From contig JAYFMW010000006.1 of the NCBI GenBank assembly GCA_042408215.1, forward strand, positions 768,001 through 832,000: a stretch of 64,000 nucleotides of DNA. The letters run 5' to 3'. The DNA is from Microcoleus sp. (lineage in GTDB: Bacteria > Cyanobacteriota > Cyanobacteriia > Cyanobacteriales > Microcoleaceae). Position 1 is the first letter of the stretch; each line of letters opens with the position of its first letter. Below are positions 1 to 64,000 of the stretch, piece after piece. A program made the position numbers and the translations under genes. The notes under the pieces were generated by a model that searched no databases, was not told where the DNA came from, and saw nothing but the letters and a program-made list of their open reading frames with translations.

Positions 1-287
1 AACTCTTCCGTGCCGTCGAGGGGATCGATACACCAGAGGCGCTGGTAATTCGCCCCGTAGGCTGCTCTTGAGGCGACGTTTTCCTCGGTGATGATGCCAT
101 CTTCAGGAAACAGGGCGCAAAATGCTGCTGATAGCTTTTCGTCTAGGAATCGATCGATACTCGTCACGTAGTCATTGGGCCCTTTCTCGGAAACTTCAAA
201 GGGTAAGGCTGCGAGTTGGTGAGCTTGTTGACCCCACAGGCGGAGGTAAGAGCGAATTTTTTGGTCTTGAGCGGCAGAAATCTCCAT
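1..287 (-). CDS. Inositol monophosphatase / CysQ-family phosphatase, N-terminal part (runs off window start)
   Basis: Manual translation from ATG at 287: MEISAAQDQKIR...DYVTSID...GIITEE...WCIDPLDGTEE; DPLDGT is the IMPase metal-binding motif. Not in the ORF track. Confidence 0.85.
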   Translation of the reverse strand, partial: MEISAAQDQKIRSYLRLWGQQAHQLAALPFEVSEKGPNDYVTSIDRFLDEKLSAAFCALFPEDGIITEENVASRAAYGANYQRLWCIDPLDGTEE

Positions 288-388
288 GCGCTTATCATAA
301 ATCTTTCAACTTCAGAATAAGACTATAGATGTTTTAGTAGAAAGGCTGCGATCGCTCTAAACTGGCCCGATAGTACCAATATCAGCAA

Positions 389-636
389 CGGGCTAGAAGC
401 CCGTTCCACAAAACAGAAATTTTATTGTGGAACAGGCATCTTGCCTGTTCATCTAAAAACTTGTGGAACAGGCATCTTGCCTGTTCATCTAAAAACTTGT
501 GGAACAGGCATCTTGCCTGTTCATCTAAAACTTGTGAAACAGGCATCTTTCCTGTTCATTAAAAATCACGGGCTAGAAGCCCGTTCCACAAAACAGAAAT
601 TTTATTGTGGAACAGGCATCTTGCCTGTTCATTAAA
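389..636. repeat. Intergenic cluster of palindromic REP-like units
   Basis: TGTGGAACAGGCATCTTGCCTGTTC about 5 times (one degenerate) and CGGGCTAGAAGCCCGTTCCACA twice. Confidence 0.85.
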
Positions 637-638
637 AA

Positions 639-2564
639 TCAAGACTCCCTTCCAGAAGCCCATTTATCCCGCCATTTTACCGTCCCTTCCGAAGCCAAAA
701 CCCACCGCCGACAAACCAAATTTTCTCGCAGCGGCGACAATCCTTCCCGCAGCAGCACATACTTATAAGCAATCAGCTTACCCGCACTTTCATCAAAAGG
801 AATTTCCCCAAACCAAGTATTAGTATTGATGTACTCCAGCGGATAAGCCTTACTAATATCCCAATTACCCAATTCAGGACAATCACCGATGACCACAATT
901 CTTTCCCCCGGCTGACTCTTCACGCTATTAAGCTGCGCCCGCACAATAGTTTTCCCCTTAACTCGATCGCCCACATGACTAAAAATCATCACTCCCCGCG
1001 AGCCTAATTCTAAATTATACAGCATTCCCTCTTTCACTTCAAACTTGCGACGCGATAAAACCTCCATATGTTCTCCATCTGGCAACTCAGTATCAACAGA
1101 TTCAACAGTAACAGCATTGCCGCGATTCATCGCTACAAACACCACCGAATCCCGATAGAGGCGCACGTAACAATAAACATCAGGAGTCAGATATTTTTGC
1201 CACTGACTCCCCATAGAAATAGCAGGATTCAGCCGTCGCAATTCTGACAGCAACCGTAGATCTCGGTAAAGCGGCGAATCAGTATCCCACTTTTCCATCA
1301 TCGGGCGGTTGTAAGGATCATTCCCGTCCTCTGTATCATCGTGCAGATACTGTTCAGTACCATAATAAATGCACGGAATACCACGAATTGTCTGAATTAA
1401 ATTAATCGCCAACCTGAGCATTTGTGGCTCGGGATTCAATGATTGAAACCGAGGCATATCATGATTATCAATAAAGGTAATCAACTCCGTCGCCCCGTAG
1501 TAGCGGTGATCCAAATCAAGTACATCTTGAATCAACTGAAATCCCATCTCAGCACCCTGTGCTAATGCTCCTCTAATTGCCACACACAAACCGAAATCTA
1601 AAATAGTCATCCCCGAATTGTTGACAAATTCGACAGAACGGTGATTTCTGGGGTCGCTGTAAATCCACTCACCAAAGATAAAAACATCAGGTCTGTGTGT
1701 TAAGATATCCGCAGTAAATTCCTGCCAAAACCAGATAGGCATATGCTTTACAGTATCAACTCGCAAAGCATCAACACCTCGATCCAGCCACTGTTTAATT
1801 GCTGATTTAATGTAACTGCGGTAGGCCGTATTATTTTCATTGAAAGTCGCCAAACCGGACAGTTCGCAGTTGTGAACTTGCCATTCATCTTCCCAATTTG
1901 TCACTTCGCCGTAGTGGTGATACCAGTTATCTTCATCGTCGTTAAAATCAGCTATTTTTACCCCATCGTCATAGAGTTCTCCTTTTTTACCACTAAAATC
2001 CGGGTTGCTGTGGTTGCAGACAATATCAAGGACCAGTTTCATTTTTCGCTGGTGCAACTCCTCTACTAATTTGTCAAATACTGTATCTTTGGTTTCTTGT
2101 GTTTGGTTGACAGAAGGATTATCACCTTTGGCAATAAACCGAGGATTTAGTCGCTTGAAATCTTTAGTCCAGTAGCCATGCATCGCAGCTTGTTCCACAA
2201 ATAAAGCTTCTACTTGCTCGAACAGAGGAGTCAGCCAAACAGCAGTTACTCCCATGTCTTTTAAGTAGTCGAGTTTGTCAATTATTCCCTGCAAATCGCC
2301 GCCCCAATATTTGCCCCAGTCTTTCCCTTCAGGATCGTAAAGTTCTGGATTTGGGCCTTCGTTATTTTCCGGGTCGCCATCGTAAAAGCGATCGACTACA
2401 ATGAAATAAATTGTTTCTTGTCGAAATTCAATGTCTCTAGTGTAGAGGAATTCTAAATCAATTTCGCTTGATGGTTTAACTTCTGCTACCAAAGAGTCAA
2501 TTTTTTCTTCTGCTTTGGTAGTTTCGTATTGATCTAAAACTTGAGTAGGAGTGACTGGTTTCAT
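639..2564 (-). CDS. GH13 alpha-amylase / cyclomaltodextrin glucanotransferase-like protein with C-terminal CBM20
   Basis: GH13 motifs DRFYDGD, GGDLQG, HGYW, RVDTVKH, GEW, FIDNHD; starch-binding tail VIGDCPELGNWD...YKY. Confidence 0.92.
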   Translation of the reverse strand: MKPVTPTQVLDQYETTKAEEKIDSLVAEVKPSSEIDLEFLYTRDIEFRQETIYFIVVDRFYDGDPENNEGPNPELYDPEGKDWGKYWGGDLQGIIDKLDYLKDMGVTAVWLTPLFEQVEALFVEQAAMHGYWTKDFKRLNPRFIAKGDNPSVNQTQETKDTVFDKLVEELHQRKMKLVLDIVCNHSNPDFSGKKGELYDDGVKIADFNDDEDNWYHHYGEVTNWEDEWQVHNCELSGLATFNENNTAYRSYIKSAIKQWLDRGVDALRVDTVKHMPIWFWQEFTADILTHRPDVFIFGEWIYSDPRNHRSVEFVNNSGMTILDFGLCVAIRGALAQGAEMGFQLIQDVLDLDHRYYGATELITFIDNHDMPRFQSLNPEPQMLRLAINLIQTIRGIPCIYYGTEQYLHDDTEDGNDPYNRPMMEKWDTDSPLYRDLRLLSELRRLNPAISMGSQWQKYLTPDVYCYVRLYRDSVVFVAMNRGNAVTVESVDTELPDGEHMEVLSRRKFEVKEGMLYNLELGSRGVMIFSHVGDRVKGKTIVRAQLNSVKSQPGERIVVIGDCPELGNWDISKAYPLEYINTNTWFGEIPFDESAGKLIAYKYVLLREGLSPLRENLVCRRWVLASEGTVKWRDKWASGRES

Positions 2565-3013
2565 GAGATGTGTTTTTTTATAGGTGAAACTAATCAGTTA
2601 AAGTTAGGGTCAGTAGCCGATCGCCCTTCAAACCAACTTTGATAAAATCATAAATAATTTACCTGTTTAATAACATCTTCCTTTAGACAGATTGCGGACT
2701 CGTCTATATATAGGTTTGTAATGAGAACGACCGTCATCATAAAACTCTGAGGACGGTCGTCTGCTCAACCGAGGACAATTCATAAGCTGAAAATTAAGCT
2801 GTCTTGACTGATTTAAATTATCACAGGACTTACGCAGCTATTGTGTCTGTCATTCTGATCCAACGCATCCTGAGCATTGCGAAGGATCAGGACTGCAAAG
2901 AATCGAGCGAGATTCTTCACTTCCTTCCCTTCACTCAGGACTCAGAATGACAAAATTACGTTGAAATGCGTCCAGGACTATTATAAATGATGTACTAAAA
3001 AAACAGAACACCC

Positions 3014-3046
3014 AGATACCGGACTTCTTAAAGAAGTCCGGTATCT
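3014..3046. terminator. Perfect inverted repeat (terminator or REP-like hairpin) downstream of the 3085-3579 gene
   Basis: AGATACCGGACTTCT-TAA-AGAAGTCCGGTATCT. Confidence 0.55.
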
Positions 3047-3084
3047 AACAGAAAAGCGTTTTACGTTTAATTAAGTTGACATAC

Positions 3085-3579
3085 TTATTCGGTCAAATCG
3101 ACTTTTCGAATCTCTTCTAGCGTCATATCCAAGCATTGCGCGATTTGCTCATCGCTCAAACCTACTGCTTGTAAGCGATCGATCGCCTCAATTTTCGCCC
3201 GCTGCTTTCCCCGCAAAAACTCAGGCGACTCTTCCTGTGACGTGCAGATATTCAGCGATCCGATTACATTACCGCTACCAACATTGCCATTACCAAAGAT
3301 AGTGAACTTGTGACTATTAACAATCCCTTTCCGTAATAACACTGAGCGCAAGTTTAATTTATTAACCTCTTCTCCGAAAGCATCAGAGAACAACTCCCAT
3401 AGCTCGTAGCCCACATCTTTAGCATAACCCTCAGTACAGTTCAGCCCTTGGGCAATATCTCCGTACTTTTGCCGCTTCAAAACGCCCTCAATCACGCCAA
3501 ATTGCATATCATCTAAATGCTTGCCAGTTTTCGCAAAGACCACTTCATCTGCAAAAGCCAGTGCTTCTTGAACGTTCAT
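3085..3579 (-). CDS. Putative DNA-binding protein: cyanobacterial N-terminal HTH (type found on NB-ARC/vWA-MoxR-associated proteins) plus an Rpn-like C-terminal helical tail
   Basis: VFAKTGKHLDDMQ...QKYGDIA...YAKDVGYELWELFSDAFGEEVNKLNLRS; tail AKIEAIDRLQAVGLSDEQIAQCL. Confidence 0.7.
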   Translation of the reverse strand: MNVQEALAFADEVVFAKTGKHLDDMQFGVIEGVLKRQKYGDIAQGLNCTEGYAKDVGYELWELFSDAFGEEVNKLNLRSVLLRKGIVNSHKFTIFGNGNVGSGNVIGSLNICTSQEESPEFLRGKQRAKIEAIDRLQAVGLSDEQIAQCLDMTLEEIRKVDLTE

Positions 3580-3778
3580 CAGGTTTCCTCAAAAGCCCAC
3601 AATCATAAAATTATAACCGTCTAGATCCGACTATTTTCGCCTTCAATACAAAAACGATTGAATAGCTCTTAAATTTTTCTGCATTATCCGACTTTTTTCG
3701 ACTTTTTTCGACTAGACAAATCCATCTGCAAGTTGTATTGTTGTGAGTTTAAAACCATCGCTCAATAAAAATCCACTT

Positions 3779-4009
3779 ATGACGACTACCCAGCTCGCTC
3801 TCGACAAGAAAGCATATCCTTTGATGATGCACCTGAGCATCTTGCCGAAGTACGACATCTCCGAAGATCCATCTATTAGCTAAGATCCCAGCACGCAAAC
3901 CTCTAACATCACCTCCATGAGCGGCTCCTGGTGTACTCGGAGTGCCTGCTTTTCTGAAGGTGTTTGACCTTTTCAAACATTCGATGATGATCGACAAGAA
4001 GATGATTAA
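3779..4009 (+). pseudogene. Putative graspetide (ATP-grasp RiPP) precursor with two in-frame stop codons
   Basis: Manual translation: MTTTQLALDKKAYPLMMHLSILPKYDISEDPSIS*DPSTQTSNITSMSGSWCTRSACFSEGV*PFQTFDDDRQEDD*. Stops TAA 3881-3883 and TGA 3965-3967. Ser/Thr-rich core with an acidic tail; same strand as the ligase and about 420 bp upstream of it. Confidence 0.7.
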
Positions 4010-4065
4010 AACTTCTCCTGAGTAATAGATTTTCAAACGGCTCTCTTATTTTTTAAAATACCTAT

Positions 4066-4169
4066 ATAGCAGTTTTAAATCGGATGAAATACAGCAGACG
4101 GCTGTAGGGACACGGCAGTGCCGTGTCCCTACCGCACATCTGTACTTCACTCAACTGAGAAATGCTATA
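4066..4169. repeat. MITE-like element with TATAGCA...TGCTATA ends and internal palindrome
   Basis: Internal GTAGGGACACGGCAGTGCCGTGTCCCTAC, near-identical copy at about 19056-19085. Ends resemble the TA-TAGCA termini of the IS630 at 13626. Confidence 0.6.
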
Positions 4170-4431
4170 AGTAGAAGTCCGATGGAAGTCGTTCGATGGA
4201 AGTCGGAAGAATGCTCATACAGCAAGCTTTTTAGCCACCAGTATCTTACGTTGAATTAAGTGGATTTACTTAATATTTTTCGTCCTACAGGTCTTTGGCC
4301 CTTGACTATACTTACAGTGGAATGTGAACAGACATATCCACATCTGAAATAGTAAAGTCATTACCTAGCAATGGTTTTAGCTATCGTGCTATACTCAATA
4401 GACTTACAAGCTGCTGTACTATAATGTAGTT

Positions 4432-5436
4432 ATGACCGACCTTTTAATCGTGACTTCCGAGACAGACATTCATGCGGATGTTGTGATCGAGGAATTGCAA
4501 AAATCGAATATTCGAGCAATTCGCTTAAATTCAGAAAGTTTTATTCAAAAAAGTCAGTATTTTTATGAATGGCAAGCTTCTGGCCATCCCATTCAAAGTT
4601 TTTTGTCTTTTGAAGACTCCTTCAAAGAAGTGCAAGAAGTCGGCGTGATTTGGTGGCTAAAACCAGAACATTATCAAGTCTTTCCAGAAGTTAATGCTCC
4701 TTGGGGATTCAAGTATTGTCAACAGGAAACAGAATCTTTGATTGACTCTCTTTCTGGACTATATCCCAAAGCTAGATGGGTCAATCACTACTCCAAAATT
4801 AGATTTCCATCTAATCGAATTAACCAGATTCCAACGGCTCACAAGCTGGGAATTACTATCCCTCCAACACTCGTCACCAATTCCTACGATGCTGCTTGCA
4901 ACTTTGTGATACAACAGGGAAAGTGCCTTGTAAAACCGATGCGCTACTCTGGTTTTTTACATGATAAAAAGCAGTACGATTGCTATACTAGCCCCATTGA
5001 TTTAGAAACAATTGAGCAATTTCGAGAGAGCATTCGATTAGCACCCGTTTTTATTCAAAAACGAATTCAAAAGAAGGCAGAATATTGCGTTACGTTAATT
5101 GGTAAGCAAAGTTTTGTCTGCCGCATTGATGCTCAACATACCAAGGATTCAGGTGTGACTTTGGATTGGCGCGTCACGGAACCGGAGAAACTCGTTCACG
5201 TTCCCGACAAATTGCCAATGGATTACCTCAACAAACTTCATCAAATGCTTGACGAGTTAGGTTTAAATTTTGGTGCATTCGATATCATTCGCGATCGGGA
5301 TGATACGCTCTATTTTATCGAACTCAATCCCAACGGACGGTGGTATTGGATCGAAATTCTCACTAAAATGCCTATGGTTCGCGCAATGGTGGAACTCATC
5401 GAAGATTTAGCGCTTCAATATCAACAGGATTGCTGA
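4432..5436 (+). CDS. ATP-grasp peptide ligase, MvdC/MvdD (graspetide synthetase) family, possibly degenerate
   Basis: LIVT..D.HAD.V, WVNH, GITIPPTLVTN, VKP, PVFIQKRIQK, LDWR, GLNFGAFDII, FIELNPNGRWYWIE. Confidence 0.88.
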   Translation: MTDLLIVTSETDIHADVVIEELQKSNIRAIRLNSESFIQKSQYFYEWQASGHPIQSFLSFEDSFKEVQEVGVIWWLKPEHYQVFPEVNAPWGFKYCQQETESLIDSLSGLYPKARWVNHYSKIRFPSNRINQIPTAHKLGITIPPTLVTNSYDAACNFVIQQGKCLVKPMRYSGFLHDKKQYDCYTSPIDLETIEQFRESIRLAPVFIQKRIQKKAEYCVTLIGKQSFVCRIDAQHTKDSGVTLDWRVTEPEKLVHVPDKLPMDYLNKLHQMLDELGLNFGAFDIIRDRDDTLYFIELNPNGRWYWIEILTKMPMVRAMVELIEDLALQYQQDC

Positions 5437-5628
5437 ATTTGATCGGGAATTACACATTTTATTGGCATTGCTTTGTTCCTCGCAATGACCAGGTATCAGC
5501 GCTGGGATTGCTTCGTTCCTCGCAATGACAAGGTATCAGCAAGGACAAGGTATCAACGAACTACAGCCACCGCCGACTCTGGCACCTGAGAATGCTCCAC
5601 CCGGAACACATTCGAGTTCAAATTAGCA

Positions 5629-5924
5629 TTGACACTCCCCCGTCTGAAGACACGGGGATTCTTAAGGACAAACTTTGGGGGATGAATCCACCCAAACTTC
5701 GGTTCTTAAAGGGTAAGTCAGATACCCGCTACCCACACAGCGAGTTGCTGAGTCTATGGCTACTTTGGTGCCTAACGGCTTGCAACTGTCGGGTTTTTCA
5801 CCAACTAGGTTTCAACAACTTTATCAAACCAAAATCGGTTTGTCAAGATGGGGCAGGCAGGATAAATCCTGCCACGCCCTTTCATACCTGGACTAAAGTC
5901 GCAGGGTTTTCAGGGTATTTCTTA
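5629..5924 (-). mobile_element. Non-autonomous IS200/IS605 mini-element: left end, internal promoter, tnpB 3'-end/omegaRNA and right end, with no protein ORF
   Basis: Minus strand: TTAT|AAGAAAATACCCTGAAAACCCTGCGACTTTAGTCCAGG ... AGAATCCCCGTGTCTTCAGACGGGGGAGTGTCAA|. The right end resembles those at 27436, 31165 and 8207. The interior reads KVAIDSATRCVGSGYLTYPLR, like a TnpB C-terminal tail. Confidence 0.8.
5818..5846 (-). promoter_or_regulatory. sigma70-type promoter inside the mini-element, pointing toward its right end
   Basis: TTGACA (5846-5841), 17-nt spacer, TAAAGT (5823-5818), with a TG extended -10. Confidence 0.7.
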
Positions 5925-6138
5925 TAAGCAGAATCTCCTGTCCCACCAAGGTCACTAAAATAGTGTGTTCCACATTGTGGTAAAGAGCATCGCTATTAGC
6001 AATATTTTCCAAAGTCATACCAGCTACCCAAGCAATAATCTCTCCATAGTCGGACTTGAAGCTGCCGTAAGTATGGCGGTAGCCTTCAATTAGCCGATTC
6101 ACGAAAGCTTCTATCAGCAGTTCAGTTCCGTTAAACAT
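5925..6138 (-). pseudogene. N-terminal fragment of a cyanobacterial HD-domain metal-dependent phosphohydrolase (Npun_R2479-like)
   Basis: MFNGTELLI...LENIANSDALYHNVEHTILVTLVGQEIL, cut off at the mini-element left end; no continuation found on the other side. Confidence 0.7.
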
Positions 6139-6746
6139 ATTCAGTTCCCTTATCCAAACTAGCTTGTTAAATTATTTTTATATTTATTTTTTTTCGGCTA
6201 GTATTTGCTCTGAATTTTCACCGAACCTATTAGGCGGATGCCAGCTCTTATCTAGAAGCATATATTGATATTATCAACGATAATCGCTTAAATTAGCGAT
6301 CGAACAACTAGCCACTCAACACACCCTGTAAATAATTTGGAGCAATGTGCGATGAGGTATCACACCCTTCAATCACCAGTACAACAATCAAGCAATTTGG
6401 TCTCTTGCCCCCGGATTCATCTGTGGAGACTTTAAAAAGCGTAGCATCGTTCCTAACAAGCCCCCGAATTCATTCTCCTAGCGCAGGCTGACTGACGGGA
6501 GTAATTCTCACACTTCGGCTACCCGTTCGACTACACTTCGGCTTCCCTCAGGGGGGCCCGCTTTTGTGACCGGTGATTTTCAACCCGAACAATTGTGATC
6601 TATATCACCTCCCGCAGCCTGAACAAGAGCTATAGTAGGGTAAGGGTTCAAAAAATAATAAGTGCATCTCTCCACCATTCCTATCCCCAGCCCTCGTCTG
6701 CGATATATTACCCGGTCTACTTAATCATCAAGGTTCCAGGCAGTCT

Positions 6747-6980
6747 GTAACGAGCGGGCTAAAGCCACTGAGCTTGTAAGAGCAATCGAATCAAGCTGTA
6801 CTGACCAGCTATCGTCTTAACTGACTACGTTATTTGAGTCACGACACTCCTTGAATGCGACGCTAGTTTTCCGCTCTGTCATGTACGGTTAAACAGTCTT
6901 AAAGTCACGCTCGACAGTGCCGTATGTCTAACAAGCTCTGATCGCAAAGGCGTGCGTCGCATTACCCCGCAAGGGAGGCT
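6747..6980 (+). ncRNA. HEARO RNA / IscB omegaRNA scaffold (partly degenerate near its 3' end)
   Basis: HEARO landmarks in order: GACCAGC...ACTACGTTA...GAATGC..GCTAGTT..CTCTG...GTTAAACAG...CAGTG...ACAAGC...CATTACCCCGCAAGGGAGG. Confidence 0.75.
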
Positions 6981-7176
6981 ATAAGAGAGCACAGATTATG
7001 CGTACAGGATTGGAAGGTTTGAGGCGGTAACTGTCCCGTTGAAAGTACATCACAAAAGTACACCAAATCAAGCAATCCCAAGGCGGTAGTGGAAAGATTC
7101 AAGGCGGTTGAAACCGCCCGCGTCGTTTCCCTCTCTAGGCTGAAGCCACTGAGTTTCCCACTTACCGAGTATTTTT
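6747..7176 (+). mobile_element. Protein-less IscB-type IS200/IS605 mini-element
   Basis: Matching subterminal motifs GGCTAAAGCCACTGAGCTT (6757-6775) and GGCTGAAGCCACTGAGTTT (7138-7156). The element ends directly before ATGA. No PLMP/RRXRR/HNH ORF inside. Confidence 0.75.
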
Positions 7177-7992
7177 ATGATTCAAGAAAACAATAAAGAT
7201 GCCGACCTTTCTCAACGCCGATATACAGATACTGTGCTGGAAAAAATCCCCGTAGAAGTTAAAGATTGGGCAGAAAGCCTGCCTTGGAACCAGCGCCGTT
7301 ACCTATTGTCCCTCTGTTACATATTGTGCGCGTCCACTCCCGACTTGCAAGCAGAATTTTTAGATGACTACACCGCTGACGGCTTAATTTCAAAAATGTT
7401 TGAAGACGTAGATACTCTGCACCGAGTCAAAGAGTATTTAATCAGGTTCCGAGTCAAAAAAGAATTAAACGAATCAGATTTAAGAAGCTACATCAAACAA
7501 TTTTACATCCACTCAGCTCAACAAGCACTCCGGGAAACTGACCAGTATTTAGAATCTGCACTCCGCTTCGTCTTGAGTACAGAAGAACGCAATAATGTTT
7601 TCAACTACATTTTAGGTTTTGAATTTCTTAAGATTGTGTTTCAAATGAGCTGGCTGCAACACGAACGATTGGCTAGGCTACAAAAAAATCAGTCGCAGTT
7701 TCTTGACACCTATATCAAACCGATTCAACACGCACACAAAATTAACGGCATAATTGTACCGAAAGATGAGAAGATTTTTTTTGCTAGACGCGCTTATTAC
7801 GTTCAAATGCCTAACATTTCCAACAACAAAGTAATTGAGTTAGTTATGGCAAGTTTTAGTACAGAAATGGTGAGTAACTGCGGGTTTTCTATCAGTCGCC
7901 ACTCTCAAGCTTTGCGGTTTGACTGCGATTACATTTACCATCCCGAACCTGAAGAAGAAAGATTTCCTACGGAATTGCAATTTATTTATTGA
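7177..7992 (+). CDS. Conserved cyanobacterial hypothetical protein
   Basis: 271-aa ORF with normal composition (WAESLPWNQRRY...FLDDYTADGL...FYIHSAQ); function not recognised. Confidence 0.7.
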   Translation: MIQENNKDADLSQRRYTDTVLEKIPVEVKDWAESLPWNQRRYLLSLCYILCASTPDLQAEFLDDYTADGLISKMFEDVDTLHRVKEYLIRFRVKKELNESDLRSYIKQFYIHSAQQALRETDQYLESALRFVLSTEERNNVFNYILGFEFLKIVFQMSWLQHERLARLQKNQSQFLDTYIKPIQHAHKINGIIVPKDEKIFFARRAYYVQMPNISNNKVIELVMASFSTEMVSNCGFSISRHSQALRFDCDYIYHPEPEEERFPTELQFIY

Positions 7993-8277
7993 CAATCAAG
8001 CAATTGGGCCAGGAGCCCGCGGATTGAGCCGTGGGGTGAATTCTTCAATACGCATTTCCAGAAAAGCCTGTTTAGAAGAGGCAGGATACCTGTTTCACAA
8101 TAATTATTGGAGATGTCTAATGTAAAATCGAAAATCCATAAAACCCGGTTTCTGTGGGAGTAGAGAAAAAATTTTAACTCTGCCTTGTGGAAGATAGTCT
8201 TAATTGTTGACATACTCACCCCCGCTGAAGCAGCGGTGATTCTTGACGCTTCACTGACTGATGCTACCGAAGTAGTC

Positions 8278-9315
8278 TTACTCTGTCTCTGCGTCCTGAA
8301 GCGAGTCGTGGGTATGCCCTATCCCGACTTTTTCTATATTTTTCGCTGCATTTTCATCTCGATCGTGTTCAGTGCCACAATTCAAGCATTGAACCGATCG
8401 GATTTTTCAATCCAATTTTCCCCATTTGAAACCGCAATCCGAGCAGACTTGGCTAGTAGGTTCCCATCTGCTAACTACTTTGAACTCCCTGCCAAACTTC
8501 TCGGACTTAGCCTCACAGAGAGTCCTAAACTCTCTCCATCCTTGCTGACTAATGGCTCTTGATAATTTCCGATTCTTCACCATGCCTGACACATTCAAAT
8601 CTTCCAAAATAATAGTTTGGTTTTCACTAACAATTTTGGTAGATAATTTGTGCAGGAAATCTTTGCGGGTATCCGCAATTTGATTGTGCAGTTTAGCAAT
8701 CTGAATCCGAGTTCTATTTCTACGTTTCGAGTCTTTTTGCTGACGTGCCAACTTCTTTTGGAGTTTGCGAACTTTCCGGTCTAATTCCTTGTAGGAAAGA
8801 CTTTCACATCTCTCGCCATTGCTCATCACCGCAAAGGTTTTAATCCCTAAATCGATGCCGACACTTTGATTATTGGCTTCTACTTGGATTGGTTCAATCT
8901 CTACGACAAAACTTAAGAAATAGCGTTCGGCACAGTCTTTAATCACCGTGACAGAGCTAGGTGACGAAGGGAGATTTCTCGACCATATTGGATTAACAAT
9001 TCCAATCTTGGCTAAGTAAATACCATGATCTTTAAAGGAGAACCCTCCAATTCTAAAACGCGCCGATTGGTTATTTGTTCTTTTCTTGAATTTAGGATAA
9101 CCAACTTTACGACCTGGACGCTTTCCTTTGCAGGAGTTGAAAAAGTTTTTAAAAGCTATCTCTAAATCGGCAACTGACTGTTGCAGTGGAATATTTGAGA
9201 CCTCAGATAACCACGCACGTTCAGAGGTTAACTTAGCCTGAGTGATTACTAACTTTTGGAGTTCACTAGACTTTGGCTTTTTCCCTGACTGCTTGCAGAG
9301 AGCCTGAGCATCATT
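8278..9315 (-). pseudogene. tnpB: tnpB exon 2 (downstream of the group II intron), with a nonsense codon at 8407-8409
   Basis: NDAQALCK...GIDLG...ILEDL...CSDCG..KLD*KIRSVQCLNCGTEHDRDENAA; in frame with exon 1 after splicing. Confidence 0.88.
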
Positions 9316-9424
9316 GTTAGAGTCGATAGAGGCATTTCTACCTCTACCTCTCTTTCAGAACGGAACGTGAAACTTTCGTCTCATTCCGCTCCTCGATATC
9401 TTCATCCTTTTTTATGGACACAAT

Positions 9425-11128
9425 TCAAAACGGATTGCTATGATAGTCCTTATCAAGGGAACCGTCATTTTCCGTTTTTGTGTCGTGACAGTGCTTATGT
9501 AGAAGTTGTAGGTTTTTATATTCATCCTTACCGCCTAGTGAGCGGGGTAGGATCTGGTCAACTTCTACAATGTCTGTAGGTGTGAAGTACAGACCGCAGT
9601 GGGTACATTTACCTTTTTGTGTCTTAAGTAGTGTTGCCACTCTTGTTGATGTTTCAGGGTATTCTCCACGTCTCTTGCTCCAATAAATCCAGTCACCGTC
9701 ATCAGGTGTTGAATTGCCCTTTACCTTTACGTGCCTTGTAATAGGCGTTGCTGAGTGTTGGGCTAGTTCTAAACCTTCTTGTGTGCTGAAACACCAATTT
9801 CTGTCGCCTACTGTTCGCCAGTATTTGTCTTTATTGATGCTACCTTTTCCCCGTCTACTAGCCCAGGCTCTTAATTTGTCGTAGGTAAGATGATCTATCT
9901 TACTAAAGATTTCCTTACTTACTACTGTTGAGTAATAGTTTGACCATCCCCTAATTATTGGATTTAGCCTACTTATTAAGGCATATTGGGGGGAGTGACT
10001 ATGGGTGTCTATTACCTTTTTGATTTGTAAGAGATGAGCTTTGGTTTTTGGTTGGGACGGGGTGATTAACGTTTTAAAACCTAGTGGTATTCCTTTTGTA
10101 TTATTGGTACTTCGGTAGTTTCCTACCTTGTATTGTTGTACAGGTCATCCTAAAAAATCAAACCCTACATTTCCGTTGTATTCGTTGAGGGTGTGGGTTA
10201 ATTTTGTTTTGCTTGGCTTTAATTCTAAGCCTAAATCACTTAACCAATCCGCAATTATCTTTTGACAGGCTATTACTACTTCGATGTCTTTGTGGATAAT
10301 CACAAAGTCATCTGCAGATCGGCTTAAACTAATTTCATTTCTTTGGTCTCTGCCATTTCCAACGAATTGTTTAACCCGTTCTTCCATTCCATGAAGGGCT
10401 ATGTTAGCCAAAAGTGGAGAAATTACTCCTCCTTGTGGCGTACCTTCTGTGGTCGGAAAAATTTCACCTTGGTCTAATACCCCACTTTTAAGCCACGATT
10501 TAATTTGTTTTCTTAATCGCGGATAGGTATTGATTTTGTCAAGTAATGCTTTGTGATTAATGCGGTCAAAGCATTTGGCAATATCAGCGTCTAGCACATA
10601 TTTAGCTTTTTGCTTGATACTGGTGAAAATAGCTTCTCTTGCATCGTGACACGACCTACCTGGTCTAAAACCATATGAGTTTGGCTCAAAGAGAGCTTCC
10701 CATTCTGGTTCAAGAGCTGCTTTAACAACTGCTTGTAAAGCGCGGTCGTACATAGTGGGTATGCCTAATGGTCTTGACTCATTGGTTCCTGGTTTTGGTA
10801 TCATTACCCGACGTGTCGGTTGTGATTTGCCAGTTGCTTTGAGTTGACTTACTAGCTCAAAGCGTTGCTTCGGAGACAATAATTTAATACCATCCACACC
10901 TGCTGTACGTTGGCCAGTATTATCTTGCGTGACCCGTCGTACCGCTAATACCTTATTAGACCATGAATTAATCAAGGTCTTCTGAAGCTTCCTCACTGCT
11001 TTTACATCGCCACGCTCACTTGATCGAGAGATACGTTTTTGCAACTTGAATGTCAATCTTTCGGCTTTTCGCCAATTAATTTGATTCCATTCCACCGTCG
11101 GGTTATCCCGCGTTTTAGACTTATTCAT
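9425..11128 (-). pseudogene. ltrA: Intron-encoded reverse transcriptase/maturase with C-terminal HNH, inactivated
   Basis: RPLGIP, YGFRPGRS, GTPQGG, FDFLG, LNPIIRGW, CTHC...HNH in one frame. TGA at 10145-10147, YADD reads SADD, and the HNH D-H reads D-Q. Confidence 0.9.
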
Positions 11129-11769
11129 TGCTAAAGACAGTCCCTATCCTTGAAGTTATCGTGTATCTGTCTGCATATCTCTGTCATTACAACAGAGCAT
11201 TCGCTTCTGATACAATCCCTCTCTCATATATTATTCGTTAGCTACTTACTGGGTAATCGACCTATTTCCAGAAATATGTGAGAGTTAATTCGTTCCAAAT
11301 ACACATTGATTGAGTTTTTAGTGTGATGCTATCCACCGGGTTTATGGGCGGTGCTTATAGGTCGAGTCTGGAATCGCCTATGCCCTATCCTTGCCTTTTG
11401 GCTTGGTCTTAACCAGTCCTTACCATGTTTTTCAACGGTTTTATACTTGATTCAGCCGTTAGACCATTACGGGTTACGATGGTTCTGACACATCTTCGCT
11501 TTCGCTACACATGAACTCTTGCTCGACAGTTACCAGTTTCGGCTACCAGTGGTCTGCCTTTTATCCCCGCTTTATCCTGTTGGTTGCTATACAACAAAAT
11601 AGGGGATAGGCTTTTACCGCTGCACTTGCGGATTGGGACTAAGAATTATCTGCACCCAAAAGCGTATTTAGTTGTTATGGCTTGAGAGCCATAGCTTGTA
11701 AAAGTATAGTCATTTATTACAGTGCCGTGGGAGGCATGAAGTCCCTCCCCTTTCTTTTTTACTTCGAGC

Positions 11770-12988
11770 GGATTGACCCTTCTAAAGCTGAACTACGCAG
11801 CTCTCTATCCCATTGCACAAGGCATTTGGGATTGCTTTTCGCATAATATTGTAAGACCCATTAACATCGGCATTAATTAATTGACCGCAGGATGTTTTGT
11901 ACAATCCTCTCTTAATTAGTTGGCCACTAAATACCTTTTTTTGGGTATCACTATTCCCATAAACAGGGATCGGGTCTAGATTTAGGAAACTGGATTGAGA
12001 AGTATATGATTATTCCTGCACCATCACTCTTATTCCAACCAATACAGCCTTATATTCCAACATCTCAATTAATCGAGCATGAGGAACAGTTACGAAGTTC
12101 TGATTAGTTTTTTTTCCCAAATTAATCTCGTTTTTCCATTGTACATTTTTCCCTATTACCAGAGTCCCAATCTTTCCTGAACTTAAAAGATTGATGATGG
12201 AACGACTAGAGGAGTGCAAGTAATTATCGATTTTTTGGTTTCTACAACGAGTCAAGCGCTGAATCCTACGCGATGTTTTGCGACTCTCTTTCAATCGAGA
12301 TTGTAGCTGCACGCTTATTGTAAAATTGATTAATTGATTTCAGTGGTCGCCCGTTAATCAATAAAGGGACAAATCCCGGCTGATTTGAAGTTAGCGCCAC
12401 TAAATTATTCAATCCTAAATCAATACTAGCTACTAATTCTTTCTGATTTTCATCAATGGTGGACTCCGGCTCATCATAAATTACCTCAATTACATAAGAA
12501 TCACACTTAGGAACTAACCTAACTTGACAAATTTGCTCTGGTTTTACCAGGGTCTTAATCAAGATATTAGTCCCGGACAGATGGATAATTCCTTTCTTTA
12601 GTTGCTTGCTACTAATCGCCTGAATCGTATAGACGAGAATATTCCGACCCTTAACTTGATCTTTGTACTTGGGCAACTTTGGGCTACCAGTAAATTTTGT
12701 TGGCTCAATATTGTAAGCTTTAACGGCTTCAAAAAAAGATTTCCAATTCTTGTCTAATATCATCAAGATTTGTTGACTTACCTTGGCTGGTAAGTCCTTG
12801 TATGCTTGATGAGACTTCATCAAACGGTTCATTTCGTTGTAATTGATATAACCCCATCCATAGACAAAACTCTGACGAATAACGTAGTTAGCGACGTTGT
12901 AGAGATTTTTGGATTTAAAGGCTAATGCGTCAATTTCAACAAAACGATTCTCGGTGGATTTAATGATATGCCTCTCTGCTACTTGCAT
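11770..12988 (-). pseudogene. tnpB: Second tnpB (zinc-finger-less, NADVNG type); frameshift near 12300 and stop at 12010
   Basis: MQVAERHII...SKNLYN...SIDLGLNNL...NGRPLKSINQ / E*SYTSQSSFL...INADVNGSYNIMRK. The 3' end coordinate is approximate. Confidence 0.85.
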
Positions 12989-13931
12989 TCAGACTCTCCA
13001 TTTTTTAACAATCGCAATAATTATCTCTGTTGAGCCTTCTGACTATATGATACTACCATTGCTTACTACTGCTTACAAACTTAACAATACTCCGGACAGT
13101 TTTTAAAGAGGAATGCGATCGCAATAAAATAGAGAAGTGAAAAAAGTGAGTGCAATCTCAACCCAAAATAAACAGAAAAAAAGGCACTCTTTTAGGTTAA
13201 GCTATAAAAACACAAAAGCTCAACAGATTGCATTAGGAAGATTATTGAATCCATCTTACAACAAATGCCGGGGATTAGTCAACCCCAAAAGAAGTTTTTA
13301 ATCACTTTATTTTCAACTATTTTGCTGGCCTATGGCAAGGTCAACTTCACGAATCTCAGTCGTTATAGCTGTTTGAGTGAAAAAACCTACCGTCGTCACT
13401 TTCTCAAAAGCTTTAACTTTCCACAATTTAATCAATATTTTCTCAAAGAAGCTTTAAACCCTGAACACACAATTATTGCTGTTATTGATTGTTCTTTTTT
13501 AAGAAAAAGCGGAAAACAAACTGATGGCAAGGCTTATTTTTATAATGGTGTAGCTGGTAAATCGGAACAGGGGTTGGAAATTTCTGTAATTTCTATTGTC
13601 GAAATTGAGACTCGTTTATCTTATATAGCAACCGCCTTGGCGGTTATGGTGTAAAGTGGAAGTAGTCTCTTATCCATTATGCTGTTTACCCGAGGGCACG
13701 ACTCATGCGAAAACCGTACAGTTATGACCTACGTCAGAAAGTCATTCAAGCTATCAAACTAGATGGCTTAAAGATTAGTGAAGCGAGTATACTATTCAGT
13801 ATCAGTTGCAACACAATCAGCTTATGGTTGAAGCGACAAACGGAAACAGGAGACTTTTTAGCATTACCGAATCAGCCTCGCGGTAACGGTCATAAAATTA
13901 CTGATTGGGAGAAGTTTCGTGAGTTTGTCAA

Positions 13932-15554
13932 TTGGAGTTTAGACTAAGCAGGTCAAAAAGTGTGATCGCTGTGAGACTAGCCAACAGTTCTCAAGAACGG
14001 CAATGGTCGCTGGCGACAAACTATCAGGCTCAACCATAAGATAGATGCCAGCGACCGTTGACGTTCTCGGAGACTTGCAACAGAAAAAAAACTGTCTGCG
14101 ATAGTTTCAACAGACAGCGTAAGGGTAGAAGATTGAAAATTCAGCTAAAAATCTCACATCTACCTGCCATGAAGTTTGAACAATTACGGGAATTTCGTCA
14201 ACAAGCTTATGAATGTCTCGGCAATGCCAAAGACGCCACCTTTGAACTAGCAGACGCGATAATGACGACTCGCCACGTCTCATGTTTAGGAGATTTAGCC
14301 CTCAATCCCTTATTTCGGCGTGAGTGGTCAAGCGTCTACGAAGCACTACAAGACTGTAGACCAGACCGAGACCAATTGATGCAACTATACATCCAACAGA
14401 TTTCAGAAGTAGAACGTCCAGTATTAGCGATGGATCATACGGCATGGTTGAGACCCCATGCACGTACCCTCAAAGAACGTACTTATGAACATCAACCCAC
14501 AGCCTTACCCGACGGTATACCTGTCGGCATCGGTCAGGGATATAGTACGATCGCACTGATACCTTCGATGAGCGGGAGTTGGGCGCTGCCCTTGAGACAC
14601 GAACGTATTACCAGTTGGGATAACCCAATCGGTAAAGGCGCTCAACAATTAGCACAAGTATGTGAATATCTTCAGCATAGACCGATCGCCTTATTTGATA
14701 GTGAGTATGGGTGCGCCCCTTTGGTTAAAGCCACCGCTGCGATCGCTGCTGATAAACTAATGCGTATTCGTTCTAATCGTTGCTTATGGTCAACACCCCC
14801 AGCCTATAGTGGTAGAGGACGGCCCAAAATTCACGGTCAACAGTTTAGGCTGAACGACTCTCAAAGCTGGTGGGAACCCGAACAAACTCTGGAATCTGTT
14901 GAACCCAAACTCGGAAAAATTCGGTTAAGAAAATGGGATGACTTGCATTTTCGAGGCCGTCCCAAACATCCAATGACCTTGATTTTAGTCGAACGTTTAG
15001 AAACTGTAACGGGTCGGTTAAATAGTCAACCTTTGTGGTTAGTATGGGTTGGTATCCAAATGCCATCTCTTAATGAAATTTGGCAACTATATCTACGTCG
15101 CTTTGCCCTCGAACATTGGTATCGGTTAGCTAAACAAACCTTACATTGGACTGTGCCGAAGCTAAGCACACCAGAACAGTGCGAACGATGGAGTGATTTG
15201 ATGCCATTAGTGACCTGGCAATTATGGTTAGCTAAAGATTTAGTCAAAGAAACTCGTCTACCCTGGCAAAAGTCTCTCTCTGAATTGACCCCGGTCAGGG
15301 TTGTACAATCAATGCTTCCACTTTTAATCAGGATTGGAAGTCCGGCTGTTGCTCCGAAACGGCGAGGAAATTCAGACGGATGGCAAACAGGAAAACCTCG
15401 CACTCCAAGATGTCGGTATCCTGTGGTCAAAAAGGGTAAAGGTCGGTTTCAACACTCGTCAAAATCGATTAGTTAACCTCTCTACCTCTGTCTAAACTCA
15501 CAAAATTTACACTCAACTTCTGCTGAGTGAATTTTTGCTTAGTCTAAACTCCAA
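13932..15554 (+). mobile_element. IS701-like insertion sequence, innermost and apparently intact
   Basis: TIRs TTGGAGTTTAGACTAAGCA; TSD TTGTCAA (or 5-bp TGTCA); removal restores IS630 EFVKTHGDKT. Confidence 0.92.
14169..15476 (+). CDS. DDE transposase (IS701-like)
   Basis: Uninterrupted ORF, likely start MKFEQL; motifs MDHT, FDSEYG, YLRRFALEHWYRLAKQ. Confidence 0.88.
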   Translation: MKFEQLREFRQQAYECLGNAKDATFELADAIMTTRHVSCLGDLALNPLFRREWSSVYEALQDCRPDRDQLMQLYIQQISEVERPVLAMDHTAWLRPHARTLKERTYEHQPTALPDGIPVGIGQGYSTIALIPSMSGSWALPLRHERITSWDNPIGKGAQQLAQVCEYLQHRPIALFDSEYGCAPLVKATAAIAADKLMRIRSNRCLWSTPPAYSGRGRPKIHGQQFRLNDSQSWWEPEQTLESVEPKLGKIRLRKWDDLHFRGRPKHPMTLILVERLETVTGRLNSQPLWLVWVGIQMPSLNEIWQLYLRRFALEHWYRLAKQTLHWTVPKLSTPEQCERWSDLMPLVTWQLWLAKDLVKETRLPWQKSLSELTPVRVVQSMLPLLIRIGSPAVAPKRRGNSDGWQTGKPRTPRCRYPVVKKGKGRFQHSSKSIS

Positions 15555-17208
15555 TTGTCAAGACTCATGGGGATAAAACTCAAGTTGAAATGGCCTCACT
15601 TTGGGATGGAGAAATTAGCGATCGCACAATCTCGCGGGCTTTGAAAAAAATTGGTTTTACTCGAAAAAAAAGACCTAGGGCTACCGGGCGCGGGCTGAAG
15701 TCAAAAGGCAGGCTTTTGTAACCGAATTGTCCACCATTCCCTCGGCTCAGATTGTCTATGTTGATGAATCTGGCATGGATAATAGAGACCAGTATGATTA
15801 TGGTTGGAACCCCGTCATGCCAACGGTTTCATGCACTCAAATCAGGGCGACGTGAGGATAGGGTAAATATGATTGCTGCTCTATGTAACCAAAAAATCCT
15901 CGCCCCTTTTACCTTTGTTGGAGCGTGTAATCGAACAGTTTTTGAAATTTGGCTAGAAACTTGTTTACTGCCAACACTTGTGACAGGACAGGTGGTAGTG
16001 ATGGATAATGCCACGTTTCATAAAGGTGGCAGAATTGAGGAATTAATTCAAAGTGTAGGGTGTAAATTGTTGTATTTACCGCCGTACTCCCCAGATTTGA
16101 ACAGAATTGAAAAATGCTGGTCGTGGCTCAAAAGTCGCATCCGCAAACAATTAGATCGGTTTGATTGTTTACGTGATGCGATCGAAGATCTTCTAGAGCT
16201 TGCATCCTAACCGCCAAGGCGGTTGCTATAGCTTAAGCGTACAACAAACTCCGTCACGCCCTCAAATAAAGCCCGTGAAAAAAATGCCCAAAAACCCGAA
16301 GAATAACCGCTCAAAAAAATCTCGCAAAAACCCGGACTCTCAAAGCTCAAAGCCTGACATCACAAGAGTTGATGACTATGCACAACATTTGAAGAATACT
16401 CGTTATTTTTGCCCCACTTCTGTACGTTATTTGGTGGCTGATGGCTATTACTATCGCTCTAAATTATGGGAGGCTGTGCGGGAGTTAAATTTAGACTTTA
16501 TTGGCAAGTTAAGAGTTGATGCTAACCTACGCTATCTCTATACAGGTGAACAAAATAGACTGGGAGCTCCTCGAAAATATGATGGTAAATTTGACTCTAA
16601 TGATTTGAGTCGTCTTAAATTTGTCAAAAATCTCAACCCGGGAGTTTCATTATATACATTGGTACTCTGGAGTTGTTGTTTAAATTGCCAGATTAGTTTG
16701 GCTTGTATTTCTGAGGTTCAAGCTAACGGTAAAATCAAAAATGCGTTATTGTTTAGCACTGATATTCACCTACTGCCTGAGCAAATTCTTGAATATTATC
16801 AGGCTCGTTTCCAGATTGAATTTATTTTTCGTGATGCCAAGCAATTTACGGGATTGTCTGATTGTCAAGCTCGTCATTTACCACGGCTTGATTTTCATTT
16901 TAATGCCAGTCTAATTGCCTTAAACTTAGCTAAACATGAACTCTCTATTTGTCATTCATCTGCCAAATCGTTTGTGTTTTCTATGGCTTATTATAAACGT
17001 CTCGAATTCAATCAGCATCTACTTTCTACCTTTATTGATAAGTTAGATTTAGACCCGGATTTGATTTTAAATCACCCTAACCTTCCTTCAGTCTTGTCTT
17101 ATGGTACTCTGGCTGCTTAAAAACTGTCCGGAGTATTGAACTTAATAAAGTTTTATAATACTAGCCGTCCCTAAGTATCACTACTCATTTAGGCTAAACG
17201 AATCGCAC

Positions 17209-17298
17209 CCAGACTACCCGAACACAACCAAACAACTGAGCTAAGCTCTGTTGTTGCTGGTCGGTTGGGTAGAAGCGGTACTGATACCTAGCTTTCAT
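17209..17298 (-). CDS. tnpB: tnpB exon 1 (30 codons)
   Basis: MKARYQYRFYPTDQQQQSLAQLFGCVRVVW, followed directly by the intron GTGCG. Confidence 0.9.
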
Positions 17299-17351
17299 AA
17301 TCTTTGTTTTGTACTATTGTATTAGTATACCAATATCTACAAGAATTTGCA

Positions 17352-17525
17352 ATGCCATTCAGAAAAAAACACAAACTAGGTTTTACCAGCAAAGATCCTT
17401 TAGACAGAAATCCTATCTGCTTTAAGGTTAGAGAAGGTGTGCGAAAAAAGCTGATGGCTATCCCTGACTGGCAGAAACTACTCAGAGAGTATGTAGATAG
17501 TCTGACAGAAGAAAAGCCGTCCTGA
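17352..17525 (+). CDS. Small putative ribbon-helix-helix-like protein inside the tnpB element, divergent from tnpB
   Basis: MPFRKKHK...PICFKVREGVRKKLMAIPDWQKLLREYVDSLTEEKPS; the stop codon lies in the left-end hairpin. Confidence 0.6.
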   Translation: MPFRKKHKLGFTSKDPLDRNPICFKVREGVRKKLMAIPDWQKLLREYVDSLTEEKPS

Positions 17526-17605
17526 AAGGACGGGGATTGAATCCCATTCTTTTGGTCAATTTTTGGGATAATAGAAATAGCACTCAACTTAGCTGAGGAA
17601 CAAAC

Positions 17606-18754
17606 GTGCTATCAAAAGGCTTTGAAGTAGAAATGTATACCGGCACACCACAAGGTGATGTGGTCGGTCTCTCCGATCGCATAGTCGCCGATTTAGAGGG
17701 ATTTGTGCGCGAGCCTGATAGTCGCAATGTGGAGTACACGACGGCCCCGCTGTGCAGCTACGATCGCCTGCTGTGCGCCCTAGTCAAGCCACGAGTCCGG
17801 CTGCGACAGTATTTAAAACAATTGGGCGACTATACCTTACTGCCGGGAAGTACCCTGTCTCTCGGAGGGAGCGATCGATTTTACCGCTCCGATCCCAACA
17901 ACCCCTACCACACCTACATCGAGCAAACCTACGGCACCAAAGTCGTCACCGCCAGCATTCACATCAACATCGGCATCTCCCAACCAGAACTGCTGATGCG
18001 GGCAATTCGCCTCGCCCGGGTCGAAGCACCCCTCTACCTTGCCTTGAGTGCCTCTTCCCCTTTCCTCGACGGCGAAGTCACCGGCTATCATTCCACCCGG
18101 TGGGGTTTGTTTCCCAAAACTCCAGCCATCGTCCCTCTGTTTGAAAGTCACAAGCATTACATCCAGTGGACTGAAGCACAGCTAGAACTCGGTACCATGC
18201 AAAATGTCCGCCACCTTTGGTCTGCCGTGCGCCCCAATGGCGATCGTCGCCCCTACTGTCTCAACCGCCTCGAACTGAGAATTTGTGACCTCGAAGTCAA
18301 TCCTCTTGCCCTGTTGGCCATTACTGCCTTGTTAGAAGCTCGCATTTGGCAGATGATGGAAGACCCCAGCTTAGACCCCTTAGAACTGTGCACCTTGCCC
18401 GCGGCTACCCGCAACGAAGACTTAGTTGCCCTCACCGATGCCAACGAAATTGCTGCATCCCGCCAAAGTTTGGATGCCGAACTCACGCACTGGCAAGATG
18501 GCAGAACTATTCTGGCACGAGATTGGATTGAGGAAATTTTTCAGCAAGTCTGGCCAATTGCCAAAAAACGTGGCTTTAGTTGCTTTCTGTCGCCGCTCAA
18601 AAAGATTCTTCGGGAAGGCAACACCGCCCAGCAGTGGTTGAAGCTGCATGAGGGCGGTTTGGACACCCGCAGTATTATTCTGCAAGGGATTAATGGGATG
18701 GCTCACCAGGAATGGGATCTCGAAGATAACTTGTGCGCCCAGTTAGTTGCTTGA
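17606..18754 (+). CDS. gshA: Glutamate--cysteine ligase, cyanobacterial type
   Basis: KGFEVEMYTG, REPDSRNVEY, SIHINIG, VRHLWSAVRPNG, NRLELRICD. Confidence 0.92.
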   Translation: MLSKGFEVEMYTGTPQGDVVGLSDRIVADLEGFVREPDSRNVEYTTAPLCSYDRLLCALVKPRVRLRQYLKQLGDYTLLPGSTLSLGGSDRFYRSDPNNPYHTYIEQTYGTKVVTASIHINIGISQPELLMRAIRLARVEAPLYLALSASSPFLDGEVTGYHSTRWGLFPKTPAIVPLFESHKHYIQWTEAQLELGTMQNVRHLWSAVRPNGDRRPYCLNRLELRICDLEVNPLALLAITALLEARIWQMMEDPSLDPLELCTLPAATRNEDLVALTDANEIAASRQSLDAELTHWQDGRTILARDWIEEIFQQVWPIAKKRGFSCFLSPLKKILREGNTAQQWLKLHEGGLDTRSIILQGINGMAHQEWDLEDNLCAQLVA

Positions 18755-19296
18755 AAGGAGCTAGACTAAATAGCCAAATACTTGTCTAAAGTTGCTCAGA
18801 GTTCTTCTGGCGTGATGATATTGACAGCGTTGTAATTTTCTGCTAATTTGACGCTCATGCCGAAACGATGAGGCAAAATATCTGGTTTGTAAACCGAGCG
18901 TCGATTCAAAACTGACCAGCCTGTAAAAAGGTCGAACGGGAGACCACGATTCGTTAAATAGGTGGAAAATACAGGTTGAACAATGGCTAAAAGCTTCAAC
19001 AGTTATACAACGTGATGCATAGGGTGGGCTACACCCGAATTTACGCCTGTGGACTGTAGGGACACGGCACTGCCGTGTCCGTACGGAGCCGACTCCCTTG
19101 GCAGAAGCAGGAAGCAGACCAAGAAAGAAACCACTTCTAGTTGAATGGTGAAGCTTGAATAAGTTTAGCCAAGTTTTGTATAGCAGCAATCAACACTTCG
19201 ACTACGCGAGCGTGACCGATCAGAATATTTAATCAATGGCACCCGACACAGGTGATAAATAAAAGCTATGAGTTATATCTACCTTTGGGTAGATAT

Positions 19297-19470
19297 ACAT
19301 AGCAACCCGATCGGTCATGTTTGACGTTTTTAATTGCTGAAACCATTGATTTTATTGCCCGATCGCATCTACTGCTGACCGCTCTCCTAGATAACTAAAG
19401 CCTTCTTCCTTCTTCCTTCTTCCTTCTTCCTTCTTCCTTCAACATCTTTCTTCTTCCTTCAACATCTTCT
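19297..19470. repeat. Dispersed repeat plus TTCCTTC heptamer tract; related copies near 20055-20190 and inverted at 23915-24025
   Basis: Shared core TTAATTGCTGAAACCATTG; (TTCCTTC)n. Confidence 0.7.
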
Positions 19471-19478
19471 ATAGCTTC

Positions 19479-19940
19479 ATGCCCCAACTTGTCTTGATTC
19501 ACCCCCAAATCCCCCCGAATACTGGTAATATCGCCCGCACTTGCGCTGCGACAGGTACTGAATTGCATTTAGTCGGGCCGCTGGGGTTTGAAATTAGCGA
19601 TCGCTACCTCAAACGGGCCGGTTTAGATTACTGGCCCTATGTCAACCTCCACTGTCACGAAGATTTAGCGGCTTTTTTGGCCTGTCAGCAGCAGCGGGGA
19701 GGGCGATCGATCGGATTCACCACTGGCGGGCGATGCAGTTACGCGAAATTCCAATTTCTTGCCACCGATTGGCTGATGTTTGGCTCCGAAACTGTCGGAA
19801 TTCCGCCATTGGTCTTAGATGCCTGCGATGCCACAGTTTTTATTCCCATGAGCCAGCCTGGTGTGCGGAGTTTAAACCTCTCTGTCAGCGCAGCTGTAGG
19901 TTTATTTGAGGCGAGGCGACAGTTGGGCGAGCTGGGATAA
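19479..19940 (+). CDS. trmL: tRNA (cytidine/uridine-34-2'-O)-methyltransferase
   Basis: PQIPPNTGNIARTC, LKRAGLDYW, FGSET, RSLNLS. Confidence 0.95.
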   Translation: MPQLVLIHPQIPPNTGNIARTCAATGTELHLVGPLGFEISDRYLKRAGLDYWPYVNLHCHEDLAAFLACQQQRGGRSIGFTTGGRCSYAKFQFLATDWLMFGSETVGIPPLVLDACDATVFIPMSQPGVRSLNLSVSAAVGLFEARRQLGELG

Positions 19941-20744
19941 AGCATGATCGACACATACATATAGCCTTTCTCAGTAACAGTGCGGTGCACGCTTGATAAG
20001 CGGGCATAGGGCATAGGGCATAGGGCATACCTCACCAAGATTGAGAACTGCTATAGATAGATCTTTAATAGCTCCCTTCTCGGTGATTAGAACATTTTTA
20101 ATTGCTGAAACCATTGATTTTATAGCATTTTCCTTCTCCCTTCTTCCTTCTTCCTTCTTCCTTCTTCCTTCTTCCTTCTTCCTTCTTCTCTAGCTCCTGG
20201 CCACTGCCAAATCTCGATCTAAATATAAGAAATTCATATCAAAGCGGTGAAACTCTAGATAGCAAAGATTAATATATTTTATTCATCTAAAAACAGATTG
20301 CGATCGACAACACTAAATTACCGATCGGAGACGATCAAACCAATAAAAACAGAGATTTGCAGCCATTGGTAGCGCCCATGACCGCACGTAGGTCACAAAC
20401 CCACGGTATATCTAGTAAATATACGGTTGTAGCTAGGCAGGAACTTAGCATAGAGTCCGAATCATCGGTGACACGAGAGCTTGACCGGAACGACAATTTC
20501 ATGTATTTGTTGGAGCTATTGCCTTGTAAGGCTTCTGGGGTGTAATAGCAGCAACTTAGACCGACAATTTCAATTTTTTGACTCTACGAGCTTGTCTAAA
20601 TTTAAAAAGCAAGCTAATCTTGCCTAAGCATGATAGCTGTCAACAATCAGAATATTCTTGGTTGTTGATTTATAACGGCGTCATGCGATCCCCTTGAGTG
20701 TTTCCAAGGACTGTTAAGCGCTTCTCAGTAGGAGGTCGTTCTTT

Positions 20745-23291
20745 TTGAAACGAACATATCCCCAAACAAACCAGCCTGTTAAGGCTAATGAAATAGACAG
20801 AGACGATTTCGCAGAATCGTCCAAACAGACGGCGATGGGAAATGGCAGAGTTCGCTCTCTTGCCACCCTCGGATTGGCAATATCGGTAGGTGCTTCCGGC
20901 ATCCTGCTGCCGAGAACAGGGGACAGCGCTCGCGCGTCTGAACTCGCACAATCGGCAGAATCCACTGCTGAAGTACAGGCAGTATCAGCCAACGGGCTAG
21001 ATCCTTCTGCACAAGTTGACGGTTCCCCCGCCCAATCAGAGGCTGCCCTCTTTGATAGACAGCCTAACCCGGTGGCGGTTAAGGTGCAACAGGGACAAAC
21101 CCTTTGGGAGCTGTCTCGGGACTACGCACTTGAACCCAAGGCACTAGCAACTGCTAACGGTATCAAACCCGAAACCTTACTCCAAGTAGGGCAACAACTG
21201 ACAATTGGGCCGGCGACCGTCGTCGCATCACAACAGAACGCCGGCAACACCGCAGCCACGACACCCGATCGCGCGGCGGATGTCAATCCCGAACAAGAGT
21301 TAAATCTAACAGGCTCTGAACCGTTGGCGACGACGGCTCAGTCACCGCAGGAATCTACCGCAGCGACCCCGCTGGCCTCGACGGTACTCCCGCAAAGTTC
21401 GATCGCTCCTCCGAACCCAAACGGGGCGATCGAGAGTTTGAAAAAACAGGAAAACCGCTCATCAGCACCGGGTCGATCGGAGTTGATGTCTGATCGGGGA
21501 ACTGCATTATCTACATCTGCTGTATCTTTGCCCGCCATAGCACCAACGCCGGAATCTACCGGAGCGGCAACGCAGACAGCAATTCCCGACCTGTCGGCAA
21601 CACCTGTAATTCAAGCTCCAAATCCCGCGACTCAGAATCCAGGAACTCTGAATGCAGCACCCGATGGAGCGATCGAGTCCATTGAACAGTCGCTGTTCAC
21701 ACCAGGTTTACCTTCTGCTGTGGTCGTCCCCCCCGCAGGTAGCGCGGTAGCACCGACTGAGGTGTTGTACAGCGTGCGTCCAGGAGATACGCTAGATGTG
21801 ATCGCCAAAGGTCACAACGTGTCGGCCAAAGACCTGATCTCGCTCAACAAGCTGGGAAACCCCAACTTGCTGAATGTCAATCAACGGCTGAAAATTCCCC
21901 AAGTTGGATTAAATAATCCGACGGTGCAGTCTTCCGCCTCTATTTCTGCCTCCAACTCTACATCAGTCTTCTCGGCTGCTCGGGTTCCCGCATCTTTGAA
22001 CCCCAGCTCCGAAACCCCTGAAATTGGCGGTGCTGGCGTTGCCGCCATTACCCCAACAGTGCCTATAGTCTCTCCCCTTGGGAACTTGGAAGGTCTGAAC
22101 AATATTTCAGAGCCGATGGTTCCCAAAATTAACAGCATTTCGCTAACTCAAGTTTCTCAAAGCATTAGCGACCCTGGGAAGCTGGAACTTCAAGGCGAAC
22201 CAACATTTACAGGTGCTGTTGATACCAGTGCGCTGCCCAAAATCCCTCAGACTGCAACTGCAATCCCCAACTTGACCCCAATTTCTAGCACCGGGGGTTT
22301 AGGCGCTGATACCACCAACGCTTTACCCGATGCGAATCTGGCGGTAGCTCCCCTAGCAGGAGAATTGCCAGTGGGCGATGCCTCGGTCGATCGGACAACC
22401 GGACAGGCTCTCAACCCTTATGCCGAACGCTTGAGGGCGGAAATTGTCAGGCTGCGATCGGAATATCGGGCCGAGCGCAATTCGATCGGGGCCTCCTCCC
22501 TCTCCCAGGCTCCCAATCAGGAGCCTCAGGCGCAAGTCGCCACGGAGGACCCATCTGAGAATAGCCAAAATCTGAATAATCCCTATCTCTACACCCCTGA
22601 GTACGATCGAGCGGTGCAGAATGAAATCAGCCGACCTCCCTCGAGAGCGTGGTCAGAGCAGGTTCAGAAGCAGCAGCAAGAGCGTTTTGACCCGGATCGC
22701 GCTGCTCAATTGCAACCGATTAACCTGATGCCGACCAGTGCTCTACAGCAGCCGGTGGTGGCAACTGCTCCTTTGGGTGCAGATGGTTACGACCCCCTGA
22801 GCAACCCGTCTTTGGGACAGATGGTTTCTCCAGAATTGCCCCCGCTTTCTAGCCCTGATACCTATCTGCCTAACGGCTCAAAACAACGGTCGGCTAATGG
22901 GTTTATTTGGCCTGCTAAGGGCGTTCTCACTTCTGGCTACGGCTGGCGCTGGGGACGGATGCACAAGGGTATTGATGTTGCAGGGCCGATCGGCACACCA
23001 ATTGTGGCTGCCTCTGACGGGGTAGTGACCTATGCACAGTGGAACGATGGCGGCTACGGCTATCTGGTAGAAATTACCCATGCCGACGGCTCTGAGACTG
23101 TCTATGCCCACAACAGCCGGATTTTGGTGCAAAAGGGTCAGAAGGTCGCTCAAGGCGAACAGATTTCGGAAATGGGCAGCACTGGCTTCAGTACCGGCCC
23201 ACACTTGCACTTTGAAATTCATCCCGCCGGACAGGGTGCTGTCAATCCGATGGCTTTTCTGCCAGACGATGCACAGAGCGCTTCTCGCTAA
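20745..23291 (+). CDS. LysM-domain M23 metallopeptidase (NlpD-like)
   Basis: Two LysM domains (VQQGQTLWEL, VRPGDTLDVI); M23 motifs HKGID, YAH, GPHLHFE. Confidence 0.92.
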   Translation: MKRTYPQTNQPVKANEIDRDDFAESSKQTAMGNGRVRSLATLGLAISVGASGILLPRTGDSARASELAQSAESTAEVQAVSANGLDPSAQVDGSPAQSEAALFDRQPNPVAVKVQQGQTLWELSRDYALEPKALATANGIKPETLLQVGQQLTIGPATVVASQQNAGNTAATTPDRAADVNPEQELNLTGSEPLATTAQSPQESTAATPLASTVLPQSSIAPPNPNGAIESLKKQENRSSAPGRSELMSDRGTALSTSAVSLPAIAPTPESTGAATQTAIPDLSATPVIQAPNPATQNPGTLNAAPDGAIESIEQSLFTPGLPSAVVVPPAGSAVAPTEVLYSVRPGDTLDVIAKGHNVSAKDLISLNKLGNPNLLNVNQRLKIPQVGLNNPTVQSSASISASNSTSVFSAARVPASLNPSSETPEIGGAGVAAITPTVPIVSPLGNLEGLNNISEPMVPKINSISLTQVSQSISDPGKLELQGEPTFTGAVDTSALPKIPQTATAIPNLTPISSTGGLGADTTNALPDANLAVAPLAGELPVGDASVDRTTGQALNPYAERLRAEIVRLRSEYRAERNSIGASSLSQAPNQEPQAQVATEDPSENSQNLNNPYLYTPEYDRAVQNEISRPPSRAWSEQVQKQQQERFDPDRAAQLQPINLMPTSALQQPVVATAPLGADGYDPLSNPSLGQMVSPELPPLSSPDTYLPNGSKQRSANGFIWPAKGVLTSGYGWRWGRMHKGIDVAGPIGTPIVAASDGVVTYAQWNDGGYGYLVEITHADGSETVYAHNSRILVQKGQKVAQGEQISEMGSTGFSTGPHLHFEIHPAGQGAVNPMAFLPDDAQSASR

Positions 23292-23429
23292 TGACTTGTC
23301 TGAAGTTATGAGTTTTGATTGATTAGCAAAACTCATAACTTTAACGACAAGCTATTAGAAATTCTGCCGTATATCAGTGAGCCATAGCTCGCATTACCGT
23401 GCTACGATAGTAAATCGTGAAGTCGGTTT

Positions 23430-23502
23430 GGCTCAGTGGCGCAGTGGTTAGCGCAGGGGACTCATAAGCCCAAGGTCGCAGGTTCAAATCCCGCCTGAGC
23501 CA
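23430..23502 (+). tRNA. trnM: tRNA-Met (CAT), elongator type; CCA not encoded
   Basis: Acceptor stem GGCTCAG...CTGAGCC-A, anticodon loop CTCATAA, T-loop GGTTCAAATCC. Confidence 0.93.
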
Positions 23503-23561
23503 TAATGTAATTACAATCAGCACGCTCTCAGTTTTGAGAGTGTGTTTTTTATAGCCGAAGG

Positions 23562-23841
23562 CAGAAGGAAGTTCGGCAACGGATTCGCTCCACGGATTTA
23601 ACGGATTTAACGGATGTAACGGATTTAACGGATGTAACGCCGGGAAGGAAGAAGGAAGAAGGAAGTTCGGCAACGGATTCTGTAACGGATTTAACGGATT
23701 TAACGGATTTAACGGATTTAACGCCGGGAAGGAAGAAGGAAGAAGGAAGTTCGGCAACGGATTCTGTAACGGATTTAACGGATTTAACGGATTTAACGGA
23801 TTTAACGCCGGGAAGGAAGAAGGAAGAAGGAAGAAGGAAGG
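23562..23841. repeat. Three higher-order tandem units built from the 9-mer ACGGAT[T/G]TA and the heptamer GAAGGAA
   Basis: GAAGGAAGTTCGGCAACGGATTC-(ACGGATTTA)n-ACGCCGG x3; single related copy at about 42829-42910. Confidence 0.88.
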
Positions 23842-24102
23842 CACTCTGAGATTGATTTTGACACGGATACACGGATTAATTATCGAGCGTGAGGCATGAG
23901 TCAGATGTTGAAGCAAGAAGGAAGAAGTTATCTAGGAGAGAACGAAGAAGTCGAGGCGATCAGGCAATTCCCCGCAATGGTTTCAGCAATTAATCACGTC
24001 CCGTGGAACCGCTCAGGTTGCTATAAATTTTGAGTTCAGGTAGTTGTAGTCGTTATGAGTATGATATATTTGTAACAGTTCGTAAACAAGGAAACAAAAT
24101 CT

Positions 24103-24702
24103 ATGAGTAGTGAATGCCTCCGCGTCGGTCAACCTGCACCAGACTTCGCAGCAACAGCCGTAGTCGATCAGGAATTTAAGACAGTTAAACTGTCTGACTA
24201 TAAAGGCAAAAAGTATGTAGTCCTGTTCTTCTACCCCTTGGACTTCACCTTTGTCTGTCCGACTGAGATTACAGCATTTAGCGATCGCTTTGACGAATTC
24301 AATAAAATCGATACCGAAATCCTCGGCGTATCCGTTGACAGCGAATTCTCTCACCTCGCATGGATACAGTCAGACCGCAAATCCGGCGGAGTTGGCGACC
24401 TCAACTATCCTCTAGTTGCCGATATCAAAAAAACAATTAGTACCGACTACAACGTCCTCGACCCAGAAGCAGGTATTGCCCTCAGAGGTCTGTTTATCAT
24501 CGATAAAGAAGGCATCATCCAACACTCTACTATCAATAACCTTGCCTTCGGCCGCAACGTGGACGAAACTCTCCGCACTCTGCAAGCTATTCAACACGTC
24601 CAGTCTCACCCCGATGAAGTTTGTCCCGCCGGCTGGCAGCCCGGTGACAAAACCATGACTCCCGATCCCGTCAAGTCTAAAGTATTCTTTGCTGCTATCT
24701 AA
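24103..24702 (+). CDS. ahpC: 2-Cys peroxiredoxin (AhpC/TSA)
   Basis: [13 protein letters not shown] and EVCPAGW. Confidence 0.95.
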
Positions 24703-24827
24703 CTTGATAGTTTTGAGTTGTAGGGGCGGCGCCTGTGAGTGCCCGCCCGCTCGAAACTTTCCCTGCAATTCCCAATTCCCAATTCCCAATTCCCAATTCC
24801 CAATTCCCAATTACCCAATTAGGAAAT

Positions 24828-25367
24828 ATGCTGACTTCTACAGATTTTAGCGGCTTGTTAAATCAGCGGTTTTTTCAAAATTTATTGCCGGTTCCCGCTA
24901 CTAATGTTCTGAAGCTGGGACAGATGACCCCAGATTTTGAGTTGCCGGATATTACTAATGGCAAACTCGTACGCCTATCTAATTATCGTGGCGATAGGCC
25001 CGTGGTTCTCGCTTTCACTCGGATTTTTACTGAAAAGCAATATTGCCCTTTCTGTTTTCCTCATATTAAAGCTTTGAATGAAAACTGGGAAAAATTTGCC
25101 GATCGCAATATAGAATTATTGATGGTTACGAGTACCGACGATCGCCAAAGCCTGATTGTGGTTAGAGATTTAGGATTGAAAATGCCACTGTTGAGCGATC
25201 CTAGTTGTCAGATTTTTCGCGCCTATCAAGTCGGTCAAGCTTTAGGAGCTCCTTTGCCTGCTCAGTTTGTTTTGGATGAAAACGGCAAACTCCTATTTAA
25301 ACATTTGTTCTCCTTCATCGACCACAATGCTAGTGTGGAAACTTTGCTGAAATCTCTCCCTCAGTAG
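24828..25367 (+). CDS. Peroxiredoxin-like AhpC/TSA family protein
   Basis: Likely start MLTSTDF (the upstream extension is CCCAATT repeats); PDFELPD, YCPFC. Confidence 0.85.
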   Translation: MLTSTDFSGLLNQRFFQNLLPVPATNVLKLGQMTPDFELPDITNGKLVRLSNYRGDRPVVLAFTRIFTEKQYCPFCFPHIKALNENWEKFADRNIELLMVTSTDDRQSLIVVRDLGLKMPLLSDPSCQIFRAYQVGQALGAPLPAQFVLDENGKLLFKHLFSFIDHNASVETLLKSLPQ

Positions 25368-26079
25368 AAACACGAGATTGCGCTGTTCTAACTTGAAGTG
25401 TTTAACCGTAAATACACGCAGATCTAGCAACCGCCAAGAGACTTAAGACACTCTTAATCCCTGAAACTATTACTGTGACTCTATTTCCCTTCTTCCTTCT
25501 TCCGACTTCCATCGGACTTCTGCTATAAATACTGATTGTGCCAATTCCTGCGACGGAATACTCGGATGTTCGATCGACCGTAAGTTAGGCTATAGCTGGA
25601 ATGTAGCTACTACCAGTTTAAGCCGATGTTGTCTCCCTCATGTCGATCGAGCAAAATTGAATTGAGCGTCTTAGCATCCCATCCAGAGTTGTTGACAGGT
25701 TTAGATGCGTGGCTGCGGCTGGGTTTGCTCTCCCCCGCTGAGGTTGAGCTGTTGTGCCGCCAGTATCTAGTTTGCCCGTTAAAAGAGCCTGCTGTCGATC
25801 GCCCTGAAATTGATAGATCGATCGCTCAACTTCCAGCACAAAAAGTACCTGTCCTATCAACATCTAAATCATTACCTAACAGCCTAAAAAACGTTTCTAC
25901 ACCCACACAAACAGCTCAGACTCCAAATTTAATCCCTGATGTTCTGCACTCGCTCATGGCAGAAATTAGCGTCGTGTGGCTGCTATTTTTAGGAGTCTTC
26001 ATGGTAGTTGTCTCCTCTGGAGTATTAGCAGCCAGTCAGTGGGAAAAATTTCCGGCGGCGGGACAATATGCAGTTTTAC

Positions 26080-27436
26080 CAAGACAATGGGTCTAAAGCC
26101 CCGTCCTTCTAGGACGGCTTTAATTTCTATAAAGTGTAAATAATTATTAAACCTACGCACTTTTTAAACACAGTGCTTTGTAAAAATGATAGAATAATGG
26201 CATGATTGTACTAGAGTTTAAGTTAAAGGGCAAAGCGCAGCAATACCGGATTATCGACGAAATGATCCGCACAGCGCAGTTTGTCCGAAATAAAACTCTT
26301 AGACACTGGATTGATCATCAAGGAGTTAAGTTGGTCGATCTATACAAACAATGCGCCATCATGGCTAAAGAGTTTGAATGGGCAGGAAAACTTAACTCAA
26401 TGGCACGTCAAGCTTCGGCGGAACGTGCCATTTTTGCTATCCAACGTTTTTTCTCGAATTGTAAGGCTAAGAAGCCAGGGAAAAAGGGCTACCCGCAGTT
26501 TAAGAAACACACCCGTTCCGTAGAATATAAGACATCAGGATGGTCGCTTTCTACAGACAAAAGATGTCTAACTTTCACGGATGATTTTGCCGCTGGAACA
26601 TTTAGGCTACTTGGTAGTCGAGATTTGCACTTCTATGCACCTGGTGAAATCAAACGAATCAGAGTAATCCGTCGTGCCGATGGCTACTACGCTCAGTTTT
26701 GTATCAACGTGGAACGGACAGAGGAAACAATTCCTACTGGCAAAGCCGTAGGGTTGGATGTAGGTTTAAACCATTTCTACACTGATAGCACCGGGGAAAC
26801 AGTTCCTAATCCTCGACATTTGCGTAAAAGTGAAAAAGCTTTAAAGCGATTACAGAAACGAGTTTCTCGGAAAAAGAAAGGTTCGGGCAATCGTAAGAAA
26901 GCTATCAATAAGTTAGGTAGAAAACATTTGAAAGTCAGTAGGCAACGCAAAGACTTCGCCATCAACACGGCGTTGTGCGTGGTGAAATCTAGCGATTTCG
27001 TAGCCTAGGTCGACCTTCAGGTTAAAAATATGGTGAACAACCATAAGCTTGCTAAATCTATTAGTGATGCAGCTTGGTCGCAGTTTGCTCAATGGTTGCA
27101 ATACTTTGGAAAAGTGTACGGTAAAACAGTAGTTGCTGTTGCTCCTCAGTATACTTCTCAAGATTGCTCAACCTGTGGCAATAGTGTTAAGAAATCGCTT
27201 TCAGTTAGGACTCATGTTTGCAGTTGTGGTACAGTTTTAGATCGCGATCATAATGCAGCTTTGAATATTTTGGCTCTCGGATTGAAAGCCCGTGCTGGAA
27301 TTAATTTAAATACGGTGGGGCACACCGGAATTAACGCTTGGGGACAGACCGACCTCTACTCGCTGGTGGTAACATCAACGGGCAAGCCGACTGACTGAAC
27401 CAAGAATCCTCGTGCCTTCAGGCCGAGGAGTGTCAA
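26080..27436 (+). mobile_element. IS200/IS605 (IS1341-type) tnpB-only element
   Basis: TTAC|CAAGACAATGGGTCTAAAGCCCCGTCCTTCTAGGACGGC ... GAATCCTCGTGCCTTCAGGCCGAGGAGTGTCAA|; no TSD. Confidence 0.92.
26202..27398 (+). pseudogene. tnpB: tnpB with an in-frame stop at 27006-27008 and loss of the RuvC-II glutamate
   Basis: GLDVG ... VA*VDL (expected VAYEDL) ... CSTC, CSC, DRDHNAA. Confidence 0.88.
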
Positions 27437-30400
27437 TAGCTTATACTTTAACTTTTTGGGCGATTAGCAGTTGGGCAAAAAGACAGCAAAATTTACACTT
27501 GACAGCTCAAACTTTGCAAATTGTGACGCTATTACTGGTGCCGATCAATTTTTGGGCGATGGATAGTTTTGGATTGTGGCGGTATCCTTGGGATTGGGCG
27601 GTAGCCATCGCAGCCGCAATTATTTTAACTTGGATGACTAGGGGGATTATTAAAGATCAGTATGAAAAAATTTCGGGAAAAAATGTAACTTTATCGATCG
27701 CCCTAAATCATTTAGGATTGAGTTATTTGCACTGGGGCTGGGGATTTGCGGGCTTTTCGCTGATTGCCGTTTATTTGGGCACGGTGGGCACTGCTGCTGC
27801 TACAGTTTATCAAGTTCGACAACAACCGTTGCCATCTATAAAACGCGAGACAACCAGTGAAAATTTGACTGCTGCTTTCGGTTCAAAACAAGATTTTCTT
27901 ACTTACAAAAAAGCGGCTTTAGTAGTTTATTCATTAAGTATTTTACTGAATCGGGCGATATTTGTCAAGGGTGTAGATATCGCTCAAATGGGTTTAGCTT
28001 TGGGGATTTGCGGTACTCTTTTGGGATGGCTGGATTGGCAGCAATTGGGAGAATCTTCAGCTACTGCAAACAATATATCCAAGCAGCATCATCCTAGCAA
28101 CTTCTTTAATTGGCAATTAGCCGGAGGGAGTTTGTTGGGTTTGGGGTGGCTGGTTTCCGTGGCGGAAATGCCCCTACAGGCGATCGCCGTTAGCGCCTTG
28201 GCTATTGGGTTTTTTTACAACCGTTTACTCAGGTTTTGGCAAAAGTTTGATTTGCTGATGCTTTTCGGGGTTGGGAATTCAGACTGTTTTGCTGTTTTGG
28301 CGGGTGATTCCTGTCGGAATTAAAACACAATTTGTCACATTTTTAACTCAAATTACCAATTCTCAGTCAACTCCTTGGGCGTTGTGCGGTGTTTTGCTCT
28401 TTCCTTATTTAATATTAATGGTAAGTGCGACGCAATGGCTCTACCGCCAGCAAAAGTTTCAACTTGCCAGTTTTGGCGAAAACCTTACTCTTGGTTTGGG
28501 GAGTGTTTTAACTGTTATTAGTTTAGTCAATCCCTATTTGCGATCGATCAATTTAGTAGCTTCTACTTTAACTTTAGGTTGGATAACTTGGAAATATGCA
28601 GTTACGGATAATTCCCGTCAAATTTCCTCACCTATTGCCGATGTTCGCCAAAAGCAAGATCCAACAAGTTTAGTTTACCTGACACACATTACTGGCTTAT
28701 CCGCAATCTGTTCGGGAATTGACTTATTTCTCCGAAACCAGACTCCTGAAGTGTGGGCTGCTATTTTATTACTTTTGATGGTAGCTGAATGGGGCTTTTT
28801 TGTCAAGATGAAAGCAGCAAATTCTCAAGAAAATTCTCCGTCTTTGCGCTTTCATCCTTCATGCTTCCAAAGTGCGTGGTATTTGGGATTAGTATTAGCC
28901 GGATTGAGCTTTATTCTGTTGCAAAGTGCTCTTTCAGCTATTGCCGATCGCCCTCAGTGGAGTTTAATCTGGTTGGCCACACCTTTAGCTTTGACTGCTG
29001 TTGCTAAATATACCGAATTGCCTCACAGACAAGTTGCTAGTACCTTTAGTTCGATCGCTCTAATTTTAGCACAATTTCTGACTTTTGATTTTCCGGGATG
29101 TCGGTTAATTGGTTTGGGTTTAGCAACCCTATTCATGTTAGTCAATACCTACTTTTTAGTCGAGATGTCAGCGGCAGCAATTACCGTGGGATTTGGCTTG
29201 AGCTTCCTAGCGGCATCTATTTTACAATTAGACTTTTTGTCTGGTTGGGATTGGGGAATTGCTGGGGCGATCGCTCTTTTGTGTTTGTGGTTGCTTCGCG
29301 ATATGATGATTCGCTATGCACAGCGCGTACCTTCCCCTTCTCCAATAGCCGAAATTTACGATCGAGCTTTAGATGGTTGGGCTATCTTACTCGCCAGCTT
29401 GCTGTTGACAATTATCACTGTTTATTCATTTAGCTTATACACAGACACTAGCTTGGATTTTCTGTCATCTGTTCAAGTATTTATTGCTACTTTGGGAACA
29501 ATTACTGCTGTTGTTTACCGCAGTTATCGACAAATTTCGCCTTGGGCAATTTATGCCCTAGCTTGGAGTTTGGAGTTGCTGACTGCTGTTGGTTTGAGTT
29601 TTGTCGATCGCACTACAATTAATTTAGCAGTTGCTAATATTGCTCTCGGATTATCCACACAATTATTGGGTGATGTCTGGAGACACCGAAACCCCGTTAG
29701 CGTTAGCGAAGCGATCCGAAGGAAAGCCCTCGAAGAGGATCGCACAATTTTACCTAGTGTTCATGTTATACCTTTGGTTTACGGGCTGTTGGGTTTGATT
29801 TTGCGATCGCACACTTTTACGAATTGGACTGGTTTAACTGTTTTAGGTGCGTCTTTAATTGCGATCGGAGTTGGTAGGCGGCAGCAAGAATTTAAACCTC
29901 TGATTTATTTGGGATTAATTGGCGTTTCTATTTCTGCCTATGAATCAGTGCTTTATCAACTTTTTCAAACACCAGGAGGAGCTTTTGGCGATGGCTTAAT
30001 CCTGCTCGCAACTCTCGGCACAACTTTAACATACATCTATCGCCTTTTATCTCCTTGGCTGAGCAACTATTTGCGTTTAACTAATACCGAAATCACAATA
30101 TTTGCACACCTGCACTGGGTTTTGAGCAGTTGGCTGATGATTTCAGATTCTACGAATGTTATCCAATCTAATCTCAATTTAGGATTAGTCACGGGTGCTT
30201 TATTAGTTCAATACGCTTTCTTACAAGGGCGAAATAATCCCGATCGCCAATGGGTAGAAATTTGGATTTACTTAGGCTGGCTAGAAGCCTTTGGTATCCG
30301 GCTTTATTGGATCAATACACCTTTAGTCAAGTATATTTCTGGGCCCTTGGGGCCTTGGAAAGTTGCCCTCGCCTCTCTATTTGCCTATTTCATTTACATC

Positions 30401-31202
30401 ATGCCTTGGGAAAGGTGGGCTTGGTCAAAACATCCCTGGAAAATCATCGCTTCCCTGATTCCAATGGTGGCTATTTTGGAAAGTCCAGCTAAGTTTTATC
30501 CGATTAGTTTGCTGATAGCTGCCGCCTTCTATATTTTCCTGGCTTGGGAAAAGCAACAAGTCCGTTTTACCTACGTGAGTGTGGCAATAATTGACTGGAT
30601 ATTGCTGCGCTGGTTTTGGCAAATTGGATTGACTCAGCCAGAGTTTTATGTTACTCCTTTCGGACTTTCTTTGCTTTACATTAGTCAGTTCGATCGCACT
30701 CTTAAATTACCCGAACAAAAACCACTGCGCCACAATCTGCGAATGCTAGGAACAGCGCTAATTTGCGGGATACCTTTGTTGACTCAGCAGAACAATGGTT
30801 TGGTTGCAGGAGCTTTTAGTTTGGCCGCGATAGCAGCAGGTTTGTCACTGCGAGTTCGGGCGTTTTTGTTTGTGGGAACGGGGATATTTTTAATCAATGT
30901 TTTCTATCAGTTGGTAGTTCTGATATTTGATCGCCCGCTGATTAAATGGGCGATTGGTTTGGCTTTTGGGATTGTGTTTATTTGGATTGCTGCTACTTTT
31001 GAAACTCGGCGCGATCGCATTACCGCTTTCCTGCACCATTGGATTCTTCAATTACAATCCTGGGAGTAGATTTATTCAATTTGGGATTTGGGATTTGGGA
31101 TTTCGGATTTAGGGAATTACGCATCAAAATCAAAGAAACCGGGTTTTTTGCCATTTCTACTGCTTTGACATCCACCCCGACCTAAAGGTACGGGGATTCC
31201 AT

Positions 31203-32447
31203 CTATTTAAGCAGATCAAAAATTGACAACTGCTTAAATTCTGGTTGGGTTGACGCTTCACGGGCTACTGCTACCTTGGCGGTAGTCTTACGTCTGCCTC
31301 CACGTCCGTTTAAAGTCTCCGAATGCCCTCCGGCGACCTTAATATTAATTGCCGCGTTAACATCTCTATCGTGAGAACTGCCACAATTAAGACAAATCCA
31401 CTCTCTAACATTTAACTCTTTTTTGCCACCGCGAAAACCACAGCAAGAGCAGGTCCCAGAAGTGGGAGTCCATCTATCAATCATCCGAAAATCACGCCCA
31501 TACATTACCGACTTAGCCTCCAACATAGTTCTAAAACTACGCCATCCTAAATCAGAAATAGCACGGGACAATTTGCGATTTTTCATCATACCTGAAACAT
31601 TCAAATCTTCTAAGACTATTGTTTGGTTTTCACGAATAATCTGAGTTGATAACTTATGCAAAAAATCGGTTCTGGTATCTTTAACTTTGGCGTGAAGTTT
31701 AGCTAATCTTTTTCTAGCTACTTCCCTTCTTTTACTCCCTTTTTGTTTTCGAGAAAGATTACGCGATAATTTTCTTAATCCTTTCAATCTTTTCTTTAAA
31801 GGTTTAGGAGATTTGATCTTTTTACCATTACTTAAAGTAGCAAAGTCTGTTATTCCTAAATCTATTCCTACAGAATTATCATTCTTAGGTAATTGTTGAG
31901 GATTAAACTCAACTACAAAACTCACAAAATATCTGTCAGCGCTATCTTTAAGAATTGTTGCTGATGATGGTTTTGCTGGCTTGCCCTGAGCGTCGAAGGG
32001 TAATTCCCTGCTCCAAATTACTTCAATTTCACCTATTTTAGCTAAGTATATTTTTCGGTTTTCTCTTAGCTGAAATCCATTCTCAGTAAATCTTGCTGAT
32101 TGCTTGGATCTACGTTTTTTAAATCTAGGCGACTTAACTTTTTTCCCCTTCCGTTTACCTTTACAAGAATTAAAGAAATTAGAATAAGCTCGATCTAAAT
32201 GTTTTAAACTCTGTTGCAAAGGTACACTAGAAACCTCTCCTAACCATTCTTTTTCCTCAGTTTTCTTGGTTTGAGTAAGTATTCTACACAAATCACTATA
32301 TGATGGTTTTTTCTCTCCTTTTATATACTGCTCTTGGCAAAAAGCTAGGGCATCGTTCCAAACTACACGACAACAACCAAACAATTTGGCTAATTGCCAT
32401 TTTTGCTGGTTAGTTGGGTAGATTCGATAGCGATATCTTAATTTCAT
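31203..32447 (-). CDS. tnpB: RNA-guided endonuclease TnpB with an intact RuvC triad
   Basis: Likely start MKLRYRYRIYP; GIDLG, LEDL, CSCC/CLNC, DRDVNAA. Confidence 0.93.
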   Translation of the reverse strand: MKLRYRYRIYPTNQQKWQLAKLFGCCRVVWNDALAFCQEQYIKGEKKPSYSDLCRILTQTKKTEEKEWLGEVSSVPLQQSLKHLDRAYSNFFNSCKGKRKGKKVKSPRFKKRRSKQSARFTENGFQLRENRKIYLAKIGEIEVIWSRELPFDAQGKPAKPSSATILKDSADRYFVSFVVEFNPQQLPKNDNSVGIDLGITDFATLSNGKKIKSPKPLKKRLKGLRKLSRNLSRKQKGSKRREVARKRLAKLHAKVKDTRTDFLHKLSTQIIRENQTIVLEDLNVSGMMKNRKLSRAISDLGWRSFRTMLEAKSVMYGRDFRMIDRWTPTSGTCSCCGFRGGKKELNVREWICLNCGSSHDRDVNAAINIKVAGGHSETLNGRGGRRKTTAKVAVAREASTQPEFKQLSIFDLLK

Positions 32448-32500
32448 TGACTTAACTTGCCCTTTGAAATATACTCTAATTATAGAGTTAATCTTAGAAT

Positions 32501-32644
32501 ATGTCAAGAGAAAAAAAGATACAATTTAACGTGAACGAGATTGAATACCAAAGACTTAAAGAATACGCAGCAATTCTTAATGTTTCAATGGCTGAGGTCT
32601 TGAGAGACTATATCAAGTCTTTAAACACCAAAAAGCCGTCCTAA
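32501..32644 (+). CDS. 47-aa CopG/ribbon-helix-helix-like protein, divergent from tnpB inside the element
   Basis: Manual translation MSREKKIQFNVNEIEYQRLKEYAAILNVSMAEVLRDYIKSLNTKKPS*; below the ORF-track size cutoff. Confidence 0.75.
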   Translation: MSREKKIQFNVNEIEYQRLKEYAAILNVSMAEVLRDYIKSLNTKKPS

Positions 32645-32801
32645 AAGGACGGGGCTTTAAACCCAATTTTCTGGTAAAAAAATAGAGACAGGGAAGAAAC
32701 AAAATAGGGACTGGTTTTCAGGCCAGTCCCACAACATCTCGATCAGTTGTGGAGCAGGCCGGAAAGCCTGCTCTGAGCGTAGCCTAACTCACCACAGCTT
32801 T

Positions 32802-35267
32802 TTAAAGGCTCAAAGCGAATTCAGGCAATTTTGGCTCCGACGAACCATCGGGTAACACCTTCACTACACCGTTTTCATCCACATCTACGATCGCACTTTG
32901 ACCGTCTTTCAGCTTACCAGACAACATTTCCTCAGCCAGCACATCTTCCAACAACCGCATAATTGCCCGCCGTAAAGGCCTGGCACCGTAGCTAGGATTG
33001 TAGCCTTCTTTAACTAACAGTTCCTTGAACGCTTCTGTCACCGACAAAGTGATCCCCTGTTCCGTTAAGCGACTGAAAATTTCCTGCAACAAAATGTCAG
33101 CAATCTGCTTGATTTCTTCCTTATTCAACTGGCGGAAGACAATAATTTCATCCAGACGGTTGATAAATTCAGGACGGAAAAACTGTTTCAGTTCCTCGTT
33201 TACCAAACTCCGCACGCGGTTGTATTGAGAGTCTGCGGCACTTTCGGCAAACTCGAAACCGAGGCCGCCGCCGCCTTTTTCAATTACCCTCGAACCGATG
33301 TTTGAGGTCATAATTAACAGCGTATTCTTAAAGTCTACCGTCCGACCTTTAGCATCAGTCAAGCGGCCGTCTTCCAAAATTTGCAGCATCATGTTGAAGA
33401 CATCCGGGTGAGCTTTTTCGATTTCGTCGAACAAGACTACCGTGTAAGGACGACGACGGACTGCTTCTGTTAGTTGGCCGCCTTCATCGTAGCCGACGTA
33501 ACCCGGAGGCGAACCGATGAGTTTAGACACAGTGTGACGTTCCATGAATTCGGACATATCTAACCGAATCATGGCTTCTTCGGAGCCGAAGAAATAAGCC
33601 GCCAAGGCTTTTGTCAGTTCCGTTTTGCCGACGCCTGTGGGGCCGGAAAAGATGAAACTGGCGATCGGCCTGTTGGGATTTTTCAAGCCCACCCGCGCGC
33701 GACGAATGGCCCGAGAAACTGCGCTGACAGCTTCTTCTTGACCGATTAAGCGCTGGTGCAGCGTGTCTTCCATGTGCAGCAGCAATTCCGATTCCGATTC
33801 TGTCAGCTTGCTCACCGGTACACCAGTCCAATTTGCCACGATGTGGGCGATGTCTTCTTCGGTGACGATGGGAGAGGTTTTGATCTGGCTTTTGTTAATC
33901 GTAGCTGCTGCTATTTCCGCTTCAATTTCTAATTCGCGATCGCGCAATTTCCCAGCTTTCTCGAAGTCTTGCTCCCGAACCGCAGTATCTTTTTCTTTTG
34001 TTACTGCCGGCAGTTGCTTTTTGAGCTCTTTAACTTCTGGCGGAGTTTGCGAATTCAGCACGCGCACCCGGGAACCTGCTTCGTCAATTAAGTCGATCGC
34101 CTTATCGGGCAAAAATCGATCGTTAATATACCTGTCTGACAGTGTAGCCGCTGCTTCTAAAGCTGCATCGGAAATTGTCAGTCTATGGTGCTGTTCGTAG
34201 GCCGATCGCAAGCCGTACAATATTTCTATTGTTTCAGCCACACTCGGTTCTCCTACTTTCACCGGTTGGAAGCGCCGTTCTAAGGCAGCATCGCGCTCGA
34301 TGTATTTGCGGTATTCGTCTAGGGTAGTTGCTCCCACACACTGCAATTCACCTCTAGCCAGAGCCGGTTTGAGCATATTCGAGGCATCCATACTGCCTTG
34401 AATTGCCCCAGCGCCCACTAAGGTGTGAATCTCATCAATTACCAGAATGATGTTGCCGGCTGCGCGAATTTCCGCCACGATTTTCGTCAGGCGTTCCTCA
34501 AATTCACCACGGAATTTTGTACCTGCAATCAGCGAACCCATATCCAAGCTGATTACTTGTTTGTCTTCCAAAATTTCCGGGACATTTCTGTTCACAATCC
34601 GCTGGGCTAAACCTTCAGCCAGAGCAGTTTTGCCGACTCCCGGTTCGCCAACCAACACTGGATTATTCTTCGTGCGGCGGCCGAGCACTTGGATGACGCG
34701 CTCGATTTCATTTTCCCGGCCGACTACCGGATCGAGTTTACCTTCGGCGGCTAACTTCGTCAGATTTGTGCCGAACTCTTCTAAAGTCGGGGTTTTGCGA
34801 TCGGTACTTTGACGGCCTCCCGACACCGCCGCCACTTCTCCCACGGCACGAATTACCTGCGTGCGGACTCTGGAGCGATCGATTCCCAAGTTTTGCAACA
34901 CCTTCGCCGCCACCCCTTCAGCGTCCTGAATCAGCCCCAGCAGAATATGTTCGGTGCCGATGTAATTGTGGCCCAACTGCCGCGCTTCATTCAGCGCCGT
35001 CTCAAAAATCCGCTTAACGCGGGGCGTAAAAGGAATTTCCGGCGGTAGAAAACCCGATCCCCTACCGATAATATTTTCGATTTCATGCCGCGCCTCTTTC
35101 AAGTTGAGGCCCATTTCCAGTAAGACTTTTGCAGCGATGCCAGTGCCTTCGCCCACGAGTCCCAGGAGGATTTGCTCAGTGCCCACAAAATTGTGGCCGA
35201 GGCGACGCGCTTCCTCTTGGGCTAGCATTATTGCTTTAATGGCTTGTTCTGTAAAGCGTTCAAACAT
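32802..35267 (-). CDS. clpC: ATP-dependent Clp protease ATP-binding subunit
   Basis: MFERFTE, two Clp-N repeats, GEPGVGKT and [11 protein letters not shown] middle domain. Confidence 0.95.
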
Positions 35268-35718
35268 ATTTTTTTCCCATCCTACTGACTTGGCGAGGGC
35301 TGTATCGCTGCTGGTGAGGAGCGATTTGGAACATTACACAAATTATATCTGTAAATTTTTGTGTATTTCCTTCAATATAATCTATCGCTGCTGAGGATGT
35401 GCCGACAGTGAGGAGAGCCGAATAGTAGGGGTGTGGTTGCCGTCCGCTCTCGATCGGATATTAATTGAGAATAATAGTAGCAAAGTGGCTTGATTCCATC
35501 AATACTATCATTTTATCTATAAATAGATTCTTGTACGAGTAAATAAAGCCTGATTTTTGTTTACCTAAGTACATGGTTTAATTAAGCATATAACGGTTGC
35601 CCTGTCAAGACTTTTGACGGTTGACGGTGGTCGTGCCGTTAGCCAACAGTCAACAGCCAACAGTCAACAGCCAACAGCGACTCGAATCAGATATTTGTTC
35701 AACTCAGAGGATCGCTCC

Positions 35719-38700
35719 ATGCAATTTCGATCGCAATACCAAATCCACTCCACTCTCCACGAAGGTATCGAAACGATTATTTACCTAGGAAAAATCCCGA
35801 CCCAGCAGCCAACAACCGTACTCAAAATCCTGAAAGCTGAATATCCCACCCTCGATGCAATTACCCGCATCAAGCACGAGTACCGCATTCGGGAAAACTT
35901 AGACGCTCCTGGTCTCGTTAAAGTCCTTAGCCTCAAAACCTACAACAACCGTCTGGGGTTGCTTTTAGAAGACTTTGGTGGCGAATCAGTCGATCGACTG
36001 ATGTCCAGACAAAAGATCGAAATCATTACTTGTTTGAACATTGCGATCGCCATAACAAAAAGCTTAGAATATCTGCATATTCAAAATATTATTCATAAAG
36101 ATATTAAACCCAGCAACATTATTATCAACACCCAAACAGGAATTATTAAACTGACAGATTTTGGCATTGCTTCGCGATTGTCTAAAGAAAATCCCCAAAT
36201 CAATAATTTCAACTCGATCACCGGTACTTTTGCTTATATGTCTCCCGAACAAACCGGGAGAATGAACCGCACCCTCGACTACCGCACCGACTTCTATTCT
36301 CTCGGAGTTACCCTCTATGAAATGCTGACAGGTCAATTACCATTTCCCAGCAACGACCCCTTAGAAATAGTTTACAGTCACATAGCCTCTCAAGCAATTT
36401 TACCCCATCAGTTAAATCCAGAAATTCCACCAGCCATCTCACAAATTGTCATGAAATTGATGGCAAAAAATGCCGAAGATAGATATCAAAGCGCCCCCGG
36501 ATTATTGGCAGATTTAGAAAATTGCTTAAATCCATTAAAAACTACAGGCGAAATTGCTAATTTTACGCCCGGACACTTAGATATATTAAGTCAGTTATTG
36601 CTCCCCCAAAAATTGTACGGACGGGAAAAACAAGTCAGCGAATTACTAGCAGCATTTGAACGTGTAGCTAATCCCTGCGATGAAAATTCTTTCGTTCCCC
36701 AAATCGAACTGATGCTAGTATCTGGTTATTCAGGTATAGGCAAATCGGCCGTAGTCAACGAAATTCACAAACCCATCACCCGACAACGGGGCTATTTTAT
36801 TTCAGGTAAATTTGACCAATTCAAGCGGAATATACCTTACGCATCTTTAATTCAAGCTTTTCAATCTTTGATTCAGCAGTTACTTACAGAAACTAGCAAA
36901 AATTTACAAAAATGGAAAGATCAACTTTTAGCTGCACTAGGCAATTCGGGACAAGTAATTATTGACGTGATTCCTGAAGTAGAATTGCTGATTGGCCAAC
37001 AGCCTGCCGTCGCTGAAATTGCCCCAAAAGAAGCACAAAACCGCTTTAACAGGCTCTTCAAAGAGTTGATTCATGTATTCGCGCAACAAGAGCATCCATT
37101 AGTCATATTTCTCGATGACTTGCAGTGGGCTGATTCAGCGACATTGAAATTAATTGAATTGCTGGCAACCGACCCTGAAACTAAATATTTGTTATTGATT
37201 GGAGCCTATCGGGATAATGAAGTTAGCTCGACACATCCTTTGATTCAAACAGTAAAACATATTCAGCAACATGGAACGATCGTAAATAATGTAGTGTTGC
37301 AACCACTAGATTTAGCAGAGGTAACAAACTTCATATCTGACACATTAAATAACTCAGCATTAGTTCAAAGTTTAGCGGAGTTGCTCTGGAATAAAACAGG
37401 TGGAAATCCATTCTTTTTGACGCAATTGATCGAATCTATTTATCAAGAAAATCTCTTAAAATTTGACTTCTTTAGTGCTTCATGGCAGTGGAATATAGCA
37501 GAAATTCAAGCTATTGGGATTACAGATAAAAGTGTAGTAGAACTGTTGGCAAATCGCATTCAAAAAATGCCAGAAGTAACACAAAAAGTCTTGCAATTGG
37601 CTGCTTGTGTCGGGGACAAATTCACTCTAAATGTTCTCTCTACAGTCAATGAAAAGTCTCCCTCAGTCACCGCGACGGAACTCTGGGATGCTTTGCAAGC
37701 GGGGTTGATACTTCCTTTGAACGAAAGTTACCTTATTCCTTTACTTTTCGATGGAGAAGAAGCAGTTAATTTAACTTTCGATACTTCACGAGTAGGCTAT
37801 AAATTTTTGCACGATCGTGTCCAGCAAGCAGCTTATTCTCTGATTCCCGACAGTCACAAAAAAGCCACCCATCTCAGCATCGGTAAATTGCTCTTGGAAA
37901 GTACGCCCAAGGATAAATTAGAGGAAAATATTTTTGATATTGTTAATCAGTTGAATGTGGGGATTGACAAGATTGATATTCAAGTTAAAAAAGATGATCT
38001 GGCAGAATTAAATCTGATTGCTGGGCGTAAGGCAAAAGCTGCTAATGCTTACGAAGCTGCTGTCAAATATTTGAAGGCGGGAATGTCGTTATTAGCATCT
38101 GATAGTTGGGTTAGTAATTATGACTTGACACTCCAATTATATGTAGAAATGGCAGAAGCAGAATGTTTTAATACTAATTTTGAGCGAGCAGAAGCTTTGG
38201 CTGAAGTAGTTTTAAGTTTCGCAAAAAACCAGCTCGATCGAATGAAAGTATATCAGCTACAAATACAGATTTTTCAAGCTCAAAGCCAGATGCTTAAAGC
38301 TGTTGAAACTGGTGTAGAAGTCCTGAAAAGTCTAGGAGTAAGCTTGTTAGACGAAAACCTGGCACTGCCTAAATTGCCGAGGCTTAATGATTTAGAAAAC
38401 CTGCCAGTTATGAAAGATCCCTATCAACTGGCAGCTTTGCAAATACTGATAGCTATCTATCCTCCTGCTTATATTGCGAAACCAGAAATTGTGTCGCCGA
38501 TCGTCTTGACAATGGTCAATCTTTGTCTTAAAAACGGTCATTCAGCATTAGCCGCTTTTCCCTATACTCTTTATGGCATGATGTTGTGTGGAGTCAAAGG
38601 TGATATGGCATCTGGATATCATTCTGGAATCATTGCCTTAAAACTGTTGGAACAATTCAATGCAAGCCAACAAAAAGCCAAAGTTTATGTAATGTTTAAT

Positions 38701-41040
38701 GGTCACATAAAAATTTGGAAGGAGCCTGCTAAAAATACACTTGCTTCATTTTTAGAAGCCCTGAAATTTGGTGTACAAATAGGCGATATCGAATGGGCTA
38801 TTTATAGTGCTAAGCACTATATTGCCAATCTATCTTTTGTGGGAGAGAGTCTAGAATATGTCGAACAGCAACAAGCCATATATATGCAATTTTTGCTAAA
38901 AAATAAACACGATTTTGCCATAGGTTATGCTAAAATTTGGCAAGTAATGGCTTCAAGCTTAAGAAGCAAAACAGCAGAGCAACTACGGTTAGTTAGCGGC
39001 GGGTTGGATGAAGCTGCTGTGATGTCGCGTTGGCAGAAAGAAAATAATCGAATGTCGCTGTTTGCTGCTTATGTAGCTAAATTGATGATCCTTTACTTGT
39101 TTAAAGATTATGCTCCGGCTGTTGCCAGCGCTAAGTTAGCAGTAGAATATGCAGATGGGGCGATCGGCTTGATAACTGTTGGGGTACACAATTTCTACTA
39201 TTCGCTGGCTCTCCTCGCTCAGTACCCCCAGACAGACCAGACAGAATCTTTAGCTATTGTTGAATCCAATCAGGCAAAAATGAAGCTGTGGGCAGATCAT
39301 GCACCCATGAATTATCAGCACAAGTACGAGTTAGTCGAAGCTGAAAAAGCGCGAGTATTAGGCAACAAGCTAGAAGCAATGGATTATTATGACTTAGCTA
39401 TTAAAGGAGCGGCTGCTAACGATTACATCCAAGAAGAAGCATTAGCTTGCGAATTAGCTGGAGACTTTTATCAATCTTTGGATAAAGAAATAATTGCTAG
39501 AGCTTATCTGGATAAAGCTTATTATGCCTACATACACTGGGGAGCTATAGCCAAAGTTAAAGACTTAGAATCTCGCTATGATTATTTAGTCGATCGCAGG
39601 CGAGAAACCATGTCTAAAAATGTCACAGATGCCACTGTTATAACCACTACTAACAATAGTTATTTTCTTGATATATCAACAGTTGTCAAAGCATCTCAAG
39701 CTCTTTCCGGTGAAGTTGTTCTCAGTCGTTTGTTAGAAAAACTCCTATACATTGTTAGGGAAAATGCCGGGGCTCAGAAAATACTATTTCTTGCCAATAC
39801 AGGTCATCAATTAGCAATAGAAGCTGTACTTGTCGGTGACAAAAATGATGTTACTGTGTTGCAATCTCTGCCAATTGCCGAAGGCGGAATGTTGCCAGTT
39901 TCCTTGATTAACTATGTCGAAAGAACTCGATTTCCCTTAGTTTTAGACGATGCTAGCCTCGCCGAACAATTCAAATTTGACCCTTATATTACGCTCAATC
40001 AACCCCTATCTATCCTGGTATTGCCAATTATTCATCAAGGCAATCTTAAGGGAATATTTTATTTAGAAAATAATCTGACAAAAGGTGCTTTTACTAAGGA
40101 AAGGTTAGAAGTTTTGAAAATGCTGTCTGCACAAGCAGCTATCTCTCTAGAAAATGCCAGTTTTTATACTGTTCTGGAAACGCGAGTAGCAGAAAGAACT
40201 CAGGAATTACAAGCCACTTTATCCGAGCTACGTCGCACTCAAGTGCAGTTAATTCAAAGTGAAAAAATGTCTAGTCTAGGGCAATTAGTAGGGGGAATTG
40301 CTCACGAAATTAATAACCCGATTAATTTTATTTATGGAAATTTACATTACAGCGATCGATATGCTAAAGATTTGGTTGATTTATTGCTTCTCTACCAGAA
40401 ATATTACCCAAATACGGTGCAGGAAATAGTAGAGAAAAGTGAGGAAATAGAGTTAGAATTTTTGATAGAAGATTTTTATAAAATGATTGATTCAATGAAA
40501 GTTGGTGCGGCGAGAGTTCGCGACATTGTGCTGTCGCTGCGAAATTTTTCCCGACTTGATGAATCAGATAAAAAACGGGTTAATATCCACGAAGGTATCG
40601 ACAGCACGTTGATGATTTTGCAGAAAAAATTAAGTGCAATTACAGTGATTAAGGAGTACGCAAACTTGCCTTTTGTGAACTGCTATGCGGGAGAAATTAA
40701 TCAGGTATTTATGAATTTACTCCTGAATGCTATTGATGCTTTGTCTCACGGAATTGGGAACAAAGTTGACCCGACACAGCATCCGACAATTTGGATTTGT
40801 ACTGAAGTCGCGGCAGGAAATCAAGTGGCGATTCGGATTGCTGATAATGGTGTGGGGATGAGTTCGGAGGTGCTGGGTAAAATATTCGATCCGTTTTTTA
40901 CTACTAAACCGGTAGGTAAGGGGACTGGTTTGGGATTGTCTATCAGTTATCAAATTGTGGTTGAACAGCATGGAGGAAAGTTAATTTGCAAGTCGGAACC
41001 CGGAGAGGGAACCGAGTTTAAGATTATGCTTTTCTACTGA
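35719..41040 (+). CDS. Hybrid Ser/Thr kinase - AAA ATPase - GAF - histidine kinase (HstK/Pkn-type)
   Basis: [54 protein letters not shown]; likely start MQFRSQ. Confidence 0.92.
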
Positions 41041-41205
41041 TTTAATTTTTCTTAAATTTCGGAACAGAAGAGCAGATATTGATTCCGGTTGCACTCAGAG
41101 ATGATTGTTGATTGTTGACGGTTGACAGCAAGTCTAAAAAATGAAAATTTCTAGATGTTTAGTGGTAACATAACTCGAATTGGTAATTCCGATGCTAGCG
41201 GATTT

Positions 41206-41572
41206 GATATGACAGGTGGTATTCTTGAGCAGGGAGTTGCTTTGATAGCACCGGGAGATGATCGTAGGGTGTTAGAAAAACACGGTTTTGGAGTGCAAAT
41301 TCGCACTAATCAACAGCCGCCAGAAAATTATTGTCGCCCTGCGGTTGATGTGTTGTTTCGATCGACTGCTAAGATTTACCGTGGGGGCGTTTTAGCTTTA
41401 GTGCTGACGGGGATGAACAAGATGGACTTCACGGCTGCGAGGGTATTCGGGAAGCTGGAGGCCAAATTCTAGTTCAGGATGAGGCTACTAGCGTGGTTTG
41501 GGGTATGCTGGGAAGTGTGGCTAATTCTGGGAAGGGCCGATCGAGTGGTATCCTTGGAAGCAATGGCAGGCT
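41206..41572 (+). pseudogene. C-terminal remnant of a CheB methylesterase
   Basis: IAPGD...CRPAVDVLFRS...VLTGM, then a frameshifted [13 protein letters not shown]; no N-terminus. Confidence 0.75.
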
Positions 41573-41725
41573 AAATTATCGATCGAGTCAGGCGATTTTA
41601 GATTTTAGATTTTAGATTTTAGATTTTTTTATTTGTTGTTTGTCATTTGTGAGGGGCTACCAATTCCCGATGCCCGATGCCCAATTGCCAATTACCAATG
41701 CCCAATTCCCAATTCCCAATTACCA

Positions 41726-42823
41726 ATGTCTAGACCAACATTATACATCGCTATTACCAATCACGGATTCGGCCACGCTGTTCGCGTTTCATCAGTAGCA
41801 GCAAAAATTCAAGAATTAAATCCAGATATTTTATTGATTATAGCGACAACTGCGCCCCGCTGGTTGTTAGAATCATACATTGGCGGCGATTTTATCCTCC
41901 GCCCGCGCGGTTTTGATGTGGGAGTCGTGCAATCTGATAGTTTGAATATGGATTTAGACTTGACACTGGAAAAATTGCGGGAAATTCGGAAAAAGCAAAA
42001 TTCCCTAATTGCTAGCGAAGTTAATTTTATTAAACAAAATCGGGTGGGTTTGGTACTGGCAGATATTCCCCCTTTGATGACAAGGATTGCTAAGGCTGCT
42101 GGCGTTCCTTGCTGGATGATGAGTAACTTTGGCTGGGATTTTATTTATCGAGATTGGGGCGGGGAATTTGGAGAAATAGTGGATTGGATTGGTGAGTGTT
42201 TCGGAATGTGCGATCGGCTTTTTCGTCTCCCTTTGCACGAATCGATGTCGTTTTTCCCAAATATTGAAGATGTTGGCTTAACTGGTGGCAATCCTCGGTA
42301 TAGTAACGATAAAATTAGGGACTTATTCAGAATCGAAACACCGCCAGAAAAAACTGTATTGTTGACTTTTGGTGGACTGGGTTTGGAGGACATTCCTTAT
42401 CACAATTTACAAAAATTTAGCGATCGCCAATTTATTACTTTTGATGCCGCGGCTCCTGATTTGCCAAATTTGATTAGAGTCAAGAGTCAGGAGTTCGCAA
42501 AGTCTTTCCCAATTTTACCGCGTCCTGTTGATGTGATGCCTGTCTGCGGGCGGTTGATTTCCAAACCGGGATACAGCACTTTTTCCGAAGCTTTGCGTTT
42601 GTCCATACCTGTTGTTTCTATTATGAGAGAAGGTTTTGCAGAAGCTCAGGTGTTGCTCGAAGGGATTCAAAATTATGCAGAACATCAAATTGTGACGGAT
42701 GGGGAGTTTTTTGAGGGGGATTGGGAGTTTTTGCGAAAACCGATGAATCCGCCGCGGTTGTCGGAAAAATTGGATAGAAATGGTACGGAGGCGATCGCCC
42801 AAGCTGTTGTTGACTATTTTTAA
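41726..42823 (+). CDS. GT-B fold glycosyltransferase-like protein
   Basis: ITNHGFGHA, ADIPP, SNFGWD, TFGG, SKPGYST; likely start MSRPTL. Confidence 0.8.
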   Translation: MSRPTLYIAITNHGFGHAVRVSSVAAKIQELNPDILLIIATTAPRWLLESYIGGDFILRPRGFDVGVVQSDSLNMDLDLTLEKLREIRKKQNSLIASEVNFIKQNRVGLVLADIPPLMTRIAKAAGVPCWMMSNFGWDFIYRDWGGEFGEIVDWIGECFGMCDRLFRLPLHESMSFFPNIEDVGLTGGNPRYSNDKIRDLFRIETPPEKTVLLTFGGLGLEDIPYHNLQKFSDRQFITFDAAAPDLPNLIRVKSQEFAKSFPILPRPVDVMPVCGRLISKPGYSTFSEALRLSIPVVSIMREGFAEAQVLLEGIQNYAEHQIVTDGEFFEGDWEFLRKPMNPPRLSEKLDRNGTEAIAQAVVDYF

Positions 42824-43106
42824 TATAGCAGAAGGAAGTTCGGCAACGGATTCGCTCCACGGATGTAACGGATGTAACGGATGTAACGGAGGTCAGTCAG
42901 AAGGAAGAAAGCCCTTCGACACTTCGGCTTACTTCGACACAACGACTGCGTTTACCCGATCGCGTAGCGGTGCCCGCTCGCGTAGTCGAAGGGTCGAAGG
43001 GCAGTGCGACGCTTCGCGATCGGGTACAAAGAAGTAAGATGTAACAATAGGAGAAGATTTCTGCAATAGTCTCATTGAAAATCTAAAATCCAAAATCTAA
43101 AATCTC

Positions 43107-43523
43107 ATGACTCATTACCAACAGATATTCAAAATTAAAACTACAGGTAAGTCTCTGTGCAAAATTACCGATCAGGTAGAAAATGTGGTAGCCAATTCCG
43201 GTATTAAAATGGGACTTTGTACCTTATTTTTGCGCCATACTTCTGCTAGCTTGCTGATTCAAGAAAATGCTGACCCCGATGTACTTAAAGATTTAGCCAA
43301 CTTTTTAGCTAAACTGGTACCAGAGGGTGCAAGCTATATTCACGATGCGGAAGGCCCAGACGATATGCCGGCTCACATTCGCACTGCGTTGACTCATACT
43401 TCCGAACAAATTCCGATCGATCGCGGTAGGTTACTGTTAGGAACTTGGCAAGGAATTTACCTGTGGGAACACCGCCAGCGGGGATACATTCGCGAACTCG
43501 TAGTTCATATCAGCGGTAGTTGA
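43107..43523 (+). CDS. yjbQ: YjbQ / UPF0047 family protein
   Basis: HTSASLLIQENADPDV, EGPDDMPAH, LGTWQGIYLWEHR. Confidence 0.92.
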   Translation: MTHYQQIFKIKTTGKSLCKITDQVENVVANSGIKMGLCTLFLRHTSASLLIQENADPDVLKDLANFLAKLVPEGASYIHDAEGPDDMPAHIRTALTHTSEQIPIDRGRLLLGTWQGIYLWEHRQRGYIRELVVHISGS

Positions 43524-43526
43524 CAA

Positions 43527-43730
43527 AGGGCATGGGGCATGGGGCATGGGGCATGGGTAATTGGTAATTGGTAATTGGTAATTGGTAATTGGTAATTGGT
43601 AATTGGTAACTGCTCATTTGTTATTGGTATCCCCTTACAAATAACAAATAACAAATGACTACTGACTACTGACTACTGACTACTGACTACTGACTACTGA
43701 CTACTGACTACTGACTACTGACTACTGACT
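43527..43730. repeat. STRR heptamer tracts between convergent genes
   Basis: (GGGCATG)n, (GGTAATT)n, (ACAAATA)n, (ACTGACT)n. Confidence 0.9.
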
Positions 43731-44255
43731 TCATTTATTAGAAAGATCGATCGGGATTTGCACCTCGCTGATTTTAATTGCTTCCGGCGTCATCGGCGAA
43801 TTATAAAAAAAACGGCGTGGCGGCCCGACTATGGCGTATTCGGGATGCTCTTTCAGCCAATCTTCGAGCTTCTGAAGGTTTTTTTCGTAGCTTTCCCAAG
43901 TGTACGCGCCCTGTATACCAATACTGACAACTGTCATGGGGGGAGTATCTGTGACCGTAACAGCCGAGTTAACGCTGCTGGGAGCGATATTTGGTGCGGG
44001 GTACAGAAAAGAAACTTCTACTTGGGGAACATCTATTTGCCCTGGAATGGCTGTGTAGCGCGCTTCTACGGGCGTTGTCATCGCAATTTGGTTGTTGCTG
44101 ATATGTTGAAATAGGGGATTGAAAGCAACCCCAGTTGCTTGTCGCACATCACCTGCGTGGCTGTAGGTGACAGCGCGGTACTGGGGATATTGCTTAACTT
44201 CTATAGTGCCAATCTCTGCGGGTTCAGGGAATCCACTGGGTAAATAAGCTGACAT
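43731..44255 (-). CDS. SOUL-family heme-binding protein
   Basis: IEVKQYP, FNPLFQHI..NQIAMTTPVE, SFLY, FYNSP. Confidence 0.82.
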   Translation of the reverse strand: MSAYLPSGFPEPAEIGTIEVKQYPQYRAVTYSHAGDVRQATGVAFNPLFQHISNNQIAMTTPVEARYTAIPGQIDVPQVEVSFLYPAPNIAPSSVNSAVTVTDTPPMTVVSIGIQGAYTWESYEKNLQKLEDWLKEHPEYAIVGPPRRFFYNSPMTPEAIKISEVQIPIDLSNK

Positions 44256-44562
44256 TGTTTGTGGTTTAGCATCAATAGGACTTACGCAACTGGCACAGGA
44301 TCATCGACTTGTAGGGTGCTCTACTACTTTGATTTTGAACGGATGATCGAGGGTTTGGGGATAGTAGACCACCTTACTAATTGTGACACTTGCGTCCAGG
44401 ACAGTCAATTATACCTTGCAGGTAGCCGATCGGCTAAACACTGCGTTTCATCCCCGGCTTGAAAGTCCGGGGATGAAACGCGAAGTATTATAGTTAATTC
44501 AGAAGCCCGCCAGCTTCACCTTTGAGAAACTGCCACAAATAAGTTCTAACCAAAACAGCACT

Positions 44563-46047
44563 ATGGGAAAACCAACAGGCTTTATCGAATTCTTGCGCGA
44601 ATTGCCCTCCGAACTCTCACCAGTCGAGAGAGTCCACAACTGGGACGAATTTCACCTCCCAATGGACGAGGACAAACTCCGCACCCAAGGCGCGCGCTGC
44701 ATGGACTGCGGCATCCCATTTTGCCACACCGGAAACCTGATTAGTGGCATGGCCAGCGGCTGCCCGATCAACAACTTGATCCCTGAATGGAACGACCTAG
44801 TATATCGCGGACTCTGGAAAGAAGCCCTAGACAGACTCCATAAAACGAACAACTTCCCCGAATTCACCGGCCGCGTCTGTCCCGCACCCTGCGAAGGCGC
44901 TTGCGTGCTCGGCATCAACAACCCGCCGGTGACAATCAAAAACATCGAAGCCTCAATTATCGACAAAGGCTGGGATGAAGGGTGGATTACCGCCGAACCA
45001 CCGGCTAAACGCACCGGCAAAAACATCGCCATCATCGGTTCCGGGCCCGCCGGTTTGTCCGCCGCCGCCCAACTCAACAAAGCCGGTCATTGGGTAACAG
45101 TGTTTGAAAGAGCCGATCGCCCCGGCGGCCTGCTAATGTATGGCATCCCCAACATGAAGCTAGACAAAGAACAAGTCGTCATGCGTCGCCTGAAAGTTCT
45201 CGAAGACGAAGGCGTAAAATTCATCTGCAACACCGAAGTCGGCAAAGACTTACCAGTAGAACAATTGCTGAAAGAATTCGACTCCGTTGTGCTCTGTACC
45301 GGCGCCACCAAACCCCGCGACTTAGGCATTCCCGGCCGCGAATTAAAAGGCATCCACTTCGCTATGGACTTCCTCACGGCCAACACCAAAGCAGTTTTAG
45401 ACAAGAGCACCAACGATAACTTCATCTGGGCCGCCGGCAAAGATGTGGTGATTATCGGCGGTGGCGACACAGGAACCGACTGCGTGGGCACCTCCATACG
45501 CCACGGCTGCAACAGCCTTGTACAGCTTGAAATCCTGCCCAAACCGCCCTCGGAACGCGCGGCCAACAATCCCTGGCCCGAATGGCCAAAAGTCTACCGT
45601 CTCGACTACGGCCAAGAAGAAGCCGCGGCCAAATTCGGCGATGATCCCCGTGGCTATCTCACCACCTCTACCAAGTTCGAGGGCGACGAAAACGGCAATG
45701 TCAAAGCAGTACATACTGTTGAGGTGGAGTGGGAGAAAAACGAAAAAGGACAGTTCATTCCCAAACACATCCCCGGCACCGAAAAAGTGTTGCCGGCACA
45801 GCTTGTCTTGCTAGCGATGGGCTTCCTCGGCCCAGAACAGCCCTTGCTGGATGCTATGGGATTGGAACGTGACGCCCGCAGCAATGTGAAAGCGGATCAT
45901 GAAAAATATACAACTAGCATTCCGGGAGTTTTCGCCGCTGGTGACTGTCGCCGGGGTCAGAGTTTGGTGGTTTGGGCAATTAATGAAGGGCGTGGCGTCG
46001 CCCGCGAGTGCGATCTTTATCTGATGGGGAGCACGGATTTGCCTTAG
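44563..46047 (+). CDS. gltD: Glutamate synthase small (beta) subunit
   Basis: [49 protein letters not shown]. Confidence 0.95.
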
Positions 46048-46705
46048 TTTGTAGGTGTGGGTCGATCGAGATTGTTTGATTTCCGATGATTTGTGGGCTG
46101 GTAGGGGCGGGTTCGCCAAGATTTTGATTGAAAAACCCCAAATCTGGTAAACCTGCCCCCAACTTACGCAATAACCGAAATCCTGAGCAATTGGGATGGA
46201 ATTGGGTCGATCGACCGTAATATTTGGGTGGGGTAGGGCGGGTTTAGATAATTTGTCGCTGGGTGTCAGATATTTTGGCGAACCCGCCCCTACAGTTTAT
46301 AACTTTGATAAATTGTTCAGGTTGCCCGCAACAAATCTACTATACAGATTTCTATTCGATCGCCATTAAGCGAATTGACTTTGAAATGCGGCTAGCATCG
46401 GAATTATTCATCTCTCTATTCTCTTCCTCTGCGTTCTCTGCGTTCTCTGCGGTTAAATCATATCAATTCCGGTTGCAGTCAGACATGATAGAGGAAACGG
46501 CAATGCCGTTTCCCTACCCCAAAATAATATTGTAGGGAAACGACTGTCTTGTCCCTGGCTGTGGGTAATATTAATTCCGATGCAACCGGAATTGATATAA
46601 CGGAGGACACGGAAATGCCGTTTCCCTACCCCCAAATAATCCTAGGGGCGGTGCCAAGAGTGCCCGCCCTCTGTACAGTGCCCGATCGCACTTTTCCATC
46701 CCCAA

Positions 46706-49327
46706 TCAACCAAAATTCAACGGATCGACATCAATAGTTAAACTAACAGAACGTGGCGTGCGTGAAGCGAAGCTATCCCGAAGGGAATCGCGCAATCCGA
46801 TCAAATCCGACAAATCCACCGACTCATCCAAAGGCAACTTCAGCAAAATCTGCCACCGATACCGATTTGCAACCCGCATAATCGCCGCCGGTGCCGGCCC
46901 CAACAACTCACACCCCGGTACAGACAATCGCTGAATATACTCCTGACAAACAGAGGCCAATTGTACCGCCGTCACCGCAACTTCCGCCGCATCTAAACTG
47001 CTTAAGCGCAACAAAATCAGCCGCGCAGAAGGAGGATAATTCAGCGCCGCTCTTTCTGCTAATTCTGTTTCCACAAAACCTGCATATTCGTGCCGCCTAA
47101 CTGCTTGAATTACCCGATGTTCGGGAGTGTAAGTTTGCATAATTACCCGCCCCGGATCGTCGCCTCTACCGGCACGCCCCGCCACTTGAGTTAAAGTTTG
47201 AAATGCTCTTTCGCTGGCCCGATAATCGGATAAATTTAGCAACCCATCAGCAGAGACAACTCCTACCAATGTGACTCCAGCTAAATCTAACCCTTTAGTC
47301 AGCATTTGTGTTCCCAACAAAATGTCAGCTTCCCCCTCCGCAAATTGCGTTAACAATCTGCGATGATCGCCCTTATTTCTAGTCGTATCGCTGTCAAACC
47401 GAATGGCCCGCAATTCAGGAAATAATCTCGTTAATTCCTCTTCGACTCGCTGAGTGCCACTCCCAAAGTTTTTGAAGTAAGGAGAACTGCATTCTGGACA
47501 ATTTTGAGGGTGTCTTTCCGTGTGGTTGCAGTAGTGACAGCGCAACATTTCTGCTGTGCCTTCGCCGACGTGGTGATAAGAAAGCGAAACATCGCAGTTC
47601 GGGCATTCCATCACATAGCCACAACTCCGACAAGAGACAAAGGTACTGTGTCCTCTTCTGTGAATAAATAGGATACCTTGCTGTTTTCTTGCTTGCAATT
47701 GTTCGAGAGCATTTTGCAGGGGTACGCTAAAAATTGAGCGGTTTCCTTGCCGCAATTCTTGGCGCATATCGACTATTTGAATCGGCGGCATCGGGCGCGA
47801 ATAAATGCGTTCTGGCAATGACAAGTAATGGATAGTTGGTAAGGAGTAATTATTGATTTTAGTTTCTACAAAAGTCTCTAAAGCTGGGGTAGCGGAACCT
47901 AAAATTAGGGGACAATTTTCTAATTCGGCGCGCCATTTGGCAACGGTGCGGGCGTGGTAGCAAGGGGCTGGTTGTTCTTGTTTGAAGCTGGTGTCGTGTT
48001 CTTCATCTAAGATAATTAAGCCAAGGTGAGGTAAAGGTGCAAAAATGGCCGATCGCGTGCCGATGACAATTTGCGGGGTTCCAGTGAGCATCTGACGCCA
48101 TGTATCGTAACGTTCGCCGTCGGATAGGGCACTGTGATATACGCAAATTTGCTCGCCAAAACGGGCGCGGAATCTGTCTGTAAGTTGGGGTGTCAGGCCG
48201 ATTTCGGGGACCAGTACGAGGGCGGATTTGCCACTTGCTAAGATTGGGGCGATCGCCTGTAAGTACACTTCGGTTTTCCCGGAACCTGTAACACCGTGCA
48301 ACAGCACTTGACGAAAACCAGAAAAACTGTTAATGAATCCTAAAGCTGACCGCTGAAAATGAGTTAAAGTTTTGGGTGAATCTGGAAGTTGGGCAATTCC
48401 GCGATCGCCCCTGAGCACTTCCCTTTGGTCAATTACAACACTACCTTTTTGTTCCAAAGCTTTGACAACAGAGGAACTCGCACTGCAAATTTTTAGCAAA
48501 TCGTTCAGCCACATTTCACCGCCGCCGCGCCGCAAAACTTCCAAGACTTCTTGTTGACGCTGGGTTAAATCTGTGACAAAAGCACTAACAATTAATGTGA
48601 CGGCCGGCTTCAGTTTTGGTTTGGGAGGATTGGGAGGTTCTAAATAACTTTCTACCCAACCCCGTTTTAGTAAATCTCGCAATCCCCTGTAAGCACCCTT
48701 AACTTGCCGCTGGAGGTATTGCCAAGTATAATCGCCGTTTTTTTGAGATTGCAATAATTGTAAAATTTGACTGGCTGCGGGATTGAGAAATACTTCGGCA
48801 TTCGGAGAAAGAGCATCCTTAATTAACCGGATTCGGCGCACGGAACGGCTTAACAAACCCGGTGGTAGCGAGGCTCTAATTACTTGAATTAAAGGAGTAC
48901 AATAATAGCTAGAAGTGCGATCGAGCAATTCCCAGTAAGTAGGGGCAAAAAATCCCCGACTCACAACATCTTCGACATCTTTAACCCGCGCGGGTTCTAA
49001 GTCTGGCGGCAGTTGAGAAACAAAACGAATGGCGATCGCCCCCACCTGTTGACTGCCAAATGGTACACTCAGAATATCTCCAGGTTGCACCGTCAGTTGG
49101 GCCGGCAACCGATAGGTAAATAACTTGTTTTCCTCCCCTGGGGAGTCCCCCGCACCCCTGAAAGGAGAGTCAACCAAAACTTCGATCCACTGTGCCCGCA
49201 CCGTGGGGCGACTGGGCGGTCGATCGCTGCCATAAGATGCCCCAGGCTCAGCAGCGGAGGGCGTTGATAAAGCAAAAGTGACAGTAGACATAGGGTAACA
49301 CACCAAACTAGAAAGAGCCGCGGTCAT
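46706..49327 (-). CDS. priA: Primosomal protein N'
   Basis: GVTGSGKT, DEEH, GSATP, four CxxC pairs, QVAGRAGR, IDVDP. True start may be MSTVTF at 49291. Confidence 0.95.
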   Translation of the reverse strand: MTAALSSLVCYPMSTVTFALSTPSAAEPGASYGSDRPPSRPTVRAQWIEVLVDSPFRGAGDSPGEENKLFTYRLPAQLTVQPGDILSVPFGSQQVGAIAIRFVSQLPPDLEPARVKDVEDVVSRGFFAPTYWELLDRTSSYYCTPLIQVIRASLPPGLLSRSVRRIRLIKDALSPNAEVFLNPAASQILQLLQSQKNGDYTWQYLQRQVKGAYRGLRDLLKRGWVESYLEPPNPPKPKLKPAVTLIVSAFVTDLTQRQQEVLEVLRRGGGEMWLNDLLKICSASSSVVKALEQKGSVVIDQREVLRGDRGIAQLPDSPKTLTHFQRSALGFINSFSGFRQVLLHGVTGSGKTEVYLQAIAPILASGKSALVLVPEIGLTPQLTDRFRARFGEQICVYHSALSDGERYDTWRQMLTGTPQIVIGTRSAIFAPLPHLGLIILDEEHDTSFKQEQPAPCYHARTVAKWRAELENCPLILGSATPALETFVETKINNYSLPTIHYLSLPERIYSRPMPPIQIVDMRQELRQGNRSIFSVPLQNALEQLQARKQQGILFIHRRGHSTFVSCRSCGYVMECPNCDVSLSYHHVGEGTAEMLRCHYCNHTERHPQNCPECSSPYFKNFGSGTQRVEEELTRLFPELRAIRFDSDTTRNKGDHRRLLTQFAEGEADILLGTQMLTKGLDLAGVTLVGVVSADGLLNLSDYRASERAFQTLTQVAGRAGRGDDPGRVIMQTYTPEHRVIQAVRRHEYAGFVETELAERAALNYPPSARLILLRLSSLDAAEVAVTAVQLASVCQEYIQRLSVPGCELLGPAPAAIMRVANRYRWQILLKLPLDESVDLSDLIGLRDSLRDSFASRTPRSVSLTIDVDPLNFG

Positions 49328-49601
49328 GCTATTTTAGATTTGAGATTTGAGATTTTAGATGACCCCCGTCAGTCAGCCTGCTTTCGGAATCAATCCGGGG
49401 GCCCCAGACCAAATAGCTTTCGGTCAAAGAGAGTTTTCATTATCGCTCAATTTCTCAAAATTAAACATAAAATACTTGGCTGTTTTATCCCCGACTTCTT
49501 AAATAAGTTGGGCATTTTTCCTGAGCTTATTTGTGCGTAATTTCTCTTCATATTAACTATTAGATTTAGCGAATAAGGAACCACCAATTCCCAATTCCCT
49601 A

Positions 49602-49745
49602 GGGCGTGTTTTCAAACCCGGAGATCCCCCCTAGCCCCCCTTAATAAGGGGGGGACAAGAACACTCAAAGTCACCCCCTACTCCCCTTTTTAAGGGGGAT
49701 TTAGGGGGATCGCCGGATTTGATTGGAAAGTTTGAAAACACGCCC
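49602..49745. mobile_element. 144-bp MITE-like element
   Basis: 16-bp perfect TIRs GGGCGTGTTTTCAAAC / GTTTGAAAACACGCCC enclosing CCCCC-TT.AA-GGGGG palindromes. Confidence 0.7.
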
Positions 49746-49915
49746 AATGCCCAATGCCCCATGCCCCATGCCCTAGGCCCCATGCCCTAGGCCCATGAGC
49801 ACTTAATTTACCAGAGAAAAGCTACATAACCTGTTTGTGTCGATCGCACTTACACAGCAGCGCCATTTTGTGCTAAGAACTAATACTTGAGCAATTTACA
49901 GTTGGAGAGTATTGG

Positions 49916-50860
49916 ATGTCAGGTAGCGAAGTTCGTGCAGATTTTTGGATGAGCGAGTACATCACCCCTTGGGATATCTACGTTCACGGCATCATCAGCG
50001 TGCTTGCTTACAAGAAAACAGCCTTTCAAGAAATGTACGTGGTTGAAACCGGTACCTACGGCAAAGGCTTAGTATTGGATGGGAAATGGCAATCTTGCAC
50101 AGGCGACGAGTTTCTGTACCACGAACCCCTGGTTCACCCAGCCATGACTATGCACGGTTCACCCAAAAAAGTCCTCGTTCTCGGTGGCGGTGAAGGAGCG
50201 ACAATTAGAGAAGTGCTTCGGTGGAAAACAGTCGAAAAAGTAGTGATGGTTGATATCGACGGCGAAGTAGTAGATGCTTGTCGCGAACACCTACCAGAAA
50301 TGCACCAAAATGCCTTTGACGACCCTCGTTGCGAAGTAGTAATCGGCGATGCTTTAGACTATTTAGATAACAGTGACAACGACTGGGATGTTGTCATTTC
50401 CGACTTGTCAGACCCCATTGAAGAAGGCCCTTCTTTCCAGTTGTTTACAAAAGAGTATTTTGAGAAAGTGCGCCGCGTGATGTCGCCTACGGGATATTTT
50501 GTGGTGCAAGCGGGGCCTGTTTCTCCAGCAGAAATGAAAATGCACGCCCGGATTGTCAATACGCTGAAGTCGGTTTTCCCCAACGTTCAATCTTGCACCA
50601 GCTTTATTTCTACCTACGGAGCTCCTTGGGGTTTTGCTGTAGCTTCAACTCAGGAAATCAACACCCGTCCCGAACCAGAAGTTACGGACAAATTACTCGC
50701 CGATCAAACCATCGGTGGGTTCCGAATGTTCGACGGAATTACCCTGTTGGGATTGATGCAGGTTGCCGGCCACTTGCGAAAAGTAATCGCCGCTGAAACC
50801 GAAGTTTACACTATGGCAGAACCTCCTAAATTTTTCGGGAAAGGCTCTGTTGGTCAGTGA
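49916..50860 (+). CDS. speE: Spermidine synthase / polyamine aminopropyltransferase
   Basis: LVLDGKWQS, YHEPLVHP, VLGGGEG, DID, DLSDP. Confidence 0.92.
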   Translation: MSGSEVRADFWMSEYITPWDIYVHGIISVLAYKKTAFQEMYVVETGTYGKGLVLDGKWQSCTGDEFLYHEPLVHPAMTMHGSPKKVLVLGGGEGATIREVLRWKTVEKVVMVDIDGEVVDACREHLPEMHQNAFDDPRCEVVIGDALDYLDNSDNDWDVVISDLSDPIEEGPSFQLFTKEYFEKVRRVMSPTGYFVVQAGPVSPAEMKMHARIVNTLKSVFPNVQSCTSFISTYGAPWGFAVASTQEINTRPEPEVTDKLLADQTIGGFRMFDGITLLGLMQVAGHLRKVIAAETEVYTMAEPPKFFGKGSVGQ

Positions 50861-50899
50861 AGTTAAACGGAAAGAGAAAAGTCGTTTGGAGTAACTCAG

Positions 50900-51070
50900 A
50901 TGGGTAATTTAATTCGCATAGTAGCTGCCATTTTTCTTCCCCCACTGGGCGTATTTTTGACCGTTGGGATTGGCACTGATTTTTGGATTAACCTGGTTCT
51001 CACCTTTTTGGGCTTTATTCCCGGCATTGTCCACGCCATTTGGGTGATTGCCAAGCACGATCGAGGTTAA
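50900..51070 (+). CDS. YqaE/Pmp3-family membrane proteolipid
   Basis: Manual translation MGNLIRIVAAIFLPPLGVFL...FWINLVLTFLGFIPGIVHAIWVI (56 aa); absent from the ORF track. Confidence 0.92.
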   Translation: MGNLIRIVAAIFLPPLGVFLTVGIGTDFWINLVLTFLGFIPGIVHAIWVIAKHDRG

Positions 51071-51165
51071 GTTATTTTTGTAAGGTGCGTCGCTGTGAAA
51101 TTTTCGAGTTTATTTGGAGATTGTTGATAGCGACGCACCCTACGATATCTACAAGGTTTTATTGA

Positions 51166-52452
51166 TTATTGCAAATCAAGTTCTTCACAAACCAGTTGAG
51201 CAATTTTTTTCGCCGCCCCAGATTCTCCCCGAACTGCACGCAAACGATCGCCCATTTGTGCTAATTTTTCAGGATGGCTCAAATAGTCGATCGCCAACCC
51301 GGCCACCACTTCCGGTTCCAGCTTCCCAACCAACTCTGGGACAATCTCTGCTTGCGCCCAAATATTCGGCCAAGCATACAGTTTTCGCTTCCCCACTCGC
51401 CAGATTAACCAATTAATCACCGTCGCAAAAACAGAACCAACAAACGGTAAATTTGCCAGCAATCCCGGCAAGCCATCCCAAGCTTTCATCGCATCCAATT
51501 GCTGCGTCGGTAGCAACACAATCATCGGTACAGCTAAAGCACCCAATTCCGCAGTATTCGCTCCCACAGTAGTCAAACACAGACTACATTCTGACAGCAG
51601 ATCGTAGGCTGGTGTCTCAGTCCAAAGTTCTATTTGTAAGCCATTTCCTGTCTGCAAAAATGGCGATTCTGTTAAATGTAGTTCGGCGGCGGAATTGGCA
51701 AATAAATGCAGACAAGGATTTTGTTCTGGGTCTGCAAAACGTGCTAAGGTTTGTAGATCTATGGTAGGTGCAACGGGAATTACAAAGCGAGTTTCTGGGC
51801 GGATGCGATGGATGGATTGGGCGATCGACAAACATAACGGCACGCCTAAAGCTAGTTTCGCAGGTTTGGAGCCTGGTAACAATCCAATTAGTTCCATTTC
51901 CCGTAGGGGCGGTGCCCCCGTGCCCGCCCTGTCCAATTTATCCGTGCCCGCCCTGTCCAATTTCCGATCGCCTACTTCCGCAATTAAGTCTCCGACAACT
52001 GTAAATTTATTAGCATATTTGGGGGGAATTTTATCAAATTTTTCCGGTTTCATGGTGGCAAATTTGTCAATCCAGCGATACCACCGCGCGTCCCATTCCG
52101 CATAAATAACAGTGCGATATTTCAGCCTTTTACCAATAACAACTGTAAAAAATTGGTCGCCGCCTAAAAATAAAACAACTCCTTTTTCATGCCAATCCCA
52201 ATTTTCAACAGTTTTGCTAGATAATAGGAATGGCAAAAAATGCTCTGGTGCTTGCACTCGGTCAACTTCTGGGTAGGAACTGGCGATTTGTGCTTCTTTC
52301 CCGGTGGCGTGGGGACAGGGGGACAGGATAACTGAAATGCGGACTTGAGTGCGATCGCATCCTAAATGTTCTCGCAAAGCTTGGACAACAGGACGTACCC
52401 AGGTTGCTAATTCTCCGGGCCCGTTAGAGAGGACTAAGATATCTACTGTCAT
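51166..52452 (-). CDS. Lipid-A-disaccharide synthase (LpxB)-related protein
   Basis: LSNGPGE, FLGGDQ, GLLPGSK, TTVGANTAEL, WPN...IVPEL. Confidence 0.82.
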   Translation of the reverse strand: MTVDILVLSNGPGELATWVRPVVQALREHLGCDRTQVRISVILSPCPHATGKEAQIASSYPEVDRVQAPEHFLPFLLSSKTVENWDWHEKGVVLFLGGDQFFTVVIGKRLKYRTVIYAEWDARWYRWIDKFATMKPEKFDKIPPKYANKFTVVGDLIAEVGDRKLDRAGTDKLDRAGTGAPPLREMELIGLLPGSKPAKLALGVPLCLSIAQSIHRIRPETRFVIPVAPTIDLQTLARFADPEQNPCLHLFANSAAELHLTESPFLQTGNGLQIELWTETPAYDLLSECSLCLTTVGANTAELGALAVPMIVLLPTQQLDAMKAWDGLPGLLANLPFVGSVFATVINWLIWRVGKRKLYAWPNIWAQAEIVPELVGKLEPEVVAGLAIDYLSHPEKLAQMGDRLRAVRGESGAAKKIAQLVCEELDLQ

Positions 52453-52488
52453 GGGATTTAAGATTTTAGAGGATACAAAGGAGAAGTT

Positions 52489-52965
52489 ATGACAGATTTA
52501 ATTAATGCGGCCAAGACTGGTGATGTTTCTACTGTAGAAGCTTCGATCGAACAATGTGCAGATGTCAATGCTAAAGATGAGGAAGGTGCGACGGCTTTGA
52601 CGGCTGCGGCTGAGGCTGGCCATTTTGACATCGCCAAAAAATTGCTCGCTGCTGGTGCGGATGTCAACAGTCACGACAATGACGGCTGGACAGCGTTAAT
52701 GAGTGCCGCTGCTGCGGGACATACAGAGATTGTACAAGTTTTGCTCTCAGCGGGAGCGGATGTGAATGCTAGAACTAATTTTGGTTTGACGGCTTTGATG
52801 AGTGCGGCTGGTAGTGGACGTACTCAAGTTGTGGAGGTTTTGATCGAGAAAGGAGCTGATATTAAAGCTAAGGATAATAATACTTGGACTGCGTTAATTT
52901 GGGCATCTTCTGAGGGGCATAAAGATGCCGTTGAGGTGTTGAAGCTAGCGCGCGATCGAGCTTAA
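52489..52965 (+). CDS. Ankyrin repeat protein
   Basis: Four G.TAL..AA..G repeats. Confidence 0.93.
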   Translation: MTDLINAAKTGDVSTVEASIEQCADVNAKDEEGATALTAAAEAGHFDIAKKLLAAGADVNSHDNDGWTALMSAAAAGHTEIVQVLLSAGADVNARTNFGLTALMSAAGSGRTQVVEVLIEKGADIKAKDNNTWTALIWASSEGHKDAVEVLKLARDRA

Positions 52966-53373
52966 TTATCCGTTGCGATCGGGCATCGTAAGGTGCACAC
53001 TGCGTACCCTACTCAGGAATAACTAATGACCGACAGCAGGAATTATAGCCTAGTAAAATGTAGCCAATGATCGTCTATAATTAGATCGTAAAGCTAACTG
53101 ACTATAACTTTCAAACGTCGATTCACCTGATTAGGAATCACAAAGTAGGTTGGAAATCGCTTCATTGTTCAACGAATCCTATTACAGATGTGGGCGACAA
53201 CTTTACTTGAGATGCACCTTTTTTCCTGCCTAAAATGACGGCATTTTTGTTAGCTAAACAGGCGGGAATCCCCAGATACATTTTTTGAGTAGCGCGATCG
53301 CCCACAAAAACTCAAAAGTCATTAATCATCAGTATGAGCTAATGACCAATGACCAATGACTAATGACCAATGA

Positions 53374-54358
53374 CTAACCAATCATGAAAGTACCATTACC
53401 ATTAGATTCTAGGAAGGTCAAATTCAAACTTGCTCCTCCTTCAATCACGCCGAGCACATCTCCAAAACGCTGGATTGACAAATCGTTTCCAACGGGATTC
53501 AGGCTGTAGCCGTCGCTTAAAGAATTTCCTTGCAGTTGGATCAAATCCTTTTCTATGTCGAAGTTGCGAATAGTAGCTTGACCGTTACCCAAATAGAGCG
53601 GTGTCGGGGCTGGATTCCCGGCTGTAGGCGGAACTCCGAGTACGAATCTATCAACTCCCGGGCTGCCAATCAGGACATCGAAATCATTGGTTCCAAAGCT
53701 TTCATACTGCCGATTTCCTGTGGGAGCGATACCTACTTCCACTCCAATCTCTTCGACATTCCCTACACCAACACCAGTGATGATGTCGTTGCTCGGACTC
53801 CCAACAAAAGTAGCGTCGCGGTCCGGCTCAAATTGCCCAAAACTGAAGAAGTGATCCCGACCGGTTTTCAAGGCTCCAGAGTTGACATACGGCACAATGT
53901 CGGGGTTTTTCTGTATGTATTCCGGTTCTAAAAATGAAGTCCCAAAACGACCTTCTTTTGCCCCGAATTGAACGAAATGCTGGTAGCCTGATTTGAAAGC
54001 TGCATTGGGGCCTATAAACGATCAGCAGATCTGAGTTATTTCGTAAATAAAAATCTTCGTTGAACTCAGGCGATACTTTGTTGCGGCCTTCATCGTAACC
54101 GAACTGGATAAAGTGGTCTAGTCCTGAAGCAAAAGACCCGTTTGGGTTGACTGTGCGGACGAAGGGTGCGAGGTCTGGGTTGTTGGCCAGGTAAGTATCT
54201 TCGTCAAAATAACGCGATACTTTAGTTAGACCGGCTTCTCGACCAAATTTTTTAAAGTGTTCTTTTCCAGATTTGATGATTCCTGCATCAATGGCTGGTT
54301 TGACCCAAGGATATTGCGAAAGGTAGTATTGTTCGTCAAAAAATGTGTAGTTAGCCAT
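53374..54358 (-). pseudogene. Frameshifted paralog of 55029-56018 (putative surface/calcium-binding repeat protein)
   Basis: One extra base near 54022 (CTGCTGATCG versus CTGCAATCG in the paralog) splits the ORF. Confidence 0.82.
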
Positions 54359-55028
54359 GTTTTCCTCCTAAGATTTTGATGAGTTTGAACGGGAAGACAA
54401 ATTAGCTTTCCATTCACTAGATCTATCGGGAACTTACACAATATAGAGGTTATAACTGGTTTTAAATTCCCGGTAAAATATAAATTATTGTGACACAGCA
54501 ATTATCCGAAGGCTACATTATGACTTCAGAATTTAAGCCTTTCTTCGGTCAGTTAATTGCTCGATCGCCACTTGTATTGGTTCTACAAAAATTGGCAGTT
54601 TTTTCAGGATTTTTTTCAGGATTTTTTTCAGGATTTTTTGCTCAAAGGTTGGTTGATTTTTGATTATTGTTATTTTATACATTACCTTGATATATAGATT
54701 CAGGAATATGTCAAGTAAAATTTTATGAATAAATTTTGGAGTATTTGCTAAAGTAATTTGTAAAAAAATGTAACTAAAAGTAGCAATAAATTTGTCGCTC
54801 TGAGGCGGCTCAAGATGCTGTTGAGGTGCTGAAGGTAGCGCGCGATCGCTAACTCGATAGGGCGGGCACGGAAGAGCATTCAAAGTCACCCTTTTGAATG
54901 GGGATTTAGGGGGATAGATTTGGCGAGTGGCCGGAATAGGAAAGTGCGATCGAAAAAAAGTCATCTATCATCAGCATTAGCTAATACTGATGACTAATGA
55001 CCAATGACTAATGACTAATGACCAATGA

Positions 55029-56018
55029 CTAACCAATCAAGAAAGTACCGTTACCATTGGGTTCTAGGAAGGCCAAATTCAAACTTGCTCCTCCTTCAAT
55101 CACGCCGAGCACATCTCCAAAACGCTGGATTGACAAATTGCTGCCAACGGGAGTCAGGCTGTAGCCGTCGCTTAAAGAATTTCCTTGGAGTTGGATCAAA
55201 TCCTTTGCTATGTCGAAGTTCCGAATAGTAGCTTGACCGTTACCCAAATAGAGCGGCGTCGCATTTAAATTCCCGGCTGTAGGAGGAACTCCGAGTACGA
55301 ATGTATCAACTCCGGGGCTGCCAATCAGGACATCGAATTCATTGGTTCCAAAGCTTTCATATTGCCGATTTCCTGTGGGATCAATACCTACTTCCACTCC
55401 CACGAGTTCGGTACTCCCCACACCAACGCCAGTTAAAATATCGTTGCTGCGGCTCCCGACAAAAGTCGCAGAGCGGGCCGGCTCAAATTGCCCGAAATTG
55501 AAGTAGTGTTCCCGACCGGTTTTCAAGGTTCCAGAGTTGACAAACGGCACAATATCGGGGTTTTTCTTTAAGTATTCCGGTTCAAAGAAAGAAGTTCCAA
55601 AACGACCTTCTTTTGCCCCGAATTGAATGAAATGCTGGTAGCCTGATTTGAAAGGTGCATTTGTGCCTATAAACGATTGCAGTTCTGAGTTATTTGCTAA
55701 ATAAAAATCTTCGTTGTACTCAGGCGATACTTGAGTGCGGCGCTGTCCTTCATCGTAACCGAATTGGATAAAGTGATCTAGCCCAGTCGCGAAAGGTGCG
55801 TTTGGATTGACAGTCTTGACAAAGGGTTGGAGGTCTGGGTTGCCGGCAAGGTAAGTAGCTTCGTCAAAATACCGCGATACTTTAGTTAGGCCGGCGGCTT
55901 CACCAAATTTTTGAAAGTGTTCTAGTCCCGATTTGATGACTCCTGCATCAATGGCTGGTTTGATCCAAGGATAGGAGGCCAGGTAGAATTTTTCGTCAAA
56001 AATTGCGTAGTTAGCCAT
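55029..56018 (-). CDS. Putative surface-associated / calcium-binding protein
   Basis: Four FDE..YL..NP....SG..HF..FG..EG repeats and an RTX-like C-terminus (NDILTG, DVLIG..GVDTFVLG). Confidence 0.75.
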   Translation of the reverse strand: MANYAIFDEKFYLASYPWIKPAIDAGVIKSGLEHFQKFGEAAGLTKVSRYFDEATYLAGNPDLQPFVKTVNPNAPFATGLDHFIQFGYDEGQRRTQVSPEYNEDFYLANNSELQSFIGTNAPFKSGYQHFIQFGAKEGRFGTSFFEPEYLKKNPDIVPFVNSGTLKTGREHYFNFGQFEPARSATFVGSRSNDILTGVGVGSTELVGVEVGIDPTGNRQYESFGTNEFDVLIGSPGVDTFVLGVPPTAGNLNATPLYLGNGQATIRNFDIAKDLIQLQGNSLSDGYSLTPVGSNLSIQRFGDVLGVIEGGASLNLAFLEPNGNGTFLIG

Positions 56019-56552
56019 GTTTTTATACCAAGGTTTTGATGAGTTTGATCGTGAATACTAATTAGCTTTTCATTCACTCGAACGCCGAGGGGCAAATTAC
56101 ACAGGAACAGACTTTATGAAATGGTTTTAAGTTCCCAGGAAAAAATCAATTCTTGTGAGAAAGCAATTATCCCAAGGTTTTATTCTGCCTTCATAAATTA
56201 TGCCTTTTTCCCTCTGTTAATTCCTCTATCGCAAGTTGGATCTGTTCTCCAAAACTTGGAACTTTCTTCAGGACTTTTTGCTCAAAGGTTGGTTGATTGG
56301 GGATTATTTTTCTTTTATATCTGAATCCTAAGCATGAATTAATCTATATGTCAAGTAAATTTTTGTAAATAAAATTTGGAGTATTTGCTCAAGGAATTTG
56401 TAAAAAAATGTAACTAAAAATTGCCATAAATTTGTCGAATTGTGCGATCGGCAGGCTCAAATCACCTAATGGGCAGCGTTTTCTGGTAAAAATACTTATG
56501 GGGGAAAAAATTCCCGATTCCCGAAAACAGCATTTTAAAGGAGCCTAACCGG

Positions 56553-59500
56553 ATGTTCACTCACGTCAAGCCCACCATTCGCCACGTTGTGCCGGAAAAC
56601 TTGCAGGGGCGATCGCTCCTCAAGGTGGTCTATGTCGTACTCGAACCGCAGTATCAAAGCGCCCTGTCGGCAGCGGTTCGATCGATCAACAGCAAAAACC
56701 CGAATTTGGCGATCGAAATCAGCGGCTACCTGATCGAGGAACTCCGCAGCCCGGAAAATTACGAAGCTTTCAAGCGGGATGTCGCTGATGCCAACGTATT
56801 TATTGCTTCTCTAATTTTTATCGAAGATTTGGCCGAAAAAGTGGTAGCGGCGGTGGAACCAGTACGCGATAGCTTGGATGTCGCCGTCGTATTCCCGTCG
56901 ATGCCGGGGGTGATGCGGCTCAATAAAATGGGCAGTTTCTCGATGGCACAGTTGGGACAAAGCAAAAGTGCGATCGGCGAATTCATGAAAAAACGGAAGG
57001 AAAAATCCGGGAGTTCCTTCCAAGACGGAATGCTGAAACTGCTGCAAACTTTGCCGAAAGTCCTGAAATATTTGCCCCTTGACAAAGCTCAAGATGCCCG
57101 CAACTTCATGCTGAGTTTCCAATATTGGCTGGGAGGTTCCCAAGAAAACTTGGAAAACTTCTTGCTGATGCTGTCACATAAATATGTCTTCAAAGGCCAG
57201 TCACAGCCAACTTTCCAAGAACCAGTTGTTTATCTAGACATGGGGATTTGGCATCCTTTGGCACCGTCCATGTTTGAGGATGTAAAAGCATATCTGACCT
57301 GGTTTAATGCCCGCACAGATATTTCTGCGGATCTCAAAGATCCCCTTGCACCTTGCATTGGTTTAGTGTTGCAGCGCACTCACTTAGTCACAGGAGATGA
57401 CGCCCATTATGTAGCGATGGTGCAGGAATTGGAGGCAATGGGCGCGCGGGTAGTGCCGATTTTTGCCGGCGGTTTGGACTTCTCGAAACCTGTTGAGACT
57501 TTTTTCTTGGAAGTCGGGGCGAAAGGTGTTACACCTCTGCCGATTGTTGATGCGGTGGTTTCTTTGACTGGTTTTGCTTTGGTGGGTGGCCCGGCGAAAC
57601 AAGATCACCCGAAGGCGATCGAATCTTTGAAAAAATTAAATTGCCCTTACATGGTGGCTTTGCCGCTGGTTTTCCAAACGACAGAAGAATGGGAAGATAG
57701 CGATTTAGGCTTGCACCCGATTCAAGTTGCGTTGCAAGTTGCGATTCCTGAGTTGGATGGGGCGATCGAACCGATTATTGTGTCGGGACGCGATGGCGCA
57801 ACTGGAAAGGCGATCGCCCTGCAAGATCGAATTGAGACGATTTCCCAGCGCGCCATGAAGTGGGCAATGCTGCGTCGCAAACCGAAATTAGACAAGAAAG
57901 TTGCCATCACAGTTTTCAGTTTCCCGCCCGATAAAGGCAACGTTGGAACTGCCGCTTATTTGGACGTTTTCGGCTCGATTTACGAAGTATTGAAAGGCTT
58001 AAAAGGCAACGGCTACGACTTGCCAGAATTGCCGGATTCCGCCGACAAACTGATGCAAGAAGTCATCCACGACGCAACAGCCCAATACCAAACTCCCGAA
58101 TTGAATATTGCTTACCGGATGTCCGTAGCTGAGTATGAAGAATTCACTCCTTACTCGGAACGTTTGCAGGAAAATTGGGGGCCGCCTCCCGGACATTTGA
58201 ACAGCGACGGACAAAATTTGCTGATTTATGGCAAACACTTCGGCAATGTGTTTATCGGAGTGCAGCCTACTTTTGGATATGAAGGCGATCCGATGCGGTT
58301 GTTATTCTCTCGTTCTGCTAGCCCCCACCACGGTTTTGCTGCTTACTACACTTATTTAGAGCGCATTTGGGGTGCAGATGCGGTGCTGCATTTTGGCACT
58401 CACGGTTCGCTGGAATTCATGCCAGGTAAGCAGATGGGAATGTCTGGGGATTGTTATCCTGACAGTTTGATAGGCAAGATTCCTAACCTCTATTATTACG
58501 CTGCTAATAATCCCAGTGAGGCAACAATTGCTAAGCGTCGCAGTTATGCTGAAACTATCAGCTATCTGACTCCTCCGGCTGAAAATGCTGGGTTGTATAA
58601 AGGTTTGCAGGAACTCAGCGAGTTGATTGCTTCTTATCAAACTTTGAAAGATACTGGGCGCGCTGTGCCGATTGTGGATGCGATCGTCGAGAAGTGCCGT
58701 TTGGTGAATTTGGATAAGGATATCGCCCTACCTCCCGAACAGGAACGAGGGGTTGCTGCGGGTATGACTGCGGAGGAACGGGATAATTTAGTTGGCTTGG
58801 TTTACCGCAAGTTGATGGAGATTGAGTCGCGGTTGTTACCTTGCGGTTTGCACATTGTTGGGAAGCCGCCGACTGCGGAAGAGGCGATCGCAACTTTGGT
58901 AAATATCGCCAATTTAGACCGGGAAGAAGAGGGATTGAGTAGTTTGTCGCGGATTATTGCTCAAAGTTGCGATCGCAATATTGACGATATCTACACCAAC
59001 AATGACAGAGGCATTTTAGCAGATGTTGAATTGCTGCAAAACATCACCTTAGCCTGCCGCGATGCCGTTGCCGCTTTAGTGAAGGAAAAAACCGATGCTG
59101 AGGGTCGAGTTTCCCTGGTTTCCAAGTTGAATTTCTTCAACATGGGCAAGAAAACACCTTGGATTGAATCCTTACACGCGGCGGGTTACAAAAAGGTCGA
59201 TTCAGACCTGATTAAACCGCTGTTTGAGTATCTAGAATTCTGCTTGCAGCAAGTTTGCGCCGACAATGAATTAGGCGCACTGTTGCGCGCGTTAGAAGGC
59301 GAATATATTATCCCCGGCCCAGGTGGCGATCCGATTCGCAACCCGGATGTTTTGCCAACTGGGAAGAATATGCACGCTTTGGACCCGCAGTCAATCCCCA
59401 CCACAGGGGCGATTAAGTCTGCTAAGGTTGTAGTCGATCGGCTATTAGAAAGACAGCGCACTGATAACGACGGAAATTACCCAGAAACCATCGCCGTTGT

Positions 59501-60549
59501 GTTGTGGGGAACCGACAACATCAAGACTTACGGCGAATCCCTCGCCCAAGTAATGTGGATGGTGGGAGTTAAGCCAGTACCCGACGCTTTGGGCCGCGTC
59601 AACAAACTGGAATTGCTGTCTTTAGAAGAATTAGGACGGCCTCGGATTGACGTAGTAATTAACTGTTCCGGCGTCTTCCGCGACTTGTTCATCAACCAAA
59701 TGAACCTGTTAGATAAAGCCGTGAAAATGGCAGCGGAAGCCGACGAACCTTTAGAGATGAACTTCGTCCGCAAACACGCCTTGAAGCAAGCCGAAGAAAT
59801 GGGAATCAACCTGCGCCAAGCAGCCACCCGCGTCTTTTCCAATGCTTCTGGTTCCTATTCATCTAACGTCAACTTGGCGGTAGAAAACAGCACCTGGGAA
59901 ACCGAAGCCGAGTTGCAGGAAATGTACTTAACTCGCAAATCCTTCGCCTTTTCTTCCGACAATCCTGGAACAATGGAACAAGACAGGCAGATTTTTGAAT
60001 CATCCTTAAAAACTGCGGAAGTCACCTTCCAAAACTTAGATTCTGCGGAGATTTCCCTAACCGACGTGTCGCACTATTTCGACTCCGATCCGACTAAATT
60101 GATCGGTAGTTTGCGCGCAGATGGGAAGAAACCAACATCCTTTGTTGCTGATACAACAACAGCGAACGCGCAGGTACGGACGCTATCAGAAACGGTGCGT
60201 TTAGATTCGCGGACTAAGCTGCTGAATCCGAAGTGGTATGAGGGGATGTTATCGCACGGATATGAAGGCGTGCGGGAGATTTCTAAGCGTCTGGTGAATA
60301 CGACTGGATGGAGTGCGACTGCGGGCGCGGTGGATAATTGGGTGTATGAGGATGTGAACGGTACGTTTATCCAAGATGAGGAGATGCAGAAGCGTTTGCT
60401 GAATTTGAATCCTCATTCTTTCCGCAAGATTGTGAGCACTTTGCTTGAGGTGAATGGCCGGGGTTATTGGGAGACTTCGGAGAGTAATTTGGACCGTTTG
60501 CGTGAGCTTGTATCAGGAGGTGGAAGACCGGATTGAGGGGGTAGAATAG
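56553..60549 (+). CDS. chlH: Magnesium chelatase subunit H, with an apparent +1 frameshift in the last about 14 codons
   Basis: [38 protein letters not shown]. The conserved tail [13 protein letters not shown] lies in the next frame and ends at 60549. Confidence 0.95.
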
Positions 60550-60592
60550 GATAGTTTGGGGCAGGCTTTCGGGCCTGCCTCTTGACTATTTT

Positions 60593-61993
60593 ATGTCTAT
60601 GTTCAGTCATAACGAAAATAAAATGAATCTAACTATGTATGCTCAACAACTTGAATTATTTGACTTATTCAATCCAAATCCCATTAAAACTGTCCGATCG
60701 CAATTAACGTTCGTAGACTTATTTGCTGGGATTGGTGGCTTTAGAATTCCTCTGGAAGAATTAGGCTGTAAATGCTTAGGGTATTCAGAAATTGACAAAA
60801 AAGCCCTTCAAGTTTATCGAGATAATTTTATTAAATATGCCAATTCAGATGAAGTATATTTAGGGGATATTACCAATCTAAATCTATTCCCTTTTGCCAT
60901 AGATCTATTAGTCGGTGGTGTTCCCTGTCAACCTTGGTCTATTGCAGGTAAATTACAAGGTTTGGACGACCCAAGAGGCAAGTTGTGGACAGATGTATTT
61001 AGGGTAGTAAAAGCTAATCGTCCCAAAGCTTTTATATTTGAAAATGTCAAAGGCTTGACTGAACCAAGAAATATAGAAAGCTTGAAATACATAATTGATA
61101 ATTTAACATCATCTGGTTATGTTGTCAAATACGAGGTGCTAAATTCCTATGATTTTGGACTGCCGCAAGATAGAGATAGAATGTTTATAGTTGGCATTAG
61201 GAATGATCTAGAAAGATGCTGGGGATTTACATTTCCTAAACCCATCGATAGCGCTATAAAGCTTTATGATGTGATACCAGGGATTCAGCGTAGCAATTTT
61301 CGGAAGCAAAAATTTTCACCAACCGTTTTATTTGATGGCAAAATACCGGGTTCCAGAGGCAGATTTCAAAAGCTAGATGAATTAAATGACTTTTTCTTAT
61401 TTACTGATATTAGAGATGGACATACTACCATCCATTCTTGGGATTTAATCGAAACAACTAGCAGGGAAAAATTAATTTGTCAAACGATTATGAAAAATCG
61501 GAGAAAAAATATTTATGGAGAAAAGGACGGTAATCCTTTAGAATTTAAAGTGTTAGCAACACTAATTCCTGAGTTGAAACAAACAGAAATTGACAACTTA
61601 GTTGACAAAGAAATTTTGCGGAATGTAGATGAGAAAGGCTATGATTTTGTGAATTCTAAAATTTCTTCAGGGATTAACGGAATTTCTAAAATTTTCTTAC
61701 CTCATGCGGATGCGATCGCCACTTTAACTGCAACTGGAACTAGAGACTTTGTAGCAACAATCTCGATTCAATGTCAAGAACCCTTAGCATATAAGCAAAC
61801 ATTTATTAGGGAAATTTATGAAAAGAAAAAATTCCAACCTCTAACTGCACAGGATTACGCAAAATTGCAAGGATTTCCCGAATGGTTCAAAATTTCTGAA
61901 AATGAAACTACAGCCAAACATCAATTGGGTAATGCTGTGTCAATTCCTGTGGTTTACCATTTAGCCAAAGCATTACTAGAGATTATTTTGTAA
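60593..61993 (+). CDS. DNA (cytosine-5)-methyltransferase
   Basis: DLFAGIGG, GVPCQPWS, ENV, Q.R.R, LQGFP, GNAV. Confidence 0.95.
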   Translation: MSMFSHNENKMNLTMYAQQLELFDLFNPNPIKTVRSQLTFVDLFAGIGGFRIPLEELGCKCLGYSEIDKKALQVYRDNFIKYANSDEVYLGDITNLNLFPFAIDLLVGGVPCQPWSIAGKLQGLDDPRGKLWTDVFRVVKANRPKAFIFENVKGLTEPRNIESLKYIIDNLTSSGYVVKYEVLNSYDFGLPQDRDRMFIVGIRNDLERCWGFTFPKPIDSAIKLYDVIPGIQRSNFRKQKFSPTVLFDGKIPGSRGRFQKLDELNDFFLFTDIRDGHTTIHSWDLIETTSREKLICQTIMKNRRKNIYGEKDGNPLEFKVLATLIPELKQTEIDNLVDKEILRNVDEKGYDFVNSKISSGINGISKIFLPHADAIATLTATGTRDFVATISIQCQEPLAYKQTFIREIYEKKKFQPLTAQDYAKLQGFPEWFKISENETTAKHQLGNAVSIPVVYHLAKALLEIIL

Positions 61994-62007
61994 TTGTGAC
62001 TTAAAAT

Positions 62008-62847
62008 ATGACAGCTATTAGCACAAAACAACGAGAAATAATTAAAGGATATCTTGAAGGTTTTATTCAGGGGATTGTAGATGAATATAAAGGTCGGATT
62101 ATTCACAAATCAACTACTGGAATAGAGTACCTGTCGCGCAGTTCAACTAATGGAGAATTAAAACCTTTTCAAGCCGCGTTAATTCCAATAGAATTAATAC
62201 GAATCAATCAATTTGAGCGAGGTTTAAGTACAAGGTTAGGAAACTCTCTTGAAGAATGCGCTAAGTTAATTGCCCTTGAACATCATCAAGATGCACGTCG
62301 AGGATATGATATCAGAGCGGAAGTAAGTATTGCAGCTTTTGAAGAAGCTCAACGTCAGAAAGAATACTATGAATCTATGGATAAAAAAGGACAAACTAAA
62401 CCATCTTTTGAGCAGATGATAACAGCAGTGCTGAATGCTAGACGATCGGATGATTTAGTAACAAAAACTGTACGTGCTGATCTTTGTATTTTTGCTAATG
62501 ACGGAACAGAATACTTATTTGAAATTAAAGCTCCTAAGCCGAATAAGGGTCAATGCTTAGAAGTTATCCAGCGTCTGTTGAGGTTTCATTTACTGCGGGG
62601 TGCAAAGCGTCCGCAATTGCAAGCTTACTATGCGATGCCTTATAATCCCTATGGTGTAACAAAAGCTGTTTATAAGTGGTCTCAGGCCAGAAATTATCTG
62701 CCTTTTGATGAAGCTGTAGTTATTGGAGATGAATTTTGGAATATTGTAGGCGGAGCGACTGCTTACGAGGAATTATTGGAAATATATTTAGAAGTGGGAC
62801 GTGAGAGAAGTAAATATATGATGGATGCTTTAGCCTTTGGGTTTTAA
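62008..62847 (+). CDS. Type II restriction endonuclease (TdeIII/HgiCII-like)
   Basis: Adjacent to the methyltransferase; FERGLSTRLG, ADL...FEIKAPKPNKGQ (PD-(D/E)xK), MPYNPYG, IGDEFW. Confidence 0.8.
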   Translation: MTAISTKQREIIKGYLEGFIQGIVDEYKGRIIHKSTTGIEYLSRSSTNGELKPFQAALIPIELIRINQFERGLSTRLGNSLEECAKLIALEHHQDARRGYDIRAEVSIAAFEEAQRQKEYYESMDKKGQTKPSFEQMITAVLNARRSDDLVTKTVRADLCIFANDGTEYLFEIKAPKPNKGQCLEVIQRLLRFHLLRGAKRPQLQAYYAMPYNPYGVTKAVYKWSQARNYLPFDEAVVIGDEFWNIVGGATAYEELLEIYLEVGRERSKYMMDALAFGF

Positions 62848-62886
62848 GGAGAGGGAATTTTTGGTAAAGGCGGGGGTTGAACCATA

Positions 62887-63105
62887 ATGAAGTATGAAGT
62901 AATCATATACTGGAGTGAGGAAGACCAGGCATTTATTGCGAATACCTGAATTGCCATACCTGAATTGCCAGGATGTGCTGCGGATGGTGAAACTTATCAG
63001 GAGTCCTTGCAAAATCTAGAGATTATTATGCAGGAGTGGATAGAAACGGCTAACGCACTGGGTCGTCCTATTCCACAACCGAAAGGTCGATCGATGTTTG
63101 CGTAG
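62887..63105 (+). pseudogene. hicB: HicB-family antitoxin with an internal stop at a 14-bp tandem duplication
   Basis: [38 protein letters not shown]...GRPIPQPK; ATACCTGAATTGCC occurs twice. Confidence 0.82.
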
Positions 63106-63157
63106 TTGAAATAGAATCACAGGCGATCGCCCTGATCTTCCTAAAGTGCGATCGGCA

Positions 63158-63415
63158 TTATTTACCTATCAGCCGATCGTACTCTGCGTGCGTACCAATC
63201 CAAAACCACAAAATACCTGTTTTAATTTCAACACCCAACGCCCGATAAGCTTGGCCAGCCCTTACAGACCAATAGTTACCAACCTTCTTAAAATGCAGAG
63301 AAGGATGAGACGGATCTGCCTTCAGCAAATCATAACATTGATCTGCTGTAGCTTGTACATTAGATGGCAAAGCATTGTAACAATCCCAAAACTTTCGAGT
63401 AGTATAGTGCATCAA
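63158..63415 (-). CDS. RelE/ParE-like toxin
   Basis: FW..Y..LP, DPSHPSLHFKK, WSVR...YRALG, WFWIGTHAEYD. Confidence 0.85.
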   Translation of the reverse strand: MMHYTTRKFWDCYNALPSNVQATADQCYDLLKADPSHPSLHFKKVGNYWSVRAGQAYRALGVEIKTGILWFWIGTHAEYDRLIGK

Positions 63416-63612
63416 AATTCTCGATAATTACCACTCTCAAAATCTGCGATCGCTTCCGCGGCTAAAGCATCCAGTTTACCCTCAGCAATATCTTTCTCTA
63501 ACTGAACATCCCATCGCTGGTAATCCAAATTGAGAAACCACTCTAACAACTCTCCAATCTTGTTGGGGGGAAGTTGGAGAATCGCATTTTCTATCTGTTC
63601 AATAGTCAACAT
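63412..63612 (-). CDS. Cognate antitoxin (acidic, 66 aa)
   Basis: 4-bp ATGA overlap with the toxin; WDVQLEKDIAEGKLDALAAEA. Confidence 0.8.
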   Translation of the reverse strand: MLTIEQIENAILQLPPNKIGELLEWFLNLDYQRWDVQLEKDIAEGKLDALAAEAIADFESGNYREF

Positions 63613-63720
63613 AGGCTATCTTAAGTTACACTGAACTTCTTTGATTTTTTAGCTTGTTATTTAATAAACATCTCCCAAAAATACTGTCTTGAACAGGCTT
63701 TCCTACCTGTTCCACAATAA

Positions 63721-63963
63721 TTATGCCAGAGGTCTAATCATCCATTCTTCTCTAAGTTGCAACTGGAATTCCAAAGCATCCACACGATACGGCAAAAAAC
63801 CGCGCCATCGCTTTAAATTTTTTAGAGGCAATTTTTGATTGCTACCCTGAGTCTGGGTTGTTATGCGATCGCGCATCAATGCGGACAATACTTCTAAAAG
63901 TTGCTGTTGCTCCTTTGGTTCAAGTCTGAGAACCTCAGTCAGTACAGTGCTGTAAGTAGACAT
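63721..63963 (-). CDS. Small antitoxin-like hypothetical protein
   Basis: Ends WRG....DALEFQ.QLREEW, typical of antitoxins that precede PIN toxins; no PIN gene follows. Confidence 0.55.
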   Translation of the reverse strand: MSTYSTVLTEVLRLEPKEQQQLLEVLSALMRDRITTQTQGSNQKLPLKNLKRWRGFLPYRVDALEFQLQLREEWMIRPLA

Positions 63964-64000
63964 AGGCTTTATGTTCAGATTTTTGACTCGTGTTACTATT

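What the first reader, a model, noticed from the sequence alone, without database searches (positions are those of the whole stretch)
9316..17298. Group II intron whose target-recognition loops match a conserved tnpB motif: a parasite of RNA-guided transposons
Seen: the intron sits between Trp and Asn of tnpB ...G-C-V-R-V-V-W|N-D-A, and splicing restores the frame exactly. A stem-loop at about 11357-11381 (minus strand ATAGGCGA-TTCCAGAC-TCGACCTAT) presents EBS1 CCAGAC, the perfect complement of the last six exon nucleotides GTCTGG. A candidate EBS2 ACCCG (11470-11474) pairs with exon CGGGT. Established: EBS/IBS pairing sets retrohoming specificity, and group II introns are often found in other mobile elements. 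Inference: because RVVWN is conserved in this tnpB subfamily, the intron may be a tnpB specialist that homes among tnpB copies and hides by splicing. The intact tnpB at 31203-32447 has an empty near-cognate site (CGTGTAGTTTGG|AAC; one G-U wobble in IBS1, one mismatch in IBS2).
Basis: partly seen in the sequence, partly recalled or inferred. Interest (0 to 1): 0.8.

Follow-up and report, generated by a model that had tools for sequence, protein, structure and literature searches.

The report
Group II introns targeting tnpB, promoters
A dead self-splicing mobile intron sits at a matching site in a transposon's TnpB nuclease gene; an unrelated intron lineage in other cyanobacteria occupies that same site in several tnpB copies, while this intron's own closest relatives mostly land just behind promoter-like TATAAT boxes.

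Summary
Observation confirmed: a class IIB intron (17208→9316, minus) splits tnpB at RVVW|N. EBS1, EBS2, EBS2a and EBS3 all pair, and each covaries with the exon across relatives. This copy is dead: broken RT, four nested IS elements, stop in the host tnpB. The intron's own lineage is not a tnpB specialist: 0 of 37 sister sites lie in tnpB, and 10 RVVWN sites in this genome are empty, one perfectly cognate. Instead 24 of 37 sister sites lie 12±1 nt behind a TAnnnT (-10-like) hexamer (background 4%), including conserved boxes upstream of dnaK and rpaA; I found no report of this. Yet a distant lineage (RT 66% identical) occupies the same RV[VWL][WY]|N junction in 8 tnpB copies of two genomes of another family. 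There, 38 of 90 candidate intron 5' ends lie in tnpB, at several conserved motifs. Introns in IS605/IS200 elements are already noted in print (Kapitonov 2016; Mohr 2010), and this scan found it on other DNA (e1-7328844). New here: convergence on one site, its scale, and the -10-directed sister lineage. Splicing and promoter use are untested.

The parts
17209..17298 (-). 5' exon: first 30 codons of an IS605-family tnpB; IBS1 17209-17214, IBS2 17216-17220, IBS2a 17222
17158..17208 (-). Intron 5' end (GTGCG...), first 51 nt of domain I
11691..17157 (-). Nested tnpB-only IS605-family element inserted in intron domain I after GTAT, same orientation; its tnpB is frameshifted; about a dozen relatives at 85-95% in the genome
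13085..17138 (+). DDE insertion sequence (DDE_5/DDE_Tnp_1) with inverted repeats, inside the left end of the nested tnpB element
13624..16232 (+). IS630-family element inside the previous IS (ends approximate); near-identical un-nested copies on C27 and C30
13925..15554 (+). Innermost DDE_5 IS inside the IS630 element (ends approximate)
9316..11690 (-). Rest of the intron (domains I-VI); 2426 nt in all without the nested DNA
11470..11475 (-). EBS2a (11475) and EBS2 ACCCG (11474-11470)
11366..11371 (-). EBS1 CCAGAC in the hairpin loop
11331..11331 (-). EBS3 (U), pairs with +1 A of the 3' exon
9425..11128 (-). Intron-encoded RT-maturase-HNH pseudogene: SADD at 10318, TGA at 10147, EVDQ at 9565
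9316..9393 (-). Domains V and VI
   Evidence: Rfam RF00029
8207..9315 (-). 3' exon: rest of host tnpB (TGA at 8407-8409 in the zinc finger, before the last RuvC motif) and the element's right end
31203..32447 (-). Intact tnpB with an empty, imperfect site after 32358 (wobble in IBS1, mismatch in IBS2 and at -14)

Best explanation
The window holds a decayed class IIB (chloroplast-like) group II intron that entered tnpB by ordinary retrohoming: four RNA-DNA pairings match the RVVW|N site (shown). It later died (shown). It belongs to a lineage whose EBS1 and EBS2 change very fast while the rest is conserved, and whose usual target is 12 nt behind a sigma70 -10-like hexamer (pattern shown). Inferred mechanism: the RT reads T-18, A-17 and A-15, the RNA reads A-14 and T-13 through EBS2a and EBS2, and EBS1 pairing is loose. 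At real promoters the intron then lands a few bases into the transcript, gains a promoter and spares coding DNA. The window copy is a retargeted outlier that converged on a junction which a distant lineage uses as a true homing site among tnpB copies (occupancy shown, homing inferred). Conserved motifs of tnpB, hundreds of copies per genome, are a standing niche for many intron lineages.
For: Pairings and covariation. RT tree puts the window copy inside a 28-tip clade (support 1.00) of hexamer-site introns, far from the RVVW lineage. Hexamer at -18: 17 of 37 exact, 24 of 37 within 1 nt, against 6 and 8 of 59 in the other clades (Fisher p 1e-4 and 4e-7) and 1.5%/4.4% in the same flanks. Sites obtained after the idea was noted: 7 and 10 of 15. 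G at -20 in 60%; mean EBS1 pairing 4.55 against 5.32. With AT at -14/-13, TA at -18/-17 in 15 of 22 against 3 of 11. 34 of 39 3' junctions lie outside genes. GGTACAAT is invariant in 29 of 29 dnaK alleles and TAYAAT kept in 29 of 29 rpaA alleles. RVVW lineage: 8 copies, EBS2 changes with the exon, one copy has EBS1 CCAGAC, 3' junctions read |NDA. Census: 38 of 90, all sense; 6 of 25 in other genera.
Against: No splicing, mobility or transcript-start data. The next gene is co-oriented at only 20 of 33 intergenic sites, no more than for any intergenic TAnAAT (65-67%); starts 20-45 nt away (6 of 33) exceed random (p 8e-4) but not GnTAnAAT positions (p 0.17). In a second small clade three hexamer sites lie inside ORFs. 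The window copy itself lacks the hexamer, so the motif cannot be strictly required. Its pairing is more perfect than that of its sisters, which fits a longer stay at this site than one event. The two census genomes were picked because they held the RVVW junction.
Confidence: 0.68

Rival explanations
1. The window copy is the relic of an unsampled sub-lineage that did home among tnpB copies at RVVW|N.
For: All-Watson-Crick EBS1, EBS2, EBS2a and EBS3, which would need many changes from its AT-rich sisters. The same site supports a specialist elsewhere.
Against: No second copy in 143 other family genomes, in the 97 metagenome stretches or in its own genome, where a fully cognate site (C6:442777) is empty. 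EBS1 is hypervariable: 34 different sequences at 38 sites.
Confidence: 0.22
2. TAnnnT is only the RT's sequence preference (the positions EcI5 reads), and insertions in genes are purged; promoters play no role.
For: EcI5 is reported to need -18, -17, -15 and -14 (PMC2882425). No orientation excess. Hexamer sites inside ORFs for L202, L204, L216.
Against: The motif, with G at -20, piles up 15-45 nt before start codons in this genome and is conserved at dnaK and rpaA. EBS2a stays U at 32 of 38 sites while neighbouring EBS bases vary. Even if read as sequence, the effect is insertion at promoters.
Confidence: 0.4
3. Introns pile up in tnpB only because it is abundant, dispensable DNA; there is no specialisation.
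For: tnpB covers 3.4% of this genome, about 226 loci; within the window intron's wider family 7 of 119 sites are in tnpB, p 0.11.
Against: Single lineages sit at one conserved motif in several diverged tnpB copies, all in sense: RV[VWL][WY]|N x8, DRFDWWEMN| in 4 copies by HMM plus one short-flank variant, and a junction just after DRDxNA in 4 genomes. 38 of 90 is far above a 5% share.
Confidence: 0.12
4. The window copy took its EBS loops by recombination from the RVVW specialist lineage.
For: EBS1 CCAGAC equals that of L381 and EBS2 ACCCG that of L347.
Against: Domain I of the two lineages barely aligns (one 48-nt hit); the shared letters are those dictated by the target; the specialist was not found in the family.
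Confidence: 0.05

Closest known systems
[quoted passage not shown] S9 not seen)
   Same: Cyanobacterial RT-HNH intron inside an IS605 element.
   Different: The passage gives no sites, EBS analysis or counts; whether RVVW|N is among them I could not see.
Thermosynechococcus TeI introns, family F4 in ISEL1 (Mohr 2010, PMC2882425; passages and section 10 read)
   Same: Class IIB, related RT (best PDB hit 6ME0, E 1e-69); families defined by EBS changes; three copies at a conserved site of an IS200-family element.
   Different: F4 is ORF-less; the text read does not say tnpB; intergenic TeI sites are not linked to promoters there.
EcI5 and the EBS2a-IBS2a pair (Monachello 2021, PMC8643678; passages read)
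   Same: -14 is read by RNA; I find the same covariation.
   Different: EcI5 needs C-18, C-17; the sister clade shows T-18, A-17, which completes a -10 box.
Class IIC introns (terminators, attC) and the Avi.groEL start/stop-codon clade (PMC4424553, PMC12584367; passages read; Michel 2007 not read)
   Same: Lineages that aim at gene-expression signals rather than one gene.
   Different: Those use hairpins or start/stop codons; here a IIB intron with full EBS2 sits behind a -10-like hexamer.
IStrons (bioRxiv 2023.11.20.567912, search listing only)
   Same: Self-splicing intron and tnpB in one locus.
   Different: IStrons are group I introns that are part of the transposon; here a group II retroelement invades tnpB.

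Membership tests
Group IIB intron | 5' GUGYG, domain V/VI, 3' AY | tested here: met
Group IIB intron | EBS1, EBS2 and EBS3 pairings | tested here: met
Group IIB intron | RT-maturase-HNH ORF | tested here: met
   Domains present but inactivated
Group IIB intron | Subclass IIB1/CL1 versus IIB2/CL2 | not tested
   Only nearest structure 6ME0; no reference tree
Active mobile intron | Intact YADD and reading frame | tested here: not met
   SADD, TGA, EVDQ; most sisters keep YADD
Active mobile intron | Splices in vivo | not testable with these tools
   Only contigs of DNA-type or unlabelled runs were laid
tnpB-site specialist (window lineage) | Close relatives at the same tnpB site | tested here: not met
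   0 of 37 sister sites; 0 of 143 family genomes
tnpB-site specialist (window lineage) | Spread to cognate sites in its genome | tested here: not met
   10 empty RVVWN sites, 1 fully cognate
tnpB-site specialist (G282/G328 lineage) | One lineage at one motif in several diverged tnpB copies with matching EBS | tested here: met
   8 of 8 copies with a 5' exon; EBS readable in 3
Class IIC | No EBS2, insertion after a hairpin | tested here: not met
   EBS2 covaries
Avi.groEL clade | Insertion at start or stop codons | tested here: not met
   Co-oriented starts lie 27-844 nt downstream
Promoter-directed lineage (proposed) | Hexamer at fixed distance | tested here: met
Promoter-directed lineage (proposed) | Sites are working promoters | tested here: inconclusive
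   Conserved at dnaK and rpaA; no orientation excess overall; no transcript starts

The most novel reading that the evidence does not exclude
Cyanobacterial IIB introns have two undescribed targeting modes on one scaffold. One lineage reads the sigma70 -10 box (RT plus EBS2a/EBS2, perhaps helped by the melted non-template strand of the open complex) and inserts about 6 nt into host transcripts, the mirror image of class IIC terminator targeting. Many other lineages are hyperparasites of IS200/IS605/IS607 elements, each locked on a conserved TnpB, TnpA or IscB motif, and RVVW|N was reached twice independently.
Probability: 0.45. Interest if true: 0.8.

Novelty: new variant of a known kind. Interest (0 to 1): 0.62.

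Why it matters
A -10-directed group II intron would add a target class to homing sites, terminators, attC and start/stop codons. It would solve the intron's lack of its own promoter and offer a natural promoter-trap scaffold whose specificity can be tested with a standard mobility assay. The tnpB result gives scale and exact junctions to the remark that RT-HNH introns enter IS605 elements, the proposed route by which IscB/Cas9 gained HNH. It also warns that many 'fragmented' cyanobacterial tnpB genes are intron-split. The window locus itself is wreckage.

Tried and rejected
1) Family-wide tnpB preference, suggested by the two paralogs in this genome (C17, C30): not significant, 7 of 119 sites, all at different positions. 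2) Phylum-wide junction pattern (401 genomes, about half from other classes): three other hits, none an intron. One order-level hit (L342) was also chance. 3) Plasmid search with the RVVW lineage: four partial hits, uninformative. 4) Laid runs showed no empty tnpB allele and no un-nested copy at this site; contigs cannot prove absence. Joints skipping the nested DNA had sides of 20-33 letters and probably come from paralogous introns. 5) Folding 11280-11520 alone gave z -0.85: it shows the EBS1 loop but is not significant; the evidence is covariation. 6) Orientation test for promoters was negative. 7) Look-up by place found nothing; promoter word searches of the scan found no match with all words.

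Full report
Anatomy. The window is G000:C6:768001-832000; named relatives suggest the genus Microcoleus (inference). The intron runs on the minus strand from 17208 to 9316 and splits an IS605-family tnpB between Trp30 and Asn31; the joined exons are in frame. Domain I holds a tnpB-only IS605 element (17157-11691), inside it a DDE IS (13085-17138), inside that an IS630 element, and inside that another DDE IS: six levels of nesting with the host. The RT has SADD, a TGA at 10147 and EVDQ in HNH; the host tnpB has a TGA at 8407-8409. Contigs from four runs of four studies span the junctions.

Target pairings. I collected relatives with a DNA search (61 genomes) and an EBS1-stem pattern made from the alignment (the GTDB scan stopped at 114 stretches). 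Of 266 matches, 168 had 25 nt or more of 5' exon; the other 98 were dropped; 119 distinct sites remained. EBS1 pairs 5.08 of 6 against 2.61 by permutation, EBS2 4.22 of 5 against 2.18. EBS2a matches -14 at 90 of 113 sites against 49, and EBS3 follows +1, as described for EcI5 (PMC8643678, passages). The window copy satisfies all four, with one T-T mismatch at -13.

Its own lineage is not a tnpB specialist. A tree-defined core of 38 sites (the 54-tip node, support 1.0, less a derived 16-tip subclade) holds 34 different EBS1 sequences, and CCAGAC occurs only in the window. None of the 37 sister sites is in tnpB by an HMM built from 153 tnpB ORFs of G000. In the wider family 7 of 119 sites are in tnpB, each at a different place (five spanned by HMM hits, one 36 nt past a hit, one placed from its empty allele), against a 3.4% share of the genome, p 0.11. 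G000 has 10 empty RVVWN sites; C6:442777 matches all four pairings. A junction pattern found no second case in 143 family genomes; its one other hit was a sister intron behind TATAAT.

What the sisters target. TAnnnT starts at -18 in 17 of 37 sister sites and within 1 nt in 24, against 6 and 8 of 59 in the remaining clades and 1.5% and 4.4% in the same flanks. I noted the idea; of 15 sites obtained later, 7 are exact and 10 within 1 nt, and two further new sites have the box at -19. G at -20 is 60%, and EBS1 pairing is looser (4.55 against 5.32). -14 and -13 are read by RNA, but among sites with AT there, TA at -18/-17 occurs in 15 of 22 core and 3 of 11 other sites. A separate six-site clade has TA at -18/-17 in 6 of 6. 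Sites are separate insertions but the introns are kin, so p values overstate.

Are these promoters? With a home-made gene caller (5272 genes), 34 of 39 core-type 3' junctions in the genus are outside genes (six from other genera left out), against about a third of motif positions; purging of coding insertions could give this too. In G000 GnTAnAAT piles up so that the site would fall 15-45 nt before a start codon. Empty alleles lie upstream of genes I read as dnaK, rpaA and recA (names recalled from the translations). In the 30 best-matching genomes GGTACAAT is invariant in 29 of 29 distinct dnaK alleles (6 of 179 windows as conserved), and TAYAAT is kept in 29 of 29 rpaA alleles, where much of the leader is as conserved (76 of 262 windows). 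Against: the next gene is co-oriented at 20 of 33 sites, no more than for any intergenic TAnAAT, and three hexamer sites of the small clade lie in ORFs. By the usual -12 to -7 geometry (established knowledge) IBS1 would be +1 to +6 of the transcript and the attacked strand the non-template strand; this is inference.

The tnpB specialist exists elsewhere. The junction pattern hit 4 of 401 genomes of the order: G000, a chance match, G282 and G328. These two carry one lineage in 8 diverged tnpB copies at RV[VWL][WY]|: five in G282 and three in G328. EBS1 is CCAAAC or CCAGAC and EBS2 ACCCG, ACGCG or ACACG in the three copies long enough to read; pairing is perfect in one and partial in two. Two 3' junctions read |NDA. 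The RT is 66% identical and falls far from the window copy, which nests in the hexamer clade with support 1.00 (midpoint-rooted FastTree). The one RT I could read is broken. Relatives at 78% or less sit elsewhere.

Scale. A 12-nt 5'-end pattern gave 96 places in G282 and G328 (control 0 and 2), 90 distinct after merging. 37 reach a tnpB HMM hit in sense within 45 nt, one more by eye, none antisense at the junction; four follow MPDHV and one GIDPGKH, which I recall as tnpA and iscB motifs; 13 look like chance or other classes and stay in the denominator. About 300 tnpB candidates per 10 Mb suggest a 3-4% share. These genomes were chosen for the RVVW hit. In an outside sample (36 of 401 genomes matched; 30 loci, one per genome; four from the same genus and one without flank removed) 6 of 25 are in tnpB, four just after the DRDxNA motif.

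Prior work. Introns in IS605 elements of Anabaena and Nostoc are mentioned in PMC4810608 (passages; Fig. S9 unseen), and three TeI introns at one ISEL1 site in PMC2882425. PMC4424553 lists homing sites, terminators and attC (passages); PMC12584367 adds start/stop codons (passages). Passages of PMC13565253 and bioRxiv 2023.08.02.551345 were not relevant. Eight searches listed no paper on -10-directed insertion or on conserved tnpB junctions; the library lacks most subscription papers, including Michel 2007. The scan had noted introns in tnpB on other DNA.

Verdict. Real feature, dead copy, interpretation half right. New variant of a known kind; interest 0.62, carried by the convergent tnpB junction and the -10-directed sister lineage.

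Noticed in passing
G000 C6:739068, C6:417823, C6:102982, C20:318719, C30:136577: Five near-identical introns with EBS1 ATCGGA and no RT hit, all after ATATCAA-T-TCCGGT-like sites; the motif resembles a short palindrome seen in the 3' flank of L095. A derived subclade of the sister lineage.
   Followed up: partly
G000 C17:622600 and C30:356487: Two related full-length introns, in the tail of one tnpB and in a tnpB behind a putative recombinase gene (IS607-like by eye); the first reads YPDD. Possible helpers in trans.
   Followed up: partly
window 6743-6965 and 7177-7992: HEARO RNA (Rfam, 84.5 bits) followed by a 271-aa ORF without Pfam hit; possibly a decayed IscB/IsrB element next to the host tnpB.
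   Followed up: no
window 17352-17525: 57-aa ORF divergent from the host tnpB, no Pfam hit; similar DNA follows the intron in L305.
   Followed up: no
L170, L244 (empty alleles G000 C5:441971, C7:274932): Relatives inserted 140 nt before an IscB-like ORF and 2 nt before a tnpB start.
   Followed up: partly
L182; run X3 joint 17208-9316; G033:C254: Intron 3' end joined directly to an intron 5' end (tandem insertion or circle).
   Followed up: no
L409, L413, L480; L460, L476, L486: In G328, other lineages repeat at YDMHGNV[CW]E| (three copies) and HDKLW| (three copies): specialists of other multi-copy gene families.
   Followed up: no
L175, L341, L513: Introns inserted in the RT ORF of other introns (YGFRPG|, LDADIAKCF): twintrons.
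   Followed up: no
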